Shown: positions 1 through 64,000 of the stretch, one piece after another
How positions within the stretch are numbered: the stretch's first letter is position 1
How the letters are laid out: each line of letters opens with the position of its first letter
Assembly (NCBI GenBank): GCA_902571005.1
Contig: CACGAG010000004.1
Coordinates: 64,178-128,177, forward strand
Reading direction: 5' to 3'
Length of the DNA: 64,000 bases
DNA from: an uncultured Pelagibacteraceae bacterium
GTDB lineage: Bacteria > Pseudomonadota > Alphaproteobacteria > Pelagibacterales > AG-422-B15
Position numbers and translations under genes: made by a program
The notes under the pieces: generated by a model
Databases searched by the model: none
The model's input: the letters and a program-made list of their open reading frames with translations, nothing else
What the model was told of the DNA's origin: nothing

Positions 1-1230
1 GAACCTCTACCAATTGCCATTACTGAATTTTTTCATGACACCGATAGTATTTTGGAGGATCAAAATATACCATCAAACATCCGTAAGGTTATAGCTGATG
101 ATTTAGAGAGAAGTGGATTATTTTTATCTGTAGATGAAAATGCATTTATTCAAAAAAATAGAGCTATGCATTTAAATCCACGTTTTGCTGATTGGAGATT
201 GATAAAGGCTCAGGGCCTACTAACAGGAGAACTATCAATTGAAAATGAAAGGCTTCGAGTAGAGTTCAGACTTTGGGATACACTAGCAGAAAAGGAAATC
301 GAGGGGCTTGTCTTAATTACGACAATTGAAAATTGGAGGAGAATTAGTCACATGATTGCAGATAAGATTTATGAGCGCCTAACTGGTGAGCAGGGCTACT
401 TCGATACCAGAATAGTTTATGTCGCTGAAGAAGGACCAAAAAATAAACGTATTAAGAAACTTGCGATAATGGACCAGGACGGAGCAAATCATAAATTTTT
501 GACTACAGGTAAAGAACTTGTTTTGACACCAAGATTTAATCCAGTAAGACAAGAGATTACTTATTTGTCTTATTTTAAAAATCTTCCGCGAGTATATTTA
601 TTAAACATCCAAACAGGTATTCAAGAAGTGGTAGGAGACTTTCCTGGTATGACATTCGCACCACGTTTTTCTCCAGATGGAAATAAGATCATCATGAGTT
701 TAGCTAGAGAAGGTAATTCTGACATATATGTAATGGATTTAGTTTCCAGAGTAGTTGAAAGGCTAACAGACAGCCCCGCAATTGATACATCACCAAGCTA
801 TTCTCCAGATGGAAAAAGAATTACATTCAACTCTGATAGAGGAGGATCGCAACAAATTTATGTAATGGATAGTAATGGCAGAAACCAAAAAAGAATTTCT
901 AAAGGAACAGGCAATTATGCTACACCTGTATGGTCACCAAGAGGTGATCTTATTGCTTTTACAAAAAATTTTCAGGGACAATATTTTATTGGAGTTATGA
1001 GAACTGATGGAACTGGGGAGAGACTTTTAACTGAAAATTGGTATCAAGAGGCTCCTTCTTGGTCTTCTAATGGAAGAGTTTTGATATTTTATAGAGAAAC
1101 TAAGTCTAATGACGCAGGTCAGGGCCATTCCTCGGCAATCTGGTCAATTGATCTTACAGGATTTAATGAGAGAAAGCTTGAAACTCCAGTTGATGCGTCA
1201 GACCCATCATGGTCGAAATTGATACAATAG
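1..1230 (+). CDS. tolB: Tol-Pal beta-propeller protein TolB (5' truncated by window edge)
   Basis: Frame open from base 1; WD40-like PD40 repeats ([30 protein letters not shown]); precedes pal. Confidence 0.95.
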
Positions 1231-1351
1231 TCAATTTTTCGACTAAAATAGGACCATTTTAATCAATTCGCAGCTATTTTATTATAGACTTGCGTAACTT
1301 AAATTAATAAAGTACTAGGACTTGGGCGATCAAATATTACGGGAGTTTATA

Positions 1352-1870
1352 ATGTTATTAACATTTAAAAATTTAAATAGATTTTTAGTTTTATCTTTTG
1401 CAGCAATCATTCTAGCTGCATGTACTACAACACCGCAAGATACTGCATCTACATCATCATCATCAAGTTCAGCTTCTAAAGTCGAAGTCGTAGACGGAGT
1501 TTATGTTGGTACTGATACAGTAGAAATGCTTGCTGTTGATGTGCCGGACAGAGTGTTCTTTGCATATGATAGTTATTCACTAACAAGCGCAGCTCAGGCA
1601 ACTTTAGCTAAACAAGCAAAATGGTTAAAGGCAAATGGATCAGTAACTATTGCTATTGAAGGTCATGCTGACGAAAGGGGTACAAGAGAGTATAACTTAG
1701 CCCTAGGTGATAGAAGAGCAAATGCAGCTAAAGATTATTTAATGACGCAGGGCATAAGTGCTAGTCGAGTCACTACTATTAGTTTTGGTAAGGAAAGACC
1801 AGTTAACAGTGCATCTAATAATAAAGCATGGGCTCAAAATAGACGTTCTGTAACAGTAAGAACCAACTAA
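1352..1870 (+). CDS. pal: Peptidoglycan-associated lipoprotein Pal
   Basis: Lipobox LAAC; OmpA-like domain IEGHADERGTREYNLALGDRRA...NRR; start moved to ATG 1352 behind GGAG. Confidence 0.95.
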   Translation: MLLTFKNLNRFLVLSFAAIILAACTTTPQDTASTSSSSSSASKVEVVDGVYVGTDTVEMLAVDVPDRVFFAYDSYSLTSAAQATLAKQAKWLKANGSVTIAIEGHADERGTREYNLALGDRRANAAKDYLMTQGISASRVTTISFGKERPVNSASNNKAWAQNRRSVTVRTN

Positions 1871-1942
1871 TTTATTAGACGCCTTTTTTTAGACAAAAAG
1901 ATAAGCTTAATCTTTTAATTAAGGTTAGGTTTGATTAATTTA

Positions 1943-2977
1943 ATGCTCAAAAGAATTCAATTTATTTTCTTTTTTATCCTTATCTCTTTAGTGCAGATTG
2001 TTCATGTTCAATCTGAAGAACTAGATGTAGATCAGTTGTTGCAAAAATTAGACTCAATTGAAAGCAGAATAAAGGTTCTTGAAAAGGCAACATTTAGCAA
2101 AACGACCTCTGGCGTTGGCAATAATGTTAGTCTTGATGATTACCAATCAATTATTACAAAACAATCTATTCAGATAGCTGAATTACAAAATGAAGTCCAA
2201 TCACTGACAGCAAAAATCGAAGAAATGATATTTACAATGCAATCTACAGTAAATAATTTTAATACATTTAGAGAAGATACTGAGTTTAGGTTTATCGATA
2301 TAAATTCTAAAACTGAAAGTATAGAAAAAAACCAATTATCTATGGCATTACCCAATAATGAAACACAAACTAATAACTTAGTAGGTAACACGAGTGGGGA
2401 AGTAACTTTAGAACCTCAGTCACTTGGAACAATAAATGTGTCTTCAGAAGAGGAGTTGTCTGCTTCTCCATTTGAAATCAAAAAAGTTGATGAAGAAGAA
2501 GAGCAAGAAATTATAGATACCATTTCTCAGGATAATATTGTCGCTTTTGAAGAACAAGAAATTGTACTAGCGGTGCTGCCTGAAGGAGATGAAAAAGGTC
2601 AATATGAATACGCAATGGGTCTTCTCAAGCAAGGTGACTACGAACTTGCTGAAAAAGCATTTCAAGAATTTATGACTGTTGGAAATGATTCCAGTCTTTT
2701 AAGCAACGCAAACTTCTGGTTAGCAGAAACTTATTATGTTAGAGAAAATTATAAAGACGCAGCTAAAAATTATTTAAGCCTATACCAAGTTTATCCAGAC
2801 TCAAAGAAAGCCGCAGATGCACTTTTAAAACTCGGAATATCTTTAGTAAATATGGACCAAAAAGAACAAGGGTGTGTAACTTTTATACAATTAAAGGACA
2901 CCTATCCAAACGCGAATACTGCTGTATTAGACAGGGGTAAATTAGAAATCGAAAAAAATGGCTGTGAAATTAGTTAA
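1943..2977 (+). CDS. cpoB: Tol-Pal system protein CpoB/YbgF
   Basis: Signal peptide, coiled coil, C-terminal TPR (ANFWLAETYY, KAADALLKLG); follows pal. Confidence 0.9.
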   Translation: MLKRIQFIFFFILISLVQIVHVQSEELDVDQLLQKLDSIESRIKVLEKATFSKTTSGVGNNVSLDDYQSIITKQSIQIAELQNEVQSLTAKIEEMIFTMQSTVNNFNTFREDTEFRFIDINSKTESIEKNQLSMALPNNETQTNNLVGNTSGEVTLEPQSLGTINVSSEEELSASPFEIKKVDEEEEQEIIDTISQDNIVAFEEQEIVLAVLPEGDEKGQYEYAMGLLKQGDYELAEKAFQEFMTVGNDSSLLSNANFWLAETYYVRENYKDAAKNYLSLYQVYPDSKKAADALLKLGISLVNMDQKEQGCVTFIQLKDTYPNANTAVLDRGKLEIEKNGCEIS

Positions 2978-4043
2978 GCCAATTAATCATAAAAAAGTCG
3001 TAAAAATAACTAATCAAGATTTCGAAGCAAAGATGAGAGAACTTCGAGTTAATTCAGATATTGCCGTAGCAGTTTCTGGTGGTCCAGATAGTTTAGCGCT
3101 CATGCATTTGTCTAATAGATATGCATTAAATAATAATATTAATTTAACTGTATTAAGTATTGATCATGGAATTAGAGCAGAGTCATCAAAAGAAATTATA
3201 TGGTTAAAAAAAGTCGCAAAAAAGAATAAAATTAACTTCTACTCAACTAAATTAAAAAAAAAGATCAACAGCTCTAATACCCTTTCCAAGGCAAGGACAC
3301 TTCGATATGAGGCCTTATCAAAATATTGTAACAAGAAAAAAATTAAATTCTTATTAACAGCTCATCATCTTGATGACGAAATAGAAAATTTTTTAATGAG
3401 ATTAATAAGGGGCAGTGGTGTAAAAGGACTTTCATCATTAAAAGTAAAATCTAGATATAAGAATACAAAGTTAATTTTAGTTAGGCCATTACTCGAGTAC
3501 TCAAAAAAATCTCTTGTTGCGTATTTATCTGAGCAAAAGCAAGTTTATATAAACGACAGAACGAATTATAATAATAAGTATGATAGGTCTCGTATTCGAA
3601 AGTTATCTCAACAATTAATACATGAAGGTCTCAGTAAAGTTAGGTTTAAAAACGTCTTAAAGAATTTAAAAAGTGCAGATACCGCAATTAATACTGCAGT
3701 TAGCAATTACTTAGATGAACAAGTAAAACTCAATCAAAAGAAAATTATTAGTTTTAAGTCTCAGGAATTTATAAACTTACCCGAAGAAATTCAACATAGA
3801 GTACTTGTAAAACTTTGCAGATTTGCTGGAAAAAGCAATAAAGTGCCTAGATCGCGATCAGTACAAGAATTGATAAATTCAATTGTGAAAGAAAAAAGCT
3901 TTAAGCGTACATTAAATAGTTGCACATTTGTTGGGCAGAAGGGAGTGGTAAATATTCATTCTGAGAACAACATATCTAAACCTAATAAGACTAAAAATTT
4001 GGCCATTTCTAAAAATTGGACAAAATTTATAGAGCATTACTAG
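2958..4043 (+). CDS. tilS: tRNA(Ile)-lysidine synthetase
   Basis: PP-loop AVSGGPDS, TAHHLDD..ENFLMRLIRGSG, RPLL; conserved cpoB-tilS-ftsH order. Confidence 0.92.
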   Translation: MAVKLVKPINHKKVVKITNQDFEAKMRELRVNSDIAVAVSGGPDSLALMHLSNRYALNNNINLTVLSIDHGIRAESSKEIIWLKKVAKKNKINFYSTKLKKKINSSNTLSKARTLRYEALSKYCNKKKIKFLLTAHHLDDEIENFLMRLIRGSGVKGLSSLKVKSRYKNTKLILVRPLLEYSKKSLVAYLSEQKQVYINDRTNYNNKYDRSRIRKLSQQLIHEGLSKVRFKNVLKNLKSADTAINTAVSNYLDEQVKLNQKKIISFKSQEFINLPEEIQHRVLVKLCRFAGKSNKVPRSRSVQELINSIVKEKSFKRTLNSCTFVGQKGVVNIHSENNISKPNKTKNLAISKNWTKFIEHY

Positions 4044-4086
4044 ACTAAGCTATTGAATATAATGTTAAATTTTATTGATATATTTT

Positions 4087-4114
4087 CTTGTATGCTGAAA
4101 AATAGTAATTATCT
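4087..4114 (+). promoter_or_regulatory. Possible sigma-32 (RpoH) promoter of ftsH
   Basis: CTTG-N17-ATTATCT, one mismatch to the alphaproteobacterial CTTG-N17-CYTATNT consensus; AT-rich background makes a chance match possible. Confidence 0.3.
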
Positions 4115-4135
4115 AATAATATCAATATCTTTATT

Positions 4136-6049
4136 ATGATGAATTTGCGAAATATAGTTCTTTGGCTCTTTATTGCTTTAATCGTTTTTGGACTGTTTAA
4201 TTTATTTAGTAACACTAGTGGTGACAGAAATACTGTTGATTTAACGTACTCACAATTTTTAGATGAAGTTGAAGCAGGCTCAATTAAAGATGTAATTATT
4301 CGAGGTAATAATATCAACGGAGCTTTTGAAGATGGTAGATCTTTTAAAACTTATGCCGCTAATGACCCAACACTCGTTGATAGACTTAATGATAGAGGTG
4401 TAAACATATCAGCTGCACCACTAGACGACGGTTATCCGTCACTTCTTGGAGTTTTAATTTCCTGGTTCCCAATGCTCTTACTTATTGGTGTATGGATTTT
4501 TTTCATGCGTCAGATGCAGGGTGGAAGAGGAGGAGCAATGGGGTTTGGAAGATCCAAGGCCAAATTACTAACTGAAAATAAAAATAAAGTTACTTTTAAT
4601 GATGTAGCTGGAATAGATGAAGCAAAAGAAGAGCTTGTTGAAATTGTTGAGTTTTTAAAGGATCCAAGAAAATTTCAAAAACTTGGTGGTAGGATTCCAA
4701 AAGGTGCTTTACTAATTGGCCCTCCAGGAACAGGAAAGACATTGCTTGCTAGAGCTGTAGCAGGGGAGGCCGGTGTACCTTTTTTTACAATCTCGGGTTC
4801 TGATTTTGTTGAAATGTTTGTTGGTGTTGGGGCGTCTCGAGTTAGGGATATGTTCGAGCAAGGAAGAAGAAATGCGCCATGCATAATTTTCATTGATGAA
4901 ATTGATGCTGTTGGAAGAAGCCGTGGAGCAGGCCTTGGTGGTGGTAATGATGAGAGAGAACAGACACTTAATCAGATTTTAGTTGAGATGGACGGATTTG
5001 ACACTCAGGAAGGTATTATTTTGGTTGCCGCGACTAACAGACCAGATGTACTTGATCCTGCCCTATTAAGACCAGGTCGTTTTGACAGACAGGTTGTTGT
5101 TCCTAATCCAGATATCTTAGGCAGAGAAGCAATTCTGAAAGTTCATATTAAAAAAATCTCTGTCGCGCCTGATGTAGATATTAGAACAATAGCAAGAGGA
5201 ACACCTGGTTTTTCTGGTGCTGATCTAGCTAACATTGTAAATGAAGCAGCATTGTTGGCAGCAAGAAAAAACAAGAAAATTGTTACTATGGTAGATTTTG
5301 AGGAAGCAAAAGATAAGGTAATGATGGGGTCTGAAAGAAGATCTCTTGTTATGAGTCAAGAAGAAAAAGAACTTACCGCTTACCATGAAGGAGGTCACGC
5401 TGTTGTTGCATTAAATCAATCTGCATCAGATCCAATACATAAAGCTACAATAATACCAAGAGGTAGAGCCCTTGGAATGGTGATGAGGCTGCCCGAAAGA
5501 GACCAATTATCTTTACCTAGGGAAAAAATGTTAGCAGATATCACAGTTGCTATGGGCGGTAGAGTTGCTGAAGAAATAATCTTTGGTGACAAAAAAGTTA
5601 CTTCTGGTGCTTCATCAGACATCGAAATGGCAACTAAGATGGCTAGAAATATGGTTACTAAATTTGGAATGAGCGAAAAATTAGGACCATTACAATATGG
5701 TGAAAATGAGGAAGAAGTATTTTTAGGAAGATCAGTACAAAGACATCAAAATGTGTCTGAGGAAACAGCTAAACTTATAGATTCAGAGATCAGGCAAATT
5801 GTTGATAGCTGTTATGATTTAGCAAAGAAAATTTTAAATGAAAAAATAGACGATTTGCATGCTCTTGCAAAAGGTTTAATTGAATACGAAACTTTAAATG
5901 GAGATGAAATAACTACATTATTAAAAGAGGGTAAGATCGACAGATCCAATCCTGAAGAAGAGATTAATAATGCCGGACCGTCTGTACCTAAAAGTGGTAA
6001 ATCAGCTCCCGTTGGTCCTAGTTTCAGGCCTAAACCTCAAACAAGTTAA
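4136..6049 (+). CDS. ftsH: ATP-dependent zinc metalloprotease FtsH
   Basis: Two TM helices, Walker A GPPGTGKT, Walker [12 protein letters not shown], zinc motif HEGGH. Confidence 0.98.
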
Positions 6050-6058
6050 CTAATTACA

Positions 6059-7114
6059 GTGTCCCTTGTGCGTAATTCGAATCGATATTACGTGCGACCA
6101 ATATTTAGTAAAATAAAAACAAAAGATTCACTTTTTCTTGGGTCCTCCAAATTATTCTTTAATGAAATTGAATTAATAACAAGAGGCAAAACCAAGACTC
6201 GATCAAAGTTTCTAAAAATTAATGAAATAAAATATTTGGAACCTGATATTCAGAGAGACATAAACAAAAGAATTTCAAATATTACAAAGAAAAGAAAAAA
6301 ATTAGGAAAGTTTAACTTTGAAAGATCACTTGTGATGGGTATTCTTAATGTAACGCCTGATAGCTTTTTTGACGGCGGAAAATATTTATTACACGATAAT
6401 GCAATTGAGCAGTTTAAAAAACTAATTAAAGAAGGCGCAGATATCATTGATATTGGCGGAGAGTCAACAAGGCCTGGATCAAAAGAAATTACAGTTAATG
6501 AGGAAATTAGCCGAATTATTCCAATAATTTCTCAAATCAGAAAAAAATATAAGAAAGAATTTATCTCGGTAGATACAAGAAAATCTCAAGTTATGAAAGA
6601 AGCATGTAAATTTAATATAAATCTAATAAATGATGTTTCAGGACTGAGATTTGATAAAAACTCAAAAAAATTTTTAAACTCGAATAAAATTCCTTTTGTT
6701 TTAATGCATTCAATTTCAACTCCTGAAAAGATGCAAAAAAATATAAAGTACAAAGATGTACTTCTTGATATTTATGATTTCTTTGAGAAGCAAATCAGTC
6801 TATGCGAGAAAAATGGCATATCTAAAAGCCGAATTATAATAGACCCTGGAATTGGTTTTGGTAAAACTTTGCAACAAAATTTGAAACTAATTTCAAACAT
6901 CGCATTATTTCATTCTTTGGGCCTTCCTGTGTTATTGGGAAGTTCTCGAAAAAGTTTTATTGGCAAGATTGAAAAAAATGAATTATACGAAGATCGATTA
7001 GGCGGTTCAATAGCAACGGTTATGCATGGACTAGCTGAAGGAGTTCAAATATTTAGGGTGCACGATGTTTATGCAACAAAACAATCAATTAAGGTTTATT
7101 CTAAAATAAAATGA
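6059..7114 (+). CDS. folP: Dihydropteroate synthase with N-terminal extension
   Basis: MGILNVTPDSF, DIGGESTRPG, IDPGIGFGK, SRKSF, FRVHDV; ftsH-folP-glmM synteny. Confidence 0.95.
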   Translation: MSLVRNSNRYYVRPIFSKIKTKDSLFLGSSKLFFNEIELITRGKTKTRSKFLKINEIKYLEPDIQRDINKRISNITKKRKKLGKFNFERSLVMGILNVTPDSFFDGGKYLLHDNAIEQFKKLIKEGADIIDIGGESTRPGSKEITVNEEISRIIPIISQIRKKYKKEFISVDTRKSQVMKEACKFNINLINDVSGLRFDKNSKKFLNSNKIPFVLMHSISTPEKMQKNIKYKDVLLDIYDFFEKQISLCEKNGISKSRIIIDPGIGFGKTLQQNLKLISNIALFHSLGLPVLLGSSRKSFIGKIEKNELYEDRLGGSIATVMHGLAEGVQIFRVHDVYATKQSIKVYSKIK

Positions 7115-8442
7115 AAAAGTTTTTTGGAACAGATGGAGTAAGAGCAAGTTCAAATAGTCAAAAACTTAATGGCCTGACACTTATAAAGCTCGGAATGGCA
7201 CTAGGTAAACATTTTACTGTTGGAGAACATCGTCACAAAGTTGTTATTGGTAAAGATACAAGACTATCAGGTTATATGATTGAACAAGCATTAACCTCTG
7301 GATTATTATCTATGGGAATGGATGTCTTTCTTTTTGGGCCCATACCTACACCTGCAGTTGCAATGTTGACAAAATCTATGCGAGCAGACTTAGGAATAAT
7401 GATAACTGCTTCACACAACCAATATCAAGATAATGGTATTAAAATATTTGATAAAAATGGAAATAAATTATCAGACAAAACTGAAATTGAAATAGAGCAT
7501 CTTATGGAGTCTGAATTGGAAAATTCATTAGCGGGTCCAGAAAAAATAGGCAGAGCAAAAAGACTCGAAGATGCAAATGGTAGATATATAGAATTCCTAA
7601 AAGGTACTTTTCCTAAATCACAACGGCTTGATGGTCTTAAAATTGTAATAGATTGTGCAAATGGAGCATCTTATATTTCTGCACCTTTAATTTTATGGGA
7701 GCTTGGTGCAGAAGTTATTCAAATAGCTACTCAACCAAATGGAACTAATATAAATTTCGAATGTGGGTCTACTAATACCAATAAACTTGCTAAAAAAGTA
7801 TTAGAGGAGAAGGCTGATATTGGTATTGCCTTAGATGGCGATGGCGATCGATTGGCTGTTATTGATGAAAAAGGACATTTAGTCAATGGCGACCAGATAC
7901 TGGCATTACTAGCTATTGAAATGTCAAAAGATAAAAAATTAAAAAATAATAATGTAGTTGGTACTTCAATGGCAAACATGGGCTTAGAAACTTTATTAAA
8001 GAAACATAACATTGGGTTAATCAGGGCAAAAGTTGGTGATCGATATGTAAAGGAAAAAATGATTTCAGAAGATTTAAATTTAGGCGGTGAACAATCTGGA
8101 CATATAATTTTACGTGATTTTACTTCATCAGGAGATGGAATAGTAGTTGCTCTTCAAGTTCTATCTATCTTAAATAGAAAAAAAGGAAAAGCCAGTGACT
8201 GCCTTCATTTATTCAGTCCTCTACCACAAAACCTGATTAATTTCCGCGTAAAAGAAAGAAATATTTTAGATCACGAGGATACGAAATTATTTATCAAATC
8301 TTGTGAAGAAAAAGTTTCAGAAGACGGAAGAATCGTAGTTAGAATGTCTGGTACTGAACCTCTTTTAAGGGTTATGATTGAAAGTGGAAATCAGCATACA
8401 ATTGATGAATTAACTGAAAGCGTAACAAAATATTTTTCATAA
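7111..8442 (+). CDS. glmM: Phosphoglucosamine mutase
   Basis: FFGTDGVR, phosphoserine motif ITASHN, DGDGDR, GGEQSGH. Confidence 0.96.
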   Translation: MKKFFGTDGVRASSNSQKLNGLTLIKLGMALGKHFTVGEHRHKVVIGKDTRLSGYMIEQALTSGLLSMGMDVFLFGPIPTPAVAMLTKSMRADLGIMITASHNQYQDNGIKIFDKNGNKLSDKTEIEIEHLMESELENSLAGPEKIGRAKRLEDANGRYIEFLKGTFPKSQRLDGLKIVIDCANGASYISAPLILWELGAEVIQIATQPNGTNINFECGSTNTNKLAKKVLEEKADIGIALDGDGDRLAVIDEKGHLVNGDQILALLAIEMSKDKKLKNNNVVGTSMANMGLETLLKKHNIGLIRAKVGDRYVKEKMISEDLNLGGEQSGHIILRDFTSSGDGIVVALQVLSILNRKKGKASDCLHLFSPLPQNLINFRVKERNILDHEDTKLFIKSCEEKVSEDGRIVVRMSGTEPLLRVMIESGNQHTIDELTESVTKYFS

Positions 8443-8456
8443 AATAAAGGCATTAA

Positions 8457-10633
<2,177 letters not shown>

Positions 10634-10664
10634 AATATGGTTACTTTTTTCTAGAAATCAATGT

Positions 10665-11636
10665 TCAGCTTTTAATTGAATTTACCAATTTGCTCAAGTA
10701 ATCCGGCATAACAGACTGAAAATGAAGCATTTTTTCTTTTTTAGGATGAAGAAACCCAAGAGATTGCGCATGCAGAGCCTGTCCTGGCAACATTTTAATC
10801 GATTGAACCGTGCTTTCTGAAAGTGATTTTAGTTTACTTTGAGGCGATCGCCCATAAGTACGGTCTCCTATGAGTGGATTTCCCTTTTCTGTTAGATGCA
10901 CTCTTATTTGATGAGTTCTTCCGGTTTCTAAGCGACATTCTAATACTGTGGCAACAATTTGATTTTTTTTGTTCTTTAAATTTTCAAGTGTCTTGTAATG
11001 AGTGATAGCAACCTTACCTCTACTCACAGAACTCATCATTTTTGTTCTATTCCTATTACTTCTAGATAAGAGTGACTTAATTTTTCCATTTGCTGGTGAG
11101 ATTTTGTTCCAGCATACAGCAATATAAACTCTTTCGATAGAGTGAGCAGCAAATTGGTCAGATAAATGTTTATGAGTAAAATCATTTTTAGCTATTACAA
11201 CCAGTCCGCTCGTGTCTTTATCAATTCGATGAACTATTCCTGGCCTTTGAGCATCACCTACAAATTTTAATTCATCTCCACAATGATTGATCAAAGCATT
11301 AACAATTGTACCTGTCTTATTTCCAGCGCCGGGGTGCATTACAATACCTGCAGGTTTATTGATAACTATCAAATCCTTATCTTCATAAACAATATTTAAT
11401 TTTATGTTTTCACCAATTATTGGTGTCTCATTTGCTAATTTTATATTCACTGAAATATGATCGCCTAATGAGATCTTATAATCAGGATCTACAATATTAT
11501 TATTTACTGTAATATTGGAGGACTTTATTAATTGAATTATTTTAGACCTACTAAATTCTTTCAAATTTAAAGCAATATATTTGTCTATACGTTGGCCTAC
11601 TTGCTTCTTATGGTTGACTTTGTATTGATAGAACAT
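10665..11636 (-). CDS. rluD: RluA/RluD-family 23S rRNA pseudouridine synthase
   Basis: S4 domain, VHRIDKDTSG, GRTHQIRVH; start moved to ATG 11636. Confidence 0.9.
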   Translation of the reverse strand: MFYQYKVNHKKQVGQRIDKYIALNLKEFSRSKIIQLIKSSNITVNNNIVDPDYKISLGDHISVNIKLANETPIIGENIKLNIVYEDKDLIVINKPAGIVMHPGAGNKTGTIVNALINHCGDELKFVGDAQRPGIVHRIDKDTSGLVVIAKNDFTHKHLSDQFAAHSIERVYIAVCWNKISPANGKIKSLLSRSNRNRTKMMSSVSRGKVAITHYKTLENLKNKKNQIVATVLECRLETGRTHQIRVHLTEKGNPLIGDRTYGRSPQSKLKSLSESTVQSIKMLPGQALHAQSLGFLHPKKEKMLHFQSVMPDYLSKLVNSIKS

Positions 11637-11648
11637 TATGAGATAACG

Positions 11649-11936
11649 ATGTACCAAAAAATTATGCTATTTATAGTTATATTTCTCGGAATTGTAATTT
11701 TAATTGGTACCACGATTGTTATTACTACTATTATTGAGCGATCATACAAGATTGATTTTTTTACTTCCACTGATAATTCTGAGAAGGATATAAATATTGA
11801 AAAAAAATGTGATCTTGTGGGTGAAAAAACTAAAGTTATTTCTCTAAGTGAGGATAAATTAGCTATTATTTGTGAGGGTCGTATTGAGGTAATGAATTTA
11901 TCTAATAATCAAGTAGAAAAAGTAGTTAACTACTAG
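11649..11936 (+). CDS. Small single-TM hypothetical protein divergent from rluD
   Basis: N-terminal hydrophobic helix IMLFIVIFLGIVILIGTTIVITTII; ATG at 11649. Confidence 0.65.
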   Translation: MYQKIMLFIVIFLGIVILIGTTIVITTIIERSYKIDFFTSTDNSEKDINIEKKCDLVGEKTKVISLSEDKLAIICEGRIEVMNLSNNQVEKVVNY

Positions 11937-13567
11937 CTTGCTCTATAAAAACTGGTCTCTACATCAGGTAAAGTTTCTTTTTTAAGGATGAGATCAGATG
12001 CCTTTTCAGCGATCATTACAGTTGTTGCATTGAGATTTCCTGTAATGATATTTGGCATTATTGAAGCATCTACAACTCTTAAATTTTCAATCCCATAAAC
12101 TTTGAGCTCTTCATCGACAACAGATAACTCATCTTTTCCCATCTTGCATGTACAAGAAGGATGATAAGCAGTATCACCTTTATTTTTAATGAATTCATTT
12201 AAATCACCCTCAGAGCTTGAATTTATTCCAGGGTTAATTTCTTTTCCTCGATATTTATCAAAAGCTTTTTGATGAAAAATTTCCCTTGCAATTTTAATAC
12301 CATCTCTCATTTCTTTTAAATCATGCTCTGTCTGCATATAATTAAACTGTATAGCGGGTGAAGCTGAGGGATTGTTTGACTTTAATTTGACATGTCCTCT
12401 ACTTGTTGGCCTCATTGGTCCTACATGCGCTTGAAAAGAATGAGAGCTTGGAGATTGTCTTCCATGATCCAATACAAGCGATGGAAAGAAGTGATACTGA
12501 ATATTAGGATAATCAACCATATCATTACTTCTCACGAAGCCGCCTGTCTCTAAGTTTGAATATGCTGCCACTCCAGATTTAAAAATAAACCACTCTATCC
12601 CTATGAATGCCATTCTTATTGGATTATATGATGTGTAAAGTGTAACGGGCTTTGTACACTCATATTGTAAATAAGTTTCAAGATGATCCTGTAAATTTTC
12701 ACCTACACCTCTTAGGTCATATTGAACAGAAATATCTAATTTTTTTAGTTCTTCAGCATTTCCTATACCTGAAAGCATTAGAAGTTGAGGTGAATTTATT
12801 GCTCCAGCTGATAATATCACTTCATTTTCAGCATGTATTTTTTTTCTCTCTCTTCCTGTAGTACATTCAACCCCAACGGCTTTATTATTTTCAATGATAA
12901 CTTTGTTTACTATTGTGTTTGTAATGACGGTAAGATTTCTTCTGTTAATAACTGGATGCAAGTAAGTTACACTCGTACTTTGTCTTCTGCCTCCATAAAT
13001 AGTGGTGTCCATTAGACCAAATCCCTCTTGCTTATATCCATTCATGTCATTATTTATCTCATAGCCGGCTTGTTCTGCCGCTTCTAGGTAGACTTTACTC
13101 AATTCATTGCCTTCCGAAGATCGAGATAGTTTTAAAGGACCGCTTTTATTCCTATAAGTTTCATCTAATCCTTCAATTGACTCTGATTTTTTAAAATACG
13201 GAAGAACATTATTATAATTCCATGACTTAAGATCTTTTTGAGCCCAGTTTTCAAAATCCATTGGATTTCCTCTTACATGAACCATACCGTTGTGTGATGA
13301 ACTTCCTCCCAACATCTTTCCTCTTGGGCAAAACATTTTTCTATTGTTCATGAACGGTTCAGGCTCAGTTTCGTATAAATAATTATATTTTGGGTCATGC
13401 ATTGTGTATAATAAAGCTGCTGGCATTGAGGTTTTCCATGTTTTATCCGATGGACCTGACTCTATTAACAATACATTTATCTCTGGATCAGCTGAAAGTC
13501 TATTTGCCAGAACACAACCCGCACTTCCGGCACCAATAATAATATAATTATAAGAATTAAATTGCAT
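11933..13567 (-). CDS. betA: Choline dehydrogenase/oxidase (GMC oxidoreductase)
   Basis: GAGSAG FAD motif, MPAAL, RGKMLGGSSSHNG, YHPSCTCKMG, GNLNA; located in a betaine cluster. Confidence 0.8.
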   Translation of the reverse strand: MQFNSYNYIIIGAGSAGCVLANRLSADPEINVLLIESGPSDKTWKTSMPAALLYTMHDPKYNYLYETEPEPFMNNRKMFCPRGKMLGGSSSHNGMVHVRGNPMDFENWAQKDLKSWNYNNVLPYFKKSESIEGLDETYRNKSGPLKLSRSSEGNELSKVYLEAAEQAGYEINNDMNGYKQEGFGLMDTTIYGGRRQSTSVTYLHPVINRRNLTVITNTIVNKVIIENNKAVGVECTTGRERKKIHAENEVILSAGAINSPQLLMLSGIGNAEELKKLDISVQYDLRGVGENLQDHLETYLQYECTKPVTLYTSYNPIRMAFIGIEWFIFKSGVAAYSNLETGGFVRSNDMVDYPNIQYHFFPSLVLDHGRQSPSSHSFQAHVGPMRPTSRGHVKLKSNNPSASPAIQFNYMQTEHDLKEMRDGIKIAREIFHQKAFDKYRGKEINPGINSSSEGDLNEFIKNKGDTAYHPSCTCKMGKDELSVVDEELKVYGIENLRVVDASIMPNIITGNLNATTVMIAEKASDLILKKETLPDVETSFYRAS

Positions 13568-13611
13568 AACTAATTTTACCAAAGTTTGTAATTATAGTAC
13601 AACATAAGCTT

Positions 13612-14490
13612 ATGTTAAAAAATTTAAACCCCAATTATGCAATTGTACTTTCAACATTATTGTGGGGTACGTGGTGGTATCCATTAAGGCTACTTAATGA
13701 ATATGCGTATAATAATGCAATTCCGCTCACTTTAAGTTTCACTATTGCTGGGTTATTTTTATTATTTTTTTCATACAAAAATATATCAAAATTAACTAAT
13801 CGAAATTTAATTCTTACAATAGTCGCAGCTTCAGCAGGAGCGGCTGCAATGTGTCTTTATAATGAAGGTTTAATTAGAGGTAATGTTGCAAGAGTCTTAA
13901 TCTTTTTTTATTTAACAGCTGTATGGAGCACTTTAATTGAAATTATTTTTCTAAGAGCGGCCTTAAACATTTATAGGTTTTTTTCAATTTCTTCAGGTTT
14001 TATAGGTCTGTTTATTATAACTGGGTTGGATCAAGGAAATTTTATGCCTAGCACACTTGCAGATCTGTTTGGAATTCTCTCAGGATTTCTCTGGTCAATC
14101 TGTGCAACACTCATAAGAATAAATGAGGAACTTGATGTAAATTTCGGTACTTCAGTTTTTATTTTAATTGGGGGTCTTTTTGTTGTTATTGCAACATTCT
14201 TACCAGATGGGCAAATACTTTCAGGATTTAACTATGATATTTTAAAGAATACTATTTTGATAATTTTAATATTCGCATTTATCTGGTTATTGCCAGGTTA
14301 CTGGCTTGTCACCTATGGTCAGGATCAAGTTGATCCAGGACGCGCGGGGATCCTATTAATGTTCGAAGTTGTTATTGGCGTTATATCTGCCTATCTGCTT
14401 GCAAATGAAATAATCTCGATTAGAGAGTTTATTGGTGCAATATTCGTAATGAGCGCACCATTAATCGAGATCTATTCAGTAAAAAAATAA
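13612..14490 (+). CDS. DMT/EamA-family transporter
   Basis: About 10 TM helices; LSTLLWGTWW start and DPGRAGILLMFEVV C-terminal motif. Confidence 0.85.
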   Translation: MLKNLNPNYAIVLSTLLWGTWWYPLRLLNEYAYNNAIPLTLSFTIAGLFLLFFSYKNISKLTNRNLILTIVAASAGAAAMCLYNEGLIRGNVARVLIFFYLTAVWSTLIEIIFLRAALNIYRFFSISSGFIGLFIITGLDQGNFMPSTLADLFGILSGFLWSICATLIRINEELDVNFGTSVFILIGGLFVVIATFLPDGQILSGFNYDILKNTILIILIFAFIWLLPGYWLVTYGQDQVDPGRAGILLMFEVVIGVISAYLLANEIISIREFIGAIFVMSAPLIEIYSVKK

Positions 14491-14513
14491 TTAAATCAGA
14501 CATTTATCTAATT

Positions 14514-14530
14514 AATTATGTAACATAATT
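14514..14530. promoter_or_regulatory. 17-bp inverted repeat upstream of the ABC transporter operon (candidate operator)
   Basis: AATTATGT-A-ACATAATT perfect 8-bp arms. Confidence 0.35.
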
Positions 14531-14605
14531 TAATTTTTTTTTATGTGGAAGCACTTACATATATATGTTTCAATTATAATGAAAGATATAAATTAGGAGA
14601 TTAAA

Positions 14606-15622
14606 ATGAATAAATTTTTTAAAAAATCTGCAATTGGAATATTTTTAGCAGGTTTTGCAGTTATTTTTGCAGTTAGTTGCGACAGGAATCAGGAAGTAGC
14701 TGATTGTGGCACAATTACTGTCGCAGAAATGAATTGGGCATCAGCTGAAATGTTTGCTCATGTAGATAAAATAGTATTAGAAAATGGGTATGGTTGTAAT
14801 GTTGAACTTGTACCCGGCGATACTATGCCAACAGCAACGTCAATGATGGAAAAAGGTGAGCCGGATGTAGCTCCTGAACTCTGGATTAATTCAGTTCGTA
14901 TAGCTCTAGATAATGCAGTAGGTGAGGGTCGTTTGCATTATGCAGCTGAGGTACTGTCTGACACTGGTGAAGAAGGATGGTGGATTCCTCAGTACATGGC
15001 TGATGCAAATCCTGATATCCAAACGGTTTATGACGTTATAGAGCGCCCTGAACTTTTCCCTCATCCGGAAGGTGGAGATGGAGCAATTTATACATGTCCA
15101 TCAGGCTGGAACTGTCAAATTAGTACCGGAAATCTCTTTAAAGCGTATGATATGGAAGCAAAAGGATGGAGACTAGTTGATCCTGGATCAGGTGGTGCAT
15201 TAGCTGGTGCTATCGGTGAAGCATATAATAAAGAAGAGGGATGGCTAGGATACTATTGGGCTCCTACAGCAGTTCTTGGCAAATATCCACTTAAGAAACT
15301 AAGCTTTGGTGTTGAACACAGTAAAGAAGAGTGGGACACTTGTACTTCTCAAGACGGATGTGCAGATCCAAAACCTAACGCATGGGTTGTTTCTGAAGTA
15401 TACACTGTTGTAACTGATAACTTTAAAAATAGTTCTGATCTTGGAATGGAATACATTTCAAAGAGAGCACTTCCAAACAGCACTGTTAATGCTTTATTAG
15501 CTTGGAAAGATGACAATCAAGCATCTGGCGAAGACACAGCTATACATTTTCTGAAAAACTATACAGAATGGCACAGCTGGGTTGACGGTAATGCGAAAGC
15601 TAAAATTGAAGCAGCGTTATAA
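14606..15622 (+). CDS. Glycine betaine/proline-betaine-type ABC substrate-binding lipoprotein (ProX/HisX-like)
   Basis: Lipobox AVSC, AEMNWASA, PDVAPELW, GYYWAP; SD AGGAG; followed by permease and ATPase. Confidence 0.88.
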   Translation: MNKFFKKSAIGIFLAGFAVIFAVSCDRNQEVADCGTITVAEMNWASAEMFAHVDKIVLENGYGCNVELVPGDTMPTATSMMEKGEPDVAPELWINSVRIALDNAVGEGRLHYAAEVLSDTGEEGWWIPQYMADANPDIQTVYDVIERPELFPHPEGGDGAIYTCPSGWNCQISTGNLFKAYDMEAKGWRLVDPGSGGALAGAIGEAYNKEEGWLGYYWAPTAVLGKYPLKKLSFGVEHSKEEWDTCTSQDGCADPKPNAWVVSEVYTVVTDNFKNSSDLGMEYISKRALPNSTVNALLAWKDDNQASGEDTAIHFLKNYTEWHSWVDGNAKAKIEAAL

Positions 15623-15637
15623 TTAAAAAAATAATAT

Positions 15638-15663
15638 TGCGGACTATAGAAATATAGTCCGCA
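15638..15663 (+). other. Intercistronic stem-loop between the binding-protein and permease genes
   Basis: TGCGGACTATA-GAAA-TATAGTCCGCA: perfect 11-bp stem, GNRA loop, no U-tract. Confidence 0.75.
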
Positions 15664-15670
15664 TATCTAT

Positions 15671-16567
15671 ATGAACTTTACCGAATTTTTTATTTCATTT
15701 CCTGAAATGAGTAAGGAGAGTCTTCGCCTATTTAAGAAGTCTCTTGATGGCGCTTACCGAAACTTTTCACGTGAATATGGCGATACAATTGAAGCGGTTT
15801 TTGATCCAGTGCTTTATTTCTTAGTATGGTTTGAAAAAATACTACAAAATTCTCCATGGCCTGTCGTAATAATCGTTTTCTTATTATTGATTTATTATGG
15901 AAGTAGAAGCATCGCTCTAACTATTTCATCTTTAATTGCTTTTTTATTAATTGGATATTTTGGAATGTGGGATGATACGATGTCCACAGTCAGTATTATT
16001 GGTGTTTGCACACTAATGTCTATCGGCCTAGGTATACCAATTGGCATATTAATGTCAGGATCTGATAGGGCGAGAGCCGCAATTACTCCAATTTTAGATA
16101 TTATGCAAACGATGCCAAGTTTTGTGTATCTCATTCCAGTTGTTATGTTATTGGGTATTGGTAAAATTCCTGGTTTACTTGCAGTTATAATCTATGCAAT
16201 CCCGCCAATAATTCGACTTACTGATCTTGGTATTAGAGAAGTTAATAAAGAAGTTTTAGAAGCCGCAGATGCATTTGGTGCAAATAGAACTCAAAAATTA
16301 TTTAGAGTACAGCTTCCATTAGCTTTACCAACAATTTTCGCTGGTATTAATCAAACAATAATGATGGCACTCGCAATGGTAGTTATTGCTTCAATGATTG
16401 GGGTTAAGGGATTGGGGCAACCAGTCTTAAAAGCCATCACCAATCAATATTTTACAATGGGCCTTCTCAATGGTTTGGCTATTGTAGCTTTGGCGATCAT
16501 ATTTGACAGGGTTTCTCAGTCATTTGGCAAAAGAATGCAGCAATATAGGGCTGGCGCAAATGAGTGA
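15671..16567 (+). CDS. proW: Betaine/proline ABC permease
   Basis: LDIMQTMPSFVYLIP, EAA motif EAADAFGA, QLPLALPTIFAGINQT. Confidence 0.9.
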   Translation: MNFTEFFISFPEMSKESLRLFKKSLDGAYRNFSREYGDTIEAVFDPVLYFLVWFEKILQNSPWPVVIIVFLLLIYYGSRSIALTISSLIAFLLIGYFGMWDDTMSTVSIIGVCTLMSIGLGIPIGILMSGSDRARAAITPILDIMQTMPSFVYLIPVVMLLGIGKIPGLLAVIIYAIPPIIRLTDLGIREVNKEVLEAADAFGANRTQKLFRVQLPLALPTIFAGINQTIMMALAMVVIASMIGVKGLGQPVLKAITNQYFTMGLLNGLAIVALAIIFDRVSQSFGKRMQQYRAGANE

Positions 16568-17585
16568 GATAAAGATTAAGATAGAAAATTTGTATAAAAT
16601 CTTTGGATCAAGACCAAGAGAGTACACAGACATAGTTAGAGATGGTGTTGATAAAGACGAGTTATTATCAAAATATAATCATGTTCTTGGGTTGGATAAT
16701 ATTTCTCTAGATATCAAGGAGCATTCAATACAAGTTGTAATGGGATTATCAGGGTCAGGAAAATCTACTTTGATAAGACACATTAATAGATTGATTGAGC
16801 CAACCGAGGGAACGGTCACAGTTGATGGAGAGGATATTACTAAACTTAATAAAATGGATCTTCTAGAGTTTAGAAGAAATAAAACAGGGATGGTTTTTCA
16901 ACGCTTTGCACTATTTCCTCATCAAAATATATTAGACAATGTCCAGTTTGGATTGAGCATAAAAAATCTAGATAAGTCAGATTCTATAGAAAGAGCAATG
17001 TACTGGATCGAAAAAGTTGGTTTAACCGGTTTTGAAAATAAATTCCCAAATCAATTGTCAGGAGGAATGCAGCAAAGAGTAGGTTTAGCTAGGGCGTTAG
17101 CTACTGATCCAGATATATTGCTAATGGACGAAGCCTTTAGTGCGCTTGATCCATTAATAAGAACTGATATGCAGGACCAATTACTGGACTTACAAAAGAA
17201 TTTAAATAAAACAATTATGTTCATAACTCATGACCTCGATGAGGCACTAAAATTAGGCGACCGAATAGCTATACTCAATGGCGGAAAACTTGTTCAAGAT
17301 GGAAATGCAGAGGAAATTCTTTTAAAACCCGCTGATCAATATGTGGCCAATTTTGTTAAGGATGTTAATCGTATAAAGGTTTTAAAAATCAAGACAATTC
17401 TTGACCAAGGAGGTGAACGAGCAAATTCTAATCCAACTGTAAACGTAAATGATAGTATTGAAAATTGCTTGCCGGCAATACTTGAAAGTCAATCCGGTCT
17501 TAACGTAATTGATGAGAAAAACAATTTTGTTGGCTCAGTATCAAAAAACAAAATTATAGATATTTTGCAAAAATCTAAGGATTAA
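16560..17585 (+). CDS. proV: Betaine/proline ABC ATPase
   Basis: GLSGSGKST, LSGGMQQR, LLMDEAFSALDPLIR; true start ATG 16560 overlaps the permease stop. Confidence 0.9.
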   Translation: MSEIKIKIENLYKIFGSRPREYTDIVRDGVDKDELLSKYNHVLGLDNISLDIKEHSIQVVMGLSGSGKSTLIRHINRLIEPTEGTVTVDGEDITKLNKMDLLEFRRNKTGMVFQRFALFPHQNILDNVQFGLSIKNLDKSDSIERAMYWIEKVGLTGFENKFPNQLSGGMQQRVGLARALATDPDILLMDEAFSALDPLIRTDMQDQLLDLQKNLNKTIMFITHDLDEALKLGDRIAILNGGKLVQDGNAEEILLKPADQYVANFVKDVNRIKVLKIKTILDQGGERANSNPTVNVNDSIENCLPAILESQSGLNVIDEKNNFVGSVSKNKIIDILQKSKD

Positions 17586-17600
17586 TTCTACTAAATTTTT

Positions 17601-20009
17601 TTATTGCCTTAAATTTTTACCGGTTTGGTCATAACAAGCATTATCAACAATTGAGGCATTATAAAACTCTCCATTTATTTCAACTTGCAAAAGTTCTTTG
17701 GATTTTAATAAATCATTGTTCAAGTATGCAAAAGCAATACTTTTTTGCACATAGTGGCCGAAGCCTCCAGATGTTACATATCCGATACATACTTCATTCT
17801 GCATAACAGCTTCATTGCTAGTCACATCTATGTTGTCAGTTTCAATTACCAAGGAAAATAATCTGTGATTGCTATCATCTTTAACTGCAGCGTCTTTACC
17901 AATAAAATCTTTATCCCAATTTATAAATGCAGAAAGGCCAGTTTCTTTTGGAGTATAGTCAGGTCTAAAATCTAGTGTCCATGCGCCCCAATTTTTTTCT
18001 AGTCTCATAGACATCAAAGCTCTTCCGCCAAAAGGTTTAATGTTGAATTCTTCTCCTGCATCCTCAATAGCCTCATACAGCTTGATTTGATAGTGTGGAG
18101 CTACATATATTTCATATCCCAATTCTCCAGTAAATGACAACCGGTTGACTAATGCAGGAACACCAGCAACAAACATTTGTCTAGAATCTCTAAATTTAAA
18201 TGACTCATTAGAAACATCTTCTCTTACCAATAATTGCAGTAAATTTCTAGACTTTGGGCCAGAAATAGCAAGGCCGTGATAATCATCAGATCTGTTTTTA
18301 TAAATGACCTCATATTGATCTAGATGTTGTTCAAACCATCGTCGATGCATTTCCTGAGCGGCACCAGATCCATAAACCATAAAATGATTTTCACTAATAC
18401 ACGAAACTGTAAGGTCCCCATATAATTTACCTTTTTTAGATAGCATTGGACTTAGTGCTATGCGTCCAACTTTAGGTATTCTACCTGCCAAAATATAATC
18501 CAAAAATTTTCTTGAGTCTTTTCCCTTAAATTCATGTTTAGAAAAATTAGCAATCTCTGTTACTCCAACGTTTTCTCTTACATTTTTTACTTCATTTGAA
18601 ACATAGTTATGGGATCGAGAGCGCTTGATAGTTGGTTCTTCGTAAGCATCATCAGGATTATCAGCAAACCATAGAACATTTTCGAGTCCAAAGCTGTCAC
18701 CCATAACTGCTCCCATGTTAACGAAGCGATCATATAAAGCTGTAGTTTTTTGTTTCCTTCCTTTTGGCAAAGTCTCATTTGGAAATGTCATAATAAATCT
18801 TCGTTCATAATTTTCAGATGATTTAATTGTTCCATAATGTGGAGATGCATAATCACCAAACCGTGCGACATCCATCGCCCAAACATCTATGGAAGGTTCA
18901 CCATCAATAATCCATTCTGCAATACATTTGCCAACACCTCCTCCTTGACAGAACCCGGCCATAACACCGACTGCTACCCAATAATTTCTCATACCTGGAA
19001 CTGGTCCAATGAGAGGATTTCCATCAGGACCAAATGTAAAAGGGCCGTTAATAATATTTTTAATTCCTGCTTTTTCCAAAGCTGGCATTCTCTCAAAACC
19101 AATGACTAATCGATCTTGAATATTTTCTAATTTTGGTTCCAACAGTTCATGTCCAAAATCTAATGGGGTTCCCTGAACTTTCCAAGGAGTAGACTTATGT
19201 TCATATGTGCCAAGCAACATGCCTTGTCCTTCTTGTCTAAAATAGATATTACCATCAAAATCAGTTCCAACTGGTAGCCTTGTTCCCTTAGGCATCGCTG
19301 CTATTTCTGGAATTGTATCAGTGATTAAATAATGATGCTCCATTGGCTGTACAGGCAAATTTAATCCAGCAAGTTTACTGACCTCTCTCGCCCAAAGTCC
19401 TGCAGCATTAATTACAATTTCTGTATGAATATTGCCCTTATCAGTAAACACATCCCAGGTTCCATCTTCTCTTTGCTTAGTGTCTTTAACCTCAGTATTT
19501 GTGTAATAGTTAGCGCCATGAACTTTTGCAGATTTTGCAAATGCATATGTGACACCTGATGGATCTACTTCTCCATCGATCGGATCCCACAAAGCTGAAA
19601 TATATTTATTGGGATCGATAAGAGGATTTTTTTTTGCAACCTCCTCTAATGAGATAAACTCTTGATCAAGACCCATATATCTGGCTTTTGTTCTTTCTCT
19701 TTTAAGATAATCAGACCAAACTTCATTAGAGGCTAAATAAAACCCTCCACTTGGTTTAAAGCCAACTGAATGACCTGAAGTCTCTTCAATTTCCTTGTAC
19801 AAGTTTATTGTATATGCCATCAGTCTGGATATGTTTGGATCTGAAGAAATGACATGAACGTTTCCTGCGGCATGCCATGAGGATCCTGCTGTTAATTCTT
19901 TTCGCTCAAGGAGAACGCAGTCCTTCACCCCAAACTTTGCTAAATGGAAAAGAATAGAGCAACCTACAACTCCCCCGCCAATAACAACAACTTTAGCATG
20001 AGTTTGCAT
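17601..20009 (-). CDS. Dimethylglycine dehydrogenase-like flavoprotein (DAO + GcvT domains)
   Basis: GGGVVG, GSSWHAAG (covalent-FAD His), GcvT folate domain SFTGELGYE; directly behind BHMT. Confidence 0.85.
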   Translation of the reverse strand: MQTHAKVVVIGGGVVGCSILFHLAKFGVKDCVLLERKELTAGSSWHAAGNVHVISSDPNISRLMAYTINLYKEIEETSGHSVGFKPSGGFYLASNEVWSDYLKRERTKARYMGLDQEFISLEEVAKKNPLIDPNKYISALWDPIDGEVDPSGVTYAFAKSAKVHGANYYTNTEVKDTKQREDGTWDVFTDKGNIHTEIVINAAGLWAREVSKLAGLNLPVQPMEHHYLITDTIPEIAAMPKGTRLPVGTDFDGNIYFRQEGQGMLLGTYEHKSTPWKVQGTPLDFGHELLEPKLENIQDRLVIGFERMPALEKAGIKNIINGPFTFGPDGNPLIGPVPGMRNYWVAVGVMAGFCQGGGVGKCIAEWIIDGEPSIDVWAMDVARFGDYASPHYGTIKSSENYERRFIMTFPNETLPKGRKQKTTALYDRFVNMGAVMGDSFGLENVLWFADNPDDAYEEPTIKRSRSHNYVSNEVKNVRENVGVTEIANFSKHEFKGKDSRKFLDYILAGRIPKVGRIALSPMLSKKGKLYGDLTVSCISENHFMVYGSGAAQEMHRRWFEQHLDQYEVIYKNRSDDYHGLAISGPKSRNLLQLLVREDVSNESFKFRDSRQMFVAGVPALVNRLSFTGELGYEIYVAPHYQIKLYEAIEDAGEEFNIKPFGGRALMSMRLEKNWGAWTLDFRPDYTPKETGLSAFINWDKDFIGKDAAVKDDSNHRLFSLVIETDNIDVTSNEAVMQNEVCIGYVTSGGFGHYVQKSIAFAYLNNDLLKSKELLQVEINGEFYNASIVDNACYDQTGKNLRQ

Positions 20010-20011
20010 TC

Positions 20012-21052
20012 TTAAGGTGTGAATTCTTTATTTACCTGCTTAAGAGTTTCGTCTGTTCCATGGTGAAAATGTTTTCTCATGTCCGGCATATATTTCATCG
20101 AAATTGGTTTTTTACCAACTGCAACTGACATTTCTCTCACGTGATGTGCTTCGGCGCCACAACAAATTCCAATAAAGTTGATATTTTTTTCCATACAGTC
20201 TGCAGCAAATTTAGCCATTTCAAAACGATTACAAAAAAGATTATCCAAGGCTACAGGAAATGCATTATTTCCAGGAATACAATCACATCCATCATCAGAA
20301 ATATTTAAAAAACCAGGTTCCTTTTCTGTTGTTCGATAAGGCACTGGCAATCCAGCAACATGGCAAGATACTTTATCTCTTACTTTTTCTAGAAGTTTCA
20401 TAGTCATATCTGGCCCTCTATAACAGTTTAAACCAACGACATTTGCGCCCAAGTCTTCCATCATTTTACATGCATCTTCAGGTGTATGTCCTTCTCTTGT
20501 CTTATCTCCCCTGGGTATCGCAAAATTTGTAACTGCAATCATGCCTTCATCTTTGATTGCTTTTAGAGCAATTTTCATTTCCTCAGTCCAATTAATTGTC
20601 TCAGCGACAATAAAATCAACTCCCGCTTCCTTTGCCCACGCCACTTGTTCCTCATACATTTTCTGACATTGAATAAGAGATTGTTTATCATTTGGATCAT
20701 AAATATTTGTATTTGCTACATCTCCACAAACCATAAGATCTAAATCTTTATATTCATTAGCTGCATCTTTTGCAATTTGAAGAGCATTTTTCTGTAAAGA
20801 CTCTAATAAATGTTCTTTCCCAATTATTCTTAATTTTTCTCTATGGCCATAATAAGTGAAAGCTTGGACAACATCAGATCCTGCTCTTATAAATTCTCTA
20901 TGTAATTGAGTAACAACTTCTGGGTGCTCTAAAACAACTTCAGGAACAAATCCTCCTGCGGATAAGTAACCTCTTCGTTCCATGGCGAATAAATAACCTT
21001 CAGCACAAATGATTGGTCCCTCATTTAATCTCGTTATCAGATCTTTTTTCAT
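20012..21052 (-). CDS. bhmT: Betaine-homocysteine S-methyltransferase
   Basis: AEGYLFAMERRGY, AFTYYGHREK, zinc ligands GLNC and GICCG. Confidence 0.88.
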   Translation of the reverse strand: MKKDLITRLNEGPIICAEGYLFAMERRGYLSAGGFVPEVVLEHPEVVTQLHREFIRAGSDVVQAFTYYGHREKLRIIGKEHLLESLQKNALQIAKDAANEYKDLDLMVCGDVANTNIYDPNDKQSLIQCQKMYEEQVAWAKEAGVDFIVAETINWTEEMKIALKAIKDEGMIAVTNFAIPRGDKTREGHTPEDACKMMEDLGANVVGLNCYRGPDMTMKLLEKVRDKVSCHVAGLPVPYRTTEKEPGFLNISDDGCDCIPGNNAFPVALDNLFCNRFEMAKFAADCMEKNINFIGICCGAEAHHVREMSVAVGKKPISMKYMPDMRKHFHHGTDETLKQVNKEFTP

Positions 21053-21163
21053 GAATGCACTCCTAATTTATTCAAACAATAAATAAAAAATTATACCTAA
21101 TTTAATATTCTGTCGAATTAAAAAAATGACAAGGCTATTCTTTTTTGGAATGAATAAGCATTT

Positions 21164-22534
21164 CTAATTTGAAAACAAACGCTCATCAAGCGGATAAGTA
21201 GAAATCGTTTCGTAACCATTATTTGTTACGACACCCTGATCCTCAAGCTTAACCATGTGGTCCCCATTAACTTCACCCACCAAAGCCTCGACACAAAGAG
21301 TCAGTCCTGGTTCCAGAACAGCGTCAAAGGCATTTTTAACCAAACGGTCTGGGTAGGCGATCAATGGCCATTCGTCACACATCCCGACACCATGCATAGG
21401 TGATGAATACTTGAGCGCCTGATACTTGTCCTGCAACACGTGCAAAGAATGAGTTAAGTCTTCCATGTGAAGGCCGGGCTTGAGAAGCCTTGTGTTATAG
21501 CGAATGTGTTCTACTGCCTCTGCATAACTCTCGCGCATATTAGCTGGCGCTAAACTATCTCCAATCCACCAGGTACGACTGAGATCTGCACAAATCCCAT
21601 AGGGGCCGATCAAATCAGTATCAAAAGCAAGAATTTCGTTCTCAGATATGATCCTTGGTCCACATTCTTGAAACCATGGGTTGGTGCGTGGCCCTGAAGT
21701 AAGCAGTCTTGTCTCAATCCACTCGCCACCTCTTTTAATATTTTCTGCATGGAGTACCGCCCAAACATCATCCTCTGTCACACCACCTTTTGGAATTTCT
21801 GCGCGTGCAAACTCCTCCATAACTGCCATCGAGCGTTCACAAGAATAAATAGAACAGCGCATTGCTCGTAATTCGTGCTCGGTTTTGATAGCTCGTGCAC
21901 GTTCTGTCACTTCCTCACCGTCACAGTACTCAAGCCCTGCTCGACGGACCGCATCTAAACCTGCAGGCTGAATTTTGTCTATACCGACTTGTGTACAACC
22001 TGGAGCGTGAGTGGCAATTAAGTCTAGTACCTCAGCTGCGAAAGCGTCAGCTGCTGGCCCAATCCGGTCACCACGGGCGAAGTAAAACATGTCCGCACCT
22101 GAGCGGCTCTCCCGAACAAGTGGATTGTATTGGGCGAGGAATGGTGCGTTTTTATAATCCCAGAGTACCATATACCCATCAGCACAAAGCAAGCACGCCC
22201 GGAACGGATTGTGGGTGTTCCACAACTGCATATTTGTCGTGTCAGTTGCATAACGAATATTAAGGGGATCAAACATCAATAAGCCCCCATAACCCCTGGC
22301 TACAATTGCATCAGTCAAGCGTTTGTGTCTGGCTTTGCGCATCTCAGTCAGATCTGGCAATATAAGCCCTGCATCTTGCCATTCAGCATAGGCTAATGCA
22401 GTTGGGCCAATTTCGATACGATCGCCATCATTGATTGTTCCATCGCCCAGATGCACCCCCTGGCTTGGGTCTATCTTATGATTATCGCTGTAGTAATTAT
22501 TTATATTTGGTAATATTTTACGATTTATCTTCAT
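21164..22534 (-). CDS. dddP: DMSP lyase DddP (M24B metallopeptidase fold)
   Basis: DddP-type motifs RIEIGPT, FDPLNIRYATD.TNMQLWNTHNPFRA, WIETRLL.SGPRTNPWFQECG; metal ligands FDTD/ADLSR/HGVG/CVE/KLED. Confidence 0.9.
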   Translation of the reverse strand: MKINRKILPNINNYYSDNHKIDPSQGVHLGDGTINDGDRIEIGPTALAYAEWQDAGLILPDLTEMRKARHKRLTDAIVARGYGGLLMFDPLNIRYATDTTNMQLWNTHNPFRACLLCADGYMVLWDYKNAPFLAQYNPLVRESRSGADMFYFARGDRIGPAADAFAAEVLDLIATHAPGCTQVGIDKIQPAGLDAVRRAGLEYCDGEEVTERARAIKTEHELRAMRCSIYSCERSMAVMEEFARAEIPKGGVTEDDVWAVLHAENIKRGGEWIETRLLTSGPRTNPWFQECGPRIISENEILAFDTDLIGPYGICADLSRTWWIGDSLAPANMRESYAEAVEHIRYNTRLLKPGLHMEDLTHSLHVLQDKYQALKYSSPMHGVGMCDEWPLIAYPDRLVKNAFDAVLEPGLTLCVEALVGEVNGDHMVKLEDQGVVTNNGYETISTYPLDERLFSN

Positions 22535-22542
22535 TTTATTAA

Positions 22543-23685
22543 TTAAGGATTAATTCTATTCAAATAATTTAATCTACCTACGATCTCATCCCTATCAATA
22601 TAATATCCTTGGAGGTGTCTATTACCTGAATTGGCATCGTATTCTTTTCTGCCATGCAAGACTCTTCTGTTATTAAAGCTAAAAATATCTCCAGCTTCTA
22701 ATCTGAAATTGATTTCAAACATAGGGTCATGTAGCAATGAAAGAAGTTTACGATATGCTTCATAGAAGCTATCCATAACTTCAGGACTGCAATCCATTAT
22801 TCCCATATAAGCAACGCTGAACCGTATATCATTAAAATCATTGTTGTGATCTAGAGTAAATATGGGTTTATGCATTACTCTAATTGTGTTTGCGGTGTAA
22901 TCTCTATTTACAAATTTTACAGGTGTATCAAGAAGAATCTTGAAATATTCAGTAAAATTTTCTTTCATATAGCTTGCAACTTTAAATCCATCTAACGCAA
23001 CTGATTCACCACCGGTTGCATCGTTTATTAAACAATGAAGGAACTGGTAGCCAGGAGCAATTTCATAATATGGTAAGTCGATGTGATTTCTTAGAGCTGC
23101 AGCTGTATATGCTGAATTATTTGGATTAGGAATGTCGATTACTTCAAATGGTGTTTTAAAAAAAGTTTCTCTATGATGACTTATATTAGATAGAACATCA
23201 AAACCTGACTCTTTTTCAGTGGGTGCATTTTTTACAATTGAAATGCCCTTATAGTGAAGTTGTTCTAACCATTTTTTTATTCCTTCATCTCCACTAATAA
23301 TTTCTTGATAATCTATTTGAATATCTTCAAAATTTGATTGCATACTATTATCCCACAAAAAATAAGGTGAACTATATTTTTTCTTACTTTTCATCGTGTA
23401 ACAGTTATGTCGAAGCCATTCGACGTCATAGTGACTTATATGGCCTCCTTCACTCCACTCAATCTCCAACTGCCCTTTATCATTTATTGTAAACGCTTTT
23501 GGGTAAATATTTTCTGAAACATTTAGCAAGTTAAAGGTTCTCTCCCTTGCAGTAGGGTGAACTTCTGATGGACAATTATCCCTTAACCATAAAAAATTAA
23601 ATTTACTCTGCTCACCATCACTCCAATCAATTAGAATCGATTTACCATTCTTTTTTAATGATGATATTGATGGATTCTCATTCAT
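22543..23685 (-). CDS. Gamma-butyrobetaine dioxygenase-like Fe(II)/2OG oxygenase (DUF971 + TauD)
   Basis: WLRDNC N-terminal domain, NNSAYT...HID, NNRRVLHGR; cotranscribed with cdhA/cdhC. Confidence 0.82.
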   Translation of the reverse strand: MNENPSISSLKKNGKSILIDWSDGEQSKFNFLWLRDNCPSEVHPTARERTFNLLNVSENIYPKAFTINDKGQLEIEWSEGGHISHYDVEWLRHNCYTMKSKKKYSSPYFLWDNSMQSNFEDIQIDYQEIISGDEGIKKWLEQLHYKGISIVKNAPTEKESGFDVLSNISHHRETFFKTPFEVIDIPNPNNSAYTAAALRNHIDLPYYEIAPGYQFLHCLINDATGGESVALDGFKVASYMKENFTEYFKILLDTPVKFVNRDYTANTIRVMHKPIFTLDHNNDFNDIRFSVAYMGIMDCSPEVMDSFYEAYRKLLSLLHDPMFEINFRLEAGDIFSFNNRRVLHGRKEYDANSGNRHLQGYYIDRDEIVGRLNYLNRINP

Positions 23686-23688
23686 ATC

Positions 23689-24663
23689 TTATTTAAATGT
23701 ATTATATTTTCTGTCCCAATTCGGAAACTTACCTTTTTGATTCTTATTTAAAGTTTTCATAATTTCAATCAAAAACAAATCTCTTTGTTTTTCTAATTCT
23801 TTAATATTGAATTTTCCTGCTTGTTTTTTTGTTCCTGAAACCATTGCTTTTTTAAGTTTGTTGGTTAATTCAGGTGCTTTCAATTTTGTCCAAGGGAGTT
23901 TTAGTGCAGGACCAAATTGTTCCAGCATGTGTTTCATGCCAGTTTCTCCACCAGCTAAATGGAACGTTAAACAAATCCCCATAAAAGCCCATCTCAATCC
24001 AGGACCATAAACAATTGCATCATCAACTTCATCCGTTGATGCTACCCCGTCATTTATAATATGCAAGGCTTCACGCCATAACGCTTCTTGTAGTCTGTCT
24101 GAAATATATCCTTCTATTTCTTTTTGAACAATAAGTGGTCGCATTCCAATATGTTCATATAATTTTTTTAATTTTTTAACACTTATATGACTAGTTTTCT
24201 TGCCAGCTACAATCTCTACTAGAGGTAATAAGTATACAGGATTAAATGGATGACCTATTAAAACTCTCTCAGGAAACTTACAAGCCGATTGAATTTTTGA
24301 TGGTAATAAGCCTGACGAACTAGATGCGATTATAACTCTCTTATCAACTAAATTATCAATTTGTTTGAGTATATTTTTTTTAATCTTTTCGTTTTCTGGT
24401 GCATTCTCTTGAACAAAAGTTGTATCCTTCAATGCACTAGGTAATTTTGAATAGACCTTAAGATTTCTTAATGAGGCATTTCTATTCAAACCGATTTTCT
24501 TTAAGCTTTTAAAAGCAGTTCGAACATTTATTTTTAGCTGCTCACGTGAAACACTATTAGGGTCATATGCTTTTACAGTATAACCTTTAGCTAGAAATCT
24601 TGCAGCCCAGCCTGCGCCAATTACTCCAGTACCCACAATAGTGATGACTTTATTTTGTTTCAA
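23689..24663 (-). CDS. cdhA: L-carnitine dehydrogenase (no fused thioesterase)
   Basis: [55 protein letters not shown]. Confidence 0.88.
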
Positions 24664-25544
24664 ACTTTAAGCCCAAGTTTTTTTCTGGCTTCATCTGGCC
24701 CCATCACATTTGCACCAAGATTATTAATTATTGTCGTCGCTTTTTCAACAAGTTGACCGTTTGAAGCGTATACACCTTTTTCAAGATATAGGTTGTCTTC
24801 AAGACCAACTCTAACATTGCCTCCCAAAAGAACCGCTTGAGCAACCATCGGCATTTGATGAACCCCAATTCCAAAAGCTGCCCAGTTACTGCCCGATGGT
24901 AGCATGTCTACCATGTTTTTCATTGAACTGGTATTAGCCGGTGCCCCATAGGGAATGCCAAGACAAATTTGAAATAGAGGAGGGCTGTCAAGCAACCCCT
25001 CATCGTACATTTGATTTGCAAACCACATATGCCCTGTATCAAAAACTTCTAACTCCGGTTTTACGCCTAATTCTTGTATTCTTTTTGCACCAATTCTTAA
25101 TTGTTCAGGAGTACTAACATAAATCATGTTGCCATCACCAAAATTAAGAGTTCCACAATCAAGGGAACATATATCTGGTAATATTTCTTCAACGTGACTT
25201 AGTCGTTCAATCGCATTAACAAAATCAGTATTAGGTCCGAACTTTAATAGATCATCCTCAGGTCCAATTTCTATATCACCGCCCATACCACTGGTAAGAT
25301 TTATTATGACATTTGTGCCACTATCTTTTATGCGGCTCACAACCTCTTTATAAAGCTCATCGTCTCTTGATCCCTTTCCTGTATTTAAATCTCTGACATG
25401 GATATGCGCTATAGCAGCTCCAGCTGACGCTGCTTCAATTGCTGCATTAGCAATTTGCTCTGGCGTCACCGGTATGTTTGGATGTTTGTTGACTGTATCT
25501 CCTGATCCAGTAACAGCACATGAAATAATGACGTCTCTGTTCAT
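24660..25544 (-). CDS. cdhC: Beta-keto acid cleavage enzyme (BKACE; 3-dehydrocarnitine cleavage, CdhC-like)
   Basis: [33 protein letters not shown]; adjacent to cdhA. Confidence 0.88.
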
Positions 25545-25583
25545 ATTTCCTTTACTAGTGAAAAAAAATTAATTTACAATTAC

Positions 25584-25597
25584 CATACTATAGTATG
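25584..25597. promoter_or_regulatory. 14-bp perfect palindrome in the divergent cdhC / aldehyde dehydrogenase promoter region
   Basis: CATACTATAGTATG; contains TATAGT (-10-like) on both strands. Confidence 0.45.
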
Positions 25598-25612
25598 TAA
25601 TCTTCATCTGAA

Positions 25613-27037
25613 ATGCAAAATCTACAAAAATTTTATATTGATGGTCAATGGGTAGCGCCACAATCTAGTAAAAAAATGCCTGTCGTAAATCCAGCCACAG
25701 AGGAAGTTATCGGTGAAGTCATATTAGGTAATGAAGAAGATGTAAATATCGCAGTAAAAGCCGCTAAAAATGCATTTATGAGTTTTTCAAAAACTTCTAA
25801 AGAAGAGAGAATGAATATTTTGAAAAATATACGAAAAATTTCAGAAGAAAGATTTGATGACTTAGCTGATGCTATGACAATGGAGATGGGTGCACCAAGA
25901 AAAATGTCACGTGAAGCCCAAGCTGATGCAGCTATAGGTCATTTGGATGGTTTTATTAGTGCATTAGAAAAACATGAAGAAAAAATTGAGTTATCCAATA
26001 CAGATATTTTATTAAAAGAACCAATTGGAGTATGTGGTCTAATCACTCCATGGAATTGGCCAATAAACCAAATCACATTAAAAGTTTTGCCAGTCATTGC
26101 AACCGGATGTACTTGTATTTTAAAACCATCAGAACATACGCCATTATCAGCAATGGTTTATGCCGAAATACTAGATAAAGCTGGTGTCCCTGCAGGTGTT
26201 TTCAATTTAGTTCATGGTGATGGCGAGGGTGTGGGCATAGCCATGTCAAGACATCCAGATATTGAGATGATGTCGTTTACCGGCTCTAAAAGAGGCGGAA
26301 AGTCGGTTACAATAGAGTCTGCTGAAACTGTCAAAAAAGTTACACTTGAGCTTGGAGGCAAGTCACCAAATTTAGTTTTTGCAGATTGTGATCTTGAGGA
26401 AAAAGTAACCGCATCTGTAAATGAATGTATGTTTAACACCGGACAATCATGTGACGCTCCTACCAGATTACTGGTTGAAAAAAAATGCTACGATGAAGTC
26501 GTTACAATTGCAAAAAAGGCGGCTGAAGAAATAAAAGTTGGAGACCCACAAGAGGATGGAGATCATCTAGGACCTTTATTTGATAAAATCCAGTTTGATA
26601 GAGTCCAAAACATGATTCAGGTAGGAATAGATGAAGGTGCCGAGCTGCTTGTTGGTGGACTGGGTAAACCTGAGGGGTTAGAAAAAGGTTGGTTTACTAA
26701 ACCAACTATATTCATAAATGTTAATAACAGCATGCGAGTAGCTCAAGAAGAGATTTTTGGCCCCGTACTTGTAATAATTCCATTTGAAGATGAAAAAGAA
26801 GCTATTGAAATAGCTAATGACACACCTTACGGACTTGCCGCATATGTACAAACAGGCGACACCGAAAGGGCAGAAAGAGTTTCAAGACAACTTAGAGCTG
26901 GCGGTGTACATGTAAACGGAGGCGGTTATAACTATGGCTCTCCTTTTGGGGGTTATAAAGAGTCTGGAAACGGCCGCGAAGGCGGTGATATGGGGCTTGA
27001 AGATTATCTTGAAACAAAAGCATTACATATTGCTTAA
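25613..27037 (+). CDS. NAD-dependent aldehyde dehydrogenase
   Basis: ITPWNWP, LELGGKSP (Glu), FNTGQSC (Cys), EEIFGP. Confidence 0.93.
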   Translation: MQNLQKFYIDGQWVAPQSSKKMPVVNPATEEVIGEVILGNEEDVNIAVKAAKNAFMSFSKTSKEERMNILKNIRKISEERFDDLADAMTMEMGAPRKMSREAQADAAIGHLDGFISALEKHEEKIELSNTDILLKEPIGVCGLITPWNWPINQITLKVLPVIATGCTCILKPSEHTPLSAMVYAEILDKAGVPAGVFNLVHGDGEGVGIAMSRHPDIEMMSFTGSKRGGKSVTIESAETVKKVTLELGGKSPNLVFADCDLEEKVTASVNECMFNTGQSCDAPTRLLVEKKCYDEVVTIAKKAAEEIKVGDPQEDGDHLGPLFDKIQFDRVQNMIQVGIDEGAELLVGGLGKPEGLEKGWFTKPTIFINVNNSMRVAQEEIFGPVLVIIPFEDEKEAIEIANDTPYGLAAYVQTGDTERAERVSRQLRAGGVHVNGGGYNYGSPFGGYKESGNGREGGDMGLEDYLETKALHIA

Positions 27038-27062
27038 AATTTAATTCAAAGCAGTAAAATTT

Positions 27063-29003
27063 ATGGAAAAATTACTGTGGCAAGCCTCCGAAAAAAGACG
27101 AAAACAATCGAACTTAGTCAAATACCATTCTTATCTCAAAAAAAGTTACTCAATAAATTTTGATTATGAATATGACTCCTTATTCAACTGGAGTATAGCA
27201 AAGCCTAATTTATTCTGGACGAGTCTTTTGAGTTATTTAGATATAAGCTATAGTGGCAATGAAAACCCTGCTATTAGTGAAAGTGAAAATATTTATGACA
27301 AGAAATTTTTTCCAAACTTAAAGCTTAGCTATAGTGAAAATATCATTAATAATTTAAATTCTATTCCTATACTCTATGTAAATGAAATTGGATTTAAAAA
27401 ATATTACAGCAAAGAAGAAGTTATTCATAAAGTAAATTTAGTCGCAAAATATTTGAGATCTATCGGTGTTAAAAAAGGTGATAGAGTTGTAGGCATTGTA
27501 ACTAATAATGCGGAAACATTGATTTCATTTCTTGCAGTAAATTCAATTGGTGCGGTATGGTCTTCTTGTTCACCAGATTTTGGTGAACAGGCTATATTAG
27601 ATAGGTTTAGTCAAATAGAGCCCAAAATTTTATTTTATTCCAGCAACTATATGTATGGAGGAAAGAAATTTAAAATTTTAGAAAAAATAAAAAATGTTGA
27701 GAGTAAGCTTAATACATTGGAAGTATCCATATGCATTGATTATTCTCAAAAAGACAAAAGTTTCATCGATGAAAAATTAAATTTTTTTGAAGAAAACAAT
27801 AGAGAATTGAGTGAGCTCTCTTTTGAAAGATGTCAGTTTAATGACCCAATGTATATATTGTATTCCAGCGGTACAACTGGAAAACCAAAATGTATTGTAC
27901 ATAATACAGGAGGTCCATTAATCCAACATTTGAAAGAACAACAACTTAACTGTGAAATTTGTGAAAACGATAAGCTTTTCTATTTTACTACTTGTGGATG
28001 GATGATGTGGAATTGGCTTATTTCTGGTCTTGCTTCTAAGGCAACAGTTGTTCTTTATGAGGGGTCTCCTTTTTTTCCACATCAGGACTCACTTTTTAAA
28101 GTGGCGGAAGAAGAGGAAATTACTTGCTTTGGCACAAGTGCAAAGTTTATTGATGCGCTAAGAAATAGCCAAATTCAAATTTCAAATAAGTATAAACTAT
28201 CAAAATTAAAAACAATTTTAAGCACTGGATCACCACTAGTTAGTGAGAGTTTTAATTATGTTTATAGCAATATTAAGCAAGACGTACATTTAGCCTCGAT
28301 TAGTGGCGGTACTGACATTGTTTCATGTTTTGTTGGAGGAGATCCAACTGGCGCAGTATTTTCAGGAGAAATTCAATGTGAATGTTTAGGAGTTGATGTA
28401 GATATATTTAATGAAGATGGGGTTAGTACTCAGCAAAAAGGAGAACTAGTCTGCAAATCAGCAATTCCTTCAATGCCAATTGGGTTCTGGGAAGATGTTA
28501 ATAAAGAAAAATATATAAAATCATATTTTTCAAAATTTCCCAATATTTGGACACAAGGTGACTATGCAATCAAAACAGCAAATAAGGGTTTTATAATCTT
28601 TGGGCGCTCCGACTCAACTCTCAATCCTGGAGGTATTAGAATTGGTACTGCAGAAATATATAGGTCTGTTGAAAAACTAGAAGATATCAATGAATCGATT
28701 GTGGTTGGGCAAGAATGGAATGATGATGTCAGAATTATTTTATTTATTACCCTTAAAGCCAAAAGTCATCTAAATGATAAATTAGTTGCTAATATCAAGG
28801 AAAATATTAAAAACTCAACCTCCATCAGACATGTGCCCGCAAAGATTATTCAAGTTACTGATATTCCAAGAACTCGGAGCGGTAAGATAGCTGAGTTGAC
28901 TGTAAGAGATATTATAAACGGTAGAAAAGTTAAAAATATGGAGGCTCTTGCAAATCCAGAATGTCTTGCAGAGTATGAAAATATTGAAGAATTAGACTAT
29001 TAA
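27063..29003 (+). CDS. Acetoacetate-CoA ligase
   Basis: WSSCSPDFG, YSSGTTGKPKCIVH, TTCGWMMWNW, SISGGTD, GRSDSTLNPGGIRIG. Confidence 0.9.
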   Translation: MEKLLWQASEKRRKQSNLVKYHSYLKKSYSINFDYEYDSLFNWSIAKPNLFWTSLLSYLDISYSGNENPAISESENIYDKKFFPNLKLSYSENIINNLNSIPILYVNEIGFKKYYSKEEVIHKVNLVAKYLRSIGVKKGDRVVGIVTNNAETLISFLAVNSIGAVWSSCSPDFGEQAILDRFSQIEPKILFYSSNYMYGGKKFKILEKIKNVESKLNTLEVSICIDYSQKDKSFIDEKLNFFEENNRELSELSFERCQFNDPMYILYSSGTTGKPKCIVHNTGGPLIQHLKEQQLNCEICENDKLFYFTTCGWMMWNWLISGLASKATVVLYEGSPFFPHQDSLFKVAEEEEITCFGTSAKFIDALRNSQIQISNKYKLSKLKTILSTGSPLVSESFNYVYSNIKQDVHLASISGGTDIVSCFVGGDPTGAVFSGEIQCECLGVDVDIFNEDGVSTQQKGELVCKSAIPSMPIGFWEDVNKEKYIKSYFSKFPNIWTQGDYAIKTANKGFIIFGRSDSTLNPGGIRIGTAEIYRSVEKLEDINESIVVGQEWNDDVRIILFITLKAKSHLNDKLVANIKENIKNSTSIRHVPAKIIQVTDIPRTRSGKIAELTVRDIINGRKVKNMEALANPECLAEYENIEELDY

Positions 29004-29019
29004 TCATATATTTTCAAAT

Positions 29020-30114
29020 ATGAAGCTAGATTTTGACTCAAAAGAATTAAGAGTATTTGATAAAGAGGAAATTTTTAAAATACATCCCTTGTGGATACGG
29101 GAACGATCAATTGAAAAAGGGGAAGTTGATCAAAATTCTTTCCAAAGATTATATGATCCTGAAAAGATTAAACCTGATTTGCAAATAAAGAATGCTCAGC
29201 TGCTAGCAGATAACAAAATGATTGTAGAATTTTCTGATAACCATAGTGCAACTTATTGTTTAGATAAGTTAATAACAGAAATTACAAGATCAAATGTCCT
29301 ACCGCCAAAGATTTATTGGAATAAAAATGATGCTAAGTTAAAAAAATTTAGTTTTGCCTATGGAGCAAATGAAAGTCAGCAATTGTTTGAAATTTTAAAA
29401 TTTTATCATCAGTATGGCTACGTTGTAGTCGAAGATTTGCCAGCTAAGGATGGAGAAGTTATAAAATTTGCTGAAAAAATTGGGTTTATTCGAGAAACTA
29501 ATTTTGGAAAGCTATTTAATGTGAGGTCACAAAAACAACCTAATGACCTAGCTTATACATCCATCGAATTAGAATCGCATACTGATAATCCCTACAGAAA
29601 ACCAGTACCATCAATTCAATTTTTATTTTGTATTGAAAACAGTTGCAAAGGAGGAGATTCCACAGTTGTTGATGGTTTCAAAGTTGCAGAGGATCTAAAA
29701 AAAGAAAATCCACAAGCTTTTAATATCCTAGTAAATACTCTAATAAATTATAAATTTGAAGATAATGATGCTATTTTAGAAAAAACTGGAAAAATTATAA
29801 AATTAAGCGCTAGAGGAGAACTCAAACAAATAAAATATAGTAATAGATTAGACTTTGTATTTTACGATGAGCCAAAGGTTTTGGAAGAATTTTATGCTGC
29901 TAAAAGAGTTATGCATCAAATGATCAATTCAGATAAATATATATTACAATTTCATTTAGAGCCTGGTAACTTATTAATTATGAATAATTACAGAACTTTG
30001 CATGGAAGAAGAAGCTACAATACATCTGAAGGAAGTCGGTGGCTTCAAGGGCTATATATTGACCATGACTCTGCTGAAAGTAAATATAAACTACTCTCTA
30101 AGGAAGTAGAATGA
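29020..30114 (+). CDS. tmpA: TmpA-like 2-(trimethylamino)ethylphosphonate dioxygenase (BBOX-like Fe/2OG)
   Basis: HPLWIRER...QRLYDP N-terminus without Zn cysteines, HTDNPYR, LHGR; 4-nt overlap with an HD-domain gene. Confidence 0.75.
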   Translation: MKLDFDSKELRVFDKEEIFKIHPLWIRERSIEKGEVDQNSFQRLYDPEKIKPDLQIKNAQLLADNKMIVEFSDNHSATYCLDKLITEITRSNVLPPKIYWNKNDAKLKKFSFAYGANESQQLFEILKFYHQYGYVVVEDLPAKDGEVIKFAEKIGFIRETNFGKLFNVRSQKQPNDLAYTSIELESHTDNPYRKPVPSIQFLFCIENSCKGGDSTVVDGFKVAEDLKKENPQAFNILVNTLINYKFEDNDAILEKTGKIIKLSARGELKQIKYSNRLDFVFYDEPKVLEEFYAAKRVMHQMINSDKYILQFHLEPGNLLIMNNYRTLHGRRSYNTSEGSRWLQGLYIDHDSAESKYKLLSKEVE

Positions 30115-30662
30115 AGACAGTCAAGTTTACCGAAATGAAAAAAGGGTCAAAAGAAGATTATGAACTTTTGGCTGAATATGAAAAAAACTATGTAAATGAA
30201 CTTCCTGATCGAATTTTGGAGTCATTAAAAAACTTAGATAATTCAGTTGATGGGTACCAAGTATCAAGACTAGAGCATTCTTTGCAATCAGCAACCAGGG
30301 CTGAAAAAGATGGGGCAGATGAAGAAATGATTGTTGCTACATTGTTGCATGATATAGGAGACAGTCTTGCTCCTTACAATCACAGTCAGCTCATAGCCGC
30401 TGTTTTAAGGCCGTATGTTTCTGAAAAGGTTCATTGGATTATGTTGCATCATGGCCTTTTTCAAGAATATTATTATGCTCATCATTTAGGCAAGGATAGA
30501 AATTCGAGAGATAAATTTAAAGACCACCCATACTATCAAGATGCGATTGATTTTTGTGAAAAGTGGGATCAAAAATCTTTTGATCCTAATTATGAATCCT
30601 TCCCGTTAGATCATTTTGAACCAATGGTGAGAAGATTATTTTCTAAAGAGCCAAATTTTTAA
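30111..30662 (+). CDS. tmpB: TmpB/PhnZ-like HD-domain diiron C-P bond-cleaving oxygenase
   Basis: RLEHSLQSATRA, LLHDIGD, NH, HHG.F, WDQ.SFDP. Confidence 0.78.
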   Translation: MKTVKFTEMKKGSKEDYELLAEYEKNYVNELPDRILESLKNLDNSVDGYQVSRLEHSLQSATRAEKDGADEEMIVATLLHDIGDSLAPYNHSQLIAAVLRPYVSEKVHWIMLHHGLFQEYYYAHHLGKDRNSRDKFKDHPYYQDAIDFCEKWDQKSFDPNYESFPLDHFEPMVRRLFSKEPNF

Positions 30663-31786
30663 GCTATCTTTTTTACAATTACATTTCCAACTGAATAGCC
30701 AGCTCCAAATGAACATATAATTGCTAAATCATTTTTATTTAATGATTTATTGTATTTATGAAAGGCAATAATTGAACCAGCTGAACTTGTATTTGCATAT
30801 TCATCCAAAACTACAGGTGCTAATTCTTTTGGGGCATCTTTTCCCAATACATACTTTGAAATTAAAACATTCATATTCTCGTTGGCTTGATGAAGATACA
30901 TGCCTTTGAGATCATTGGCCGATAGTTTATTTTCTTCTAAATGAGATTTAATCAAGTTAGAAACTTCTGGAACAACTTCCTTAAATACTTTTCGTCCATT
31001 TTGATGAAATAATTTGTCTGACTGACCAACGCCATTAGGCGATGAATTATTTAAAAAGCCATAATTATTTCTTATATTGTTTGAAAACTTAGTTAATAAT
31101 CTAGTACCAATAATTTCATAGGAGTTTTCTTTAATATTTTCTTCATTAAGACGTTCTAAAATAACTGCAGTCGCAACGTCTCCAAAAATAAAATGACAGT
31201 CTCGATCTCTGAAATTTAAATGTCCGGTACAAATTTCAGGATTAATCATGATAGCAGACTTTATACTTCCAGACTTTACCATGTCGAAGATAGTTTGAAT
31301 TCCAAAAGTTGCTGATGAACACGCAACATTCATATCAAAAGCAAAACCTTTGATACCCAAAGCATTTTGTATTTCAATTGCAATTGCTGGATAGGCACGC
31401 TCAAGATTTGAACAAGCTACAATTACTGCATCAATATCATCTACATCTATATTTGAGTTTTTAATCGCATCTTTAGCTGCAATGACCCCCATTTCAGCTA
31501 AATTAGATAATTCTTCTTCTGACCTTTCTCTCAATTTAGGCCTCATAAAAGAAGTATCTAGAATTCCTGTTTTATTTTGTACATATCTTGATTTAACGCC
31601 TGATGCTTTTTCTATGAATTCAGCGCTGGATTTTTCCAAAGGTTGGGTTTTTCCATTTTTAATATCTTCTGAATTTATTTCATTAAATTCATCAACATAT
31701 TTATTGAATGATTGTACCAATTCCTCATTAGAGATTTTTTCCTTAGGAGTGTAAAGGCCGGTCCCAGAAATTTGAACTTTATACAT
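30659..31786 (-). CDS. Beta-ketoacyl-ACP synthase III (long FabH type, PA3286-like)
   Basis: Triad DMNVACSS (Cys), LHQAN (His), YANTSSAG (Asn); insertion near the N-terminus. Confidence 0.85.
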   Translation of the reverse strand: MYKVQISGTGLYTPKEKISNEELVQSFNKYVDEFNEINSEDIKNGKTQPLEKSSAEFIEKASGVKSRYVQNKTGILDTSFMRPKLRERSEEELSNLAEMGVIAAKDAIKNSNIDVDDIDAVIVACSNLERAYPAIAIEIQNALGIKGFAFDMNVACSSATFGIQTIFDMVKSGSIKSAIMINPEICTGHLNFRDRDCHFIFGDVATAVILERLNEENIKENSYEIIGTRLLTKFSNNIRNNYGFLNNSSPNGVGQSDKLFHQNGRKVFKEVVPEVSNLIKSHLEENKLSANDLKGMYLHQANENMNVLISKYVLGKDAPKELAPVVLDEYANTSSAGSIIAFHKYNKSLNKNDLAIICSFGAGYSVGNVIVKKIA

Positions 31787-31848
31787 ATTGGAAACTATAA
31801 AATTTAAGTAGGCGCTTTGACTAATTAACTTTTTTTTCTAATTATTAC

Positions 31849-31881
31849 AAAAAAAGAAAACTGACCCTAAAAAAGGGCCAG
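31849..31881 (-). terminator. Intrinsic terminator after the small lipoprotein gene
   Basis: Minus strand CTGGCCCT-TTTTT-AGGGTCAG followed by TTTTCTTTTTT. Confidence 0.8.
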
Positions 31882-31891
31882 CTTCTAATAT

Positions 31892-32008
31892 TTATATTCC
31901 TGGAATATAAGGAACGCCATCACCTTTAATGGTTTCATTTATGCTTTGTAATGTAGTACAAGCTGAAATCATAAAACTGAAAGCTAAAACTGTAAGAGTA
32001 GTACGCAT
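31892..32008 (-). CDS. 38-aa small lipoprotein (absent from the ORF track)
   Basis: MRTTLTVLAFSFMISACTTLQSINETIKGDGVPYIPGI; SD AGGAG, lipobox ISAC, own terminator. Confidence 0.8.
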   Translation of the reverse strand: MRTTLTVLAFSFMISACTTLQSINETIKGDGVPYIPGI

Positions 32009-32079
32009 GCTTTTTCTCCTATTTATTTAAGGATACTATATTTAATTAAGTACTAATTACAATTATTATGTTTAGAATC

Positions 32080-32328
32080 ATGAAATTCTATGTGTATATC
32101 ATTGGCACAACCAATCCTAAGCCCAGAACATATGTTGGTTGGACCAATAATATTGATAAAAGAATAAGTGCTCATAACGCCTCAAAAGGTGCAAAATACA
32201 CTAGAGGTAGCAAATGGAAACTTTTGTATAAAGAGATTTTTGAGTGTAAATCAGATGCAATGAAAAGGGAAATTGTTTTAAAAAAAGATCGTAAACTCAG
32301 AACGCAACTTAGAAAAAAATTAGTTTAA
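32080..32328 (+). CDS. Small GIY-YIG nuclease family protein (UPF0213/YazA-like)
   Basis: FYVYII...TYVGWTNN...RI..HN..KGAKYTRG, AMKRE; an alternative ATG lies at 32068. Confidence 0.85.
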   Translation: MKFYVYIIGTTNPKPRTYVGWTNNIDKRISAHNASKGAKYTRGSKWKLLYKEIFECKSDAMKREIVLKKDRKLRTQLRKKLV

Positions 32329-32742
32329 AGTTCCATATTCACTTCTTCCTTTTTTTCTTAGTCCGTAAGGACCAGCAATATAAATTGTAATTGGCTTAAT
32401 GCCCGGCTCTAAGTCAACCCGGTGCAAATTATCAGCACTTCTGAAGCCTATATAAAATTTTCCACGCCATTTTCTTTCTTGTTTGATGTTTGTCTCCCAG
32501 TAACCACCACTTAAAATAATTGTAATATATGGAAAGGGATGATTGTGTAGCCCAATTCCATGGTCATTATCTAAAATATGATGAATAAGTATATTGAAAG
32601 GAAACCATTTTGGTCTTTTTCTAAATAGCAAATAATACCTGGCGGTCCATGGTTTTGCTAAATGATATTCTGGGTGTGAAGGGCCTCTGTCCATCACAAC
32701 TTTTTTTCGTCCTAATTTCTCTAGTATCTTAAGAAAAAGCAT
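32320..32742 (-). CDS. Metal-binding cupin-fold protein of a phage-associated type
   Basis: HHILDND...LHNHPFP..TIILSGGYWE and LHRV; start moved to ATG 32742 because the ORF-track start overlaps the tRNA. Confidence 0.65.
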   Translation of the reverse strand: MLFLKILEKLGRKKVVMDRGPSHPEYHLAKPWTARYYLLFRKRPKWFPFNILIHHILDNDHGIGLHNHPFPYITIILSGGYWETNIKQERKWRGKFYIGFRSADNLHRVDLEPGIKPITIYIAGPYGLRKKGRSEYGTLN

Positions 32743-32765
32743 GGTACGTGAAATATAATATAGAT

Positions 32766-32842
32766 GCGTCCGTAGCTCAACTGGATAGAGCATCAGACTT
32801 CGGATCTGAGGGTTGAGGGTTCGAATCCTTCCGGGCGCACCA
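32766..32842 (+). tRNA. tRNA-Arg (anticodon TCG)
   Basis: Full cloverleaf; acceptor GCGTCCG/CGGGCGC; anticodon arm TCAGA-CTTCGGA-TCTGA; TTCGAAT; encoded CCA. Confidence 0.95.
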
Positions 32843-32850
32843 GAAAAATT

Positions 32851-33450
32851 ATGAAGATATATAAACCATTTGGACCAACAATAGGCAAAACAAAGCTCTC
32901 ATCGAGAACAGTTACAAACTTAAACAAGTTTTCCGATCAAGTGTCAAAAAATAAGTCCTTATCTAAAAAGTATGATTATGATCATAGGCTCATAGGAAGT
33001 ATGAAACAGCAGTTTAAAATACCAAATAAAATTTTAAAAGCTGGAATAGAAAAACAGATAATTAATTCAATAAAAGATTATTATAAGCAAACATTAAATA
33101 TAAAAGTTAAGAAAATTAAAATTGAAAGAGCTTGGATAGTAAGTCAGTATGCTGGGGATTTTAATCCACCTCATTTACACAGAGGCAACATCAGCGGTGT
33201 GGGTTATTTAAAAATTCCCTCGTCTATACGATTAAATAAAGAAAAAGATTTAGCAGGTTTAATATCATTTTTTGATGGTCGTGTTTCTATGCCCAGGAAC
33301 AGCCCTCCGCTAGTTAAGCACCGTGAAACATTTAAGCCTAAGGTAGGAGATTTGTATATTTTCCCTTCTTTTTTAATGCATGATGTCCACCCTTTTAGAG
33401 GAGATGGTGAGAGACGGTGTTTTTCTTTTAATGCATTCGTAGACGCTTAA
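32851..33450 (+). CDS. Putative 2OG-Fe(II) oxygenase (TIGR02466-like)
   Basis: FNPPHLH..ISGVGYL, GDLYIFPS.LMH.VHPF, RRCFSFN. Confidence 0.75.
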   Translation: MKIYKPFGPTIGKTKLSSRTVTNLNKFSDQVSKNKSLSKKYDYDHRLIGSMKQQFKIPNKILKAGIEKQIINSIKDYYKQTLNIKVKKIKIERAWIVSQYAGDFNPPHLHRGNISGVGYLKIPSSIRLNKEKDLAGLISFFDGRVSMPRNSPPLVKHRETFKPKVGDLYIFPSFLMHDVHPFRGDGERRCFSFNAFVDA

Positions 33451-34086
33451 TTAATGTTTCTTATTAAAATTTTTAAATTCTTTATTAATTAATTTTTTAG
33501 ACAAAGAACCTTCGCGTATAATGTTTATTTGATTATTTTTAGTTTCAACTAAAGTTGACTCTTTAAAGCTCATTTTACCTTTTTTTTTGATTGCATAAGC
33601 AACATCTTTTGATTTTATTATTCCTAATTGATTTAAAGATTTTATATTTATTTCTCCATGAATATTAGCGCTTGTAGTTGCAAGTGGCTTTTGAACGTAC
33701 TCGAGAATTTTTATAACATCTTTATTTTTTGGAATGCGTATACCTACCTTAGACAATCTTTTATCCCCATTGTAAAACTTTTTTCCTTTCTTTTTTAATA
33801 TCAAAGTAAGTGGTCCAGGCCAATATTTTGATGCCAAATATTCTTCAAAGGGTGAAAATATTGCAAGCTTTTTAGCTTCAGCAATTGAATGAGTAAACAG
33901 AATAAGAGGAAATCTTTTGGGTCTTTTTTTAATCTTAAATATATTTTCAACGCCTTGAAAACTCTTTGCATCGGCTGCAATACCATAAACGGTATCTGTT
34001 GGGATTACTATAGTTTTTCCTATGAGTAGACTTCTAGTTATAATTTTAATATTATTTGAATTTAGATTTATTATTTTAGATTTCAT
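33451..34086 (-). CDS. tsaC: Threonylcarbamoyl-AMP synthase (YrdC/Sua5 domain)
   Basis: PTDTVYGI, IFKIKKRP, WPGPLTLIL, TTSAN; start ATG 34086. Confidence 0.9.
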   Translation of the reverse strand: MKSKIINLNSNNIKIITRSLLIGKTIVIPTDTVYGIAADAKSFQGVENIFKIKKRPKRFPLILFTHSIAEAKKLAIFSPFEEYLASKYWPGPLTLILKKKGKKFYNGDKRLSKVGIRIPKNKDVIKILEYVQKPLATTSANIHGEINIKSLNQLGIIKSKDVAYAIKKKGKMSFKESTLVETKNNQINIIREGSLSKKLINKEFKNFNKKH

Positions 34087-34089
34087 TAA

Positions 34090-35025
34090 ATGACTCAAAC
34101 ACAAATATATTTCGATGATAGTTTTAAAGATCATGTATCTTCTCTCGATTATCCAGAGAGAACTGATCGAGTAAAAAATATCATCGATTTAATAAATAAT
34201 GAAGAATTTAAAAATATATCAATAATTAAACCGAATAAGGTAGATTACTCTCATATTTATGAAGCACATGATAAAAGATTTGTAGATGAAACTCTTGATC
34301 GTTTTCCAAAAGATGAACAGATAGTTTTTCTGGATCAAGAAACACCTGTTTCTCGTGGTTCTTTTGAGGCAACATTAAAAGCTGCAGGCGCTGGCATAGA
34401 CGCAGCAGATAACGTTATAAATAAAAAATGTATGAATGCGTTCTGTATTGTAAGGCCGCCAGGCCATCATGCATGTTATGACCGTTCAATGGGTTTTTGT
34501 GTATTTAATAATGTAGCTATATCTGCAAAGTACTTGATTAATCGGTATGGTTTAGAAAATATTGCCATTATTGACTTTGATGTTCATCATGGAAACGGAA
34601 CGCAAGATATATTCTATGAAAATTCTAAGGTGCATTACTATTCAACTCATCAATATCCATTGTATCCTGGAACAGGCGATACAAATGAAATGGGAGTAGG
34701 CAATATTGTTAATGTGCCTCTTCAAGCGGGAACAAATTCATCTCAATATCAATCGGCATTTGATGAGATGATTATAAAAAAATTACATGATCAAAAACCA
34801 GATTTTTTAATTTTATCAGCGGGTTTCGATGCTCACAAAAAAGACCCATTGGCATCGTTAGAACTTTTAGAAAATGATTTTAAATTGATTACACAAAAGT
34901 TGATGAGTATTGCAGATAAATATTGTGATAATCGAATTATTTCTATGCTTGAAGGTGGATATGATATACAAGCTTTAGAAAATTCAATGATTACCCATAT
35001 AAGAGAGTTACAAAATAATGACTAA
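34090..35025 (+). CDS. Histone deacetylase-family amidohydrolase
   Basis: RPPGHHA, GFCVFNNVA, DFDVHHGNGTQ, SAGFDAH, LEGGY; precedes xseB. Confidence 0.92.
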   Translation: MTQTQIYFDDSFKDHVSSLDYPERTDRVKNIIDLINNEEFKNISIIKPNKVDYSHIYEAHDKRFVDETLDRFPKDEQIVFLDQETPVSRGSFEATLKAAGAGIDAADNVINKKCMNAFCIVRPPGHHACYDRSMGFCVFNNVAISAKYLINRYGLENIAIIDFDVHHGNGTQDIFYENSKVHYYSTHQYPLYPGTGDTNEMGVGNIVNVPLQAGTNSSQYQSAFDEMIIKKLHDQKPDFLILSAGFDAHKKDPLASLELLENDFKLITQKLMSIADKYCDNRIISMLEGGYDIQALENSMITHIRELQNND

Positions 35026-35251
35026 AATACCTGATGACATAAAAAAACTTTCTTTTGAAAAAGCTATGGAAGAACTATCTGAGATTGTAGAAAATTTAGA
35101 GAGTGGAAACATTGATCTTGAAAAGTCTATTGAGTATTATACGCGTGGATCGCAATTAAGAGCCCATTGCCAACAAAAATTAGACGATGCAGTTTTAAAA
35201 CTTGAGGAAATCAAAGTGCTGCCAGATGGTAAAATATCTAAAAAAAAGTAA
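35018..35251 (+). CDS. xseB: Exodeoxyribonuclease VII small subunit
   Basis: SFEKAMEEL..IV..LESG..DLEKSI..Y.RG. Confidence 0.93.
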   Translation: MTKIPDDIKKLSFEKAMEELSEIVENLESGNIDLEKSIEYYTRGSQLRAHCQQKLDDAVLKLEEIKVLPDGKISKKK

Positions 35252-36070
35252 ATGAAACATCAAATCATAAATAACGATTTGAAAAAATTTACCATTAAAT
35301 TCAATAAATTTTTAAAAAAAAAACTTAGTAAAGATAAAAATCTATTAAATCAAGCTATCCTGTATTCAATTAATACAGGAGGTAAAAGATTTAGACCATA
35401 TTTAGTATATATTTTTGGTAAAGAATTGAATTTATCAAATAGTGTTATTTTTAATTTAGCTTCAGCAATTGAGATGTTACATAATTATTCTCTTGTGCAT
35501 GATGATTTACCATCTATGGACAACGATCAATTTAGAAGAGGAAAAAAAACAACACACTATAAATTCAATGAATATACTGCAATTCTCGCGGGATGTGCTT
35601 TATTGACAAAAGCATATCAAATTTTATCTAGTAGTTCTTTTAAAATATCAGATAAGAAAAAAACAAAGTTGATTGAAGTAATGAGCAAAGTTTCAGGTGA
35701 AAAAGGACTTCTTTTAGGGCAATACTATGATTTGAGTTTAAAATCACCTACTGTAAGTGGGAGATTAGAATTAAACAAATTAAAAACTGCAAAATTAATG
35801 TCTTATTGCTGTCAAGCAGTTGCAATTTGTGCAAATAAAAATAAGAGTATCGAAGAAAGTATGAAAAAAATTGGAGAGTACATCGGAGAAATTTTTCAAA
35901 TCAATGATGACATTGCAGATTTTCCAAGAATGTCAAAGGTAAATACTGAGATTTTACTAAATTACAAAAAAAAACTAGCTGAAAAGACGTTAAAGAATTT
36001 GAAGAAAATTAAATTAAAGAAAAAAAAGACTTTGTTGATTATTGATTTTTTAGTTGATCTAAAAGTTTAG
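35252..36070 (+). CDS. ispA: Short-chain polyprenyl (farnesyl) diphosphate synthase with shortened C-terminus
   Basis: [31 protein letters not shown]; follows xseB. Confidence 0.8.
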
Positions 36071-37152
36071 CCACATTGCGCTCTATTGCGCAATATATGA
36101 TCTGCTAAAACACACGCCATCATAGCCTCAGCAATTGGGACAGCTCTCAAACCTACACATGGATCGTGACGACCTTTTGTTGAAATCGATGTATTTTGAA
36201 ATTTATTGTTAATTGTTTTTTTTGCCTTCAAAATTGACGACGTTGGTTTAATCGTTATTGATAAATTTAAATCCTGACCACTTGATATACCACCTAAGAT
36301 TCCGCCAGAGTTATTAGAAGAAAAGATAATTTTTTTATTTTTATTAGCTCTTATTTCATCGGAGTTTTCATCACCTGATAATTCAACAGCCTCATTGCCA
36401 GCTCCTATTTCAACACCTTTAACAGCGTTGATGCTCATCATTGCACCTGCAAGGTCAGCATCTAATTTACCATATACTGGTTCTCCAAGTCCGGCGGGAA
36501 CATTTTTAGCATTTACTAATAATTTGGCACCCAATGATGATCCTTTTTTTCTAGTTTCATCTAGGTACTCTTCCCAAACTTTAACTATTTTTTTATCAGG
36601 ACAGAAAAAAGAATTTTTCTTTACGTCATTCCAATTGAAATTTCTTTGATTAATTGTGAGCTTTCCAACCTGTGTAACTGCACCTTGAATTAAAATATCT
36701 TTTTTTAATATATGTCCAATTACTTTTCTTGCGACAGCGCCAGCAGCTACTCTACTCGCAGTTTCTCTTGCTGAAGAACGACCTCCACCTCTATAATCCC
36801 TTATTCCATATTTCAAAAAATATGTTAGGTCAGCATGTCCAGGTCTAAATTTATTTTTTATATCGCTGTAGTCTTTTGATTTCTGATCTTTGTTCCAAAT
36901 TAACAGCATTATCGGAGTTCCAGTTGTTTTTCCCTCAAATACACCAGATAAAATTGAAACTTTATCATCTTCTCTTCTTTGTGTAACAAATCTATTTTTT
37001 CCTGGCTTTCTCATATCTAAATATTTCTGAATATCCTTGTCCTTAAGTGGTATTAGAGGAGGGCAACCATCAATTATACATCCAATAGCTTCCCCATGAG
37101 ATTCCCCCCATGTTGTAAATCGAAAATTTTTTCCAAAAGTATTAAATGACAT
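36067..37152 (-). CDS. aroC: Chorismate synthase
   Basis: [31 protein letters not shown]. Confidence 0.97.
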
Positions 37153-37161
37153 ATTTATTTT

Positions 37162-38142
37162 TTATTTGTCTCTGATTATTAAATGATCCACCAAATCATC
37201 AAGATACACTTTATATTTATTTCCTTCAAATTTATTAATCTTAGTTTTGGCTTTTTCTGCATATTTTCCAACAAATTCGATTGAACTTTTATAAGTATTT
37301 GTTTTCTTCATCAGATCCAGAATTAGTGCCAGATCTTTTTTACTTCTTTTTCTCTTAAAAAATAGCTTGGCTATAATTTTTTTTGACATTTTATCAGATT
37401 TTTTGAAACAATGAATGACTGGATATGTTACTTTACCCTCAAAAAAATCTTTCCCAACACTTTTACCCATTTTGCTCGAGTCACCAAAATAATCTAATAC
37501 GTCATCAGATAACTGATAGGCCATGCCAAAATTAAATCCAAAATCATTAAATATTTTTTGAGTTCTTTTATCTTGGTCAGTAATGATGGTTGGTAAAAAA
37601 CAAGATATCCTAAAAAGCTCAGCAGTTTTAGCATCTATGATAGATAAATACTTTTTTTCTGTTAAGTTAACATTTTGATTATTGCCTACGTCTTGTATTT
37701 GTCCTCTTGCTAAAATGAGTGATGTTTGGGATAATATCTCTAGTAATTTTAATGATTTATTTTTTACCATTAGCTTAAAAGCTCTACTTAACAGGTAATC
37801 TCCAACTAAAACACTTACTTTATTTCCCCATATTTGATTTGCGCTTAATTTTCCTCTTCTGATCTTTCCTGTATCAATTACATCATCATGCAACAAAGTG
37901 GCGTTATGAATAAACTCAATGCAGACAGCAAGTGTTACATCCGCGTTACCTTTATAATTTAGCATTTTTGATACAATTAATGTAAGAAGGGGCCTTATTT
38001 TTTTTCCCTTAGCTTTAATGAGATGGCCTGCTGTTAAAGTAATTAATTTTTCTTCATCCTTGATGTTCTTACTGATTTCTCTTTCAACTCTCTTCAGAGA
38101 GCTTTTAAGTAAATTCGATAATGATTTTACTGGTGTATTCAC
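37162..38142 (-). CDS. ispB: Long-chain polyprenyl diphosphate synthase
   Basis: GKKIRP, LLHDDVID..RRG, VLVGDYL, YQLSDDVLDY, GKDFFEGK.TYP. Confidence 0.9.
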   Translation of the reverse strand: MNTPVKSLSNLLKSSLKRVEREISKNIKDEEKLITLTAGHLIKAKGKKIRPLLTLIVSKMLNYKGNADVTLAVCIEFIHNATLLHDDVIDTGKIRRGKLSANQIWGNKVSVLVGDYLLSRAFKLMVKNKSLKLLEILSQTSLILARGQIQDVGNNQNVNLTEKKYLSIIDAKTAELFRISCFLPTIITDQDKRTQKIFNDFGFNFGMAYQLSDDVLDYFGDSSKMGKSVGKDFFEGKVTYPVIHCFKKSDKMSKKIIAKLFFKRKRSKKDLALILDLMKKTNTYKSSIEFVGKYAEKAKTKINKFEGNKYKVYLDDLVDHLIIRDK

Positions 38143-38232
38143 TTATTAATTATGATTTTGTTTTATATTTAGATGTACTTATAATATAGTCTCATATAAT
38201 TAAAAGTTATTGATTTCAGGCAAAAATTAAAA

Positions 38233-39039
38233 ATGAGCTTTATATCCTCTAAAACAAGAATAAATATAGTTGGCTTGCGAGGTGTTATTGGAGATCTCGG
38301 TAGATTTCAAAAGGGACTGACACTTGAGAATTGTGCCTCTATTCTAGATAAAGCTTTTAGCTTTAAAAAGCCATCTGTAGTAGTCATTAAGATCAACTCT
38401 CCAGGTGGTTCACCGGTTCAATCCGAGCTTATACACAACCGTATAAGAAATTTATCGAAGAAAAACAATGTGAAAGTGATTACAATCGCGGAGGATGTTG
38501 CTGCCTCAGGAGGTTATATGCTGATGTGTGCAGGAGATATTTTAATCGCCAATAAAAGTTCAATAGTCGGATCAATAGGAGTAATCAGTGCCTCTTTTGG
38601 ATTCAAAAAATTAATAGATAAACTAGGCATTAAAAGGCGAGTTTTTACAAAAGGAGATAGAAAATCGTTTCTAGATCCATTTGAAGAAGTCTCTAAAAAA
38701 GACATAGATAAGCTGATCAAAGTTCAGGATAGCATATTTGAAAATTTCAAAGATTTAGTCTCAAAAAATAGAAAAAAGAAAATAGACCCAAAAAAAGTTT
38801 TTAATGGGGAGTTTTGGACAGGCGAACAAGCAAAAAAACTTGGTTTAGTAGACTCGAATGAAGAACTAAACTCATACATTGAAAAACATTACGGAAAAAA
38901 ATTAAAGATTAGGAACATAGAAGAAAAAAAATCATTCATTAAAAATATTTTAAATAATCAGATTTCAAATAACGATATTGTTGACCGGCTTACAGAAGCT
39001 CTAAGGGAAAATTCATTCTGGAGTCGATATGGCCTCTAA
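38233..39039 (+). CDS. S49-family peptidase (SppA/SohB-like)
   Basis: [22 protein letters not shown]. Confidence 0.9.
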
Positions 39040-40387
39040 AAACATGGAAGACCTCGTTTCATTATGTAAAAGACGGGGGTTTATTTTTCAATCAAGTGAA
39101 ATTTATGGTGGCTTGCAAGGAATATATGATTATGGTCCACTCGGAGTAGAATTAAAAAACAACCTTAAATCCTCTTGGTGGAAATCAATGATCTATGATC
39201 GAGATGACGTTGAAGGACTTGATGCATCTATTTTAACAAGTAGACACGTATTAAAATATTCAGGCCATGAAGATACTTTCTCTGATCCTTTAGTCGACTG
39301 TAGAAATTGCAAAAATAGATTTAGATCTGACCAGGCCACGGATGGAAAATGTCCAGCATGTGGGTCTAGCGATCTAACTGAACCTCGACCATTTAATCTT
39401 ATGTTTAAAACCACAGTTGGTCCTGTAGATGATGGCAGTAATTATGCTTACCTAAGACCTGAAACCGCACAGCAAATTTTTACAAATTTTAAAAATATAT
39501 TGGACTCAACAAGTAAGACTATTCCTTTTGGAATCGCGCAGATAGGTAAAGCATTTAGAAATGAAGTCACTCCAGGCAAATTTATATTCAGAGTTAGAGA
39601 GTTTGAACAAATGGAATTAGAATTTTTCGTTGAACCAGGTAAAGATGATGAGTGGCATAAATATTGGGTAGACAAGAGGTATTCATGGTGGATTGATCAA
39701 GGCATATCTGAAAAAAGATTAAAAAAGCTAGATGTTGAAGATGCTGACCTATCTCACTATTCAAAAGCTACTGTAGATCTTATGTACGAATTTCCACATG
39801 GACTTGAAGAGTTAGAAGGTATAGCAAACAGAACTGATTTTGATCTTGGCTCTCACACTAAAAATCAAAATGACTTTAAAATATCCGCAGATGTAATGAA
39901 AAACAACCAATCAACAACGAAATTGAGTATTCAAAATTTAGAAAGTAAAGAATGGTACATCCCTTATGTTATAGAACCCTCCGCTGGTGTTGATCGAGGT
40001 GTATTTGCTCTGCTCAATGAAGCTTACAAGGAGGAGGATTTAGAAAACGGAAATAAAAGAATTGTGTTAAGTTTGAAACCTCATTTGTCTCCAATTAAAG
40101 CGGCCGTAATTCCTCTTAAAAGAAATAATGAGGATTTAGTCAATAAAGCAAGCAAGATTAAGAATGATCTTCAAGCACTAGGTATGGGAAGGGTCATTTT
40201 AGAAAACTCAGGAAATATTGGAAAAGGTTATAGACGTCATGATGAGATTGGCACACCTATTTGTATAACAGTTGATTTTGAAACAATCGAAAATGATACA
40301 GTGACTATAAGAGATAGAGATACTATGTCACAAAAAAGAGTTTCATCTCAAGATTTAAAACACGAATATAAAAAAGTTTTTAATTAA
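39029..40387 (+). CDS. glyQS: Glycyl-tRNA synthetase, homodimeric alpha2 type
   Basis: [56 protein letters not shown], anticodon domain [13 protein letters not shown]. Confidence 0.93.
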
Positions 40388-40849
40388 TTATATATTTCTT
40401 CTCGGAAATTCTATTTTGCCAAATGGCCAAGAATTTTCTAACCATTTTTTAAATGTTTTGCCTAATTCATCCTCTAAGCCGCTATCAAGCAAATCTTGTC
40501 TTATCCAATAGTATGCTTGTACCTCATACTCAGGGTTATCGGAGGGATAAATATAGCAACAACCAATTACATCTTTCCCTTCTTTTGTTGATAGAACTGT
40601 GTAAGCGAAAGAATGTCTAAGAGAAAATTCCACTTCATGCCATCCTAGATCGGCACGATTTTCATCTAATGTCATTTCTTTTGGCCATTCACTATCGTCC
40701 ATTAGTTTATATAGATGGTCTACACTTTTCATTACTGCCTCATAGTCTTTGTCGACATATTTTATTGTAAGTGGTCTTAAGATAAAATTTTTGGTTACTA
40801 ATTCTGTAGGAACTTTAAAGCTATCTTTAACTATTGGACGGCTGTACAT
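40388..40849 (-). CDS. GNAT-like (RimJ/RimL-related) protein
   Basis: FILRPL, DYEAVM, FAYTVL, IGCCYIYP, YYWIR. Confidence 0.6.
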   Translation of the reverse strand: MYSRPIVKDSFKVPTELVTKNFILRPLTIKYVDKDYEAVMKSVDHLYKLMDDSEWPKEMTLDENRADLGWHEVEFSLRHSFAYTVLSTKEGKDVIGCCYIYPSDNPEYEVQAYYWIRQDLLDSGLEDELGKTFKKWLENSWPFGKIEFPRRNI

Positions 40850-41689
40850 TTAAATTTCAAGTCCAAAATCAACGTTTTCAATGCTATGAGTAAGTTGTCC
40901 GATTGAAATTCTATCAACTTTTGTTTTCGCATAGGACTTAATATTTTTTAAATTAATATTTCCAGATGCCTCACAAAGAAACTTTTTTTTAACTATTTTT
41001 AAGCACTGAGAAATTTGTTTCTCAGACATATTATCGAGAAGTACAATATCTATTTTCTGATTTAAAATTTTTTTTAATTGTTTAATTGTGTCAATTTCTA
41101 CTGTAATTTTCTTTTTTAATTTTGATCTACTAATTTTTTTTATATTCTCAACCAGTCCTTCTTTATTTCCAAGATGGTTATCTTTTATGAAATAAAAATC
41201 CGATAAAGAAGCCCTGTTTACATGCGCGCCACCAATTGTAAGAGCATATTTTTGTACTTGTCTCATCCCGGCAATTGTTTTTCTCGTTGAATAAATTTTA
41301 ACTCCATAAGGTGCTGCAATATCAACAAATTTTCTTGTTTTTGTAGCAATACCAGACATGAACCCTAAAAAGTTTAAAGCTGTTCTCTCTGCAATTAATA
41401 TACTTTGTGCATCACCATTTACGTCAATAATTTTATTTCCTTTAACTACTTTACTTCCATCTTTCTTTAGAACTTTTATTTTAATTTTACTATTGAGCGC
41501 TTTAAATGTCTGAACAGCAAACTCAGTTCCACAGACAATTGCATTCTCTTTTGCGACTATAGAAGCTTTAAGCTTTGTTTTTTTGGAAATTAAAATTTTT
41601 GAGGTTATATCGCCATATTTACCAAAATCTTCTTTCAAAGCAATTTTGATTTTTTTCTTTATATCTTTTTTAGCTAACAAGTTTTTCAT
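40850..41689 (-). CDS. nadC: Quinolinate phosphoribosyltransferase
   Basis: EDFG..GDIT, AERTALNF, STRKT, IKDNH, VLLDNM, EASGNI. Confidence 0.93.
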   Translation of the reverse strand: MKNLLAKKDIKKKIKIALKEDFGKYGDITSKILISKKTKLKASIVAKENAIVCGTEFAVQTFKALNSKIKIKVLKKDGSKVVKGNKIIDVNGDAQSILIAERTALNFLGFMSGIATKTRKFVDIAAPYGVKIYSTRKTIAGMRQVQKYALTIGGAHVNRASLSDFYFIKDNHLGNKEGLVENIKKISRSKLKKKITVEIDTIKQLKKILNQKIDIVLLDNMSEKQISQCLKIVKKKFLCEASGNINLKNIKSYAKTKVDRISIGQLTHSIENVDFGLEI

Positions 41690-43283
41690 CAACTTCTGAT
41701 ATAGTAGAATCCAAGATAGTTTTGATATAACCATCTATTTCTGAATATTTAATATCAAAATGCTTAATAAAATCTTCATCAGTATCTTGGTAATCAGATC
41801 TTAAATGACAACCTCGACTTTCTCTTCTTAAATAAGCGCCTATGATAATAAATTTGCTAACCAAAATCATATCATTAAGTTTAGCTGAAAGGCCTTTTGA
41901 CTCTCTCTCAATTTTTAGTACATCATTTAGACCCCTAATAATAGAATCCTTATTTCTAACAATTCCTAAATTTCTCATCATTGAAGACCTTAATTGCCAT
42001 ATATATTTTTTTGCTCTTATTTTATTTTTAGTTTTCTCTTTAAAAATTTTAATAAATTTAGAACTAATATGAATATCCTTTTTAATATTCTTTTTATTTA
42101 TTTCATTTGCAACAATCTTAGCAAATACAAGAGACTCTAATAGTGAATTTGATGCAAGGCGATTTGCTCCATGAATACCAGTTGCAGCGACCTCTCCGCA
42201 GCACCAGAGCCCTTCAACAGAAGTCTGTCCTTTCAGATCAGTTTTTACTCCACCTATATGATAATGAGCGACAGGAATTATTGGCAGTAGGTCTCTTTCA
42301 GGATCTAAGTCTGCATTTTCACAATAGGACGAAACTTGAGGAAAACGAGCATTAAAATTATTACCCATATGTCTACAATCTAAAAATACTGAATTTCCTT
42401 TTTCAATTTGTTTGAATATATTTTGAGCAATAAGATCTCGTGGTGCCAACTCATTATCAGGATGAATACCAAACATAAACCTTTCTTCATCTTGATTTAC
42501 AAGGTAAGCCCCTTCACCTCTAATCGCCTCAGTAGCCAAAGGAGTAGGGTCTAGGCCAAAATCAAGACCTGTTGGGTGAAATTGTACGAACTCCATGTCA
42601 GTAAGTGTCGCACCAGCATGAGATGCCAACGCCACGCCCTCTCCATAAGAACTTCTTGGGTTGGTCGTATTTGCAAAAATACCTCCTAAACCACCTGTCG
42701 CTAAAACTACATGTGAACTTTGGATAATTACATTACTGTCAGGAACATTATCGTCAGTAAATCTTCCAATTACTCCATAAATAGTATTTTTTTCAGTCAT
42801 AATTCGATCAATTGAAACATTTTCTAAAACTGTTATGTGATCACTTTTTTTTACTTTTTCAATTAAGCCGCGCATAATTTCAAGACCAGAACTATCACCT
42901 TTTGACCTTATGATTCTATTAAAGCTATGGGCACCTTCTAGTCCTAGGTTAAATGAACCATCTTCATTTTTATCAAAATTAACTCCGTATCCCTCTAAAT
43001 CATCAATGATGCCTTTTGCATTATTTATAACTTCTTTAATCGCATCGATATTCGCCAAGCCTTTTGCTGTAGTCAAAGTATCATTAATATGACTTTCATT
43101 ACTGTCATCCTTTGAAACTGCCGCGGCAATCCCTCCTTGTGCCCAACTACTGGAAGTATTTATTCCAAGTGAACTCTTAGTAATTACGCATACTTTTCTT
43201 GGCGCTAAATTGAGTGCAACAGTTAATCCCGCTACACCACCACCCACTATTACAACATCAGGGCTATAAATAGAATCAGACAT
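41670..43283 (-). CDS. nadB: L-aspartate oxidase
   Basis: GGGVAG, SSWAQGGIAA, EGAHS..RI, QFHPT, HYHIGG, HGANRLASNSLLE. Confidence 0.95.
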   Translation of the reverse strand: MSDSIYSPDVVIVGGGVAGLTVALNLAPRKVCVITKSSLGINTSSSWAQGGIAAAVSKDDSNESHINDTLTTAKGLANIDAIKEVINNAKGIIDDLEGYGVNFDKNEDGSFNLGLEGAHSFNRIIRSKGDSSGLEIMRGLIEKVKKSDHITVLENVSIDRIMTEKNTIYGVIGRFTDDNVPDSNVIIQSSHVVLATGGLGGIFANTTNPRSSYGEGVALASHAGATLTDMEFVQFHPTGLDFGLDPTPLATEAIRGEGAYLVNQDEERFMFGIHPDNELAPRDLIAQNIFKQIEKGNSVFLDCRHMGNNFNARFPQVSSYCENADLDPERDLLPIIPVAHYHIGGVKTDLKGQTSVEGLWCCGEVAATGIHGANRLASNSLLESLVFAKIVANEINKKNIKKDIHISSKFIKIFKEKTKNKIRAKKYIWQLRSSMMRNLGIVRNKDSIIRGLNDVLKIERESKGLSAKLNDMILVSKFIIIGAYLRRESRGCHLRSDYQDTDEDFIKHFDIKYSEIDGYIKTILDSTISEVDEKLVS

Positions 43284-44305
43284 TAGCTGCTTCTGCCAAT
43301 TTCAAGCATACGATCAATTGAAAGACGAGCTTTATCAATAATTGCCTTATCAACTTGAATTTGATACTGGTTAAATCGTATTGCATCATAAATTTTTTTT
43401 AGAGAAATTCTTTTCATATGAGGACATAGATTACAAGGTCTGATAAATTCGACATTAGGATTTTCTATGGCAACATTGTCACTCATCGAGCATTCCGTAA
43501 CCATAATTACCTTTCCAGGTTGATTGTCTTTTACATAATTACTCATTCCAGCCGTTGAGCCAGCGAAGTCACTTACCGCAATTACTTCAGGAGAACATTC
43601 AGGGTGAGCTAATACAACAATATCTTTGTGTTGTTTTTTATATGCCATTATTTCATCGGCAGTAAATCTCTCATGAACCTCACATCGCCCTTTCCAAGAA
43701 ATAATTTTCACATCTGTTTGGGCTGCAATATTTTTTGCAAGGTATTCATCAGGTAGAAATATAACTTTATCAACACCTAAAGATTCTACTACATGTTTTG
43801 CATTACCTGATGTACAACACACGTCAGTTTCTGCTTTTACATCAGCTGATGTGTTTACATATGTAACAACTGGTACGCCAGGATATTTTTGCTTTAATAA
43901 TCTTATATCCTCTGCAGTTATAGATTCAGACAAAGAACATCCTGCGCGAGTATCTGGAATTAAAACATTTTTGTTTGGGCTAAGTATCTTTGCTGTTTCA
44001 GCCATAAAATGAACACCACATACAATTATTGTATCTGCATCAGAGTCTCTTGCCTCATAAGCCAACTTTAATGAGTCACCAACAATGTCAGATACACAGT
44101 GGAAGATTTCAGGTGTCTGATAATTGTGAGTTAATATAGCAATATTTTTTTCTTTTTTTAGCTTATTTATTTCATGAATAAGCGGAGCATGAAATGGCCA
44201 CTCAACCTCAGGTATAATTTTCTCTACACCTTTATATAGATGAGCTGTTGCATCTTTTACTTCAGAATTAAAATCTGATGGATATTGCAAATTATCATTC
44301 AACAT
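43283..44305 (-). CDS. nadA: Quinolinate synthase
   Basis: [37 protein letters not shown]. Confidence 0.95.
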
Positions 44306-44397
44306 TATTATTTTTTAATATAGTTTAATATTACAATTATAGTTAAATGTATATATTTCAACATATCAACAATTATAAAAAAAAAAGGATAAAAGCT

Positions 44398-44483
44398 GCC
44401 GTCGTGCTGGAATTGGTAGACAGGCTGGTTTGAGGGATCAGTGAACATGGTTCGTGAGAGTTCGAGTCTCTCCGACGGCACCA
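44398..44483 (+). tRNA. tRNA-Leu (anticodon GAG)
   Basis: Acceptor GCCGTCG/CGACGGC, anticodon loop TTGAGGG, long variable arm, encoded CCA. Confidence 0.95.
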
Positions 44484-44510
44484 AAAAGTCAATCTAATGG
44501 TTAATATTTT

Positions 44511-45395
44511 ATGAAAATTCTATTTATTGGCCCTACAAGAATAGGTGACACAATACTATCTACTTCAATATTAAACTTTTATATTAAAAAGTTTGATAAA
44601 TGCAGCATTTCAGTTGTAACAAGTTCATTTGCAAAAGATTTATATAAATTTATGCCTCACCTTCATGAAATAATTGTAGTTGATAAAAAAAGATTTGGCC
44701 TTCATTGGTATAATATAATTAAATTTTCAATTTTTAAGAAATGGGATTTAGTAATTGATTTAAGATCATCAGCAACCTCTTATTTTTTGAATACAAAAAA
44801 AAGAATGATATTTAGAGGAAACGAACTATCACATAAAGTTATGCAATTTAGTAAATTTATAGACACTAAGGAAGCTCTTATTCCAGAAATATGGTATAGC
44901 CAAGAAGATGAAGATATAAGTTATAAAAAAATAAAATATGATGATCATTTAATTGCTGTTGCGCCATATTCTAATTGGCCAAAGAAGGATTGGTCATTGA
45001 AAAAATATAAAAATCTTTTTCAAAATGAATTTTTTAAAAACCACACATTAATACTAACAGGCGTTTCAAGGGATATTGTTAATAAAAGGGAAATAGAGGA
45101 ATTTATCAAGACGTCAGAATTAGAAATAATTAATTTATTTGATTGGGGAAATTTGAGAAATATGGTTCCCATATTTAAGAAATGCCGTTTTTTTATTGGA
45201 AGCGACAGTGGTCTGATGCATCTTGCGGCATCTTCAGGATGTAAGACATTTGCTCTTTTTGGACCTACGAATGATTTGGTATATGGACCATGGGGAAATC
45301 ACAAAGTAATTAAATCAGATAAAGATCAAGATTATGGTCTTGAAAATTTACCTGTTGAAAAGGTACTAAATAGCATAAAAGAATACATAAGATGA
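44511..45395 (+). CDS. Glycosyltransferase family 9 (heptosyltransferase-like)
   Basis: RIGDTIL, WDLVIDLR, FIGSDSGLMHLAA, ALFGPT. Confidence 0.88.
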   Translation: MKILFIGPTRIGDTILSTSILNFYIKKFDKCSISVVTSSFAKDLYKFMPHLHEIIVVDKKRFGLHWYNIIKFSIFKKWDLVIDLRSSATSYFLNTKKRMIFRGNELSHKVMQFSKFIDTKEALIPEIWYSQEDEDISYKKIKYDDHLIAVAPYSNWPKKDWSLKKYKNLFQNEFFKNHTLILTGVSRDIVNKREIEEFIKTSELEIINLFDWGNLRNMVPIFKKCRFFIGSDSGLMHLAASSGCKTFALFGPTNDLVYGPWGNHKVIKSDKDQDYGLENLPVEKVLNSIKEYIR

Positions 45396-46702
45396 TTGAC
45401 CTCATAATAAAAAATGGAAAAATAATAACTCATAATGAGGAAAAAATAGCTGATATTGCCGTAAAAAATGGAAAAATATTCAAAATTGGAAATCTAGTTA
45501 ATTTAAAGTCAAAAAAAACCATTGATGCAAAGGGTCTGCATATTTTACCTGGTGCTTTTGATACACAAGTTCATTTTAGAGAACCGGGTAATACAAAAAA
45601 AGAAAATCTCAAAACAGGAAGCTTAGCCGCTGTTGCAGGAGGGATCACCTCAGTTTTTGATATGCCTAATAACAAGCCGAGCATTACAACAAGAAAGCTT
45701 TTTATGAAGAAATTGCAAACTGCAAAAAAGAGAATGCATTGTAACTACGCTTTTTATTTTGGAGCTGAGAAAGATAACATTAAAGAAATTAAAAAAGTTG
45801 AAAAAGTAAAAGGTTGTTGTGGTGTAAAAGTTTTTGTTGGCTCTTCAACTGGAACATTACTCGTTTCAAACCATAATGATATTGAAAAAATAATGAGAGC
45901 AACGAAGAAAATGATTTCATTCCATTCTGAAAATGAAGATATGCTTATTACTAGAAAAAAATATGCTAAAAAAGGAAAGCCATTGAGCCATCAAGTGTGG
46001 AGAAATGTAGATACAGCCTTAAGTTCTACTAGAAAGCTGATCAGATCAGCTAATAGAAGTAAGAAAAAAATACATGTACTTCATATAACAACGGCAGAAG
46101 AAATAAAGTTGCTTCTAAAAAATAGAAAATATGTCTCATTTGAAGTAACCCCTCAACATTTAATATTGGCATCTCCTGATTGTTATAAAAAACTGGGTAC
46201 CTACGCTCAGATGAATCCACCTATCAGAGGAACTAGACACAGAAATGTTCTTAGAAAAACATTACAAAAAGGCCAAATTGATATTATTGGATCAGATCAC
46301 GCTCCTCATTTAAAATCTGAGAAAAATAAAATTTATCCAAATAGCCCATCAGGAATGCCTGGTGTTCAAACGCTACTTCCAATTCTTTTAAATGAGGTTA
46401 CAAAAAAGACGATTTCTCTCAATGATGTAGTAAAGCTAACAAGCTTTAATCCTAAAAAAATCTTTAAGATTAAAAATAAGGGGTTAATTAAAATTGGTTA
46501 TGACGCAGATCTTACAATTGTTGATATGAATAAAACTAAAAAAGTTTTGAATAAAGATATGAAAACAAAGTGTGGATGGACACCTTTCAATGGCATGAAA
46601 CTTACAGGTTGGCCTGTTGGAACAATAATAAATGGTAAAGCAGTATTTTGGAAAAACAAAATCAATAAGTCAGTATTTGGAAATCCAATAAGTTTTAATT
46701 AG
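45392..46702 (+). CDS. pyrC: Dihydroorotase
   Basis: DTQVHFREPG, DMPNN, FHSE, HVLHIT, SDHAPH. Confidence 0.9.
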   Translation: MIDLIIKNGKIITHNEEKIADIAVKNGKIFKIGNLVNLKSKKTIDAKGLHILPGAFDTQVHFREPGNTKKENLKTGSLAAVAGGITSVFDMPNNKPSITTRKLFMKKLQTAKKRMHCNYAFYFGAEKDNIKEIKKVEKVKGCCGVKVFVGSSTGTLLVSNHNDIEKIMRATKKMISFHSENEDMLITRKKYAKKGKPLSHQVWRNVDTALSSTRKLIRSANRSKKKIHVLHITTAEEIKLLLKNRKYVSFEVTPQHLILASPDCYKKLGTYAQMNPPIRGTRHRNVLRKTLQKGQIDIIGSDHAPHLKSEKNKIYPNSPSGMPGVQTLLPILLNEVTKKTISLNDVVKLTSFNPKKIFKIKNKGLIKIGYDADLTIVDMNKTKKVLNKDMKTKCGWTPFNGMKLTGWPVGTIINGKAVFWKNKINKSVFGNPISFN

Positions 46703-47472
46703 CTACGAGCAATAAAAGAAGAATTTTTAAAATCACGCTTACCATAACGCAAAATTTTTCGATCTAACGTTTTTATTCTGCCACCCGCAAATCTTAATAT
46801 TGCATCTCCAGCGGCCGTATCCCATTCCATGGTAGTTCCAAACCGAGGGTAAACATTTGCTAAGCCATGTGCGATGTAACATAATTTTATTGAACTTCCT
46901 GAGCGAATTATTTTATTAGCATTAAATCTTTTAAAAATCCTTTTTTTTGCTTTTTCTGCTTCGCTCTTAGCGAGTGAATGAGATCTACTTAGAATGACTA
47001 TATTTTTATTTCTTTTTTTAACTTTGATTTTTTTTATATTATTAATCTGTCCCTTTTTATTTAATTTTGAAAAATAAGATTTTTTATCTTTTGTGAAATA
47101 GAGCTTATTCTTAGTTGGTAAATAGATAATACCAAAAACTGGTTTTTTATTTTCAATTAGACCAATATTTACAGTAAATTCACCGTTACCTTTTAAAAAT
47201 TCTTTTGTACCATCTAACGGGTCTACTAACCAAAATCTGTGAGCAGCTTTACCTTTTTTAATTTGCTCTTCAGAAACAATTGAAATATCAGGAAAATGTC
47301 TTTTTAAACCCCTACAAATTATATCATTTGCCTTGATATCTGCATTTGTAACAGGTGTATTATCGGACTTGTATTTTTTGGTTACCTTTTTTTTATAGAT
47401 TTTAATGATTTCAACACCGGCAAGATGAACAATCCTAATTAATTCATCAAGTTTTTCAGTTGTTATGTGCAT
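46699..47472 (-). CDS. cysQ: 3'(2'),5'-bisphosphate nucleotidase
   Basis: PVT.AD, SEE, WLVDPLDGTKEF, EWDTAAG. Confidence 0.92.
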   Translation of the reverse strand: MHITTEKLDELIRIVHLAGVEIIKIYKKKVTKKYKSDNTPVTNADIKANDIICRGLKRHFPDISIVSEEQIKKGKAAHRFWLVDPLDGTKEFLKGNGEFTVNIGLIENKKPVFGIIYLPTKNKLYFTKDKKSYFSKLNKKGQINNIKKIKVKKRNKNIVILSRSHSLAKSEAEKAKKRIFKRFNANKIIRSGSSIKLCYIAHGLANVYPRFGTTMEWDTAAGDAILRFAGGRIKTLDRKILRYGKRDFKNSSFIARS

Positions 47473-47546
47473 ATCAGGAGTAAAGCTTGTAAAATAGACA
47501 ATAAGACAAATATATTATACATACCAGAGCAAAATTATTAAATCGT

Positions 47547-48641
47547 ATGGAAAACAATGTAAATAGCATAAAGGGAAATAATCCTATTGTAGTAGCTATG
47601 TCAGGCGGTGTTGACTCTTCAGTAGCTGCTGCGCTCATGAATAAGGATTATGAAGATGTAATAGGTGTTACTCTGAGACTATATGATGAAAAAAAAGTAG
47701 CAAACTCTAAAACATGTTGTTCGGGTGCGGATATAATGGATGCAAAAAAAATAGCTAACACCATAACTATACCACATTACGTTTTTGACTATGAGGAAAT
47801 TTTTAGAAAAAATGTTATTGAGCCTTTTATTAACGAATATAAATCAGGGAGAACCCCCATACCTTGCATAAATTGTAATGAAAAAGTAAAGTTTCTTGAT
47901 TTACTTTCTTTTGCAAAAGAAATTAATGCGAAATCATTAGTGACAGGGCATTATATAAAAAAAGCAAAGATTGATAATGAATGGCGATTGTATGTTCCAC
48001 AAGATAAAGAACGAGATCAGTCCTATTTTCTTTTTACGATGAAAAAAGAGGATCTAGATCTCATCGAATTCCCTCTGGGTGATTACAAAAAAGATGAGAT
48101 CAGGGATTTAGCTTTAAAACTAAACTTACACGTGTTCGATAAAAGTGATAGTCAGGATATTTGTTTTATACCTGATGGTGATTATAAAAAATTTATTAAT
48201 AAGAGCATTAAATTCAATGAGGGTGAAGTTGTAGATTTAGACGGAAATGTACTTAATAAACATGAAGGTATTCAAAACTTCACAATAGGACAAAGAAGAG
48301 GTTTAGGAGTTTCACAGGATGAGCCACTTTATGTAAAAAAAATTGATAAAGATAAAAACAGAATCATTGTGGCAAATAAGGATAATATTAGTTCCTCAAT
48401 TATATATGTTGAAAATATAAACTTAATTACAAACAAATTACCCGAGAATCTATATGTAAGAGTTAGATCGACTGGAAAATTATTAGATGCAAAAATAGAA
48501 ATCAATAAAAAGAATGGCGCAAAAATTTCTTTAGCAACTCCTGAAACAGCTATATCACCAGGTCAGGCCTGCGTTTTTTATTGTAAAGATGAAATAGGTA
48601 TACGACTTTTGGGAGGCGGTTGGATCCATTCGACAAATTAG
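47547..48641 (+). CDS. mnmA: tRNA 2-thiouridylase
   Basis: AMSGGVDSS, TPIPCINCN..VKF, TGHY, DQSYFL, SQDICF, PGQACVFY. Confidence 0.96.
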   Translation: MENNVNSIKGNNPIVVAMSGGVDSSVAAALMNKDYEDVIGVTLRLYDEKKVANSKTCCSGADIMDAKKIANTITIPHYVFDYEEIFRKNVIEPFINEYKSGRTPIPCINCNEKVKFLDLLSFAKEINAKSLVTGHYIKKAKIDNEWRLYVPQDKERDQSYFLFTMKKEDLDLIEFPLGDYKKDEIRDLALKLNLHVFDKSDSQDICFIPDGDYKKFINKSIKFNEGEVVDLDGNVLNKHEGIQNFTIGQRRGLGVSQDEPLYVKKIDKDKNRIIVANKDNISSSIIYVENINLITNKLPENLYVRVRSTGKLLDAKIEINKKNGAKISLATPETAISPGQACVFYCKDEIGIRLLGGGWIHSTN

Positions 48642-48668
48642 TAATATTGTATATTATGTCTCATCTTT

Positions 48669-48745
48669 GGCGGGGTAGCTCAGTTGGTTAGAGCGGAGGA
48701 ATCATAATCCTTAGGTCGGGGGTTCAAATCCCTCTCCCGCTACCA
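48669..48745 (+). tRNA. tRNA-Met (elongator, anticodon CAT)
   Basis: Cloverleaf; acceptor GGCGGGG/TCCCGCT; anticodon arm GAGGA-ATCATAA-TCCTT; encoded CCA. Confidence 0.92.
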
Positions 48746-48752
48746 AACAATA

Positions 48753-49997
48753 ATGTGGGATATTAGTTTGTTCTTAAAATTAAATATTTTTAAAATTCTT
48801 TTCATTAATACCTTATTCTTCATTAATGTTAATTTGTTATTTGCGGGTGAGTTAGCAATTATTAATTCTGAAAATGATAGATTTTTACTAGATAGTAAAA
48901 TTTACGAAAGAGCAAGAAAAGAGGGCATTGAAATCCATGATAGTAATGAGAGCTTGTCATATGATTATTCTAATTCACCAATAAATATAGAGGAAATAAT
49001 AAATAATAATTTTGATATTAATAAGAGTGACTATCCTTTTTTATTAGAAAAAAGTATTGTAGAAATAAATAACAATCCCAACTTTTCTATAAAAAAGCAA
49101 ATTCAAGATGAATTAATTAATAGAGTCATCGATAATAAAGAGCTTTTCAAGTATATGATTGGTTATCATAACATATTCACTTTGAAAGAATTTGAATTTG
49201 TAAGAAAAATTGAAAAGCAAATACATTATTTAGAAATTACAGGTCGATTTGGTCAGGTAATTTCTGGTATTTGTAAGTTTCAAGACTCTAATTCTGACAT
49301 AGTAATGGTTCTAATTACAGGTAGAGGAACTACAGCAAAAGCAATAATGGGCATGTCAGATAATATTGATTATTCAAATAATTTTGGAAAACATAGCTTC
49401 GAAAAGTTAAAAATAAATGTTTGTGCTATTGATATGTTCCCGCACGGAGATTTTCCATTACATCCTTATGGCTTATCAGGAAGAGGTGTATCCATTCTAG
49501 CGATTGAAGATTTTTTGCATTTCATAAAACAAAACTATGAAAACCAAACGAAAAAGTTAATTTTAGGTGGTATATCTAATGGTGGTCATATTGCCGAATA
49601 TACAAGCGTTATATCCGAGGATGTTGATGCAGTTATTTCAGCTAGTTCAGCATCAAGATCGGATTACTCATATTCACCTTATTCAAAGCTTAGTCTTGAT
49701 GGAGAAAAATACAGAAATTCTGACAAATCTTATGCAATGTTTGACTCCCTTTTTAGATCTGGCAGGATTTACAGACTTATTTCACCCAAGCCTCTTATCA
49801 TATCAATTGGTACTCACGACGGACATATAAGACAGAGTGATTCTGATTTTCCAGACAAAATAGACCAACTTAAAATCGCAAAAGAAGCTTATGGTAACAG
49901 TGAATGTTTGAAAATAAACTTATTTCGTGGAGGCCATGCATTCAACCCAAATCCAGACATAAAAAATATTCAATTAATTATTCAAAACTGCTTATAA
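48753..49997 (+). CDS. Exported/membrane-anchored alpha/beta-hydrolase (islet cargo)
   Basis: Hydrophobic N-terminus; nucleophile elbow GGISNGG, candidate Asp in SIGTHD and His in RGGH. Confidence 0.65.
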   Translation: MWDISLFLKLNIFKILFINTLFFINVNLLFAGELAIINSENDRFLLDSKIYERARKEGIEIHDSNESLSYDYSNSPINIEEIINNNFDINKSDYPFLLEKSIVEINNNPNFSIKKQIQDELINRVIDNKELFKYMIGYHNIFTLKEFEFVRKIEKQIHYLEITGRFGQVISGICKFQDSNSDIVMVLITGRGTTAKAIMGMSDNIDYSNNFGKHSFEKLKINVCAIDMFPHGDFPLHPYGLSGRGVSILAIEDFLHFIKQNYENQTKKLILGGISNGGHIAEYTSVISEDVDAVISASSASRSDYSYSPYSKLSLDGEKYRNSDKSYAMFDSLFRSGRIYRLISPKPLIISIGTHDGHIRQSDSDFPDKIDQLKIAKEAYGNSECLKINLFRGGHAFNPNPDIKNIQLIIQNCL

Positions 49998-50031
49998 TTT
50001 AAATTTCTCTTAAGAATCGGCTCTTTTTATT

Positions 50032-50076
50032 ATCATAATCCTTAGGTCGGAGGTTCAAATCCCTCTCCCGCTACCA
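50032..50076 (+). repeat. 3' fragment of tRNA-Met (att-like direct repeat)
   Basis: ATCATAATCCTTAGGTCGGAGGTTCAAATCCCTCTCCCGCTACCA; single G>A at 50051 relative to 48720. Confidence 0.95.
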
Positions 50077-50095
50077 TAAAATTTCTTAAATTGAC

Positions 50096-51211
50096 TTATT
50101 TAGATGCATCAAGGTATTCAATAATTTTTTTATCCCATGCATAGTTTTCATTAGCTCTTAACTTTCCATTTGCTCCCATACTTTCTCTTAGCTTTTTATT
50201 TTCAAGTAAGTATAAGATTTTTTCTGTGATCATTTTTTGATTACCAGGCTCACATATTATTCCTGTCTCATTATCTAAAATTGCGTCGCTTACTCCACCG
50301 CTATTACTTCCAATTGATGCAACACCATGAAATGAAGCATCAATGTAAGCCATACCAAATCCTTCAACTGATTCTCCCACAGTTGTAGGTGTCATAACAA
50401 ATAAATCGGATTGTTTTAGAATTAATGATTTTTCTGGTTCAGTTATCCATCCAAGAAACTTCACATTTTTCTCTAAATTCTTTTTTTTAGATATTTGTTT
50501 TATAGTTTCTAAATATGGACCTTTTCCTGCTATCAAATATAATACATTTGGAAATTTTTCCTTAATCACAGGTAATGCATTTAAAATAAATATATGACCT
50601 TTTCTCTTTTCAACTCTTGCAAGAGTTGTTATCACAGGTGAGTTTTTACCAATAATATTGGCTACATTTTTTTTATCTTCCTCAGTAATAAAATCATCAT
50701 AAACGTCTATACCTGGATGAATGATTTTTATGAGGTTTGTGTCTATTTTGAGAGAGGCTTGCATTAAATCCTTCGTGTAAGAAGAATTTGCCAAGATCTT
50801 ATAGACATTTTTGTAAGAATTAATAATTCTATTTTTTTTAAATCTTAATAAATCAAGCATTATAGTCCAATACTGTTTTGGAATTTCAGTCCCATGAGCA
50901 AGTACCAAAATTTTTTCCCTATATTTTTTCAAATATTCAATGCTTTTCCATGAGTCTGCATATATTGCTTTTACGTTTCTACTATTGCATATTTTTTCTA
51001 CGTACCTTGCTTTAGCCAATCTTCTGAGAGGTTTCCATCCTTTAAATCTTTTAATTTTATATTTTTGTTTACGATCAGTTTCGTGAGTTTTGCCATCAGC
51101 TAAAACGAGAACTTCAATGCCACGATTTGCCATAGCTTCTGCCATTCCAGTCATTAAAGATTCAATACCTCCAATTTTTGGAGCAAAGCATTGAGTTGTG
51201 ATAATGATCAC
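50096..51211 (-). CDS. Glycosyltransferase family 4 (PimA/PimB-like)
   Basis: F.PKIGGIE, ANSSYT, ARVEKRKG, EGFGMAYIDA, SGGVSDAI. Confidence 0.88.
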   Translation of the reverse strand: MIIITTQCFAPKIGGIESLMTGMAEAMANRGIEVLVLADGKTHETDRKQKYKIKRFKGWKPLRRLAKARYVEKICNSRNVKAIYADSWKSIEYLKKYREKILVLAHGTEIPKQYWTIMLDLLRFKKNRIINSYKNVYKILANSSYTKDLMQASLKIDTNLIKIIHPGIDVYDDFITEEDKKNVANIIGKNSPVITTLARVEKRKGHIFILNALPVIKEKFPNVLYLIAGKGPYLETIKQISKKKNLEKNVKFLGWITEPEKSLILKQSDLFVMTPTTVGESVEGFGMAYIDASFHGVASIGSNSGGVSDAILDNETGIICEPGNQKMITEKILYLLENKKLRESMGANGKLRANENYAWDKKIIEYLDASK

Positions 51212-51221
51212 TTAAACTTCT

Positions 51222-51782
51222 TTATTCTTTCCATTTTATTGAACATCCAATGCTTGGTATCTGATCCTTTGGACCTAAACCCGTTTCTGAAACTTTTATC
51301 ATTGCTTCTAAAAGTTCTTTCTTCGCATTTGGAATTATCTCCATCTTAGATTCTTCAAGTCTACCTCTATACTGAAGTTCATTATCTGCATTAAACCCAA
51401 AAAAATCTGGAGTGCACACAGCATTATATTTACGTCCGACATTTTGTGTCTTGTCATACACGTATGGAAATACAAAATTATTTTTCTCAGAAAATAACTT
51501 CATGTTATCAAATGAATCTTCTTCTCCATATTTTGGATCATTTACATCATTAGACATTATTGCAATCACACCAATACCTTTTTCTTTGAGTATGGTTATA
51601 TCTTCAACAATTCGATGTATTACTGATTTCACATACGGACAATGGTTGCATATGAACATCACGAGCGTTCCATTTGGACCTTTAATATCTTGAAATGAAT
51701 AGTATTTATTATCAATGCCAATGAGATTAAATTCTGGAGCCTTCCATCCAAAATCACAAATAGGTGTTTCTAATGCAACCAT
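51222..51782 (-). CDS. Thioredoxin-fold protein (AhpC/TSA family)
   Basis: FICNHCPYV, AVCTPDFF, YRGRL, SIGCSIKW. Confidence 0.88.
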   Translation of the reverse strand: MVALETPICDFGWKAPEFNLIGIDNKYYSFQDIKGPNGTLVMFICNHCPYVKSVIHRIVEDITILKEKGIGVIAIMSNDVNDPKYGEEDSFDNMKLFSEKNNFVFPYVYDKTQNVGRKYNAVCTPDFFGFNADNELQYRGRLEESKMEIIPNAKKELLEAMIKVSETGLGPKDQIPSIGCSIKWKE

Positions 51783-51851
51783 AATTTTCTTTCTATTGTT
51801 TAAATATCCAATTATCTTTACTATATTTCTTACTTAACTAAATAACAAGAT

Positions 51852-52382
51852 ATGATCTATTCACTCGGAGATAAAAAAATAAATCAAGATAATGTAGACT
51901 TCTGGGTCGCACCAAGTGCCTCTGTGATAGGAAATATTACATTGAAAAAAAATGCAAGTGTATGGTTTGGAGCTGTTTTAAGGGGTGACAATGACCCAAT
52001 AATTGTCGGTGAAAATTCTAATATTCAAGATAATTCTGTTTGTCATACGGATGATGGAATGCCATTAATGATAGGGGACAATGTCACAGTAGGTCATAAA
52101 GTTATCTTACATAGTTGTTCAGTGGGCAATAATTCTCTCATAGGAATGGGCTCAACAGTTTTAAATAAGGCAAAAATAGGTAATAATTGTTTGGTTGGCG
52201 CTAATACTCTAATAACTGAGGGAAAAGAATTTCCTGACAATAGCCTTATAGTGGGATCCCCTGGAACTGTTAAAAGAGAATTGACAGATATGGAAAAAAA
52301 GATAATTGAATTTAGTGCTTTTCACTATGTTGAAAATATGAAAAAATTTAGGCATAATTTAAAAGAAGAAAATATTGAATGA
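51852..52382 (+). CDS. Gamma-carbonic anhydrase-family hexapeptide-repeat protein
   Basis: WFGAVLRGD, SNIQDNSVCH, TVGHKVILH. Confidence 0.9.
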   Translation: MIYSLGDKKINQDNVDFWVAPSASVIGNITLKKNASVWFGAVLRGDNDPIIVGENSNIQDNSVCHTDDGMPLMIGDNVTVGHKVILHSCSVGNNSLIGMGSTVLNKAKIGNNCLVGANTLITEGKEFPDNSLIVGSPGTVKRELTDMEKKIIEFSAFHYVENMKKFRHNLKEENIE

Positions 52383-54040
52383 ATAATTTTGACTACATAA
52401 TTGCTGGAGCAGGTTCAGCTGGTTGCGTTTTAGCGAATAGACTCTCAAAAGATCCTGATACAAAGGTTCTTTTAATTGAAGCAGGCGGAACTACATGGCA
52501 TCCATTTGTTAAAATGCCAGCAGGCGTACTAGAGCTAATTTCGGGTGAAGGTGCTGGTAAATTTTATAATTATGGCTATTGGACAGAGGGTCAACCACAT
52601 TTAAACAATAGAAAACTTTTCTTCCCTCGAGGTAAGGGCTTGGGTGGCTCAAGTAATATTAATGGAATGCTCTACGTGAGAGGTCATTCACGTGATTATG
52701 ATATATGGAGACAGCTTGGCAATGAAGGATGGTCTTATGAGGAAGTGTTGCCTTATTTTAAAAGAGCTGAAAAAAATGAAAACGGGTCATCGGAATTTCA
52801 TGGAAGTGATGGGGAGTTAAGTGTTCAAAACCCAGTGTTTACAAATAACCCTCTGCATCGATGTTTTTTAAATGCTGGTAAAGAGGCAGGCTATAAATAC
52901 ATTGAAGACATCAATCAATACGATAATGAGGGTTTTGGACCATGTCCTCAGACGATTTCAAATGGGTATAGAGCAAGTACGAGTTTTTCATTTTTAAATC
53001 CTATTAAAGACAGAAATAATTTAACGATTGCAACTAACTCTACAACCAATAAATTATTATTTGAAGGCACAAAATGCGTTGGGCTTGAGTATTTAAAAGG
53101 AAAAGAAGTTACAAAAGCATATGCAGAAAGAGAAGTAATTGTATGTGGAGGTGCTATTAACTCACCACAGATATTACAACTATCAGGAATAGGTAAAGGG
53201 GATTACATAAAAAAATGGGGATTAAAAGTTGTTGCTGATCTTCCAGGAGTAGGTGAAAACTTACAAGACCATTTAGATGTATTGTCTCATTATGAGTGTA
53301 CGCAGCCTGTAACAGAAGCGAAATATACAGCAGGCGGACTTGCAATGTTTAGAATGGCGGCGATCTTGGCTCAGTGGATGATAACAAAAAAAGGCCCTGG
53401 AAATGATATAGGCTTGTCTGGTGTATCATTTTTAAAAACAGATGACACTCTTGACCTTCCAGACATACAAATGCATTTTGTTGGTTCACTATTAAAAGAT
53501 CATGGAAAAACAAGACCTGACTCTCATGCGTTCAGTAATCATGTTTGTCAGCTCAGACCTGAGAGTAGAGGCTATATTGCACTAAAATCATTGGATCCTA
53601 CAGTGCCTCCAATTATACAACCAAATTATTTCGCAACTCAAAAAGATCGAGATACTCTTATTAAAGGTGTGAAAATGTCACGAGAAATAGTGAACCAGTC
53701 TGCTTTTGATGAATACCGAGGTAAAGAAATAACACCAGGTATTCATGTTCAAACAGACGAGGAAATAGAGGAATTTATTAGAAACGCTGCTGAAACGATT
53801 TATCATCCAGTTGGCACTTGTAAAATGGGAAGTGATGAATTTGCAGTTGTAGATGATAAATTAAGAGTAAGAGGTATCGAAAATTTAAGAGTAGTTGATG
53901 CGTCGATAATGCCAACTCTAATTGGTGGAAACACCAACGCACCTACAATTATGATAGCTGACAAAATTTCAGATCATATTCTTGGCAATGAATTCCTTCC
54001 ATCTCAGCATGTTAGTTACAAAGATAAAAACGCTGCATAA
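52379..54040 (+). CDS. Second GMC oxidoreductase (choline dehydrogenase/AlkJ family)
   Basis: AGAGSAG, GGSSNINGM, YHPVGTCKMG, GNTNAP. Confidence 0.88.
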   Translation: MNNFDYIIAGAGSAGCVLANRLSKDPDTKVLLIEAGGTTWHPFVKMPAGVLELISGEGAGKFYNYGYWTEGQPHLNNRKLFFPRGKGLGGSSNINGMLYVRGHSRDYDIWRQLGNEGWSYEEVLPYFKRAEKNENGSSEFHGSDGELSVQNPVFTNNPLHRCFLNAGKEAGYKYIEDINQYDNEGFGPCPQTISNGYRASTSFSFLNPIKDRNNLTIATNSTTNKLLFEGTKCVGLEYLKGKEVTKAYAEREVIVCGGAINSPQILQLSGIGKGDYIKKWGLKVVADLPGVGENLQDHLDVLSHYECTQPVTEAKYTAGGLAMFRMAAILAQWMITKKGPGNDIGLSGVSFLKTDDTLDLPDIQMHFVGSLLKDHGKTRPDSHAFSNHVCQLRPESRGYIALKSLDPTVPPIIQPNYFATQKDRDTLIKGVKMSREIVNQSAFDEYRGKEITPGIHVQTDEEIEEFIRNAAETIYHPVGTCKMGSDEFAVVDDKLRVRGIENLRVVDASIMPTLIGGNTNAPTIMIADKISDHILGNEFLPSQHVSYKDKNAA

Positions 54041-54042
54041 TT

Positions 54043-56220
54043 TTGAACAAATTATTATTTTCAATTCTTGGGGTAGCCGTAGTTTTTGTCACTGCACTGA
54101 TAATAGTCAATCAATATAATACTAAAAGTTTTGCACAAACTAGTTTTTTAGAAATAGAAAAAAAATACTCTTACAAGATAGAACGAGACCGGTTCGGAGT
54201 GCCGCATGTATACGGAGATACTGATAAAGATGCAGCATTCGGATTTGCTTATGCACAAGCAGAGGATGATTTAAAACATGTCGAGATGATGATTAAAATG
54301 TCTCGTGGTGAGCTTTCAAGTTTAAATTTTAATTCGAAAACAATCGCAGCTATTTATTCACTCATTACTGGTGATGGAGATATAATGGAAAACCTAGATG
54401 CAATTGAAGGAGTAGAATTAGATTTTTTATTTAAATTTTTTAATGTTCAGGACACTGTAAATAAAAAAATCTCAGAAATTCCAGAGGAAACAATTAATTA
54501 TATAAAAGGTTATGCAGATGGACTTAATTATTATGCTGCAAAAAATCCGAACTTAGTTGATCAATCTTTATATCCAGCTACTGCATACGATTTGGTTGCT
54601 GGGATGACATTTCGGATGCCGTTATTTTATGGTATCGATCATTCAATTGCTGAACTCATCAATTTAATGGATGATCAAGAAGAGAAAGTTGCAATGAACA
54701 TGAACGCTCTATCCGATAATCCAGTAGTCGCAAGCATAAATACTTACTTTAAACCATCAGGTTCAAACGCATTTGCTGTTTCCAAAAGCAGATCACAAGA
54801 CAATGAGACAATGCTTGTCATTAATTCACACCAGCCATTAACGGGTCCAGTTGCTTGGTATGAAATTCATATAAAAAGTGGAGAGGGCTTAAATATCATG
54901 GGTGGTACTTTTCCAGGGTCGCCATTTGTGCATGTTGGCTTTAATGAAAATCTCGGGTGGGGAGCTACAGTTAATCAGCCAGATTTATCCGATATTTACG
55001 AATTAAAACTTAACCCAGAGAATAATGATCAGTACGAACTAGATGGTGCATGGGTTAATTTCACCGAAACGGATCAAGAATTTAAAGTTAAACTGTTTGG
55101 CCCTTTCAGTATTACATATCCTATACAAATGTATCATTCAGCTCATGGGCCTGTTCTAAAAGATGACAATAAAGCCTATGCCCTTCGGTTTGTAGGAATG
55201 AATGATGTCAACCACTCGACTGCATGGCTCAAAATGAATAAATCAAAAAATATTGATGAATGGCTTGATGCCCTAAGAATGGAACAGCTAGCTAGTTTAA
55301 ATTTAGTTTACGCCGATAAAGAAGATAATATTTTTTTTGTTCATAATGTTAAATCGCCAGTAAGAGACCCAAACTATAATTGGATGCAAGTGGTACCCGG
55401 AAATAAGAGTGATTTAATTTGGAACAATTTTCATCCTTTTGAAAGCGTGCCTCAGATCTTAAACCCAAGCTCTGGATATATATTTAGTACTAATCAAAAT
55501 CCTTTTTTTGTTACAGCTAAGGAAGATAACTTATCTTTATCTAACTTTAATCCAACTATGGGTTTTCAAACACGAACAACGAATAGGGCATATAGAGCTT
55601 ACGAACTTCTTGATCCTGATAAATCAATATCATTTGGTGAACTTGATAAATACAAACACGATAATAAGTTTTCTTACAATTCAAGACAATACAAGTTTAT
55701 GAAAGAAATTTTCAATCATGAATTTTCAGAAAATAAATTAAAAAATGCTCAAGAATTTTTGAGAGATTGGGATCTTGGAACTGACTCTGATAATTTACAT
55801 GCTGCTTTTGGAGTTTGTATCTTATCTCCTGAATGGTTGGCAGAAATAACAAGAAAGCCACGCCCAGATCCAATCGACATCTTCATTAATTGTGTTGATG
55901 AGTTTGAGAAAAACTTTGGGACATTAAGTGTAAAATGGAGTGATGTTAATTTCTTGGAGAGAGGATCAAATTTAGTGCACATTCAAGGAGGGCCCGATGT
56001 TTTAAGGGCAATTTACGCCCCGCGAAGCAATGATGGTATACTCAAAGCTGTTGCTGGAGATGGCCTTTATATCTATGTAAAATGGGATGAAAATAAAAAA
56101 CAGGTATCAAAAAGCATTCACCAATTTGGAAGCGCTACAATGAACATGGGTTCTCCGCACTATGATGATCAAATTAATTTATTTGCAAGTGAAAAGCTTA
56201 AAGATACATTCTTTAATTGA
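54043..56220 (+). CDS. Penicillin/acyl-homoserine-lactone acylase family (Ntn-hydrolase, peptidase S45)
   Basis: N-terminal TM anchor, RDRFGVPH, FGFAYAQAED, autoproteolysis site G/SNAFAV, NSHQP, WYEIH. Confidence 0.88.
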   Translation: MNKLLFSILGVAVVFVTALIIVNQYNTKSFAQTSFLEIEKKYSYKIERDRFGVPHVYGDTDKDAAFGFAYAQAEDDLKHVEMMIKMSRGELSSLNFNSKTIAAIYSLITGDGDIMENLDAIEGVELDFLFKFFNVQDTVNKKISEIPEETINYIKGYADGLNYYAAKNPNLVDQSLYPATAYDLVAGMTFRMPLFYGIDHSIAELINLMDDQEEKVAMNMNALSDNPVVASINTYFKPSGSNAFAVSKSRSQDNETMLVINSHQPLTGPVAWYEIHIKSGEGLNIMGGTFPGSPFVHVGFNENLGWGATVNQPDLSDIYELKLNPENNDQYELDGAWVNFTETDQEFKVKLFGPFSITYPIQMYHSAHGPVLKDDNKAYALRFVGMNDVNHSTAWLKMNKSKNIDEWLDALRMEQLASLNLVYADKEDNIFFVHNVKSPVRDPNYNWMQVVPGNKSDLIWNNFHPFESVPQILNPSSGYIFSTNQNPFFVTAKEDNLSLSNFNPTMGFQTRTTNRAYRAYELLDPDKSISFGELDKYKHDNKFSYNSRQYKFMKEIFNHEFSENKLKNAQEFLRDWDLGTDSDNLHAAFGVCILSPEWLAEITRKPRPDPIDIFINCVDEFEKNFGTLSVKWSDVNFLERGSNLVHIQGGPDVLRAIYAPRSNDGILKAVAGDGLYIYVKWDENKKQVSKSIHQFGSATMNMGSPHYDDQINLFASEKLKDTFFN

Positions 56221-56256
56221 GCTTGTAGAAAAAAAATAATTATATAAAATTTTCTC

Positions 56257-57822
56257 ATGTTATTACACGAGTATTTAGAAAATGGAGCAGATAAAAATCC
56301 TAATTTCCCCTTTTCTGAATTTGAAGGAAATTCGCTTTCTTATCAAGAAGCAAATTTATTAAGCAATCAATTGGCCAACAAACTTGTTTATGAGGGTTTA
56401 GAAGTTGGAGATAGATTTGCATTTCTTGCAAAAAATTGTACTGAAATGGCAATTATGTATTACGCAGCATCAAAAGTTGGTGCTGTACCTGTTCCACTGA
56501 ATTATCGTTTAGCGGACCAAGAGTGGGCATACATAATAAATGACTCTGAAGCCAAACTCATAATAGTCAAAGGTAATGAATATTCGGATAGAATAAATCA
56601 GATTTCATCAGAGTTAAAAAATATAAAAAAATATATTTCTATATCGCTTGATAATAGCATCGAAAAATTTCAGGATTTTTATGATTGGCTTTCAGATAGT
56701 TCGAATGAAAAACCAACTTTAAAAATCGATGAAAATGATGACGTATATCAAATGTACACAAGTGGTACTACAGGCCATCCAAAAGGCGCAGTTCTTTTAC
56801 AAAGAAATGTTTCTGCTAACATAAGACAGTATTTAAATAGTTTAACTTTACCAAGGCCTTCGAGAACTCTTTTGGTGGCACCAATGTATCATGCTGCAGC
56901 AATGATTAATATGTGTGGATGCATTGCAATAGGTGGAACAATAGTTATTCAAGAGGATTTTATTCCGCAAGATGTAGTAGACTGTCTAGCAAATGAAAAA
57001 ATTACGCATACAGTACTGGTCCCTGCAATGATTCAAGCTTGCTTAGTATCAGTGCCAAATGTTGCGAGTAACGAATATAATGATTTAGATCAGATACATT
57101 ATGGAGCCTCGCCAATCGCTCCAGAAACTCTCAAAAAGGCAATGGATGTTTTTAAGTGTAAATTTGGACAAGGTTTTGGAATGACAGAGACCGTCGCTGT
57201 TATTTGTCTAATGACTCCAGAAGAACATATTCGTGCGCTTAATGAAAAACCTGAACTATTAAAATCATGCGGCAGACCTGCAATCGATACACAAGTTGAA
57301 ATAAGAGATGAAAATGATAACCCTCTTCCCATTGGAGAAATAGGTCAGATCTGCGCTAAGGGACCTCAAATTATGAAAGGTTATTGGAATAAAAAAGAGG
57401 AAAGTGAGAAAGCGCTTAAAGGTGGGTGGATGCATACAGGTGATGCTGGTCGAATGGACGAAGAAGGATTTGTATTTATACAAGATAGAATAAAAGACAT
57501 GATTGTGTCTGGAGGTGAGAACATTTACTCAACCGAAGTTGAAGCAGCTTTATTTGCACACCCTGATGTCGTTGATGCCGCGGTTATTGGTGTTCCAGAC
57601 GAAAAATATGGTGAGGTAGTTAAAGCTTGTATCGTGAAAAAGGAAGGCTCAAATGTAACTGAGGATGATTTGATAAGCTTCTGTAAAGACAGAATTGCAA
57701 GCTATAAAAAACCCCAATCAGTAGATTTTATCGATGAAGTTCCAAGAAATGCTAGTGGAAAAGTTTTGAAAAAAGTATTGAGAGAACCGTATTGGAAGGA
57801 TCAAGAAAGACAAGTAAGCTAA
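56257..57822 (+). CDS. Long-chain fatty-acid-CoA ligase
   Basis: YTSGTTGHPKG, FGMTET, TGD, DRIKDMIVSGGENIY, GKVLK. Confidence 0.9.
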   Translation: MLLHEYLENGADKNPNFPFSEFEGNSLSYQEANLLSNQLANKLVYEGLEVGDRFAFLAKNCTEMAIMYYAASKVGAVPVPLNYRLADQEWAYIINDSEAKLIIVKGNEYSDRINQISSELKNIKKYISISLDNSIEKFQDFYDWLSDSSNEKPTLKIDENDDVYQMYTSGTTGHPKGAVLLQRNVSANIRQYLNSLTLPRPSRTLLVAPMYHAAAMINMCGCIAIGGTIVIQEDFIPQDVVDCLANEKITHTVLVPAMIQACLVSVPNVASNEYNDLDQIHYGASPIAPETLKKAMDVFKCKFGQGFGMTETVAVICLMTPEEHIRALNEKPELLKSCGRPAIDTQVEIRDENDNPLPIGEIGQICAKGPQIMKGYWNKKEESEKALKGGWMHTGDAGRMDEEGFVFIQDRIKDMIVSGGENIYSTEVEAALFAHPDVVDAAVIGVPDEKYGEVVKACIVKKEGSNVTEDDLISFCKDRIASYKKPQSVDFIDEVPRNASGKVLKKVLREPYWKDQERQVS

Positions 57823-59267
57823 GCCGTCGCCGTACCTCCAACAGTAAGATTTTCTATCAACATCGTAGGCTGACCTACTCCAACTGGAACACTTTGACCG
57901 TCTTTCCCGCACGTCCCTATACCTGTATCCATTTTTGAGTCATTGCCAACCATCTTAACTCTTTTTAAAACATCAGGACCGTTACCAATTAGCGTTGCAC
58001 CTTTTACAGGGTTTGTAACCTTACCATTTTCTATTTTGTAAGCTTCAGTACAAGTGAATACAAACTTACCACTCGTTATATCAACCTGGCCACCTCCGAA
58101 ATCCACAGCGTATAGGCCATTCCTAACTGATTTTAGAATTTCTTCGGGATGGCGATTACCAGATAACATATATGTATTTGTCATACGAGGCATGGGTAAG
58201 TGAGCATAACTTTCTCTTCTGCCATTCCCTGTAGGATTAACACCCATCAGTTTTGAGTTTAATCTGTCCTGCATGTATCCAGTTAAAATTCCATTTTCAA
58301 TTAACGTTGTACAGTTAGTTGGTGTACCCTCATCATCAACGCTTAGAGATCCTCGACGAGAGTCAATCGTGCCATCGTCAACAACTGTCACTGATTCGTC
58401 AGCAATTTTTTCTCCCATAAGGTTAGAGAATGCAGAAGTTTTTTTTCTATTAAAATCACCCTCAAGCCCATGTCCTATTGCTTCATGTAACAATACACCC
58501 GGGTAACCTGGTCCAAGAACTACATCCATTTCACCTGCAGGAGTGTCAACAGAAGTAAGATTTATTTCAGCCTGATTGATTGCTTCATCTACCTGATTTT
58601 GCCAATGTGAGGAATTTAAGAAAGTTGAGTAATCTACTCTACCGCCTGAACCTCTGCTACCATTTTCCTGACGTCCATCCTTTTCAAGAACGATTGATAC
58701 ATAAAGTCTTACAAGAGGGCGAAGATCCTCAATCATAATTCCACCAGGCCTGTAAATTCTCACAGCCTGCCATTCACCGTTTAGTGATGCTGAAACTTGC
58801 TTAACATTTGGATTTTTTGACCTAGCATATTCATCAATTTTTTTCAGAGTTTCAACTTTTTCTGAGAATTCAGTTTCATTAATTGGATTTATCTCATTGT
58901 AAAGTTTTCTGTTGGTTTTTGAAAAATTAGCGTTGAAATTTGCATTATGGTCTTTTGTGATAAAATTTACTGTTTCACTGGCTTTTTTTAGAGCGTTCTC
59001 ATCAATATCGGATGAATGAGCGTAGCCCGAACTTTCGCCAGCTATAGCTCTTAATCCAAAACCCTTTGATGTATCAAATGAAGCACTCTTTAACCTTTGA
59101 TCATCGTATACAAAGCTCTCACTTTCACAGAATTCCATGAAAAGTTCACCATCGTCTGCTTTGTGCAAAGCATCTGATACAATTTTATCAACTTTTGAGT
59201 TATCTAAATTGCTTCTGTTGAAAAAGAGGCTGTCATTGGACTGATTCTCTATTTTTTTGTTAATCAT
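57819..59267 (-). CDS. tldD: Metalloprotease TldD
   Basis: LHEAIGHGLEGDFNRK, PMPRMTNT, GGQVDI, CGKDGQ.VPV; conserved position upstream of coxB. Confidence 0.95.
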   Translation of the reverse strand: MINKKIENQSNDSLFFNRSNLDNSKVDKIVSDALHKADDGELFMEFCESESFVYDDQRLKSASFDTSKGFGLRAIAGESSGYAHSSDIDENALKKASETVNFITKDHNANFNANFSKTNRKLYNEINPINETEFSEKVETLKKIDEYARSKNPNVKQVSASLNGEWQAVRIYRPGGIMIEDLRPLVRLYVSIVLEKDGRQENGSRGSGGRVDYSTFLNSSHWQNQVDEAINQAEINLTSVDTPAGEMDVVLGPGYPGVLLHEAIGHGLEGDFNRKKTSAFSNLMGEKIADESVTVVDDGTIDSRRGSLSVDDEGTPTNCTTLIENGILTGYMQDRLNSKLMGVNPTGNGRRESYAHLPMPRMTNTYMLSGNRHPEEILKSVRNGLYAVDFGGGQVDITSGKFVFTCTEAYKIENGKVTNPVKGATLIGNGPDVLKRVKMVGNDSKMDTGIGTCGKDGQSVPVGVGQPTMLIENLTVGGTATA

Positions 59268-59336
59268 CTCGAATTGTTCTGAATAAAAAATATCGTTATA
59301 AAATATATTAAAAAAACCCTAAAAACTAGCAAAAAT

Positions 59337-59352
59337 TGCGTCAAACTGTCGC
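59337..59352. promoter_or_regulatory. RegA/PrrA-type binding site upstream of coxB
   Basis: TGCGTCA-AAC-TGTCGC fits TGCGNC-N4-TGTCGC; isolated GC-rich word in an AT-rich spacer. Confidence 0.65.
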
Positions 59353-59430
59353 GAAATAATGAGTAGTTTAATGCAAATTAAGCAGTATATATTACGTAAT
59401 AGCTCAAAACATTAAATCAATAATTTCTCT

Positions 59431-60258
59431 ATGAAAAATATTATTAAAATATTATTTTTTCTTCTAATACCGTCTTTTTCTCTAGCAAACGAAGGCATTT
59501 CTGAAAATTGGCAGCTAAGCTTTCAACAGCCTGCAACTGATCTAATGTCAGACATTATATCATTTCATAGTTATATTTTAATGCCTATCATTACGGGCAT
59601 ATCACTTTTAGTACTTGGTCTTCTGCTATATATCATGTTTAGATTTAATAGCAGCCGTAATCATGTTGCTTCCACGACAACACATAACACAACAATTGAA
59701 ATATTGTGGACTGTAATTCCAGTAATATTGTTAATTATTATTGCTATTCCATCTTTCAGATTACTTTACGTTTCTGAAACAATACCAAAAGCAGATATAA
59801 CAATTAAGGCTATCGGCAATCAATGGTATTGGACTTACGAGTACCCTGATTTCGATGATATCTCTTTTGATGCTAACATGCTTGCTGATCATGAGCTATC
59901 AGATCCAAAGTTAAGATTGTTAGAGACTGATACTCAAATTGTTGTACCAGTAGATAAAGTGGTCAAACTTCAGTTAACTTCAGCAGATGTACTGCACGCT
60001 TGGACAATTCCAGCATTTGGTGTCAAGATGGATGCTGTACCGGGAAGATTAAATGAAACATGGTTTAAGGCTAATACAGAAGGAATTTATTATGGCCAAT
60101 GCTCAGAACTTTGTGGTCCAAAACATGCATTTATGCCCATTAATGTAAAAGTTGTTTCAAATAAAGAATTTGAAGAGTGGATCGAATTTGCTAAATCTGA
60201 GTATGCATCTTCAGAGATTAATTACAGTGACGATACATTTGAAATGGCTAAAAAATAA
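59431..60258 (+). CDS. coxB: Cytochrome c oxidase subunit II
   Basis: QWYWTYEY, CuA ligands DVLHAW and CSELCGPKHAFM. Confidence 0.97.
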   Translation: MKNIIKILFFLLIPSFSLANEGISENWQLSFQQPATDLMSDIISFHSYILMPIITGISLLVLGLLLYIMFRFNSSRNHVASTTTHNTTIEILWTVIPVILLIIIAIPSFRLLYVSETIPKADITIKAIGNQWYWTYEYPDFDDISFDANMLADHELSDPKLRLLETDTQIVVPVDKVVKLQLTSADVLHAWTIPAFGVKMDAVPGRLNETWFKANTEGIYYGQCSELCGPKHAFMPINVKVVSNKEFEEWIEFAKSEYASSEINYSDDTFEMAKK

Positions 60259-60287
60259 AATATTTTATTTAGAGGAGAAATATATAA

Positions 60288-61898
<1,611 letters not shown>

Positions 61899-61906
61899 AA
61901 ATTACA

Positions 61907-62836
61907 ATGGCAAATATTACCTCAGTTTCTAACAAACAGGAATTTGGGCTAGGTTCTATTGCGACAAAACTAGTTCTATACATTTCCTTGCTTAAACCAA
62001 GGGTCATGTCACTTTCTATATTTACAAGCTTTGTAGGAATGATAATCGCACCTGGAAGTTTAAGTTTTACTACAGCTTTGCTTGCAATTCTTGCTATCTC
62101 AATTGGTTCTGGCGCTTCAGGAGCACTAAACATGTGGTATGAGAGAGATACTGACAAATTAATGAATAGGACAAAAGATCGAGCGTTGCCAACAAACCAA
62201 ATAAGCGCTAATGGGGCACTCATCTACGGCATAACACTCTCAATAATTGCTGTATCAATGCTTTACTTGGTTTCAAATTTAGCAGCTGCAGGATTACTTT
62301 TAATGACAATTTGCTTTTATATATTCGTTTACACAATATGGCTTAAAAAGAGGACACCTCAAAATATTGTGATAGGAGGTGCAGCGGGAGCCTTTCCTCC
62401 GATGATCGGTTGGGCAGTTGTGACAGGAGGAGTCTCAACTGAGATTTGCCTTCTTTTCATGTTAATTTTTCTATGGACGCCTCCTCATTTCTGGGCTCTT
62501 GCACTTTATAAATCTGATGATTACAAAAGGGCTGGAATTCCAATGATGCCACTGATTGTTGGTGAGCGTAAAACGATAAATTTAATTATCGCATACTCAA
62601 TTACCTTATTGCCACTTACTTTAATTATGAGTTCATACTATTCTTTGTTCTTTGGAGTTTCGTCAACAGCTCTAAGTATTTTTTTCATTTATTTGGCATT
62701 TGATCTCAAAAGATCGTGGATGAAAGATGGCTTACTTGAGCGAAAAGCTCAAATGCTATTTTATTTTTCAATTATTTATCTGTTTAATATTTTCTCAATT
62801 CTATTAATCGATAATTTACTATGGAATATTTACTGA
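61907..62836 (+). CDS. ctaB: Heme o synthase (protoheme IX farnesyltransferase)
   Basis: LKPRVMSL, D..MNRT..R.LP, KKRTPQNIVIGG.AGA.PP, WTPPHFWAL. Confidence 0.95.
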   Translation: MANITSVSNKQEFGLGSIATKLVLYISLLKPRVMSLSIFTSFVGMIIAPGSLSFTTALLAILAISIGSGASGALNMWYERDTDKLMNRTKDRALPTNQISANGALIYGITLSIIAVSMLYLVSNLAAAGLLLMTICFYIFVYTIWLKKRTPQNIVIGGAAGAFPPMIGWAVVTGGVSTEICLLFMLIFLWTPPHFWALALYKSDDYKRAGIPMMPLIVGERKTINLIIAYSITLLPLTLIMSSYYSLFFGVSSTALSIFFIYLAFDLKRSWMKDGLLERKAQMLFYFSIIYLFNIFSILLIDNLLWNIY

Positions 62837-62940
62837 TGGATAAAAAAATAAAAAAAAGAAATATAATAACTGCCCTCGTACTAGTTTTCTTTGTGGCTTT
62901 ATTTTTCTCTTACACTGTTTATAAGTTGGGAACTATTTAA
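62836..62940 (+). CDS. 34-aa single-TM cox-operon small protein (CoxF-like; absent from the ORF track)
   Basis: MDKKIKKRNIITALVLVFFVALFFSYTVYKLGTI; TGATG-coupled to ctaB and abuts ctaG. Confidence 0.75.
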   Translation: MDKKIKKRNIITALVLVFFVALFFSYTVYKLGTI

Positions 62941-63477
62941 ATGAATTTTATCAAGTCAAACAACAGCATCACTGCGATTGGATTAATAGGAATAGTTATC
63001 ACTATGATCGCTTTAGCTTATGCGTCAGTGCCTCTATACAACTATTTTTGTAAAGTTACAGGATTTGGAGGCACTCCAAATGTGTATTCTTCTGAAAGCA
63101 TTTATTCTATCGATAAAACTATCAATGTTAGATTAGACTCCAACGTTGGCTCTACCCTCGACTGGGAATTCTATCCTGAGCAAAGAATTCATCAATTAAA
63201 GATAGGTGAAAATAAACTGATTAATTATGTGATAGAGAATAATACAGACCAAACTCTAAGCGGTACAGCTGTTTATAATGTATCACCAACTGAGGCAGGA
63301 AAGTACTTTAACAAAATTGAATGCTTTTGTTTTCAAGAAACGGAGCTCATGGCTAATGAAACTAAAATTATGCCAGTTTCATTTTTTATAGATCCTGAAA
63401 TTGAAAATGATAAATACATTTCTGATTTATCAGAAGTTACTTTGTCCTATACCTTTTATGAAAACAGTGATACATAA
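62941..63477 (+). CDS. ctaG: Cytochrome c oxidase copper chaperone CtaG/Cox11
   Basis: VPLY..FC.VTGFGG, YFNKIECFCF, MPV.FFIDP. Confidence 0.95.
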   Translation: MNFIKSNNSITAIGLIGIVITMIALAYASVPLYNYFCKVTGFGGTPNVYSSESIYSIDKTINVRLDSNVGSTLDWEFYPEQRIHQLKIGENKLINYVIENNTDQTLSGTAVYNVSPTEAGKYFNKIECFCFQETELMANETKIMPVSFFIDPEIENDKYISDLSEVTLSYTFYENSDT

Positions 63478-63483
63478 TTAGAT

Positions 63484-64000
63484 ATGAGCTCAGAAAATAC
63501 AAAAAGAACACATGAATACCATTTAGTTGATCCAAGTCCTTGGCCCCTTCTTGCGTCTATTGGAGCTTTAATCGCATGCGTTGGTGCGGTTGTTTATTTT
63601 AGGACCGATGACATGTGGACAATGATAATTGGTTTAGCAATTGTTATCTATGTCTCATACATGTGGTTTAGAGATGTGATTATAGAGGGCGAACATCAAG
63701 GTCATCACACTCCAGTTGTTCAAATTGGCCTTAGATACGGCATGACTTTATTTATTGCATCAGAAGTTATGTTCTTTGTTGCTTGGTTTTGGGCATATTT
63801 CAACGCAAGCTTATTCCCTACAGAACAAATAGGAGCTATATGGCCTCCACCAGATATTCATCTTATGGATCCATGGCATATACCTCTAATCAATACGTTA
63901 ATCTTACTTTTATCAGGAACAACAGTTACCTGGGCTCATCATGCATTGCTAGAAGGCAATAGAAAAGAGCTAATACAGGGACTATGGTGCACGGTAGGAC
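63484..64000 (+). CDS. coxC: Cytochrome c oxidase subunit III (3' truncated by window edge)
   Basis: HEYHLVDPSPWP, WFRDVIIEG, GLRYGM.LFIASEVMFF, LLSGTTVTWAHHAL. Confidence 0.95.
   Translation, partial: MSSENTKRTHEYHLVDPSPWPLLASIGALIACVGAVVYFRTDDMWTMIIGLAIVIYVSYMWFRDVIIEGEHQGHHTPVVQIGLRYGMTLFIASEVMFFVAWFWAYFNASLFPTEQIGAIWPPPDIHLMDPWHIPLINTLILLLSGTTVTWAHHALLEGNRKELIQGLWCTVG

What the first reader, a model, noticed from the sequence alone, without database searches (positions are those of the whole stretch)
48701..50076. Minimal integrase-less islet with anticodon-loop-type att repeats at tRNA-Met
Seen: a 45-bp direct repeat (44/45 identical) starting exactly at the first base of the 7-nt anticodon loop and ending at CCA. 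It encloses only 1286 bp with one gene and no integrase, excisionase or replication gene. The distal copy has G>A at tRNA position 51, which would break the G51-C63 T-stem pair if excision rebuilt the tRNA from it. Established: many tyrosine integrases cross over in the anticodon loop and leave such repeats. Inference: either a decayed prophage or satellite reduced to one useful gene, or a cassette delivered in trans by an unlinked integrase, i.e. a tRNA-anchored single-gene exchange system.
Basis: partly seen in the sequence, partly recalled or inferred. Interest (0 to 1): 0.7.

Follow-up and report, generated by a model that had tools for sequence, protein, structure and literature searches.

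The report
Fossil mobile-element scar at SAR11 tRNA-Met
A single hydrolase gene sitting between two copies of the 3' part of a tRNA-Met gene in a SAR11 (Pelagibacter) genome is what is left of a tiny integrating mobile element: the vehicle (integrase, excisionase-like gene, binding arms) has been deleted and only the delivered gene and the recombination scar remain.

Summary
tRNA-Met(CAT) lies at 48669-48745. Its last 45 nt (anticodon loop to CCA) recur at 50032-50076 with one G>A change at 50051. The repeats enclose 1,286 bp holding one ORF and no mobility gene.

The genome is Pelagibacteraceae. An independent Tara scaffold has the same structure, so it is not an assembly artefact. In 22 related single-cell genomes the site is empty in 17. 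Five carry other small islets between the same repeats, with different cargo: ArsI, an epimerase and a methyltransferase.

Metagenome contigs reveal the parent family. These are 3.3-6.7 kb circular or head-to-tail elements. They encode a 453-aa arm-domain tyrosine integrase, a small HTH protein and a ~160-aa protein. Their attP core equals the 45-mer and is flanked by paired TTGGTACA arm sites.

Some sister islets keep both arms and an integrase stump. They are about 99% identical across hosts whose flanks differ by 6-13%.

The window's islet keeps only the core repeats plus 21 nt of one arm. It is best read as an immobilised fossil that delivered a secreted alpha/beta-hydrolase gene. The kind is known from tycheposon remnants and VEIME-like elements, so this is a new, well-documented member. 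Trans-mobilisation of the arm-retaining relatives remains an open and more interesting possibility.

The parts
48630..48657 (+). Sigma-70-like promoter (TCGACA-16-TATTAT, 10 of 12) ending 12 nt before the tRNA. It is the likely tRNA-Met promoter and, by read-through, the likely promoter of the cargo gene.
   Evidence: One search gives this as the best promoter-like site in 48400-50300 and finds no terminator-like site between the tRNA and the ORF. The function is inferred.
48669..48745 (+). Intact tRNA-Met(CAT) gene. Its 3' 45 nt (48701-48745) are the proximal att copy (attL core).
   Evidence: The 77-nt sequence is found unchanged in all 22 SAR11 SAG loci.
48753..49997 (+). Cargo gene, 414 aa. 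It has an N-terminal signal-peptide-like hydrophobic segment, four Cys invariant among its homologues, a GGISNGG nucleophile elbow and a C-terminal GGHA motif. It is predicted to be a secreted alpha/beta-hydrolase-fold serine hydrolase (esterase- or peptidase-like). The ATG lies only 7 nt after the tRNA's CCA.
   Evidence: Pfam Hydrolase_4 only at E=0.0037. Only 3 homologue clusters in 5.8 billion proteins, at 31-40% identity. AlphaFold model pLDDT 57.6, pTM 0.61. Foldseek top hits are esterases, acetyl-xylan esterases and acylaminoacyl peptidases at E about 1e-9.
50011..50031 (+). 21-nt remnant of the element's P arm (TAAGAATCGGCTCTTTTTATT), abutting the distal core.
   Evidence: 19 of 21 identical, in the same register, to the P arm of free element L044 (CAAGAATCGACTCTTTTTATT). 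62 of 65 identical to L060 when the core is included.
50032..50076 (+). Distal att copy (attR core), 44 of 45 identical to the tRNA 3' part, with G>A at 50051 (tRNA position 51).
   Evidence: The same substitution is present in the independent scaffold L008.
47547..48641 (+). Conserved left flank: mnmA (tRNA 2-thiouridylase).
   Evidence: Pfam tRNA_Me_trans E=4e-71. Syntenic in all 22 SAG loci.
50096..51211 (-). Conserved right flank: GT4-family glycosyltransferase. In empty-site genomes its stop lies roughly 10-35 nt after the tRNA.
   Evidence: Pfam Glycos_transf_1 E=3e-37. Synteny.

Best explanation
The feature is the attL-cargo-attR scar of a site-specific integration into the SAR11 tRNA-Met(CAU) gene.

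The integrating agent was a member of a family of very small integrative elements, 3.3-6.7 kb. These elements encode a 453-aa tyrosine integrase with an N-terminal arm-DNA-binding domain, a 72-86-aa HTH protein (AlpA/excisionase-like) and a ~160-aa protein of unknown function. Variable cargo lies between the HTH gene and the integrase gene. Their attP consists of a P arm, a 45-nt core identical to the tRNA from the first anticodon-loop base to CCA, and a P' arm. Each arm carries a pair of TTGGTACA arm-type sites.

Recombination between attP and the tRNA rebuilt an intact tRNA at the proximal junction. It left the element-derived 45-mer distally, next to the glycosyltransferase gene.

In this genome later deletions removed the integrase, the HTH gene, the 160-aa gene and both arms. 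What remains is one intact cargo gene (a secreted alpha/beta-hydrolase), 21 nt of P arm and the two cores. Without arm sites or an integrase the islet is now immobile. The G>A change in the distal copy is drift in an att site that is no longer used.

Loss of the P' arm, which in the free elements starts with a hairpin right after CCA, placed the cargo ATG 7 nt after the tRNA. The gene is therefore probably transcribed by read-through from the tRNA promoter.

Shown here: the repeats; empty and alternatively filled sites in relatives; the existence and attP of the elements; hybrid junctions in sister islets; the arm remnant; and the absence of arm sites. Inferred: the order of events, the crossover position within the core, current immobility, co-transcription with the tRNA, and the cargo's enzymatic activity.
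For: (1) Repeat and tRNA geometry.

(2) The locus is SAR11. mnmA and 10 further flanking genes are syntenic in 22 Pelagibacteraceae SAG loci. Of these, 17 have the tRNA directly followed by GT4. Five have a second 45-mer at spacings of 764-1445 bp. Their cargo is ArsI/CadI (NF041414, E=6e-41), an NAD-dependent epimerase, or an MTS methyltransferase. Metagenome locus L037 carries DUF4910 plus Antibiotic_NAT.

(3) A metagenome scan for the P-arm/core junction gave 13 contigs. Twelve of them lack the tRNA 5' half and SAR11 core flanks. Most encode a 453-aa integrase beginning about 260 bp from the core, plus the HTH and ~160-aa proteins. The integrase matches Arm-DNA-bind_3 at E=2.7e-9 and phrog_1 integrase at E=6e-26, and the HTH protein matches HTH_17 at E=3.8e-5.

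(4) These elements assemble as circles or head-to-tail repeats. L049 has a 6,503-bp period with an 850-bp overlap at 100%. L050 has a 3,824-bp period over 2,857 bp at 100%. L044 has a 6,691-bp period at 95.7%.

(5) Sister islets L009, L019, L020 and L017 have junctions of the form tRNA + P' arm and P arm + GT4 flank. Their arms match specific free elements (L041/L049 type and L047 type). They keep arm-type sites at the conserved positions, both sites of each pair in L009/L019/L020 and one TTGGGACA per arm in L017. L009/L019/L020 also carry integrase stumps: residues 1-87, or 1-35 fused to 402-453.

(6) The window's 21 nt upstream of the distal core match the L044/L046/L060-type P arm. No TTGG[GT]ACA motif occurs in the window islet, nor in L025 or L037.

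(7) There is no integrase, HTH or p160 homologue anywhere in the window.

(8) The best promoter-like site lies immediately upstream of the tRNA, and no terminator-like site lies before the ORF.
Against: The window's islet itself contains no integrase remnant. Its link to the element family rests on the identical core plus 21 nt of arm.

The cargo gene was not found in any intact element. Its only homologues (31-40% identity) lie in unrelated contexts, next to a Peptidase_S74 protein in polysaccharide islands of other bacteria.

No full-length element was seen integrated at this site. All integrase-bearing contigs are 10.9 kb or shorter.

Mobility, circularity versus concatemer form, and integrase activity are all inferred from sequence alone.

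The islet is identical in the window and in scaffold L008 while their flanks differ at 9 of about 590 positions. This could hint at more recent movement than the word 'fossil' implies. However, the flank differences fall in two tight clusters, as recombination patches would.
Confidence: 0.82

Rival explanations
1. The islet is a non-autonomous cassette that is still exchanged. An integrase supplied in trans by a co-resident or infecting full-length element excises and integrates it, making tRNA-Met a single-gene exchange site (CIME-like).
For: Integrase-less ArsI islets in L009, L020 and metagenome locus L059 are 99.0-99.4% identical, while their chromosomal flanks are only 87-94% identical. 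The mismatch density changes within 2 bp of the end of the distal core. These islets keep all four arm-type sites. The window and L008 show 0 differences in the islet against 9 in the flanks.
Against: The window's islet has lost both arms and has no arm-type site. The family's integrase has an arm-binding domain, which in lambda/P4-type systems is needed for attP function and excision (established knowledge). The distal core carries a substitution. No excised or attP-type junction of any integrase-less unit was found in the contigs examined. The window and L008 differ too little overall to discriminate between the readings.
Confidence: 0.08
2. The islet, whatever its origin, now spreads and is swapped among SAR11 cells only by homologous recombination. 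The conserved tRNA/mnmA and GT4 flanks, or the att repeats themselves, act as homology arms, and site-specific recombination plays no part.
For: The flanks are highly syntenic core genes. The neighbouring genes GT9, GT4 and GMC show allele replacement patterns typical of recombination. In window versus L008 the flank mismatches form two clusters, as imported patches would. SAR11 is reported to exchange DNA at high frequency (PMC7542561).
Against: For the ArsI islets the right-hand boundary of near-identity coincides with the end of the att core to within 2 bp. Flank-mediated recombination would not give this unless the recipient already carried a related islet. This reading explains spread but not origin. 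The hybrid arm junctions show that integrase-type insertion created the islets.
Confidence: 0.07
3. It is the remnant of a temperate pelagiphage (prophage) that used tRNA-Met, not of a small non-viral or satellite element.
For: Temperate pelagiphages integrate into SAR11 tRNA genes, and prophage PNP1 is reported to use a tRNA-Met (PMC8477408).
Against: The 45-mer and the junction pattern have no exact match in IMG/VR. The tRNA gives only partial tRNA-Met matches in two Erwinia phages in the GenBank phage collection. The integrase's only hit there is 25% identity to an Enterobacter phage integrase, and there are no relatives in IMG/VR. The arm remnant matches the small elements, which carry no recognisable virion genes.
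Confidence: 0.02
4. The repeat is a chance match or an assembly or chimera artefact.
For: None found.
Against: Zero matches in 100 shuffles. The same structure occurs in an independent assembly. The same architecture occurs in five SAGs and several metagenome contigs.
Confidence: 0.01

Closest known systems
Tycheposons and their degraded remnants in Prochlorococcus genomic islands (Hackl et al., bioRxiv 10.1101/2020.12.28.424599)
   Same: The host is a streamlined marine bacterium. A tyrosine-recombinase element integrates into a tRNA gene, leaving a partial-tRNA direct repeat. [quoted passage not shown]
   Different: The parents here are much smaller (3.3-6.7 kb) and have no recognisable helicase, primase or replication module. 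The site holds a single islet rather than a multi-element island. The integrase's relation to tycheposon recombinase clades was not tested.
VEIMEs, virion-encapsidated integrative mobile elements / marine phage satellites, including Pelagibacter-associated modules (Eppley et al. 2022, PMC9618062; Biller et al. 2025, PMC11876622)
   Same: These are small integrase-bearing elements of Pelagibacter with AlpA-type regulators and no capsid genes. They are recovered as head-to-tail concatemers and are integrated near tRNAs. Integrase relatives at 42% identity sit in 7-8 kb elements with a Toprim primase, an AAA_25 protein and an Sf6-type small terminase.
   Different: Encapsidation cannot be tested here. 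The minimal elements lack terminase and primase genes. No sequence comparison with the published VEIME set was possible. The element is absent from IMG/VR.
CIMEs (cis-mobilisable elements: att-flanked, integrase-less derivatives of integrative elements in Streptococcus). Recalled from my own knowledge, not checked in the paper library.
   Same: DNA flanked by attL and attR derived from an integrative element by loss of the recombination module. The arm-retaining sister islets (L009, L017, L019, L020) fit this description.
   Different: The window's islet lacks the arms and is probably not mobilisable. No accretion or trans-excision evidence was obtained.
Anticodon-loop class of tRNA integration sites for tyrosine integrases (Williams 2002, Nucleic Acids Res 30:866, cited in PMC8477408)
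   Same: The identity block runs from the anticodon loop to the 3' end of the tRNA, so the tRNA is regenerated on integration.
   Different: The crossover position within the 45-nt block is not determined here.
Temperate pelagiphages integrating at SAR11 tRNA genes (bioRxiv 10.1101/410191; PMC8477408)
   Same: The host clade is the same. Core sequences of 11-46 bp are shared with tRNA genes, and attP lies beside int.
   Different: There are no virion or phage replication genes, and the genome is ten times smaller. The integrase and core are not found in the phage collections.

Membership tests
Remnant of a tRNA-targeting tyrosine-integrase integrative element (genomic islet) | Direct repeat made of the 3' part of a tRNA gene, with the intact tRNA at one end | tested here: met
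   48701-48745 and 50032-50076, 44 of 45 identical. The tRNA is intact.
Remnant of a tRNA-targeting tyrosine-integrase integrative element (genomic islet) | Presence/absence polymorphism: an empty attB in close relatives, with conserved flanks | tested here: met
   17 of 22 SAR11 SAG loci have the tRNA followed directly by GT4. Flanks are syntenic in all.
Remnant of a tRNA-targeting tyrosine-integrase integrative element (genomic islet) | A free or intact element exists whose attP carries the same core next to an integrase gene | tested here: met
   Metagenome contigs among L038-L051 carry a 453-aa integrase about 260 bp from a core 100% identical to the 45-mer.
Remnant of a tRNA-targeting tyrosine-integrase integrative element (genomic islet) | Element-derived sequence (arm) adjoining the distal repeat | tested here: met
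   50011-50031 matches the L044-type P arm at 19 of 21 positions, and 62 of 65 including the core versus L060.
Remnant of a tRNA-targeting tyrosine-integrase integrative element (genomic islet) | Integrase gene or fragment inside the islet | tested here: not met
   No tblastn match in the window. The feature is met in sister islets L009, L019 and L020. It is not required for a fully decayed remnant.
VEIME / marine phage satellite | Concatemeric DNA packaged in virions | not testable with these tools
   Only assemblies with head-to-tail periodicity were seen, in L049 and L050. The origin of those contigs' samples is unknown.
VEIME / marine phage satellite | Integrase plus AlpA/excisionase-type regulator, and no capsid genes | tested here: met
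   Applies to the parent elements, not to the window islet.
VEIME / marine phage satellite | Replication or packaging-hijack genes (primase/helicase, small terminase) | tested here: not met
   None is recognisable in the 3.3-6.7 kb elements. They are present only in elements with a 42%-identical integrase.
Tycheposon | Tyrosine recombinase integrating at a tRNA gene and leaving a partial tRNA repeat, with cargo carried | tested here: met
Tycheposon | Membership of the tycheposon recombinase clades and a linked replication module | not tested
No replication module was recognised.
CIME-like trans-mobilisable cassette | Complete att sites (core plus arm-type sites) on both sides without an integrase | tested here: not met
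   There is no TTGG[GT]ACA motif in 48701-50076. Arm-type sites are kept at the conserved positions in L009/L019/L020 (both of each pair) and L017 (one per arm).
Integron gene cassette (single-gene exchange) | IntI integrase, attI, and attC imperfect palindromes flanking the cassettes | tested here: not met
   The repeats are tRNA-derived direct repeats. There is no integrase in the window.

The most novel reading that the evidence does not exclude
The SAR11 tRNA-Met site is a working single-gene exchange point. Integrase-less mini-elements of about 1.2-1.5 kb consist of two ~120-180-bp arms carrying the arm-type sites, one cargo gene such as ArsI, and an integrase stump. They are excised and integrated in trans by the integrase of the co-circulating 3.3-6.7 kb autonomous elements, and possibly travel with them as concatemers. 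Core-only islets such as the one in the window would be the frozen end state. This would be a MITE-like, non-autonomous layer of a tRNA-targeting integrative element in the most abundant and most streamlined marine bacterium.
Probability: 0.25. Interest if true: 0.7.

Novelty: new member of a known kind. Interest (0 to 1): 0.45.

Why it matters
SAR11 has one of the most streamlined genomes known and was long thought to be nearly free of mobile DNA.

This locus and its relatives show a complete decay series at one chromosomal site. The series runs from autonomous 3.3-6.7 kb elements, through arm-retaining integrase-less derivatives, to a core-only single-gene islet.

It is a concrete example of how streamlined genomes can gain single accessory genes and then discard the vehicle. 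The genes gained here include a secreted hydrolase, an ArsI-type arsenic enzyme and sugar-modifying enzymes.

It also yields a defined att core, arm sites and an integrase that could be tested directly. These might serve as an integration tool for a group that is hard to manipulate genetically.

Tried and rejected
- **Viral collections.** An exact search for the 45-mer and for the P-arm/core junction in IMG/VR found nothing. Protein-pattern scans of IMG/VR with the integrase N-terminus and with the full-length alignment also found nothing.
- **GenBank phages.** The integrase gave only a 25%-identity hit to an Enterobacter phage integrase. The tRNA gave only partial tRNA-Met hits in Erwinia jumbo phages. 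A known pelagiphage origin was therefore rejected.
- **Integrase stump search.** Searching proteins with the 95-aa integrase stump returned only short products of 54-126 aa. Two were read in context. P0008 (L060) is a truncated call, at residue 115, in an attP-type contig 96.7% identical to full element L046, at 2.9x coverage, so it may be a sequencing error. P0005 (L059) is another chromosomal ArsI islet.
- **Cargo homologues.** P0002, P0003 and P0004 have no tRNA, no 45-mer and no integrase of this family nearby. They gave no link between the cargo and the elements.
- **Solved structures.** Profile searches of PDB sequences with the cargo and with the integrase gave nothing significant. NCBIfam gave nothing for the integrase, HTH protein, p160 or cargo.
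- **Other tRNAs.** tRNA-Arg and tRNA-Leu in the window have no partial repeats.
- **Tandem contigs L043 and L048.** Each core in them is flanked by a matching P and P' arm, while the type switch lies in the cargo region. I could not tell a heteroconcatemer from a chimeric assembly and did not use them as evidence.
Full report
**1. Observation**

ARAGORN finds tRNA-Met(CAT) at 48669-48745 on the + strand. The last 45 nt of the gene, 48701-48745, recur at 50032-50076 with a single G>A change at 50051. No match of this quality occurs in 100 shuffles of the window.

Counting along the tRNA, the repeat starts at the first base of the anticodon loop (AUCAUAA) and ends at CCA. The substitution lies in the 5' strand of the T stem (canonical position 51) and would unpair 51-63.

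The 1,286 bp between the copies hold one long ORF, 48753-49997, 414 aa. The base composition of about 30% G+C is that of the surroundings.

An independently assembled Tara scaffold (L008) covers window 48271-50266. It differs at 9 positions, all in the flanks. The structure is therefore not an assembly artefact.

**2. Genomic setting**

The left flank is mnmA. The right flank is a GT4 glycosyltransferase on the opposite strand, followed by AhpC-like, hexapeptide-transferase, GMC oxidoreductase and penicillin-amidase genes.

A scan of species-representative genomes with MnmA returned 22 Pelagibacteraceae single-cell genome loci (85-95% amino-acid identity) with the same gene order on both sides. 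The window is SAR11.

**3. The site is polymorphic**

- In 17 of the 22 loci the tRNA is followed directly by the end of the GT4 gene.
- Five loci have a second copy of the 45-mer, 764-1445 bp downstream, enclosing different DNA:
  - L009, L019 and L020 carry an ArsI/CadI-family gene (NCBIfam equivalog, E=6e-41) plus a stump of an integrase N-terminus (Arm-DNA-bind_3, E=1.3e-6).
  - L017 carries an NAD-dependent epimerase.
  - L025 carries a small-domain methyltransferase.
- A metagenome contig (L037) has a 2.5-kb islet with DUF4910 and aminoglycoside-N-acetyltransferase-like genes.

**4. The parent elements**

L009-type and L017-type islets share about 120 bp after the proximal core and about 180 bp before the distal core, with unrelated cargo in between.

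I used the conserved junction (end of the distal-side arm plus start of the core) as a pattern for the single metagenome scan, which gave 13 contigs. Only L037 carries the tRNA 5' half and the GT4 flank. The others form a family of small elements with these features:

- A full-length 453-aa protein has the same N-terminus as the stumps. It matches Arm-DNA-bind_3 (E=2.7e-9) and PHROG integrase family phrog_1 (E=6e-26). It contains SARGKNV…HQIRHT…DKHY, which I read as the R…H-x-x-R…Y catalytic set.
- A 72-86-aa HTH_17-type protein is present (E=3.8e-5; weak PHROG hits to excisionase/regulator families).
- A 156-160-aa protein has no recognisable family.
- In the larger members, cargo lies between the HTH gene and the integrase gene. 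It is mostly small secreted proteins or lipoproteins, plus one secreted PLD-like protein.

The core in every one of the 13 contigs is 100% identical to the 45-mer.

Relative to the core start, 6 of 7 elements have TTGGTACA pairs with 11-bp spacing at -163/-152 and at +111/+122. This is the layout expected of arm-type binding sites for an integrase with an arm-binding domain.

Several contigs are longer than one unit:

| Contig | Period (bp) | Overlap |
|---|---|---|
| L049 | 6,503 | 850 bp at 100% |
| L050 (Tara) | 3,824 | 2,857 bp at 100% |
| L044 | 6,691 | 351 bp at 95.7% |
| L047 | ~3,314 | short, about 90% |
| L046 | ~3,288 | short, about 90% |

. The elements therefore exist as circles or head-to-tail multimers.

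A database search with the integrase found 36 clusters, all on contigs of 10.9 kb or less. Relatives at 42% identity sit in 7-8 kb elements with a Toprim primase, an AAA_25 protein and an Sf6-type small terminase. That is a satellite-like gene set.

**5. Link between the elements and the chromosomal islets**

In L009/L019/L020 and in L017, the sequence after the tRNA is the P' arm of a particular free element type. The sequence before the distal core is the corresponding P arm (L041/L049 type and L047 type). These are the hybrid junctions expected from attP x attB recombination. Arm-type sites are retained at the conserved positions, both sites of each pair in L009/L019/L020 and one TTGGGACA per arm in L017.

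The integrase stumps differ. L009 and L020 keep residues 1-87. L019 has residues 1-35 fused in frame to 402-453 at a repeated DLLQN motif. At least two independent internal deletions therefore hit the same ArsI-carrying parent.

**6. The window's islet within this series**

The 21 nt before its distal core (50011-50031) match the L044/L046/L060-type P arm at 19 of 21 positions in register, or 62 of 65 when the core is included. Upstream of that lies the 3' end of the cargo gene.

After the proximal CCA there is no P' arm; the ORF's ATG follows after 7 nt. No arm-type motif is present. The same is true of L025 and L037. No homologue of the integrase, HTH or 160-aa protein exists anywhere in the 64-kb window.

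I conclude that the islet is a deletion end-product: core - cargo - 21 nt of arm - core. With an arm-domain integrase family, loss of both arms should abolish excision. This follows from established lambda/P4-type integrase biology and is an inference here. The substitution in the distal core fits an att site no longer under selection. Distal copies in L017 and L025 also carry 1 and 2 changes.

**7. Expression and function of the cargo**

The best promoter-like site in the region ends 12 nt before the tRNA, and no terminator-like site separates the tRNA from the ORF. In the free elements the P' arm begins with a GC-rich hairpin right after CCA. Its loss would allow read-through, which is an inference.

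The protein has the following features:

- An N-terminal hydrophobic signal-like segment.
- Four Cys invariant among its four known family members.
- An invariant GGISNGG motif and a C-terminal GGHA motif.
- A weak Hydrolase_4 match.
- A moderate AlphaFold model (pLDDT 57.6, pTM 0.61). Its best structural matches are alpha/beta-hydrolase esterases, acetyl-xylan esterases and acylaminoacyl peptidases, at E about 1e-9 and TM 0.4-0.6.

It is most likely a secreted or periplasmic serine hydrolase; the substrate is unknown. Only three homologue clusters exist among 5.8 billion proteins. Two of the three lie next to a Peptidase_S74-domain protein, one of them within a polysaccharide-synthesis island of another bacterium.

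**8. Is anything still moving?**

The ArsI islets of L009 and L020 are 99.0% identical over 1.2 kb, while the adjoining 300-bp flank windows are 87-91% identical. The change in mismatch density occurs within 2 bp of the end of the distal core. A fourth copy, 99.4% identical, lies in a metagenome contig (L059) with a GT4 flank. The nearest flank relatives of islet-bearing genomes are mostly empty-site genomes.

An integrase-less unit with an identical deletion has therefore entered different SAR11 backgrounds, with boundaries at the att sites. This is what trans-mobilisation would give. Replacement of a resident islet by homologous recombination within the tRNA and the distal core/arm would look the same. 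I could not separate the two.

For the window's islet the only comparison is L008, with 0 differences in the islet and 9 in about 590 bp of flank, falling in two tight clusters. That is too little to argue for recent movement.

**9. Comparison with what is known**

- tRNA-targeting integrative elements that leave partial-tRNA repeats and decay to fragmented integrases are described for Prochlorococcus tycheposons.
- Small integrase/AlpA elements found as concatemers in virions (VEIMEs) have Pelagibacter among their main hosts.
- Tycheposon-like and satellite-like regions next to tRNAs are reported in Pelagibacter.
- Temperate pelagiphages also use SAR11 tRNA genes, one of them a tRNA-Met. However, neither the core nor a close integrase is present in the phage collections searched.

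The window's feature is therefore a new, unusually clean member of a known kind. The parent elements work like VEIME- or tycheposon-type elements. Their membership of either family was not established: no replication or packaging genes were recognised, and the published sets were not available for comparison.

**10. Verdict**

The second, a cassette delivered in trans, is unlikely for this islet but remains open for its arm-retaining relatives.

Interest is moderate. The mechanism is known, but the locus gives a complete decay series and defined att/integrase parts in SAR11.

Noticed in passing
L022:11112-13151 (SAG AG-917-N15), equivalent to the window gap 48642-48668: In one SAR11 genome a 679-aa secreted coiled-coil protein gene with no Pfam match is inserted between mnmA and tRNA-Met, that is, upstream of the tRNA. 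It has no att-type repeat, so a second, different kind of insertion uses the same intergenic neighbourhood.
   Followed up: partly
window 52379-54040 (GMC oxidoreductase), 44511-45395 (GT9), 50096-51211 (GT4): The flanking genes are dimorphic or hypervariable among SAGs. GMC is either 96-98% or exactly 73.8% identical in amino acids (L010, L011, L013, L022, L026). GT9 is either 91-96% or 64-70%. GT4 ranges from 62 to 95%. This looks like allele replacement by recombination around the islet site.
   Followed up: no
L019:8202-8411 (- strand): The integrase stump is an in-frame fusion of residues 1-35 to 402-453, joined at a repeated DLLQN motif. It is a microhomology-type internal deletion, distinct from the 1-87 stump in L009 and L020.
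   Followed up: partly
L009:1864-2313, L019:7724-8173, L020:11423-11872, L059: The cargo of the arm-retaining islets is an ArsI/CadI-family VOC metalloenzyme (NF041414, 139.5 bits against a cut-off of 116). This is an organoarsenical or heavy-metal resistance-type gene carried by a 1.2-kb integrase-less unit in at least four SAR11 backgrounds.
   Followed up: partly
L054:3451-6396, L055:5027-7972, L056:2166-5111: Integrases 42% identical to the tRNA-Met family sit in 7-8 kb elements with a DUF7146/Toprim primase, an AAA_25 protein and an Sf6-type small terminase, which is a phage-satellite-like gene set. L053 carries both integrase types and a 45-mer variant with 2 mismatches.
   Followed up: no
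L043 and L048 (metagenome contigs FUFK010764409.1 and FUFK010518294.1): Two different ~3.4-kb units (about 75% identical) lie head to tail. Each has its own matching P arm-core-P' arm, and the contigs contain ambiguous bases. This is either a heteroconcatemer or a chimeric assembly; it was not resolved.
   Followed up: partly
P' arm of free elements, e.g. immediately after the 45-mer in L049, L045 and L040: A perfect hairpin GCCCCG-TTTTT-CGGGGC starts 5-6 nt after the CCA of the core and could terminate the rebuilt tRNA after integration. It is missing from the window's islet.
   Followed up: no
L001-L006 and L061 (contexts of cargo homologues P0002 and P0003): The only close homologues of the window's cargo lie next to a Peptidase_S74-domain protein, a domain typical of tail-spike chaperones. 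In L001-L005 they sit inside polysaccharide-biosynthesis islands, with an rve transposase nearby in two loci. L061 also has a FliG_C gene, so that host is not SAR11.
   Followed up: no
window 11948-13561 (- strand): A second GMC-oxidoreductase paralogue, 49% identical to the one at 52379-54040.
   Followed up: no
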